Made by a program: the position numbers and the translations under genes. The notes under the pieces were generated by a model, which was given only the letters and a program-made list of their open reading frames with translations, did no database searches and was not told where the DNA came from. Shown piece by piece: positions 1 through 24,000 of a stretch of 24,000 nt of DNA. This DNA is from Candidatus Bathyarchaeia archaeon (GTDB taxonomy: Archaea; Asgardarchaeota; Heimdallarchaeia; JABLTI01), in the NCBI GenBank assembly GCA_035528035.1, contig DATKZI010000051.1:26365-50364 (forward strand), written 5' to 3'. Within the stretch, counting starts at the first letter, position 1, and every line of letters starts with the position of its first letter.

Positions 1-69
1 ACATTAGAGTTTAATAAAAATAAACAATCTAAAAAATTGATTGATATTTATAGGCAATTACTAAAATAA
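1..69 (+). CDS. 3' end of a gene truncated by the left window edge (unknown product, possibly another glycosylation-cluster gene)
   Basis: Frame 1 is open from base 1 to TAA at 67-69 (TLEFNKNKQSKKLIDIYRQLLK*). Only 22 codons are visible, so there is no functional evidence. Confidence 0.25.
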   Translation, partial: TLEFNKNKQSKKLIDIYRQLLK

Positions 70-166
70 TTTAAAGCAAACATCTATTCTTTTTTTATTT
101 AAGTTGAAGAAAATATGTGATTTAATAAATCGTAAGTAAAAGAATGTTAACGGTTGTATTAATAAA

Positions 167-1708
167 ATGGCAAATTTGGAAAGTAAACCGAAATCAATTG
201 GAAGCAATTTTATTTACTCATTATTTATAACGATAATAATTGGATTGGTAAATATTGTCTATCCTATTATGATTGGTTTAATTTATGGACCGGAAACCAT
301 GGGCAATTTTGCTGTTCTTTTCTATTGGGCTGCATTACTAAATATACCAATTTCCAATGGAATAGCTCCTGCTATTTCAAGATTTTTAGCAGCAAGTTCT
401 ATAAATGAAACAAGAATAATTGAGAACACAGGAACTAAATTAACATTCTATTATATTATTGGAATTATAGTATTTTATCCAATAATAGGCATTTTTGCTT
501 TTAAATTAAATACAATTGAAGTGTTAATTGTTGTAACAATTACAATAGGGTTAGTGATTCATTACTTATATCGAAATGCATTGCAAGGTTTGGAGAAATT
601 TAAAACACTTTTCAAAATGGAAATTATTTCATTTTCAATTTTTGCTTCAGTAATGGTTGTCTTTGGAATTTTACCTCAAGTTTTTCAATGGACTTTTATT
701 CTTGAAAATTATTATTTCCTATTTATACCAATGCTCATTTTTCATTTAGCGTTTACAATTTGTATAGTTGTATCTAAACGAACAGTAAAGTTTCATTTTA
801 AGTTCCTTTTCAAACTTCCAAAAATAACTAAAAAAATACTACTTTATGCTCTATTTGTAGGTATAGGTGGATTATTTGCCTTTGGGATTTCAAAAGTTCA
901 GGTAATTATTTCAGATTTTTATCTCAATGAACTGGAATTGGGTGTTCTGAGCTTCTGGGATTCTGCAATAGCTGCAATTACATTATTAACCGTTGCATTG
1001 GGAGGTTTATTGGTTCCAAGAATAACAAACCTGCAAAAGTTCCATAAAGAGCAAGAATTTTTAACTGAAGAATTTGTTAATCGGATATTATGGTATCTTT
1101 CTTATATAATTATACCAATAGCGGGTCTGATGTTTTTATTGTTTGGTTCTTTTCCAATAATATTAGATGCTTTAACATTATACAAATACAATATGGAAAG
1201 CTATTGGCTTGTAGTTATTCTTTTATGTTTCAAAGAAGTAAATTTTCTAATCCTGACTCCTGCAATATCATACATCCTATCTTCCGAAAAATATGTTAAA
1301 TTTAATCCAATTTCATCATTTATTTATTCTGTAGCTGTTGTTATAACATGGATAATTCTAGTTCCTAAAGTGGGTATTTTTGGTTTTCCTGCAGGTATTG
1401 CTATAGGTAGCTTGATTCACAGTTTAGTTATTATTGCTTTTATTCTGATAATAAGTAAAAAGAAAATTGGTTTGCATATTATTTTAGTAAGTATTTTTTA
1501 TGCCCTAAATTTAGTATCAATAATATTACTCAATTATATTAATAATGTAATATTATTATCTATTTGGAGTGTTATTACATTAGCATCAGTAATTTTTGGT
1601 TTTTATAAATTATTTAAAATGCTTAAAGATAAACGATTTTCACAAAAATTAAATGAAGAAGAGTTTTTAGAAGCAAAAGGTACTATTGAAGAGGAACCTA
1701 CTATATAA
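167..1708 (+). CDS. Polysaccharide/oligosaccharide flippase, MOP (Wzx-like) superfamily membrane protein
   Basis: 513 aa and almost entirely hydrophobic, with many predicted TM helices. Size and topology are typical of Wzx/MOP flippases. It sits directly upstream of two glycosyltransferases. Confidence 0.65.
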   Translation: MANLESKPKSIGSNFIYSLFITIIIGLVNIVYPIMIGLIYGPETMGNFAVLFYWAALLNIPISNGIAPAISRFLAASSINETRIIENTGTKLTFYYIIGIIVFYPIIGIFAFKLNTIEVLIVVTITIGLVIHYLYRNALQGLEKFKTLFKMEIISFSIFASVMVVFGILPQVFQWTFILENYYFLFIPMLIFHLAFTICIVVSKRTVKFHFKFLFKLPKITKKILLYALFVGIGGLFAFGISKVQVIISDFYLNELELGVLSFWDSAIAAITLLTVALGGLLVPRITNLQKFHKEQEFLTEEFVNRILWYLSYIIIPIAGLMFLLFGSFPIILDALTLYKYNMESYWLVVILLCFKEVNFLILTPAISYILSSEKYVKFNPISSFIYSVAVVITWIILVPKVGIFGFPAGIAIGSLIHSLVIIAFILIISKKKIGLHIILVSIFYALNLVSIILLNYINNVILLSIWSVITLASVIFGFYKLFKMLKDKRFSQKLNEEEFLEAKGTIEEEPTI

Positions 1709-1925
1709 AATAATTATTATGATAAATTAGTAATAAATACTTCAAATTCATAAAAATCTATGAAGCATTAAAAATAAAAACGAAAAGAAACAAGAACATA
1801 ACAATTTTAAAGATACACAAATTATTCTTTCCTTAGATATTTTCCAGTTGTATGTTATAGCAAAATTTATTTAAATATCCAAATTCCTCTCTGTGAGAAG
1901 CGATACTTGATATAGAGGAAACGAG

Positions 1926-3107
1926 ATGTTTAGATCAAAACCTTTAGTTTTTATGGCATTGGCAAGTTCTTATTTTAAAGATCCCAGAGTATTGCAAGAG
2001 GTCAAATCGCTACATAAAAATAATTATCCTATTTATGTCCTTACTTGGGACCGAGAAGGATTAAATTCGGTATATCTATCAAAAGGACTTGTAGTTAAAA
2101 ACATGCAATTTTTACAATCTAAATCATTTAATAAATTAATATATATGTTATCAGCGGTCTTGTTTCAATTATCCATCTTTACAACAGGTCTAAATCTTCT
2201 AAAAAAACATCGTCAAATAATTTTACATATTAATGATTTCAACACTATTTTAGGAACAGTTTTACTAAAGATTTTTTTTCCTAATAGAATAAAAACAATT
2301 TATGATTCTCATGAACTTACTCCTGCTGTATATGGAGAATGGTATGGTCAATTTTTTGCATCAATAACAAGTAAAATGGAAAAAATTTTTATGCCATTTA
2401 TAGACCAGATTATTACTGTTAGCCCACCTATAGAAGCTTATTTCAAAACTATTACTAAAAAAGATATTAAAATTATTTGGAATTATCCTACTAAAGAAAT
2501 TATCCCCGATATTTCAAAAGATCAAGCGAGAGAGATTTTAGGCCTTCCTAAATCAGCTTTTATTATAACTTATATAGGCTCATTACGGATTGACATAGCA
2601 TTATCTGATTTATTTTATGCCATGTCTATTTTAAAAGAAAAAATAACAGATAAAGATTTATTAGAAAAATTCAAAATAATTATTGTAGGTGATGGTCCAC
2701 TATATACAGAAATTCTTTCTCTTAGAGAAAAACTTCAATTAAATGATTTTATTTCAATTGTTGGTCATGTTGATCGTATTAAATCCTTAACTTATATGAA
2801 AGCAGCTGATCTGTCTTATATTTTATTTACTGTAAAGGGATTAAATACTAAAATCGGTATGCCTTGGAAATTATTTGAAAGTTTAGCAACAAATACTCCA
2901 GTTCTTGTTCTAAATAATACCTACGCTTCGAAGTTTATTCAACAGTATAATGCTGGTTTTATTATTGATAAAAAAGATCCAAAAGAAATTGCTGAAAAAT
3001 TATATCAAATCGTTACACAAATGGATCTGTTGGAAATTAAAACTAATAAGAAATTTTTCTGGGAAAATCAAGAAGAATTATTTATTTCTGTGTACAATAT
3101 GTTGTAA
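1926..3107 (+). CDS. Glycosyltransferase, GT-B fold (family 4/1-like)
   Basis: 393 aa. The C-terminal half has the GT4-type pattern (IIVGDGP...; PWKLFESLATNTPVLV with the conserved Glu). A GAGGA Shine-Dalgarno-like motif lies about 8 nt upstream of the ATG. Confidence 0.8.
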   Translation: MFRSKPLVFMALASSYFKDPRVLQEVKSLHKNNYPIYVLTWDREGLNSVYLSKGLVVKNMQFLQSKSFNKLIYMLSAVLFQLSIFTTGLNLLKKHRQIILHINDFNTILGTVLLKIFFPNRIKTIYDSHELTPAVYGEWYGQFFASITSKMEKIFMPFIDQIITVSPPIEAYFKTITKKDIKIIWNYPTKEIIPDISKDQAREILGLPKSAFIITYIGSLRIDIALSDLFYAMSILKEKITDKDLLEKFKIIIVGDGPLYTEILSLREKLQLNDFISIVGHVDRIKSLTYMKAADLSYILFTVKGLNTKIGMPWKLFESLATNTPVLVLNNTYASKFIQQYNAGFIIDKKDPKEIAEKLYQIVTQMDLLEIKTNKKFFWENQEELFISVYNML

Positions 3108-3191
3108 TATCACAAGATTTATTAATTTTTTATTAGCTTTCACACTTAAAAAAATAAAAGTTAAAGATTTAATAAAGGTCGGTTTTTCGGT

Positions 3192-4088
3192 TTGTATAGA
3201 GATAAAAAAATTGGTGTAGTAGTTCCATGCTTTAATGAAGAATCATTAATTAAAGACACTCTTATGGGTATGCCTGATTTTGTTGATCGTATTTATGTTA
3301 TTGATGATTTTTCAACTGATACTACAACACAAAAAATCATTTTCATGATGAATCAAGATAGTAGAATACAATTATATCAACATTCAGCGAATCAAGGTGT
3401 TGGTGGGGCAATTATTACTGGGTATAAAAAAGCATTAGAGGATAATATGGATATAATTGCTATTATGGCTGGTGATAATCAGATGAATTCATATTATTTA
3501 TCCAATTTATTAGATCCAATAATTGATAACCAAACAGATATTACTAAAGGTAATCGTTTAAAACGAGGTTTTTGGAAAGGAATGCCTTTTTTCAGAAGAT
3601 TTGGTAATTTTATTCTTTCCTTAATGACTAAAATAGTTACTGGATACTGGAAGGTAAATGACCCTCAAAATGGTTATGTTGCAATAAATGCCCAAGGTTT
3701 AAGAAAAATAGATTTAGATTCCTTATATAATGGCTATGCTTTTGAAAATGATTTAATGTTGAAAGCAAATGTTGCTAATTTGCGAATGAAAAATGTTCTA
3801 ATTCCAGCAGTATATGGTGAAGAGAAATCAAAAATAAAATATGGTAGTTTTATCTTTAAAACCAGCATCTTTTTACTGAAAGGATTTTTCTGGAGATTAT
3901 GGAAAAAATATATCACAACCTTAAAACCAATTGGTTTACTATTCATCTTGGGTATATGTTCTATAATTACTGGTTTCATTATTGGATTTATCTATACTTT
4001 TAGGACTTTTTGGCCAATTTTAGTTACAGGTATATTGCTAATATTTCTTGCTCAAATATTGGATGGATTACGATCTATAAAAATGTAA
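3192..4088 (+). CDS. Glycosyltransferase family 2, GtrB/DPM1-like polyprenyl-phosphate glycosyltransferase with C-terminal TM helices
   Basis: The N-terminus KIGVVVPCFNEE...YVIDDFSTD...AGDNQ is the classic GT-A/GT2 signature. Two hydrophobic helices at the C-terminus resemble GtrB/ArnC-type enzymes. The track start is TTG. Confidence 0.85.
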   Translation: MYRDKKIGVVVPCFNEESLIKDTLMGMPDFVDRIYVIDDFSTDTTTQKIIFMMNQDSRIQLYQHSANQGVGGAIITGYKKALEDNMDIIAIMAGDNQMNSYYLSNLLDPIIDNQTDITKGNRLKRGFWKGMPFFRRFGNFILSLMTKIVTGYWKVNDPQNGYVAINAQGLRKIDLDSLYNGYAFENDLMLKANVANLRMKNVLIPAVYGEEKSKIKYGSFIFKTSIFLLKGFFWRLWKKYITTLKPIGLLFILGICSIITGFIIGFIYTFRTFWPILVTGILLIFLAQILDGLRSIKM

Positions 4089-4095
4089 TAATATT

Positions 4096-5937
4096 TTATA
4101 GCGGTCTTAATATTGTTGCAATATTATTATCATAAATTCGATTTATCAGTGGATTCATAGGAATTGTTCTTCGTATATCTGGAATCTTTACAATCCAATT
4201 ATCATTGTCTTCTCCATATGAAATCCAATTTGTATGAAAACCTGTATTGAATATTACATCGTTAATTATTACATAGTCAATATTTGGGTTTAGTGCTTTT
4301 ATTGATGAATTAGCAACGAAATCATAAATCGTTGTTTCATTTAAAAATATCAATTGCAGCAACCAGCTAGCACCATGACCATTTATTGTAGTATCAAATC
4401 CACCTATGCCTCTTACTATAACGCTGATTCTAAAATCACAATCAACTTGTATTGGGTAATTATGTTGCCAAATTGTATTATTGGGGGGGTCAGAATATGA
4501 TATTAAGAAATAAACGGTATCAAATTCAGCTTGCCAAAACACTTCTTGTGAACCCCAATTATTTTCTGGTTTTGGGTGTGAGTATGATAAAGTTAATACC
4601 ATGCTACCTGTTAAACCTATTAATGCTAGAACCTTTAATTTTCGAATATTGACTTTTTTTACCAAATATACAATAGCTATTGTTGAAAGAATAACCCCAA
4701 TTGGAATAAGATATAATATTATCCGTGCGAGAAAACTTGACATTAGCGGAAAAATAGCTAAAATACATAAAATAGAAATTGCTGATAGTAACCATCCCCG
4801 CATCATTTTCCCATTAATAGTAGTTTTTTTGGCTATTTTTGTTAATCCTAATACTCCCAACGGAGCTAAAACAAAGGCATGTGTTCCCATAGCTAATCCT
4901 GATAATAGTGTTTGATCAGGACTAGCACTACCAAAAAACATTGCTACAATGAATGCTGCAACGATACAAACTATAACTGAAATTATTATTGTGTTATTTA
5001 TTTTCTTGTTCTGAAAATCATAAAAAAGAGCTGATATCGCGATTGACATGATAAAACCCATTGCAAGTAATAATAGTATATTTGGTAAGGTAAAATAATC
5101 TCCTGTAAATAATCCTCTAATTGACTCACCGATAAAATTAATAGGAAATCCTTGAAGAACAATTTCCCAAACTAATAAAACAAACCCATCTATGAACACT
5201 AAAATTAACAGATTGTATATTACATTTTTTATAGCTTTTTTATCTTTGATTTTATTTTTATAAAAGGTTGTATAGAGAATTGCGATATGCCAAATAAGCA
5301 AAACAATTAATGTTGTTAAATGATGTGTGAATGTAATTACAAATGTTATTAGAAGTCCTAAAATTATAAATCGATAATCTTTTGTTTCATAAAATCTCAA
5401 AATATAAAAAACAACAAAAGGTACTAAACCTAATACCATTGTTTCAGGGGCGATATTTTGATTTCTATATACATATATTCCGATTATTGACATATAAAAT
5501 ATTGAAAGTAATCCAATTGTCTTTGATTTAGTTAATCTCCTTGCTAGAACGTAGAAAATAACTAATTGAATTGTACAAACAATTTGAGGGAAAATATAAA
5601 TTGCCCATGATAAAGGTTCTATTCCTAATCCCAATAGATATGTTGCTATAATAATCATAAAGGTAAATCCAGGTGGATCCCTTGTAATTACAGTTAAGTC
5701 AATCCATCCTTGGAAGAAATCTCGTTTGATGGATGTTAAATAATAATACCCATCATAAGTTATTGGTGACCCCTCTCTAATCATCCTCCAAGTTCTTATT
5801 AAAAATCCAAATATAACTATTAAGAAAGTTAATAGAATAATTACTCTATCCTTTTTAGCATAACTGTTATTACTTTTTATATTTGAATAGACAAATCTAT
5901 TATTTATTGCTTTTTCGAGAGAGTTTTGTTCGAGCAT
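4096..5937 (-). CDS. Large polytopic membrane protein with C-terminal soluble domain, putative GT-C-type glycosyltransferase (STT3/AglB- or PMT/ArnT-like)
   Basis: 613 aa with about a dozen TM helices followed by a soluble domain of about 150 aa. The first external loop (YDGYYYLTSIKRDFF...RDPPGF) resembles the acidic loop motif of GT-C enzymes. I found no canonical WWDYG motif. It is convergent with the GT2 gene. Confidence 0.5.
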   Translation of the reverse strand: MLEQNSLEKAINNRFVYSNIKSNNSYAKKDRVIILLTFLIVIFGFLIRTWRMIREGSPITYDGYYYLTSIKRDFFQGWIDLTVITRDPPGFTFMIIIATYLLGLGIEPLSWAIYIFPQIVCTIQLVIFYVLARRLTKSKTIGLLSIFYMSIIGIYVYRNQNIAPETMVLGLVPFVVFYILRFYETKDYRFIILGLLITFVITFTHHLTTLIVLLIWHIAILYTTFYKNKIKDKKAIKNVIYNLLILVFIDGFVLLVWEIVLQGFPINFIGESIRGLFTGDYFTLPNILLLLAMGFIMSIAISALFYDFQNKKINNTIIISVIVCIVAAFIVAMFFGSASPDQTLLSGLAMGTHAFVLAPLGVLGLTKIAKKTTINGKMMRGWLLSAISILCILAIFPLMSSFLARIILYLIPIGVILSTIAIVYLVKKVNIRKLKVLALIGLTGSMVLTLSYSHPKPENNWGSQEVFWQAEFDTVYFLISYSDPPNNTIWQHNYPIQVDCDFRISVIVRGIGGFDTTINGHGASWLLQLIFLNETTIYDFVANSSIKALNPNIDYVIINDVIFNTGFHTNWISYGEDNDNWIVKIPDIRRTIPMNPLINRIYDNNIATILRPL

Positions 5938-6070
5938 AATTATTTCTCATTAAATGTTTTATCTTCCTAATAGTTTGATTAATTATTCACATAATTTTTT
6001 TTAACCATTACTTTTGCTTAATAGTTTATTCTAGTAGTATCACGACCAAGTTGATAATAATTTTTTCATA

Positions 6071-6679
6071 TTAAACCAAAATTAGCGTGAAGGAGGTTAG
6101 ATAAACAAATACTCCACTATAGCTAAATTTAGATAATTGACTATTCCACTCCCATAATTCGAATATTATTTTGTAACCGGAAGAGCTTAATCCTAATTTA
6201 CTAATTATCTCTGAATTGAAATTAAAAGCAAATTTTGTTTCAGATGAAGGGCCCCATTGTTCCTCTATATCTATGATTTTTTGTATCCAATGTTCATAAT
6301 AAAAATAGGTCGATTCATTGGTACCAAAGGTATCTTCATCAATTATTAGATTATAAAGTCCTATCTTCAAACGTATTTCATAAAACATCGCTTTTTGATA
6401 GTGATTACTTAACATAATATATAATGTAATAGGATCAGAACTATTTGATGTTTGATTATAAGCTACACTTATTGGATAATTTTCTGCTTTATATTTATTA
6501 TTTACATCATCATAAGTCAGTAATCCCAATTCAGAATATTGCTCTCCACTTATTGGTGGAGTAAAAATTAAAATTGTTGAAATAACAATACCAATAAGAG
6601 TTAAAGCTAAAACCATTCTAACAACTAATTCAAAATCAAATTTTTGATTTTTTGATTGTTTGTCTTTTTTGTTATTCAT
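6071..6679 (-). CDS. Membrane-anchored extracellular protein resembling the C-terminal domain of archaeal DUF1616 proteins
   Basis: One N-terminal TM helix, then YSELGLLTYDD...AENYPISV...LYIMLSNHYQKAMFYEIRLKIG. From memory this matches the DUF1616 block 'FTEFYLL...YPT...VGI.NHE....Y.L.V'. Confidence 0.5.
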   Translation of the reverse strand: MNNKKDKQSKNQKFDFELVVRMVLALTLIGIVISTILIFTPPISGEQYSELGLLTYDDVNNKYKAENYPISVAYNQTSNSSDPITLYIMLSNHYQKAMFYEIRLKIGLYNLIIDEDTFGTNESTYFYYEHWIQKIIDIEEQWGPSSETKFAFNFNSEIISKLGLSSSGYKIIFELWEWNSQLSKFSYSGVFVYLTSFTLILV

Positions 6680-6702
6680 CTGTTTAACGCCTATTTTTAT
6701 TG

Positions 6703-7203
6703 TTATATTTCAGGTTTACTTTCCTCTTCAGGATATATTATTTCTAAATCTAAGAATTCTTCCTCACTTCGTATTTTATGCCATTTTATCATTTTCATTC
6801 CCAAAAAGGCAATTAGAGCAACAACAATAAGCAAGTTAAATGGTATAATTATATATGTGAGTATTCTATTTCGCCTATAATTCGTTAAATCGTTATTTAC
6901 ATCTTCAATGATCAATATTGCTTTATTATAGGCATTAGTATAATCTTCTGAGAAATAATCATCCAAAGCATCATTTAACCGATCTACATAGCTCGTAACA
7001 TCTAAACCTTCTTGACTAGCATGCTCAATCGTTTCATATGCTGTTATTATTTTTGAATAAGTATCCTCTTCAGATACAGCATTTACTATTAAAATATCAT
7101 TTTGCGTTTTTAGAATTAAACTTGAAGTAATAATTAGAAACACTATAGAAAAGAACATCAATCTCTTTATTGGATTAGAACATTTATTTCCAGTAGTTTT
7201 CAT
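6703..7203 (-). CDS. Hypothetical secreted/membrane-anchored protein (N-terminal signal/TM, helical ectodomain, C-terminal TM, acidic tail)
   Basis: 166 aa ORF whose ATG overlaps the stop of the upstream gene (ATGA overlap at 7200-7203), implying operonic co-translation. No recognisable family. Confidence 0.5.
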   Translation of the reverse strand: MKTTGNKCSNPIKRLMFFSIVFLIITSSLILKTQNDILIVNAVSEEDTYSKIITAYETIEHASQEGLDVTSYVDRLNDALDDYFSEDYTNAYNKAILIIEDVNNDLTNYRRNRILTYIIIPFNLLIVVALIAFLGMKMIKWHKIRSEEEFLDLEIIYPEEESKPEI

Positions 7204-7901
7204 TCTTCTATCACTTCTTTTATTTTATTATTTTTAGTTCTAATAGAACCATCTTTACCAAGTTTCATTCTTAAACCAATTGAAATTAATAAGTCAATTA
7301 TTATTATTACTATTAAACTTGTAACAATTGATCGAGGGCTAAATTTAAAGGTATAATTTAGAAATATCGCATCAATCATCAAGATAAAAAGACTTAAACC
7401 AATTGCAGTAGCAACTCTTTCCAAGTATGTTAATTTTTCATCCAACTCAGGGAAAATAACTGAAGTTAAAGACCAACCTGAAATAATCAACATAAAAAAA
7501 CAAACTACTATATATCTTATATAAAACAGAAATCCTACTCTTACATCTATTAGAACCATAGTTAAAGCTAAACATATTGTTGCAACAATGATCCAAAATT
7601 CATAAGCATAGTAATTTTTAGCAAAAATGAATGCTAGTAATCTTTTTGGTGGTACTGTAGGACTTACATATGGTTCTTTCAATATAATTTCATTATTATA
7701 TTCTAATTCCTTTATTGCTGAAATAATTTTTTCTTTTGAAAATTTACTTTCTGATACTAAACTAGTTACAAGAGTTCTTATATCTCGAGGTTTTTGATTT
7801 TTTAAAATCTTTTTAATTTCATCTTTTATAATTAAATTTTCTTGATCAAGATCATTTTTCTCTTTAAATCTTTGTTTTTTCTTTTCTTCTTTAAGAGCCA
7901 T
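7200..7901 (-). CDS. Membrane protein resembling the N-terminal membrane half of DUF1616, with an extra charged N-terminal (possibly winged-helix-like) domain
   Basis: 233 aa. About 80 soluble N-terminal residues are followed by 4 TM helices containing SGWSLTSVIFPE...LERVATAIGLSLFILMIDAIFLNYT. From memory this matches the DUF1616 block 'PGYAL..ALFP....ER.ALSFGLS......G..LN.T'. Confidence 0.5.
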   Translation of the reverse strand: MALKEEKKKQRFKEKNDLDQENLIIKDEIKKILKNQKPRDIRTLVTSLVSESKFSKEKIISAIKELEYNNEIILKEPYVSPTVPPKRLLAFIFAKNYYAYEFWIIVATICLALTMVLIDVRVGFLFYIRYIVVCFFMLIISGWSLTSVIFPELDEKLTYLERVATAIGLSLFILMIDAIFLNYTFKFSPRSIVTSLIVIIIIDLLISIGLRMKLGKDGSIRTKNNKIKEVIEE

Positions 7902-8104
7902 ATTTTACACCAAGAACCTTTTCTATAATAAGATGATAATTTTAGTAATTTCTAACTAGAGTTATTTTAAGACTTTTTTGTTTATATTTATAATTTGATT
8001 ATCAATTTAGTATTATGAATTAATTTTTTACTCATTTAACATTTAGATTGTCAAATTAGAATCATAAAAATAAAAAGAGGAAAGGAAATTATCTTTTAAT
8101 TCTT

Positions 8105-9376
8105 CTAATTAAAGTATACTATTTTTCCTTTCTCAACCATAATTTTTCCATCTTTAATTATATGAGAGAAATTTAATGAATTTTCAAGTGTGGTTATATC
8201 TTTCAACGGATCAGTATTACAAATTACAATGTCAGCTAATTTTCCAGTTTCAATTGAACCGATTTTTTCATCCATTTTAATAGCTTTTGCACTTTGTATC
8301 GTTGCAGTTTGTAATGCTTGTACTGGAGTCATTCCCACATTTACAACCATATTGGTTATTTCTGAAGCAGTTGTGCCATGGAAGTTCCCTGGAGTTCCCG
8401 CATCTGTTCCGAGAGCAAATAAAACTCCTTTATTGAACGCTATTTTATGATTTTCTTTTAATTTTTCATTAGTTTTCAAGATTTTTTGTTGAACTTCAAG
8501 AGGCATTTGGTTTAGAATATCTGCTCTTGTAAGATTTTTTATTGCGTTTTGTGTGGGAACAAGATAGGTTCCTTTTTTGATCATCAAATTCGCTGTTTCT
8601 TCACCAATAAATGAACCATGCTCGATCGTATCTATTCCTGCTTTAGCAGCGCTATAAATACCCGCATCTCCATGAGCATGAGAAGCAAGATGCATGCCCA
8701 ATCTATGAGCTTCTTCCACCATAGCTTCAAGTTCTTCATCTGTGAATAGAGTCATATTTAATTTTGACTCCATACCATGAAGTACTCCTCCTGTTGTAAG
8801 TGTCTTTATGAAATCAGCTCCAACTCGTTTTCTATCACGAACTGCATGTTTTACACCATCTATACCTGTCTGTACTTCCCCAGTTATTTTATAATAGTCA
8901 ATCAAACATTGTGGACCAATGGATTCCTGATTTCCCCATTGAGAAATGCCAGTATCAGCAACTAATATTCTTGGACCTGCTAAAATACCATCAGCGAAAA
9001 TTCTTCGTAAAGCTGGAGCCCAACCTGGTGATGAACCACAATCTCTTACACATGTAAAACCACTTATGAGATGTCTTTGAGCATGATTCAATGCATAGTA
9101 ATGCCACATCTCATCCTTAGTTCTAAGAAATTCTCGTTCATATTGTGGATCACCGGTCATTTCGAGATGAACATGAGTTTCTATTAATCCTGGGAGAATG
9201 GTTTTATTTGAAGCATCAATTATTTTATCAGCTTTTTCTTTTTCAAAAGAACCATCATCTCCAACCCAAGTAATTTTATTTTTTTCAATTACTATTGTTT
9301 TATTATTCATTATTTTCCCTTTATGAGAATCAAAAACATTCCCCGATTTTACAACTAAACGTTTGATTTCAGCCAT
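8105..9376 (-). CDS. Amidohydrolase-superfamily metal-dependent hydrolase (COG1228/imidazolonepropionase-like)
   Basis: 423 aa with the metal ligand motifs HVH (ETHVHLEM), HAHG, IEHG and GTDAG in the canonical order for the TIM-barrel amidohydrolase fold. Confidence 0.9.
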   Translation of the reverse strand: MAEIKRLVVKSGNVFDSHKGKIMNNKTIVIEKNKITWVGDDGSFEKEKADKIIDASNKTILPGLIETHVHLEMTGDPQYEREFLRTKDEMWHYYALNHAQRHLISGFTCVRDCGSSPGWAPALRRIFADGILAGPRILVADTGISQWGNQESIGPQCLIDYYKITGEVQTGIDGVKHAVRDRKRVGADFIKTLTTGGVLHGMESKLNMTLFTDEELEAMVEEAHRLGMHLASHAHGDAGIYSAAKAGIDTIEHGSFIGEETANLMIKKGTYLVPTQNAIKNLTRADILNQMPLEVQQKILKTNEKLKENHKIAFNKGVLFALGTDAGTPGNFHGTTASEITNMVVNVGMTPVQALQTATIQSAKAIKMDEKIGSIETGKLADIVICNTDPLKDITTLENSLNFSHIIKDGKIMVEKGKIVYFN

Positions 9377-9506
9377 CGGTAAACTCTTCTTATATAATTG
9401 CTAAAATGATACCTTTAATTTTTTTAAAGGTTATTGTTTTTAGCGAAAATTCTAATTGTATTTAAAAAAGAATAAAAGAACTTTAGAATAAAGCTATTGT
9501 CTCAAA

Positions 9507-9993
9507 TTATTGTAAAATCATTTTCCAAGCTGCGATGCATTGATCGATGTTAACTTTAAACTTCTTGCTTATCTTTTCCCAATTAGTGTCGTTTATTACA
9601 CCATTTTTAAAAACACTATTAATTGACCGAGCTATCCTCTTAATGATTTCATTGTTATTAGAATAAATAACAATTTTTAACATATGATTGCTTTCTATCA
9701 TATCAGTGAAACCAGCTATTTTGTTTTCAGCTTCAACAAAAACGCTTACTCTTTCTGCTAAATAAAAAAAAATTTATTTCTACAGGAGATGAAAAATCAC
9801 TCCTCGTAGCATCATCAATTTGCTTTAAATATTGAGAAATAATATACCCACTATTAGGTTCATATGTAGAATACAATAATAAAGGTCAATATTTTGTTCC
9901 ACTTGCAGAAGCAAAAAGTATCGTATAAGGTAAATTCAATAAACCTAATGCTTTAGCTCGATTATATACTATAAAACCGATATCCCATCCCAT
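9507..9993 (-). pseudogene. Disrupted gene of unknown function: about 161 codons interrupted by an in-frame TGA and a frameshift at a 9-nt homopolymer
   Basis: My own translation runs ATG at 9993-9991, then 35 codons, then TGA (9888-9886). The same frame continues for 40 sensible codons into the T9 run (A9 on + strand, 9764-9772). Deleting one T joins it to the 64-aa ORF 9507-9701 from the track. Confidence 0.4.
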
Positions 9994-10138
9994 AAAGTAT
10001 TTTTTTATAAACAATGGATTACATTTTATTTAATACTTTTGGGGATGAAAAATTAGCTGATTTTTCGATGACTTTTTTCTCTAGTAATCTTTTTGCTTTC
10101 CAAAGGTTTATTATTCAATATTTTTTAATACCTTACTT

Positions 10139-12064
10139 ATGAAATCAATAGAAAATATCTGTGAGAAATTTGCTTTTCAAAATGCTCTTGATTATGGAAA
10201 AGCACAAGTAGGACCCATTATGAGAATCATTATGAGTGTTTATCCTGATTTACGTAATGATGCTTCAAAAGTAAAAGAAATACTCGAGAAAAAAGTAGAG
10301 TATGTTAATTCCATACAAAAAGCAGAAATTGAGCAAATTATACAGCAAAAATTCCCTGAATTATTGAAAAAAGAAGAGGTAAAAAGTGATTCAGAGGATG
10401 TTGATTTCATAAGAACGATGATCAATGAGGATAATAGAACCAAACGATTTGGTGGTCGAGTTCACACACGTTTCCCTCCAGAACCAAATGGTTATTTACA
10501 TATCGGTCATGCAAAATCAATCAATTTAAATTATGGCATTGCAGAAGAATATAGTGGGAAATTTAATCTAAGATTTGATGATACCAATCCGATAACAGAG
10601 GAAGCTGAATATGTCAAAGGAATCATTGAAGATGTAAAATGGATTGGTGGAAATTTCGAGGATCGCTTATTATTTGCATCCAATTATTTTGATCAATTTT
10701 ACAACTATGCTGTTCAATTGGTTAAAAAAGGACTAGCTTATGTTGATGACTTGACGGTAGAAGAAATTCGCGATTATAGAGGAACATTAACTGAACCTGG
10801 TAAAGAAAGTCCCTTTAGAAATAGAACAATCGAAGAAAATCTCGATTTATTTGAAAGAATGAAAGCAGGAGAATTTCCAAATGGTTCAAAGGTTTTACGA
10901 GCAAAAATCGATATGAATCATCCTAATTTGTTAATGCGCGATCCAATAATGTATCGTATTCTCCATGAAAATCACCATAATACTGGTGATAAATGGTGTA
11001 TTTATCCAATGTATGATTTTGCTCATGGCTTAGAGGATTCTATCGAAAGAGTAACTCACTCAATTTGTACAATGGAATTTGAAGTCCATAGAGAGTTATA
11101 TGATTGGTATCTAGATAACCTTGAGGAGGAAGATGGAAAGCCTATTTTCCATTCACAGCAAATTGAGTTTGCTCGTTTAAATGTTTCATATACCGTTTTG
11201 AGTAAGCGAAAAGTTTTACGATTGGTAAATGAGCGATACATAAATGGTTGGGATGATCCCCGATTGTTGACCATCGTTGGTCTAAAGCGTAGAGGAGTAA
11301 CATCAGATGCTGTTCGAGAATTTTGTAAGAGTATTGGTGTAACTAAAAGAGAGACAGTCATAGATATATCAGTTTTAAATAAGTTTATTCGAGATGATTT
11401 AGATAAACGATGCACTCGAGTTATGACCATTTTACGACCACTAAAAGTTATTTTGACCAATTATCCCGACGATAAAATAGGGGAATTTATTGTACCTAAT
11501 CATCCAAAAGATGAAACTATGGGTAAAAGGAAAGTGAAATTCTCGAAAACATTATACATAGAACAAGAGGATTTCATGGAGAATCCATTAGATGACTTTC
11601 GTCGACTTTCTCCGGGAAAAGAAGTTCGCTTAAAATATTCCTATTTTATCAAATGCGATAAAGTTGTTAAAGATAAGAAAACTGGTGAAATAAAAGAACT
11701 TCAATGTAGCTATGATCCTGCTACTAAAGGTGGTACTGCTCCCGATGGACGAGATGTACAAGGAACTATTCATTGGTTATCTGCCACCAATGCAGTTCAT
11801 GCTGAAATACGCTTATATGACCAACTTTTTACTAAAGAAAATCCTCTTGATGCTGAAGAAGGAAAAGACTACACAGATTACATTAATCCCAATTCCCTTG
11901 AGATACTTCAAGGCTTTGTAGAACCACATCTACAGAAATCAAAAATTGGTGATAGATACCAATTCGAAAGAAATGGTTATTTCAATATTGATTATGATTC
12001 TAAAAAAGATGCTTTAGTCTTTAACAGGATTATTCCTTTACGTGATTCATGGTCCAAGAAATAA
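10139..12064 (+). CDS. glnS: Glutamine--tRNA ligase (glutaminyl-tRNA synthetase, class I) with an N-terminal GatB/YqeY-like extension of about 85 aa
   Basis: 641 aa. HIGH motif (YLHIGHAKS) and KMSKS motif (VLSKRK) are present. Long blocks are colinear with E. coli GlnS as I recall it: [73 protein letters not shown]. Confidence 0.95.
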
Positions 12065-12076
12065 CCATGAATTAAC

Positions 12077-12085
12077 TTTTTTTTT
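12077..12085 (+). terminator. Oligo-T tract (T9) just downstream of the glnS stop, a candidate archaeal-type terminator
   Basis: A run of nine T begins 13 nt after the TAA at 12062-12064. Archaeal RNA polymerase terminates at oligo-T tracts. Confidence 0.4.
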
Positions 12086-12113
12086 AAAAAAAGAAAGAAA
12101 AAAAAATAATTAT

Positions 12114-12137
12114 ATCTGGTCAGAATACTAACCAGAT
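12114..12137. terminator. 7-bp inverted repeat hairpin between convergent genes
   Basis: ATCTGGT (12114-12120) and ACCAGAT (12131-12137) flank a 10-nt loop. The hairpin lies between the glnS end and the end of the small minus-strand ORF. Confidence 0.3.
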
Positions 12138-12292
12138 TAATCATTAGGTACGTAAATATCAAAGATTTCAATTTCAACATCTGTGTTATCAATACGATTT
12201 TGAGCGTAGAAATAAACACTGAGAAAAATAGTTGGTGTAGCGACAATAACAACTGCGCTAACGATTATAAGGATTTTATATAAATTTTTCAT
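12137..12292 (-). CDS. Small hypothetical single-pass membrane protein (51 aa), absent from the supplied ORF track
   Basis: My own translation: MKNLYKILIIVSAVVIVATPTIFLSVYFYAQNRIDNTDVEIEIFDIYVPND*. It has a clear N-terminal TM helix, an ATG start and a TAA stop. Support is only ORF plus hydrophobicity. Confidence 0.3.
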   Translation of the reverse strand: MKNLYKILIIVSAVVIVATPTIFLSVYFYAQNRIDNTDVEIEIFDIYVPND

Positions 12293-12521
12293 TTAAATTA
12301 CACTAGAATTTACTAAAAAAATAGCTTTTTCAAATAGTAAATAAAGGTTATTTTAGAAACAAAAAAGTAAAAGAGGGATTTCTTATCAAATAAAGTAGGA
12401 AAAAAAGCATTAGCTCTTTTTTAGTTTCAAAAGAAATATTTAAAACCAAAAAAAGAATGTTTGACAAGTAGAAAATCTACAATAGACCTGTAGTCTAGCG
12501 GCCAAGGATTGGGGACTTTGA

Positions 12522-12553
12522 AAAAAGTCTCGAGGCACTCGGGATTCTCAAGA
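12522..12553 (+). other. tRNA intron 1 (32 nt) at the canonical 37/38 position
   Basis: It interrupts the anticodon loop after CTTTGA. Anticodon plus A37 (TTGA) can pair with TCAA (12548-12551) just before the 3' junction. The intron interior forms a 7-bp hairpin, TCTCGAG-GCA-CTCGGGA. The boundaries are ambiguous by 1-2 nt because of A runs. Confidence 0.75.
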
Positions 12554-12573
12554 ATCCCTCGACCGGAGTTCAA

Positions 12574-12604
12574 TCACAAGTTGATGCGTTCAGCTTTGGA
12601 ATAT
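12574..12604 (+). other. tRNA intron 2 (31 nt) at a non-canonical T-loop position (about 58/59)
   Basis: The T stem CGGAG...CTCCG is separated by 38 nt instead of 7. Removing 31 nt restores TTCAAAT. The intron contains the hairpin AGTTGA-TGCGT-TCAGCT. The exact junction is uncertain by 1 nt. Confidence 0.7.
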
Positions 12605-12628
12605 ATCTCCGCAGGTCTACCAATTCTA

Positions 12629-12634
12629 TTTTTT
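12629..12634 (+). terminator. Oligo-T tract (T6) 6 nt downstream of the tRNA 3' end
   Basis: The tract follows the tRNA end in ...CCAATTCTATTTTTTAT. This is typical of archaeal tRNA gene termination. Confidence 0.4.
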
Positions 12635-12644
12635 ATAGATCCCA

Positions 12645-13214
12645 TTATTCTTGCCAGGTGGTAACATCATTAATTGATAATTTTGAGATGCTTCTTGGTT
12701 CAGTAGTTGAATAGCCAAAAGTTACTGCTGCTATTACTTGCATATCTGTTTTGAGAAATTGTTTTACTGCTTTTTCAATATAGAGTATATCACAAATCCA
12801 TAATGAACCAAGACCAAGGTCATATGCTTTTAATAACATATTCTGAATTGCAGCTGAAACGGATTGTATGTCTGGTCTACTTGGATGAGATAAAGGATTA
12901 TCTATACAGAAAACTAACACTATTACAGGTGCTTCTTTCATTGTTGTAAAACTATGTCTAGGAAAAGGAGGAACACCGGAATCAGCAACTAGTTTATCGA
13001 ATTCCTCCAAACAAAAAGAAGCAAATCTCTCTTTAGCTTCCTTATGAAAAACATGAAATCGCCATTGTTGTCCATTTTTTGCTGAAGGAGCACTATTTCC
13101 TGCTGTTAAAATTGCTTTTATTTGCTCTTTTGTTAGAGAATCTGTTTTGTACCTTCTTATTGAACGTCTGTTTGCTATTGCGTTATCTAGTGTCATAATG
13201 TTTAAGCTATTCAA
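12645..13214 (-). CDS. Nitroreductase-family FMN-dependent oxidoreductase
   Basis: The N-terminal signature LDNAIANRRSIRRY and overall size are typical of the NfsA/NfnB/FRP fold family. The track start is TTG at 13214. The ATG at 13196 (MTLDNAIANRRS...) is the more likely true start. Confidence 0.9.
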   Translation of the reverse strand: MNSLNIMTLDNAIANRRSIRRYKTDSLTKEQIKAILTAGNSAPSAKNGQQWRFHVFHKEAKERFASFCLEEFDKLVADSGVPPFPRHSFTTMKEAPVIVLVFCIDNPLSHPSRPDIQSVSAAIQNMLLKAYDLGLGSLWICDILYIEKAVKQFLKTDMQVIAAVTFGYSTTEPRSISKLSINDVTTWQE

Positions 13215-13331
13215 ATATCATTTTTTAATTATTTTGACAAAAACTAATTTTATTTAGTTCTTTATAAAAACAAAATTAATATTCTATAAATGCAACTGTT
13301 ATATTGAGGGATTATTATTACTAAGCAAGAT

Positions 13332-13853
13332 TTGGATTCTTCTGAAGCAATTGTCAGTATGCGTAAAGAGCTTAATTACGAAGAAGTAAAAAAAGAAATT
13401 ATTTATGATTTGAATGAAAATAAACAGATCGTTTTAGCAACTTCATTAAACAATCGAGTAACATCTCGAGTAGTTGATTTTGCTAATGATGATCTAACTA
13501 TCTATTTTATGTCATGGAATCATAATAAGAAAATAACTCAAATTACTGGTAATTCTCATGTAGCTCTTAGCTTGAATAACATACAAATTGAAGCAAAAGC
13601 TGAAATCCTAGGAAGACCTACTGAAGAAAGAAATAAATGCCTTTTAGAATTTCATAAAAAGAAATTTTCCGAAATTTATGTAAAAACATTTTCTAATATC
13701 CCTGAAATTGTTATTGTTAAGATAACTCCTATCTCTATTGTAAAATTTCTAAATATTGATAGAAGATTTTATTTTGTTAAAATGGATATAGCAAACAAAA
13801 AAGCCTATCAAATGAGATTAGAGGATAAAAAAAATCTAGAATATCCTTATTAG
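13332..13853 (+). CDS. Pyridoxamine 5'-phosphate oxidase-like FMN-binding split-barrel protein (general stress protein 26-like)
   Basis: 173 aa. The pattern ...IVLATSLNNRVTSRVVDFANDDLTIYFMSWNHNKKITQITGNSHVALSL... fits the PNPOx-like fold. The track start is TTG. An alternative ATG lies at 13359. Confidence 0.7.
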   Translation: MDSSEAIVSMRKELNYEEVKKEIIYDLNENKQIVLATSLNNRVTSRVVDFANDDLTIYFMSWNHNKKITQITGNSHVALSLNNIQIEAKAEILGRPTEERNKCLLEFHKKKFSEIYVKTFSNIPEIVIVKITPISIVKFLNIDRRFYFVKMDIANKKAYQMRLEDKKNLEYPY

Positions 13854-13950
13854 AAATAATTTAATTGCCTACATTATTAGCTTGTGATAAAAAAAGAAAT
13901 AAAAAATTGAAATTAATTACCAGTTCTTATCAAGAGAGAGGTGATTTATC

Positions 13951-14289
13951 TCATTCTTTTTCCTCAGAAAAATCAAATGAGAAATCTTTACTTTGTTTTT
14001 GCATTTGACTAAACATTACTTTTTGAATTATATTACCTATAATATTAGAGCTAACTTTACGTTTTCTTCTTAATTTGGATAATGGGGCAAATAATAACAC
14101 CAATACTAATAGTACTGAAACTGTTAATACAGGTAAAGATAATAGAATAACAGTTATTCTTTCATTTATGAATGCATTTGTATCGCCCCAGCCAACGAGA
14201 CCCCAAATGGCAAAGGTTACATATGCAACCATTATCAGTAGAAATAAAAAATAGAATAATACTTTAGTAAATTTCTTCATTTTTATCAC
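13951..14289 (-). CDS. Hypothetical small membrane protein (2 TM helices, basic/acidic C-terminal tail)
   Basis: 112 aa ORF with two clear hydrophobic helices. It lies 34 nt downstream of the ChrB-like gene on the same strand. Confidence 0.5.
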   Translation of the reverse strand: MIKMKKFTKVLFYFLFLLIMVAYVTFAIWGLVGWGDTNAFINERITVILLSLPVLTVSVLLVLVLLFAPLSKLRRKRKVSSNIIGNIIQKVMFSQMQKQSKDFSFDFSEEKE

Positions 14290-14323
14290 TTTTGTTAATA
14301 ATATTATCGAATAAGATATTTAC

Positions 14324-14872
14324 TTAAATTAATTTTCTGGAATTCAATTGATTGATTTTAGTTTTTATATATAATGTCCTTTCACCACGAGAGGGTATTT
14401 TTTCTAATTCATCTTTATATTTCTCAAATATTATTTCTCTTTGAAGATAAGTATAAAGAACATCATAAAATGGAAATTCAAGATTTAATGCATCATGATC
14501 AGACTCTACTAATAATGGTGCACCACTTGCTATTGCCTCTAATGCTATTGCTAATGGTTCCATCTCAATATTATCTGTATCTGCTGCTCGAACGATTTTT
14601 CTCATTCTTTGTAAAGCTTCATCCTCTTCAAGATTATAGATTTTAATGATAGCGTCAAATGTACAATATTTCACACCATTTTCTTCATAGTGATTTAAAT
14701 CAGCATTTGGTAATTTAACATCAAAAGGAATTGCACCTGTCTTTTCAACAAAATCAGCTATTTCATTTTGAGGTAAAAAAATAAATTGTGCGTGTAAATC
14801 AATGAAATTTTTTATTAACCACGGACAAGCAACCCTATCTACATGAACATAATTTCTAGTAACCCATATCAT
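14324..14872 (-). CDS. Chromate-resistance (ChrB C-terminal, 'Chrome_Resist')-like domain protein
   Basis: The N-terminus WVTRNYVHVDRVACPWLIKNFIDLHAQFIFLP matches the conserved WVTR...DR.ACPWLIRRFID..A.F.F block of ChrB-type proteins, recalled from memory. Confidence 0.65.
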   Translation of the reverse strand: MIWVTRNYVHVDRVACPWLIKNFIDLHAQFIFLPQNEIADFVEKTGAIPFDVKLPNADLNHYEENGVKYCTFDAIIKIYNLEEDEALQRMRKIVRAADTDNIEMEPLAIALEAIASGAPLLVESDHDALNLEFPFYDVLYTYLQREIIFEKYKDELEKIPSRGERTLYIKTKINQLNSRKLI

Positions 14873-15104
14873 AATTATCGTTTATTAAGAAGATTCATTA
14901 TTTATAAACTTTAAAGAGTATTATTGAAAAAATTCTATTAACAATTTTCTTTAGAATTTTAAATAAATAAGAGTGATTTTTTATTGAATTATTATGAAGA
15001 ATTATAATTAAATTAAGAATAAAAAATATGACTTTAAAGGATTAGTAAACTAAAAAATAGCAAGATAAAGTAAATGATATTTATCACATTTTGGAGAATT
15101 AATA

Positions 15105-16172
15105 ATGATCACACCAAAGAAAGTAGTTATTGAGAAACTAAATATTAAGGAAATACCCGAAGATTTCTGGGATAAATATCATCTTTTTAATGAAAAAATT
15201 CATCAAGAAATTTTTCCTAATGAACCTTTAATTTCTCGAAATGTTGTTGAAAAAAGAATCATTAGTGATAGTCCTGAATATCATTGGAGTCGTTGGATAA
15301 TCTACAACGATAAAACAAAAAAGGAAATTATTGCTTCATGTACATTTGGTTATACTCGTGAAGATTCACCTTCATATGAAGAAAATAAAGGTAACAGCTA
15401 TTTCAATATAGTAATAGACAATGATTTTAGACGTAAAGGATTAGGTTCCTTTCTTCTTAAAAAAACAGCAAAAATACTAATTGAACACGGATTTAAATTT
15501 GCGCAAACACAGACTTATTTTGAACCAGGAATTCAATTTTGTAAAAAATATAATGCTACTTTAGTTAATATTGAGCGTGATAATCGTTTATATCTTAATG
15601 AAGTTAATTGGGAGATGGTTACTTCTTGGGCAAATGAAGCTCAACAAAAAAATCCTGAAACAAGGATTGAACAATTTAATACTTATCCTGATTCAGATAT
15701 CCTTGAATTAACAAAATTAATTACAATAATTGAAAGCGAAACGCCTATTCAAGACGAAGAAAAAAGATGGCATGAAGTCTTTACACCTGAATCTTGGCGA
15801 AAGTATGAGCAGCATTTTGAGGCAAGAGGGTACACATTTTATAATATGATTACGCGAGAGAAAGATGGTACTATAAGCGGAATTACTGGAATTTCTACCT
15901 CATCTGAAGAAAATCCTCATCAAATTGAACAAGAACTTACAGGGGTGTTGAAAGAATACCGTGGTAAAGGGTATGGTAAATGGCTTAAAGCACAAATGCT
16001 TCTTTTAATAAGAGATAATCTGCCAAATAAGATCCACATAACAACTGGAAATGCTGATCACAATGTACCGATGCTTTCAATTAATACTAGACTTGGATTT
16101 AAGCAAAGATATACTATTTCAACATTTAATTTTATAATACAAGATTTGCTAGAAATATTAGGAAAGGATTGA
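15105..16172 (+). CDS. Tandem-domain GNAT family N-acetyltransferase
   Basis: 355 aa with two acetyl-CoA motif-A-like segments, FRRKGLGSFLLKK (N-terminal half) and YRGKGYGKWLKAQ (C-terminal half). A GGAG Shine-Dalgarno-like motif lies upstream. Confidence 0.8.
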   Translation: MITPKKVVIEKLNIKEIPEDFWDKYHLFNEKIHQEIFPNEPLISRNVVEKRIISDSPEYHWSRWIIYNDKTKKEIIASCTFGYTREDSPSYEENKGNSYFNIVIDNDFRRKGLGSFLLKKTAKILIEHGFKFAQTQTYFEPGIQFCKKYNATLVNIERDNRLYLNEVNWEMVTSWANEAQQKNPETRIEQFNTYPDSDILELTKLITIIESETPIQDEEKRWHEVFTPESWRKYEQHFEARGYTFYNMITREKDGTISGITGISTSSEENPHQIEQELTGVLKEYRGKGYGKWLKAQMLLLIRDNLPNKIHITTGNADHNVPMLSINTRLGFKQRYTISTFNFIIQDLLEILGKD

Positions 16173-16250
16173 CTGATCATTGAAATCATCAATCTATTCC
16201 ATCACTAAAGAAATTATAGAATAAAGTATAAATTATAATCATCATTCCCT

Positions 16251-16958
16251 TTGTTAGAGACAACTATGAATAATTTTAATGAAATCAAAGTAATTACATT
16301 TGATGGGGATGGTACATTATGGGACTTTGAAAAAGTCATGAGACATTCATTAAAATTCGTATTAGCAGCATTAAATGAGATTGATTCTGAAGCTGGATCT
16401 AAACTTGATGTTGATATGTTGATCGTTATTAGAAATAAAGTAGCTAAAGATTTGAAGGGGATTACAACAAATTTAGAAGACATTAGACTGCAAGCATTTA
16501 TTCAAACACTTAATTATATAGGGAGACCTAATGAAGAATTAGCTAAATTTCTAAATGAAATCTATTTAAAACACCGTTTTGAAGACATTGAGTTATTTGA
16601 TGATGTTCTACAAACACTTACTCAATTAAAGAAGAAATATACAATTGGTTTATTATCAAACGGTAGTAGTTATCCAGATCGATGTGGTTTGGAGAATATT
16701 TTTAATTTTGTTATATTCTCTCAAGATTTTGGTATTGAAAAGCCTGATCCAAGGATATTTGAAATAACCATGAAAAAAGCACAATGTAAAGTTCCAGAAA
16801 TATTACATATTGGTGATTCTCTTGAGACTGATATTCAAGGAGCAAAAAACGTTGGGATAAAAAATATCTGGTTAAATAGAAACAATGTGAAAAATAATCA
16901 ACATTTTAAACCTGATAGAGAAATTACTTCACTAATTGAACTATTGGATTTTTTATAA
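16251..16958 (+). CDS. HAD-superfamily hydrolase (subfamily IA, phosphatase/dehalogenase-like)
   Basis: HAD motif I FDGDGTLWDF, motif II LLSNGS, and motif III/IV K...GDSLETDIQGAKNVG are present. The track start is TTG at 16251. The ATG at 16266 (MNNFNEIKVITFDGDGTL) is more likely. Confidence 0.9.
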   Translation: MLETTMNNFNEIKVITFDGDGTLWDFEKVMRHSLKFVLAALNEIDSEAGSKLDVDMLIVIRNKVAKDLKGITTNLEDIRLQAFIQTLNYIGRPNEELAKFLNEIYLKHRFEDIELFDDVLQTLTQLKKKYTIGLLSNGSSYPDRCGLENIFNFVIFSQDFGIEKPDPRIFEITMKKAQCKVPEILHIGDSLETDIQGAKNVGIKNIWLNRNNVKNNQHFKPDREITSLIELLDFL

Positions 16959-16966
16959 AAAAAAGG

Positions 16967-16987
16967 AGTCTGAAAATCATTCAGACT
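16967..16987. terminator. Perfect 8-bp stem-loop between convergent genes
   Basis: AGTCTGAA (16967-16974), loop AATCA, TTCAGACT (16980-16987). It lies between the HAD stop (16958) and the lipid-kinase stop (17001) and is flanked by A/T runs. Confidence 0.45.
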
Positions 16988-17000
16988 TGATAGGTTTTAT

Positions 17001-17939
17001 TTATTTAATGTTCAATGAGAAAGTATTGGCATTTAGCCATCCTTCTCTTTTTAAAACAGCATCTGACATCTTGAGAATCTTCAAAACTCTATAAAGACAT
17101 TCAAAGGTAACAGGTAATTGACCAATGTACTCACCCATGGCGTGCCCATGAATTTTCTTTGTTGATTCAGTTGTTATTGTTACCTTTTTTCCTCGAATGA
17201 CTTCTATTTTTGGATTCGTCAAATGAGTTCCTTTCCCTAATCTTCTTGAAGTGATTAACGACTCAATGATTCCAGTATTACCAACAATCATGACATCTAG
17301 TAAGCCATCATCAATTACTGCATTGGGAGTCACTTTCATTCCACTACCCACCATCTGACCATTCCCTATCATAGTTGTTAATGATTTTAAATCTTTGACA
17401 ATTTTTCCATCATCAACATCTATATGTAAATGTCGAGGACGATATCTAAAGAATGATTTAATAAGTGCTATATTATAGACAGCATTTGTTCCTTTGTTGT
17501 ATACTTGCTCTGCAACATCAGCATCCAAACCGACACCAGCCACTCCCATACAGTATCGAGCTCCATTATTGATTTTAATACAATCTATTTCTCGATATTC
17601 CTTTTTCTGTAGCATTTCTATAATATCTTCAATATTCTTAGTTTGACGAATGTTGAAAGCATTATCATTTCCTCGTCCAACAGGAATTATACCCAAGATA
17701 TTTTTGAAACCAGTTTGACCTATTCCTGTTACTACTTCATTGACTGTCCCATCACCACCGAATACTGCTAAGAGCTCATGATCCTTACTTGCTTCTTTAG
17801 CTATTCGAATTCCATCTTGTGAAGCTTTTGTCCATTCAATTTCATAATCAATATTAGCTTCTTTCAAAGCTTTTTCATAAAGGGGCCATTTTTTGATAGC
17901 TTTACCTCCATACGTTGTTGGATTTCCAATTATTTTCAT
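17001..17939 (-). CDS. Diacylglycerol kinase catalytic-domain family lipid kinase (YegS/BmrU-like)
   Basis: 312 aa with the nucleotide-binding signature AVFGGDGTVNEV, the following GIIPVGRGND block, and a C-terminal beta-sandwich-length domain. Confidence 0.9.
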   Translation of the reverse strand: MKIIGNPTTYGGKAIKKWPLYEKALKEANIDYEIEWTKASQDGIRIAKEASKDHELLAVFGGDGTVNEVVTGIGQTGFKNILGIIPVGRGNDNAFNIRQTKNIEDIIEMLQKKEYREIDCIKINNGARYCMGVAGVGLDADVAEQVYNKGTNAVYNIALIKSFFRYRPRHLHIDVDDGKIVKDLKSLTTMIGNGQMVGSGMKVTPNAVIDDGLLDVMIVGNTGIIESLITSRRLGKGTHLTNPKIEVIRGKKVTITTESTKKIHGHAMGEYIGQLPVTFECLYRVLKILKMSDAVLKREGWLNANTFSLNIK

Positions 17940-18152
17940 CTATAAAATCTCCTGTTTATGAGTCCTATATTTTAAAAAGAATTCATTTTTTATCTACAAA
18001 AGTAATTTCTGTTTAAAGTATTTATGGTTAAATTAACCTTTTTTAACTAACTTTTTAACATAGCTATAATTAATTTGGTAAAACTAAGAAAATAGTTATA
18101 ATTATAATATTGAATATCCTTTGATGAATATCAACGGAAAGAGGAAAAACAA

Positions 18153-19952
18153 TTGCATCCAATTAAGCGAATATACAAGTTAATGACTAGAAAAACAAAA
18201 TTAGCTTTTCTTGTTGTACTAATAATCGCCATACTCGAGTCTTCATCAACAATTGCTTCTCCCAAGATCGTTGAAATATTGATAGATCGAGTTTTTGTTG
18301 GAACTGAATATAATCTACTTTTACCATTAATAGCTATTGCTGTGGCTATAGTAGTTGCAAAAGCTATCTTTCTTTTCTTACAAGGATATTTGAATGAATA
18401 CATTGCTCAAAATATTGTGTTTATTATTCGTCATAAATTGTATTCAAAAATACAAAGACAATCAATAGATTTCTTTGACAGAATAGAGTCGGGACAATTA
18501 ATCTCTCGAGGTACAACTGATATTGATGCAATTAAAAGACTAATGAGTCTAGGATTTAGATCGATCTTAAGATCTATTATATTATACATCGGTATTTTTA
18601 TTATGATTGGTATTTCCGATCCTTATTCTCTTATAATTGTTGGAGTTATTGCACCAATATTATTCATTATAATGTTTAGTTTTACCTCTCGAAGAAGATA
18701 TTTATTTAAAAACATACAAAATAAATTCGGTGACTTGAATTCAGTTCTTAAAGAAAATGTTCGAGGTGCAAGAGTTGTTCGAGCTTTTGCTACAGAAGAA
18801 TTTGAAATTACAAAATTCGAAAAAGAAAATGAAGCTTATATGAATATGAATATTCACATGGCGAAATTAAAAAGTCTAATGAATGTTCTTTTTCCTTTTG
18901 TTTTAGGATTAGGTTCTGTTGCAATATGGTTTTTCGGTGGTAGGCAAGTAATTAATGGCGTTTTAGCCCTAGGAGCTCTTGTTGCTTTTATAAGTTACAT
19001 TCAACTTTTACAAACATCAACTCGGTTCATGATTTCGGGGATAATCTATTACCAAGAAGGAGTAGCAGGCATGAATCGTATTTATGAAATAATTGACATG
19101 GAAAATAAAGTTACTAATAGACCTGGTGCAATTGACCTTCCTAAAATAGAAGGTAATATTTTCTTTGAAAAAGTGACTTTTGCTTATCGGGATGGGGAAA
19201 GACCAGTTCTTAAAAAAATTACTTTAGACATTTTAGCTGGGGAAACAGTTGCTTTTCTTGGAACAACGGGTTCTGGTAAGAGTACAATTGTTAGTTTAGT
19301 TCCACGATTTTACGATCCTCAAGAGGGAGCTGTTTATATTGATAATATTGATATTCGTGATATCAAGATTGATTCGTTAAGATCTAAAATTGCTCTAGTT
19401 CAACAAGAAGCTTTTCTATTTGCTCGAACCATCAAAGAAAATATTGCTTTTGGAAAACCTGATGCAACTCTTGATGAAATCATACAAGTAGCGAAAATTG
19501 CTCAAGCACATGACTTCATAATGGAAACACCTAACGGATATGATACCGTTGTTGGTGAACGTGGAGTGACTCTTTCTGGTGGGCAAAAGCAGCGATTAAC
19601 GATCGCTCGAGCATTATTGCTTGATTATCCAATATTGATCATGGATGATTCCTCAAGTGCTTTGGATTTTGAAACGGAAAATCAATTCCAAAAAGCAGTT
19701 AACGCTTTGGTGAAAAATCGCACAACATTGATAGTTACTCAAAGATTATCAACTATAAAATTTGCAACAAAAATAGTAGTAATGAATAATGGTGAGATTG
19801 AAGAAATTGGCACACATGAGGAATTGATAATGAAGAAAGGATTATACAAGTATTTATATGAAACACAATTATTATCTCAGCAAGATTCTTTTGATACAAT
19901 AGAAATAGAATCAAAAGAAAAGCAAATTGAAACAGATATTATAGAAGAATGA
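18153..19952 (+). CDS. ABC exporter half-transporter (TMD-NBD), subunit carrying the degenerate ATPase site
   Basis: A 6-TM type I exporter domain is followed by an NBD. Walker A is GTTGSGKST and the signature is LSGGQKQR. Walker B is ILIMDD (Asp replaces the catalytic Glu). The H-loop is VTQRLS (Gln replaces His). The start is TTG with AGAGGA upstream. Confidence 0.9.
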   Translation: MHPIKRIYKLMTRKTKLAFLVVLIIAILESSSTIASPKIVEILIDRVFVGTEYNLLLPLIAIAVAIVVAKAIFLFLQGYLNEYIAQNIVFIIRHKLYSKIQRQSIDFFDRIESGQLISRGTTDIDAIKRLMSLGFRSILRSIILYIGIFIMIGISDPYSLIIVGVIAPILFIIMFSFTSRRRYLFKNIQNKFGDLNSVLKENVRGARVVRAFATEEFEITKFEKENEAYMNMNIHMAKLKSLMNVLFPFVLGLGSVAIWFFGGRQVINGVLALGALVAFISYIQLLQTSTRFMISGIIYYQEGVAGMNRIYEIIDMENKVTNRPGAIDLPKIEGNIFFEKVTFAYRDGERPVLKKITLDILAGETVAFLGTTGSGKSTIVSLVPRFYDPQEGAVYIDNIDIRDIKIDSLRSKIALVQQEAFLFARTIKENIAFGKPDATLDEIIQVAKIAQAHDFIMETPNGYDTVVGERGVTLSGGQKQRLTIARALLLDYPILIMDDSSSALDFETENQFQKAVNALVKNRTTLIVTQRLSTIKFATKIVVMNNGEIEEIGTHEELIMKKGLYKYLYETQLLSQQDSFDTIEIESKEKQIETDIIEE

Positions 19953-19967
19953 AAAAGAGGTAACAAT

Positions 19968-21824
19968 ATGACTACAAGATATAGAGGAAAATATCAAGAA
20001 TTAGCAGAAGATGCTGAAAAAGGTAAACAACCTAGGATAACTTCTGATTTAGTTCTTGGTAAATGGGTCATAGGTTATCTCAAAGAGTTCAAGGGATTAG
20101 TAATAGTAGCTTTTATTCTAGTAATAATTAGTACGGTTATAGGGTTGATTTCACCATACATTTCAAAAAGGATATTAGATGATGCTTTAGGTGAGAATCC
20201 TATTATTATAAATGGAGATTTTAAATTATTACTTATTTTGTGCTCAATATTATTGGGAATAATTGTACTCAATGCATTGATTGATGCTTTTAAAAGCATA
20301 ACTTTGAATAAAATAGGCTATAAATCAGTAAGAAAAATACGAAAAGATACTTTTGCTAAAATCCAAAGTCTTTCAATGAAATACTTTGATACACAAGATA
20401 CAGGTCAAATTATTTCAAGAGTCACAAATGATTGTAATAAAGTAAATGAATTAATGAGTGGGTCATTAATTAATTCCATTACGGATTTCTTTACAATTTT
20501 TGGCGTAGCAGTTTTTCTTATTTACATGAATTGGGTATTAGGATTGATTACACTTGGAGTTTCTATTCCATCAATTATAATTATTAGCTATTTTTTTAAT
20601 ACCCGTGCTCGTAAAGCTTATAGAAAAACACGAAAAACAATTGCTAATGTTACTGCAAGCTTATCTGAAAGTATTGATGGTGTTAAAGTTTCAAAATCCT
20701 TTACTCGAGAAAAAACTAATATTAAAGAATTTAGAGAAATTAATCTTGAAGATAGAAAAGCAAATTTACGAGTCGAAGCCATTTTTTCAATAACCTATCC
20801 AGTTTATAATTTCCTTTCCTCTGTTGTTGTAGGAATTGTTTATCTCTATACAGGTTGGACTCTTTATAGAGCAGGGATTACTGTTCTTTTACCTATTACA
20901 ATTGGAGAAGCAGTTGCTTTTACAAGTTATATTGGTATGTTATTTGGTCCAATACTCAACCTTTCAATGTTTTTCAATATATTTCAATCAACTATGGCTG
21001 CTACTGAAAGGATTTATGAGCTTAATAATACTACATCAGATGTTGTAGAAAAAGAAGATGCAATCAAATTACCAAGAATTAAAGGAGCTATCAGATTTGA
21101 AGATGTTACTTTTTCATATGTAGATGATGAAATAGTACTTAATAATTTCAATCTGGATGTTCAACCAGGAGAATCTATTGCCATTGTTGGTCCTACTGGA
21201 GCGGGAAAAACAACTATTATGAATCTTCTTGCGAGATTTTATGAGATACAAAAAGGAACTATTACGATTGATGGTTACAATATTCAAGATGTTACACTTA
21301 ATTCTTTACATAAACAAATGGGGATAGTTTTGCAAAATCCTTATTTGTTTTCAGGAACAATAAAAGAGAATATCTCATATGGAAATCCGGAAATATCGGA
21401 AAATAAAATTATTAATGCTGCGAAAGTAGTGAATGCTTATGAATTTATTAAACATGCTCCAAATGGCTTTGATACAGATGTAGGCGAAGACGGAAAACGT
21501 TTATCAGCTGGACAAAGACAACTAATATCTTTTGCTCGTGCTATTATCAATAATCCTCGAATTCTAATTCTAGATGAGGCGACATCTTCAGTTGATCCTT
21601 ATACAGAAATATTAATAAAAAATGCTTTAGAAAAGATACTTAAAAACAGGACATCTTTCATAGTTGCTCATCGCCTTTCTACTATTCGTAATGCTGATAG
21701 AATAATTGTAATCAAGAAAGGGGAAATTGTAGAAGAAGGAAATAATGAAGAGCTCTTATCTTTGAAAGGAGAATATTATAAACTATATCAATTGCAGTTC
21801 AAAGATCAAGAAGAATCAGAATAA
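19968..21824 (+). CDS. ABC exporter half-transporter (TMD-NBD), subunit carrying the consensus ATPase site
   Basis: Walker A is GPTGAGKTT, Walker B is ILILDEATS (canonical Glu), and the H-loop is VAHRLS. The signature deviates (LSAGQRQ). It starts 15 nt after the partner gene, with an AGAGG RBS. Confidence 0.95.
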   Translation: MTTRYRGKYQELAEDAEKGKQPRITSDLVLGKWVIGYLKEFKGLVIVAFILVIISTVIGLISPYISKRILDDALGENPIIINGDFKLLLILCSILLGIIVLNALIDAFKSITLNKIGYKSVRKIRKDTFAKIQSLSMKYFDTQDTGQIISRVTNDCNKVNELMSGSLINSITDFFTIFGVAVFLIYMNWVLGLITLGVSIPSIIIISYFFNTRARKAYRKTRKTIANVTASLSESIDGVKVSKSFTREKTNIKEFREINLEDRKANLRVEAIFSITYPVYNFLSSVVVGIVYLYTGWTLYRAGITVLLPITIGEAVAFTSYIGMLFGPILNLSMFFNIFQSTMAATERIYELNNTTSDVVEKEDAIKLPRIKGAIRFEDVTFSYVDDEIVLNNFNLDVQPGESIAIVGPTGAGKTTIMNLLARFYEIQKGTITIDGYNIQDVTLNSLHKQMGIVLQNPYLFSGTIKENISYGNPEISENKIINAAKVVNAYEFIKHAPNGFDTDVGEDGKRLSAGQRQLISFARAIINNPRILILDEATSSVDPYTEILIKNALEKILKNRTSFIVAHRLSTIRNADRIIVIKKGEIVEEGNNEELLSLKGEYYKLYQLQFKDQEESE

Positions 21825-21829
21825 AATAA

Positions 21830-21847
21830 TTTTTTTATCGTTTTTTT
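21830..21847 (+). terminator. Two T7 tracts immediately after the ABC operon stop
   Basis: TTTTTTTATCGTTTTTTT begins 6 nt after the TAA at 21822-21824. Confidence 0.4.
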
Positions 21848-21947
21848 AATAAACAATCAGAAAACTATATTTGCTTTATTCGATATATTAAATGTAATTA
21901 TTTTGTTGCCTGTTTAAATTAATGCAACGAAAAATAAGGGGGAAATT

Positions 21948-22661
21948 ATGACCTATCGTTTTATAACTCAAGTAAGTGAAAGCAAAAACCTTGGCAAGGT
22001 TATGCACATTAACTTCTATTCGAATAAAACATGCACTTACAATTGTGTCTACTGTGGTGATGGTCCCACAGATCATCAAACATTAGATAGGAAATTTCTC
22101 TTTGGAGCTCGTGTAGTTATTGATGAAATCGAAGATTACATACTAAAGGAAGGAAAGCCAGATTATATATGGTTCACTTGTAAAGGAGAACCAACTCTAA
22201 ATTTAATGTTCGGTAAAATCGTAAATGAAATTAGAAAATCTTATCCGGAAATAAAAATTGGTACTTGGACAAATGGGACTTTGCTCAATAGAGAAGATGT
22301 CTGTAAAGAATTAGCTCTCTGTGATCATATAATAGTAGATTTAGATAGTGTAAATAATGATGAATTTCAAAAAATCAATCGACCAATCATTTCTATCAAG
22401 CTTGAAAGTTTATTAGAAAATATCAAATCCTTTAGAAAAAATTACCCGGGAAAATTTTGGATTCATACCGTTTTCTTACGAGGATATAACGATTCTGATA
22501 AAAATCTATTAGGATTGCGAAAATATTTCGAGGAATTAAATCCTGATCAATTATACATTTCATATGGCCTTAAAAGCTCTGAAGGGCCACTTACAGATGA
22601 ATTCAAAGAGAACTTTAAACAGAGATTTAATGATGGAAAGTTTGAAATAAAAATCGAATAA
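21948..22661 (+). CDS. Radical SAM domain protein (compact, no auxiliary-cluster domain evident)
   Basis: CX3CX2C motif (CTYNCVYC) at residues 29-36, a GEPTL glycine-rich SAM motif, and NGTLL. A strong RBS (AAGGGGGA) lies upstream of the ATG. Confidence 0.8.
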   Translation: MTYRFITQVSESKNLGKVMHINFYSNKTCTYNCVYCGDGPTDHQTLDRKFLFGARVVIDEIEDYILKEGKPDYIWFTCKGEPTLNLMFGKIVNEIRKSYPEIKIGTWTNGTLLNREDVCKELALCDHIIVDLDSVNNDEFQKINRPIISIKLESLLENIKSFRKNYPGKFWIHTVFLRGYNDSDKNLLGLRKYFEELNPDQLYISYGLKSSEGPLTDEFKENFKQRFNDGKFEIKIE

Positions 22662-22665
22662 AAAA

Positions 22666-23448
22666 TCAACTAATAATTAATAATTTGCTCCTTTTTATAT
22701 AACTTGAATAAACAATTATGTTTCCTATTTGCAATAGATTTTGAGAACCATAATGGAAATAATAGAGTAATGTATGAATTAAAGAATTATCACCATGATA
22801 TGATACTCCTATCATAATTGTTATTATGTATATTGCAAAGAAAATACTTAACACAATAGGTCCTTTATTAGCAACATTAACGGAGATATTTGATTCACTC
22901 CTCAAATAATTTGTAAAGAAAATAGTTGCTGTTAGCAATAGAATAGTTATAAGAATTCTAAATGTATCAGTCCAATGAATAAAGAATGCATAACTGTAGG
23001 TATAAAATTCAATTGTTGGTAGAAATCCTATCAACGAAATTTCTAGTGTGCCTTGAGCAGTACCGATATGAATGATTAAAGTTCGAGAAAAAGTGAGAGC
23101 TACCATTAAACCAAGGGTTATAATAATGATGATAATATAACGTTGATATTCTTCTTTAGCTATTCTTTTGTATAAAATAAAAGCAATAAATAAACCTAGT
23201 ATTCCGAGAAATTGGATTGAATCAAAAAAAATTGTGAAACCAATTAAGATATCATGTCTAATTATAAAAAATCCAGAACCATAAGTACCAAAAGTAGCAT
23301 CTAGAATGAGAAACCATCTTCTAAAAAGTAAATAACAAAAGCTAATAATGATAATTAAAGCTGAAAAGAAAATAATTTTTTTGGAAATCGCTAATTGTCT
23401 CTCTTCTTTATCTAATTTGGTTGGATATGTTCCTACATCTTTACTCAT
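22666..23448 (-). CDS. Hypothetical polytopic membrane protein
   Basis: 260 aa with about 7-8 hydrophobic helices. No recognisable motif. Confidence 0.5.
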   Translation of the reverse strand: MSKDVGTYPTKLDKEERQLAISKKIIFFSALIIIISFCYLLFRRWFLILDATFGTYGSGFFIIRHDILIGFTIFFDSIQFLGILGLFIAFILYKRIAKEEYQRYIIIIIITLGLMVALTFSRTLIIHIGTAQGTLEISLIGFLPTIEFYTYSYAFFIHWTDTFRILITILLLTATIFFTNYLRSESNISVNVANKGPIVLSIFFAIYIITIMIGVSYHGDNSLIHTLLYYFHYGSQNLLQIGNIIVYSSYIKRSKLLIIS

Positions 23449-23528
23449 TAACTCACCAATTATTACATTATATTGATAATTATTAATGAAAAGATCTATT
23501 CTTAAATTGCTTGATTATCTTTCAAATT

Positions 23529-24000
23529 TTATTTTTTTAAACAAATATTAATGAATTCAATAAGAGTTATATTGCACTCTTCAACTTGTTTAATTAAATC
23601 TTTCAACCAAGGTTTTTCACAAACCCAATTTTCAAGCTGATTAATGATTAATTCAGAGGTAATTTTTTCATTAGTTCTTTCCAAAACTTCAATTAAATTA
23701 TCTAAAGCATCAACTGAAATAAGTATTTTAGATAGAATTGTTTTTGGTTCTAAATGAGTTCGATAATCATGGGTTTTTATAGCTTCTATTGCTTCTTTGG
23801 ATAGTTTTTCTTGAAGTATTTCACCTGCAATAATACCATGTAATTGTCTATTTGCTAATGTTTCATCATAATCCATATCATGCAAGAATCCAACTAATTC
23901 CCATTCATTTCTATTTTCATTATAGAAATCAGCGATATTCAACATCATTCTACCAACACGAAGTGAATGATTGTAATGTGATGTTTCAGATATAAGTGCA
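23529..24000 (-). CDS. HD-domain metal-dependent phosphohydrolase, 5' end truncated by the right window edge
   Basis: The HD dyad is in GFLHDMDY. The frame stays open upstream of the track's Met to base 24000 (ALISETSHYNHSLRVGRMML...). That stretch contains the first conserved His (HSLRV) of the HD fold, so the real start lies outside the window. Confidence 0.75.
   Translation of the reverse strand, partial: ALISETSHYNHSLRVGRMMLNIADFYNENRNEWELVGFLHDMDYDETLANRQLHGIIAGEILQEKLSKEAIEAIKTHDYRTHLEPKTILSKILISVDALDNLIEVLERTNEKITSELIINQLENWVCEKPWLKDLIKQVEECNITLIEFINICLKK

Follow-up and report, generated by a model that had tools for sequence, protein, structure and literature searches.

A bacterial-type glutaminyl-tRNA synthetase with an archaeal GluRS-type N-terminal domain, encoded beside tRNA-Gln in a Heimdall-group archaeon

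Introduction

To our knowledge, textbooks describe archaea as organisms without a glutaminyl-tRNA synthetase (GlnRS). Reviews from 2020 to 2022 likewise treat archaea as lacking GlnRS and attribute the absence to an archaeal tRNA-Gln (A73, A1:U72) that is orthogonal to the bacterial and eukaryotic enzymes (PMC7373986; PMC9499178; PMC8762117). We analyzed a stretch of 24,000 nucleotides (the window; contig DATKZI010000051.1, positions 26,365 to 50,364), in which a first-pass annotation made from the letters alone had placed a GlnRS gene in otherwise archaeal surroundings. The locus raises the questions whether the gene encodes a GlnRS, whether its host is an archaeon, from where the gene came and how its product could serve an archaeal tRNA-Gln. 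A search of the literature on Asgard GlnRS yielded only a single sentence, made in passing in one preprint. The features of the locus are listed in Table 1.

Table 1. Features of the glnS locus (positions refer to the window)
Feature	Position	Strand	Basis
DUF1616-like protein, context only	6071-6679	-	PF07760, 29.9 bits, just under cut-off 31.6
DUF1616-family membrane protein, context marker only	7200-7901	-	PF07760, 33.7 bits, cut-off 31.6
glnS, 641-aa glutaminyl-tRNA synthetase, stop codon included	10139-12064	+	ORF, ATG start; TIGR00440, Pfam
Helical domain at the N-terminus, residues 1-81; homologue of the 'YQEY' domain found at the same end of archaeal non-discriminating GluRS	10139-10381	+	phmmer against PDB
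Probable flexible linker, residues 79-89	10373-10405	+	pLDDT <50 in the model
Complete bacterial-type GlnRS body, residues 84-641	10388-12061	+	Alignment to residues 4-551 of E. coli GlnRS
Class I catalytic domain	10460-11404	+	PF00749, residues 108-422
HIGH motif, residues 121-124	10499-10510	+	Class I signature
KMSKS-type motif VLSKR, residues 353-357	11195-11209	+	Class I signature
Two beta-barrel anticodon-binding domains, with GlnRS-specific G36-recognition loop	11411-11992	+	PF03950, residues 425-526; PF20974, residues 543-618
tRNA-Gln(UUG), two introns, encoded CCA	12484-12622	+	Sole intergenic GC island in the window; spliced form called tRNA-Gln(ttg) by ARAGORN
tRNA-Gln exon 1	12484-12522	+	Orthologue alignment
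tRNA-Gln intron 1, anticodon loop	12523-12554	+	Orthologue alignment
tRNA-Gln exon 2	12555-12573	+	Orthologue alignment
tRNA-Gln intron 2, T-loop, after TTCAA	12574-12604	+	Orthologue alignment
tRNA-Gln exon 3	12605-12622	+	Orthologue alignment

Results and Discussion

Identity of the glnS product

The glnS product is identical to the NCBI protein HUT82298.1. It matched the NCBIfam glnS model TIGR00440 over the whole model (positions 1-524 of 524) with 696.2 bits (cut-off 425.8) and remained under the cut-offs of the archaeal gltX model TIGR00463 (375 bits, cut-off 402) and of NF003169 for the archaeal/eukaryotic-type glutamyl-tRNA synthetase (GluRS; 356 bits, cut-off 516). These scores confirm the claim of the first-pass annotation that the open reading frame encodes, by its sequence, a real glutaminyl- and not a glutamyl-tRNA synthetase. 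Pfam detected tRNA-synt_1c (E = 1e-100) and both anticodon-binding domains, and the HIGH and KMSKS motifs and all of the quoted E. coli-like blocks (43 residues and FERNGYF) are present in the translation.

The Gln-specific residues R30, Y211, S227, C229 and Q255 of the E. coli enzyme correspond to R111, Y292, S308, C310 and Q341, all invariant in the clade, and the equivalent of K270 is conserved as well. At the C229 position, Cys is found in the window and the other Heimdall GlnRS, and Arg in 13 of 13 outgroup GluRS. The unpairing loop and the G36-recognition loop, both absent from archaeal GluRS, have the E. coli length, with L217 and R489 at the positions of Leu136 and Arg402, and the anticodon-binding domains retain the equivalents of R341, R402, R410, Q517 and R520 (E. 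coli numbering). Every Gln-specific residue, those of the two loops included, is kept in 59/59 Heimdall sequences, and the same is true for the two His and the Lys of the HIGH/KMSKS region. The archaeal non-discriminating GluRS belongs to the same fold family (199 bits) and acts on archaeal tRNA-Gln, as the window enzyme would, but the body of the latter is only ~35% identical to it.

Host and genomic context

The nearest protein clusters of the window GlnRS (~60) are labelled Heimdallarchaeota, Heimdallarchaeaceae or Asgard. Contigs of the relatives carry actin, Arf/Ras GTPases (Arf-type), RIO1 and NucS near glnS, and a Heimdallarchaeota MAG shares synteny with the window. The host is accordingly assigned to the Heimdall group of the Asgard archaea. 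DUF1616-like neighbours had been named as archaeal hallmarks of the locus; one of the two passes the Pfam threshold and the other falls just short of it (Table 1). The NCBI label of the source MAG, Bathyarchaeia, is inconsistent with the relatives.

The ~64% identity of the protein to bacterial GlnRS, together with this label, could indicate that a bacterial gene was placed in an archaeal contig by mis-binning or chimeric assembly. A protein identical to the window GlnRS is however found on independent assemblies, which show the same arrangement, and synteny with Asgard hallmark genes is conserved in several MAGs. The GC content of the window is ~0.28, in which glnS is unremarkable, without any discontinuity; moreover, an archaeal tRNA gene with introns follows 420 nt downstream, and the GlnRS body is in frame with an archaeal GluRS-type domain. 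The probability of an assembly artefact, a concern raised together with the initial reading, is next to negligible.

Architecture of the protein

From residue ~84 onwards the protein resembles bacterial GlnRS throughout (E. coli GlnS, 1GTR/1QTQ; P. aeruginosa, 5BNZ; TIGR00440), sharing the domain order, the HIGH/KMSKS motifs, the Gln pocket (R30/Y211/C229/Q255), the unpairing and G36 loops and the N-terminal helix, in which a motif of ten residues corresponds to E. coli NFIRQIIDED. Comparison with PDB entries gave 645-662 bits for the bacterial structures (E. coli; P. aeruginosa 5BNZ), compared to 426 bits for human and 379 bits for yeast GlnRS. Catalytic-domain identity to the sampled bacterial enzymes ranges from ~52% to 76% (~56% to E. 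coli), and the identity of Heimdall GlnRS is 0.64 to bacteria, 0.46 to eukaryotes and 0.35 to GluRS. The Heimdall enzyme differs from the bacterial ones in an additional N-terminal domain of ~80 residues, found in no sampled bacterial copy, in a clade-specific insertion of six residues near residue 330 and, in the window enzyme, in Val316 at the position of E. coli Asp235. The insertion was considered as an indel to polarise the tree, but it is Heimdall-specific and so uninformative. Eukaryotic GlnRS (human 4YE6, yeast 4H3S) share the activity class, the Gln-specific residues and the possession of an N-terminal appended domain; they are more distant (379-426 bits, catalytic-domain identity ~46%) and form a separate clade. 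Pfam gave no match of the window protein to the eukaryotic N-terminal domains PF04557/PF04558.

The N-terminal domain, which sets this protein apart more than any other feature, had been overlooked in the first-pass annotation. Its residues 3-81 align with residues 3-82 of the archaeal non-discriminating GluRS of M. thermautotrophicus (3AII; TIGR00463; phmmer against PDB, E = 1e-6), so that the first ~80 residues of the two proteins are homologous position by position. In an exhaustive search of 1.8 billion representatives, all full-length matches were archaeal GluRS, aligned from residue 1. AlphaFold2 modelled the domain as a bundle of five helices that ends with a short one (pLDDT 82.7). The homologous domain of GluRS is disordered in the 3AII crystal; Nureki et al. 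(2010) call this segment the YQEY domain (PMC2978374). All Heimdall copies contain the domain, and it is present in none of the bacterial copies compared. Judged from these alignments, the window protein is a chimera of an archaeal-GluRS-type N-terminus and a bacterial-type GlnRS that begins at about residue 84.

Short Heimdall annotations (559-577 aa) were considered as losses of the domain; in L089, the one case inspected, the domain is however encoded upstream and cut off by an in-frame TAA. An apparently longer variant, P0006 (832 aa), turned out to be a bacterial GlnRS in which the assembly duplicates an internal stretch. In the search for a donor of the domain, the best GluRS matches were cluster representatives that bear the labels Thermoprotei, Thaumarchaeota and Korarchaeota, but ~80 residues and clustering at 50% are an unreliable basis, and we claim no donor.

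At NCBI the protein carries the product name GlnRS/YqeY fusion (NF011291). Fusions of this Deinococcus type (2HZ7) also combine a bacterial-type GlnRS with a small appended helical domain, and their GlnRS part is matched by the window protein with 816 bits. The YqeY part of NF011291 is however C-terminal (positions ~559-769); the window protein matches positions 10-558 of 769 only and ends with the GlnRS body, its own appended domain being N-terminal and derived from archaeal GluRS, and 2HZ7 itself scored only 467 bits. Pfam, Foldseek against PDB and hhalign gave no sign of kinship between the N-terminal domain and YqeY/GatB tails; the hhalign probability against a genuine C-terminal YqeY domain (L059) was 1%. 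The NCBI name is right, but for the wrong reason.

Phylogeny and probable direction of transfer

A neighbour-joining distance tree was calculated from 210 sequences and 365 columns. Heimdall GlnRS were monophyletic in 99.5% of the bootstraps. Heimdall and bacterial sequences together were separated from eukaryotes and GluRS in 100%, and Heimdall sequences grouped with eukaryotes in 0%. With an identity of 0.46 to eukaryotic GlnRS, compared to 0.49 for the bacterial enzymes, the Heimdall enzyme is no nearer to eukaryotic GlnRS than the bacterial ones are. Heimdall GlnRS are accordingly classed as bacterial-type and not eukaryote-like. Vertical inheritance of a eukaryote-type GlnRS from the archaeal stem of the eukaryotes would suit a Heimdall-group host, but with these bootstrap values, with the human and yeast scores far under those of bacteria and without PF04557/PF04558 it is very improbable.

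As explanations, the first-pass annotation had offered a lineage close to the stem of the eukaryotes and, alternatively, horizontal acquisition with a rewiring of Gln decoding. The former applies to the host, which belongs to the Heimdall group of Asgard archaea, but not to the enzyme. Acquisition from bacteria is the branch that the data support, given the consistent grouping with bacteria, the absence of a eukaryotic grouping and the higher scores to bacterial structures. Rewiring of Gln decoding is supported in part: a direct route would have been added.

The direction of transfer could also have been the reverse. GlnRS might have arisen in the Asgard/Heimdall lineage by duplication of archaeal GluRS, with the N-terminal domain retained, and bacterial GlnRS by transfer and loss of this domain. 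We regard such an origin as unlikely, and as quite unlikely the full consequence that Heimdall GlnRS keeps the architecture ancestral to all GlnRS, that direct Gln charging was an Asgard invention later received and trimmed by bacteria, and that archaea and not eukaryotes are the source of GlnRS. The similarity of the domain to GluRS is 31-42% and that of the body up to 43%; because the two are about equally diverged, the divergence of the domain cannot tell late capture from ancient retention. Branch supports along the path to Heimdall within the bacterial-type clade are weak (at most 0.39), Heimdall was basal to all bacteria in 12.7% of the bootstraps with the distant GluRS as sole outgroup, and in the classical view, too, bacterial GlnRS came from the archaeal/eukaryotic side (PMC7373986). 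Long-branch attraction would, however, push Heimdall artefactually to the base, and with the closer eukaryotic outgroup bacteria were monophyletic without Heimdall in only 0.5% of the bootstraps. In quartets with this outgroup 31-47% of the bacterial pairs were split around Heimdall. An ancestral form is also not indicated by the identities to eukaryotes given above or by those to GluRS, which are 0.353 for Heimdall and 0.357 for bacteria. GlnRS is furthermore distributed over many bacterial phyla, and among archaea it is limited to one Asgard class and a separate sporadic case; the domain junction lies exactly at the bacterial N-terminus.

The best reading is that the gene was transferred long ago from bacteria to Heimdall and that the enzyme was adapted to archaeal tRNA-Gln. 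The body (residues ~84-641) would have been taken up by an ancestor of the Heimdall group. An old transfer would account for the ordinary composition of glnS, for its conserved synteny and for a diversification down to ~61% minimum identity within the Heimdall clade.

The tRNA-Gln gene beside glnS

Searches of the raw window with ARAGORN and Rfam gave no tRNA at gathering thresholds or E <= 10, because a tRNA-Gln gene ~420 nt downstream of glnS is interrupted by two introns. Exon boundaries were set with intron-less, one-intron and two-intron orthologues from related loci, which show compensatory changes in the stems; L086 carries the identical two-intron arrangement, likewise with compensatory stem changes. 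The form obtained by manual splicing has A1-U72, A73 and C12:G23, features of archaeal-type tRNA-Gln (PMC9499178). Both the T-loop intron and the A1-U72/A73 tRNA-Gln of the first reading held up, the intron in the orthologue alignment and the tRNA in the ARAGORN call on the spliced sequence. An intron start after TTCAATC was discarded, as the alignment places the intron after TTCAA. When folded under constraint, the anticodon region forms pairs with the intron and A-rich bulges lie on either side; a strict bulge-helix-bulge (3 nt/4 bp/3 nt) could not be drawn for either intron.

The tRNA-Gln(UUG) gene is located directly 3' of glnS in the window and in L002, L003, L004, L005, L006, L086, L087 and L088, and the linkage of glnS and tRNA-Gln is kept in 10/10 Asgard loci examined. 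A CUG isoacceptor is encoded nearby at four loci (L002, L003, L005 and L087). A1-U72 and G2-C71 are present in all 13 tRNAs compared. The discriminator is mostly A73, with a bacterial-like G73 in some lineages. The 3:70 pair of the tRNA is other than G-C and changes from one relative to the next. The bacterial partner of GlnRS has, in contrast, U1-A72 and G73.

Proposed charging of an archaeal tRNA-Gln by a bacterial-type enzyme

The N-terminal domain of archaeal non-discriminating GluRS belongs to an enzyme that normally binds archaeal tRNA-Gln. We consider it likely that the window encodes a bacteria-derived GlnRS body joined to such an archaeal GluRS-type domain, acquired by old transfer to a Heimdall ancestor, and that the enzyme charges the archaeon's own tRNA-Gln directly with Gln. 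The helical domain of ~80 residues on its flexible linker may serve as an auxiliary tRNA-binding module, in the manner of the YqeY domain appended to Deinococcus GlnRS and of the domain with which eukaryotic GlnRS begins, and would help the bacterial enzyme to accept a tRNA-Gln of the archaeal type (A1-U72, A73, C12:G23). The exchange of E. coli Asp235, which reads G3:C70, for Val would fit a tRNA with a variable, non-G-C 3:70 pair. The position of glnS immediately 5' of the tRNA-Gln gene(s) at every Asgard locus examined suggests that enzyme and substrate are inherited or expressed together.

Supplementary tables of published Asgard studies suggest that GatD/GatE persist in Heimdall-group genomes with two genes of the GluRS/GlnRS family. 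This is a hint that the direct Gln-charging route and the GatDE route coexist, the former probably running beside the latter and not instead of it. The persistence of GatDE would also be expected if the protein were a GlnRS-like paralogue with a changed job (acting on one isoacceptor, as a regulator or on a substrate other than tRNA-Gln), with Gln-tRNA still made by GluRS and GatDE, and some of the bacterial identity elements are missing from the archaeal tRNA-Gln (A73, no G3:C70). On the other side, all residues for catalysis, Gln binding and anticodon reading are invariant in the 59 sequences, glnS is tightly linked to both tRNA-Gln isoacceptors, and the bacterial G73 discriminator of some lineages is what would be expected if the enzyme uses these tRNAs. 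We judge a changed job to be decidedly improbable.

If direct charging of the resident tRNA-Gln is the function of this enzyme, the orthogonality barrier of tRNA-Gln would have been crossed by an entire clade within the Asgard archaea, which of all groups are discussed most as relatives of the eukaryotes. The suggested route is a bacterial enzyme that received the tRNA-side domain of the resident GluRS and stayed beside its tRNA genes, with drift of the discriminator to the bacterial G73 in some lineages. Such a system would offer a natural experiment on how a synthetase and its tRNA are matched again after transfer between domains, and a candidate for an engineered orthogonal pair. For arguments on eukaryogenesis it calls for caution, as the Asgard GlnRS is bacterial-type and would not be the source of the eukaryotic enzyme. 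Two practical observations concern genome annotation: standard tRNA finders overlook the multi-intron tRNA-Gln, and checks of genome completeness can mistake a second PF00749 gene for a duplicated marker.

Identification of the glnS product

The first-pass annotation had called a gene for glutaminyl-tRNA synthetase (GlnRS), glnS, among archaeal-looking neighbors. The ORF was recovered at exactly the position proposed, and all motifs quoted were found in its translation. The product contains a class Ic catalytic domain (Pfam, E = 1e-100) and both beta-barrel anticodon-binding domains. It covers the whole of the NCBIfam glnS equivalog TIGR00440 with 696 bits (cut-off 426), and with the archaeal gltX model TIGR00463 it reaches 375 bits, which is under the cut-off of 402.

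The window protein and 59 relatives were aligned with 135 bacterial and 3 eukaryotic GlnRS and with 13 GluRS. The residues and loops by which E. coli GlnRS selects glutamine and discriminates tRNA-Gln (Arg30, Tyr211, Ser227, Cys229, Gln255, the unpairing loop with Leu136 and the G36-recognition loop with Arg402) are all kept and are invariant in the Heimdall clade, the Heimdallarchaeota-labelled GlnRS around the window protein. The position of Cys229 is occupied by Arg in 13/13 outgroup GluRS, and the G36 loop is missing from archaeal GluRS (this alignment; PMC2978374). By sequence, the protein is a bona fide glutaminyl- rather than glutamyl-tRNA synthetase, as had been claimed. Its catalytic domain carries a Heimdall-specific acidic six-residue insertion, EEDGKP (residues 329-334).

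Coordinates of features in the window and in related loci
Feature	Locus	Coordinates	Strand	Basis
glnS	window	10139-12064	+	ORF, 641 aa, ATG start
EEDGKP insertion	window	11123-11140		
762 bp upstream of glnS	window	9377-10138		
tRNA-Gln(UUG), two introns	window	12484-12622	+	spliced ARAGORN call, orthologue alignment
tRNA-Gln intron 1, anticodon loop	window	12523-12554	+	orthologue alignment
tRNA-Gln intron 2, T-loop, after TTCAA	window	12574-12604	+	orthologue alignment
Actin-family gene	L002	5661-6800		
Actin-family gene	L003	5490-6605		
tRNA-Gln isoacceptors with G73	L003	12020-12123, 13978-14049		
N-domain coding region, cut from the body by an in-frame TAA	L089	2253-2480		
GlnRS without N-domain	L060	2977-4677		
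tRNA-Gln genes	L060	4698-4885		

Bacterial affinity of the Heimdall GlnRS

Compared with proteins of known structure, the window protein scored 662 bits with P. aeruginosa GlnRS, 645 with E. coli GlnRS, 576 with the GlnRS 5ZDK, 467 with Deinococcus, 426 with human and 379 with yeast GlnRS, and 199 with an archaeal GluRS. A tree of 210 sequences was calculated by neighbor joining (NJ; 365 catalytic-domain columns, 200 bootstraps), comprising 59 Heimdall GlnRS, the 57 nearest bacterial proteins, E. coli GlnRS, 77 GlnRS from named bacterial genomes of many phyla plus the 'Promethearchaeota' GlnRS of locus L060, the catalytic domains of human, yeast and a second fungal GlnRS taken from PDB alignments, and 13 GluRS as outgroup. 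The Heimdall and the eukaryotic proteins were each monophyletic (99.5 and 94.5% bootstrap), and Heimdall plus bacteria were separated from eukaryotes plus GluRS in 100% of the bootstraps. Bacteria formed a group without Heimdall in 0.5%. Mean identity was 0.64 between Heimdall and bacteria, 0.46 between Heimdall and eukaryotes and 0.49 between bacteria and eukaryotes. These groupings and identities mark the Heimdall GlnRS as a bacterial-type enzyme, neither eukaryote-like nor a 'stem' GlnRS. Two explanations had been offered for an archaeal GlnRS, a lineage close to the eukaryotic stem or a horizontal acquisition; this interpretation is partly supported. The Asgard host of the former was borne out and acquisition from bacteria is favored, but a eukaryote-like enzyme is not supported, Heimdall and eukaryotes grouping in 0% of the bootstraps.

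The nearest bacterial groups are Ignavibacteriota, Bacteroidota, Planctomycetota and Chloroflexi-type, with NJ supports of at most 0.39 that do not fix the placement among bacteria. A basal position of Heimdall appeared in 12.7% of bootstraps when 544 full-length columns were used with the distant GluRS as sole outgroup; in quartets with a eukaryotic outgroup 31-47% of bacterial pairs were split around Heimdall, against the expectation for such a position. GlnRS is broadly distributed across bacterial phyla and narrowly in archaea. Taken together, these distance-based trees and quartets and this distribution favor one old transfer of GlnRS from bacteria to Heimdall.

Locus L060 belongs to a MAG with the label Promethearchaeota (Loki group). 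Its GlnRS resembles the bacterial enzymes (0.69) more than those of the Heimdall clade (0.59) and therefore probably goes back to a second, independent transfer. This glnS is also flanked by both tRNA-Gln genes, which look archaeal (A1-U72) but have the bacterial discriminator G73. A high-scoring 'long GlnRS' (ENA protein P0006, 832 aa) was discarded; about 270 residues of this bacterial GlnRS are repeated in tandem within the protein, most likely through an assembly artefact.

Genomic setting

The GC content is about 0.28 along the whole window, without discontinuity at glnS, and the reported DUF1616-like proteins are two real matches, one over and one slightly under the Pfam threshold. An identical protein, HUT82298.1 at NCBI, comes from a MAG labelled 'Candidatus Bathyarchaeia archaeon'. 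The next approximately 60 protein clusters, 61-86% identical over the full length, are labelled Heimdallarchaeota, Heimdallarchaeaceae or 'Asgard group'. The 86%-identical copy in a Heimdallarchaeota MAG (L086) is followed by the same genes as in the window (a YegS-type kinase and two ABC transporters). Because of the GlnRS phylogeny and this synteny, the Bathyarchaeia label is probably wrong and the MAG belongs to the Heimdall group instead. In more distant relatives, glnS lies amid the Asgard hallmarks actin, Arf/Ras GTPases, RIO1, NucS and archaeal prepilin peptidase, with synteny of the hallmark genes kept between two assemblies, and several independent assemblies contain the same GlnRS protein. 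In view of the Heimdall relatives, the shared synteny, the Asgard neighbors and the independent assemblies, contamination and a chimeric join can be dismissed.

In two Heimdall MAGs (L002, L003), glnS is preceded at a distance of about 3-4 kb by an actin-family gene, in conserved synteny. Directly upstream of glnS in the window, no family and no RNA match was found; this region contains nothing but short ORFs (64 aa at most), one of which was annotated as a gene in L001.

An N-terminal domain shared with archaeal GluRS

The window protein extends bacterial GlnRS N-terminally by about 85 residues. Residues 3-81 match residues 3-82 of the non-discriminating GluRS of M. thermautotrophicus (PDB 3AII) position for position (E = 1e-6). 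A HMMER search with residues 1-108, run exhaustively over 1.8 billion representatives, gave 45 hits; those of full length were all archaeal GluRS, with the alignment beginning at the GluRS N-terminus (31-42% identity). The alignment with E. coli GlnRS begins at residue 84 of the window protein and residue 4 of the E. coli enzyme, and the bacterial N-terminal helix is kept in the body ([10 protein letters not shown] vs E. coli NFIRQIIDED). In the AlphaFold2 model the N-domain is a bundle of five helices with a short fifth helix (pLDDT 82.7), and the linker behind it has low confidence. All 62 Heimdall proteins tested have the domain, as do two additional Heimdall genomes; none of the bacterial GlnRS sampled has it. 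'Short' annotated Heimdall copies are gene-calling artefacts; in the one case inspected, a Heimdallarchaeota MAG (L089), the N-domain is coded upstream. There a single in-frame TAA, at a position where relatives have Glu (GAA), separates N-domain coding from the body; a sequencing error, a split gene or recoding might explain it.

The corresponding GluRS segment was named the structurally disordered 'YQEY domain' (Nureki et al., PMC2978374). Pfam, Foldseek and hhalign detected no kinship of the N-domain with YqeY/GatB tails, and the C-terminal YqeY part of the model behind the NCBI name 'GlnRS/YqeY domain fusion protein' has no match in the window protein. Overall, a bacterial-type GlnRS appears to have been naturalised in Heimdall-group Asgard archaea by an N-terminal graft from archaeal GluRS.

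tRNA-Gln genes next to glnS

Neither ARAGORN nor Rfam detected a tRNA in the window, and relaxing the limit to E <= 10 did not change this. Its sole intergenic GC-rich island is a tRNA-Gln(UUG) gene interrupted by two introns, the T-loop intron noticed in the first-pass annotation and another in the anticodon loop. Boundaries were set by aligning orthologues with no (L002), one (L004) and two introns (L086), which show compensatory changes in the acceptor stem and T-stem; the intron number of this gene thus varies from zero to two across related loci. With the introns taken out, ARAGORN calls a 76-nt tRNA-Gln(ttg) with A1-U72 and A73, as had been read from the sequence, and C12:G23, exactly the set given as typical for archaeal tRNA-Gln in a 2022 review (PMC9499178). 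The tRNA-Gln of L088 has a D-loop intron and was mis-called as tRNA-Ile by ARAGORN.

tRNA-Gln(UUG) lies immediately 3' of glnS in the window and eight other Heimdall loci, four of which (L002, L003, L005, L087) have the CUG isoacceptor 0.1-2.4 kb further on. A1-U72 and G2-C71 are present in 13/13 tRNA-Gln compared, and the 3:70 pair differs (A-U, U-A, C-G, G-C). The discriminator is A73 in 11/13 and G73, the identity element of bacterial tRNA-Gln, in both isoacceptors of one lineage (L003). In this lineage the tRNAs may have co-adapted to the bacterial-type enzyme. E. coli Asp235, which reads the G3:C70 pair in the E. coli complex, is replaced by Val (residue 316) in 50/59 Heimdall enzymes, a substitution that fits tRNAs in which G3:C70 is not fixed.

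Published records of archaeal GlnRS

The Heimdall relatives and archaeal-type tRNA-Gln, together with the identity of the protein, confirm a GlnRS in an archaeal setting. Three reviews from 2020-2022 (PMC7373986, PMC9499178, PMC8762117) state that archaea lack GlnRS and attribute this to the divergent archaeal tRNA-Gln identity set. In the literature on Asgard archaea we found one sentence, in a 2024 preprint, placing 'the glutamine-tRNA ligase GlnRS' near cox genes in Hodarchaeales and Kariarchaeaceae; the major phylogenomic papers are silent on GlnRS. The gene is annotated in public records and implicit in published tables, therefore its existence is already on record. No description of its bacterial affinity, chimeric architecture, tRNA-Gln linkage or tRNA changes was found; most subscription journals lay outside the search, so this is no proof of novelty. 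The enzyme family is well known; the Heimdall GlnRS runs counter to a textbook generalisation, and the adaptation of synthetase and tRNA to each other across domains can be tested directly on it.

Proposed routes to Gln-tRNA

The Heimdall GlnRS is complete, with intact catalytic and tRNA-reading residues and a fused GluRS-derived N-domain conserved across the clade, and its coding region adjoins archaeal-type tRNA-Gln genes. It would glutaminylate these tRNAs directly. Hints from the literature suggest that direct and indirect routes coexist: COG0008 (K01885/K01886/K09698) is listed with about 2.2-2.6 copies in the Heimdall and Hodarchaeales ancestors and about 1.1 in most other Asgard lineages, COG0252, which includes gatD, with about 3 copies in the same ancestors (Eme et al., 2023, supplementary table), and one Gerdarchaeote genome has duplicated PF00749/PF03950 markers plus duplicated GatD and GatE (Wu et al., 2022).

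By analogy, the tethered N-domain may help the enzyme to bind archaeal tRNA-Gln more tightly or more specifically. Appended domains play such a role in Deinococcus and eukaryotic GlnRS. Two of the bacterial GlnRS sampled likewise bear tRNA-binding additions, read by eye, but at the C-terminus: a GatB/YqeY-like tail in a Gemmatimonadales protein of 772 aa (L059), and, in a Myxococcota protein of 716 aa (L076), a domain similar to the tRNA-binding fold of Trbp111/EMAP.
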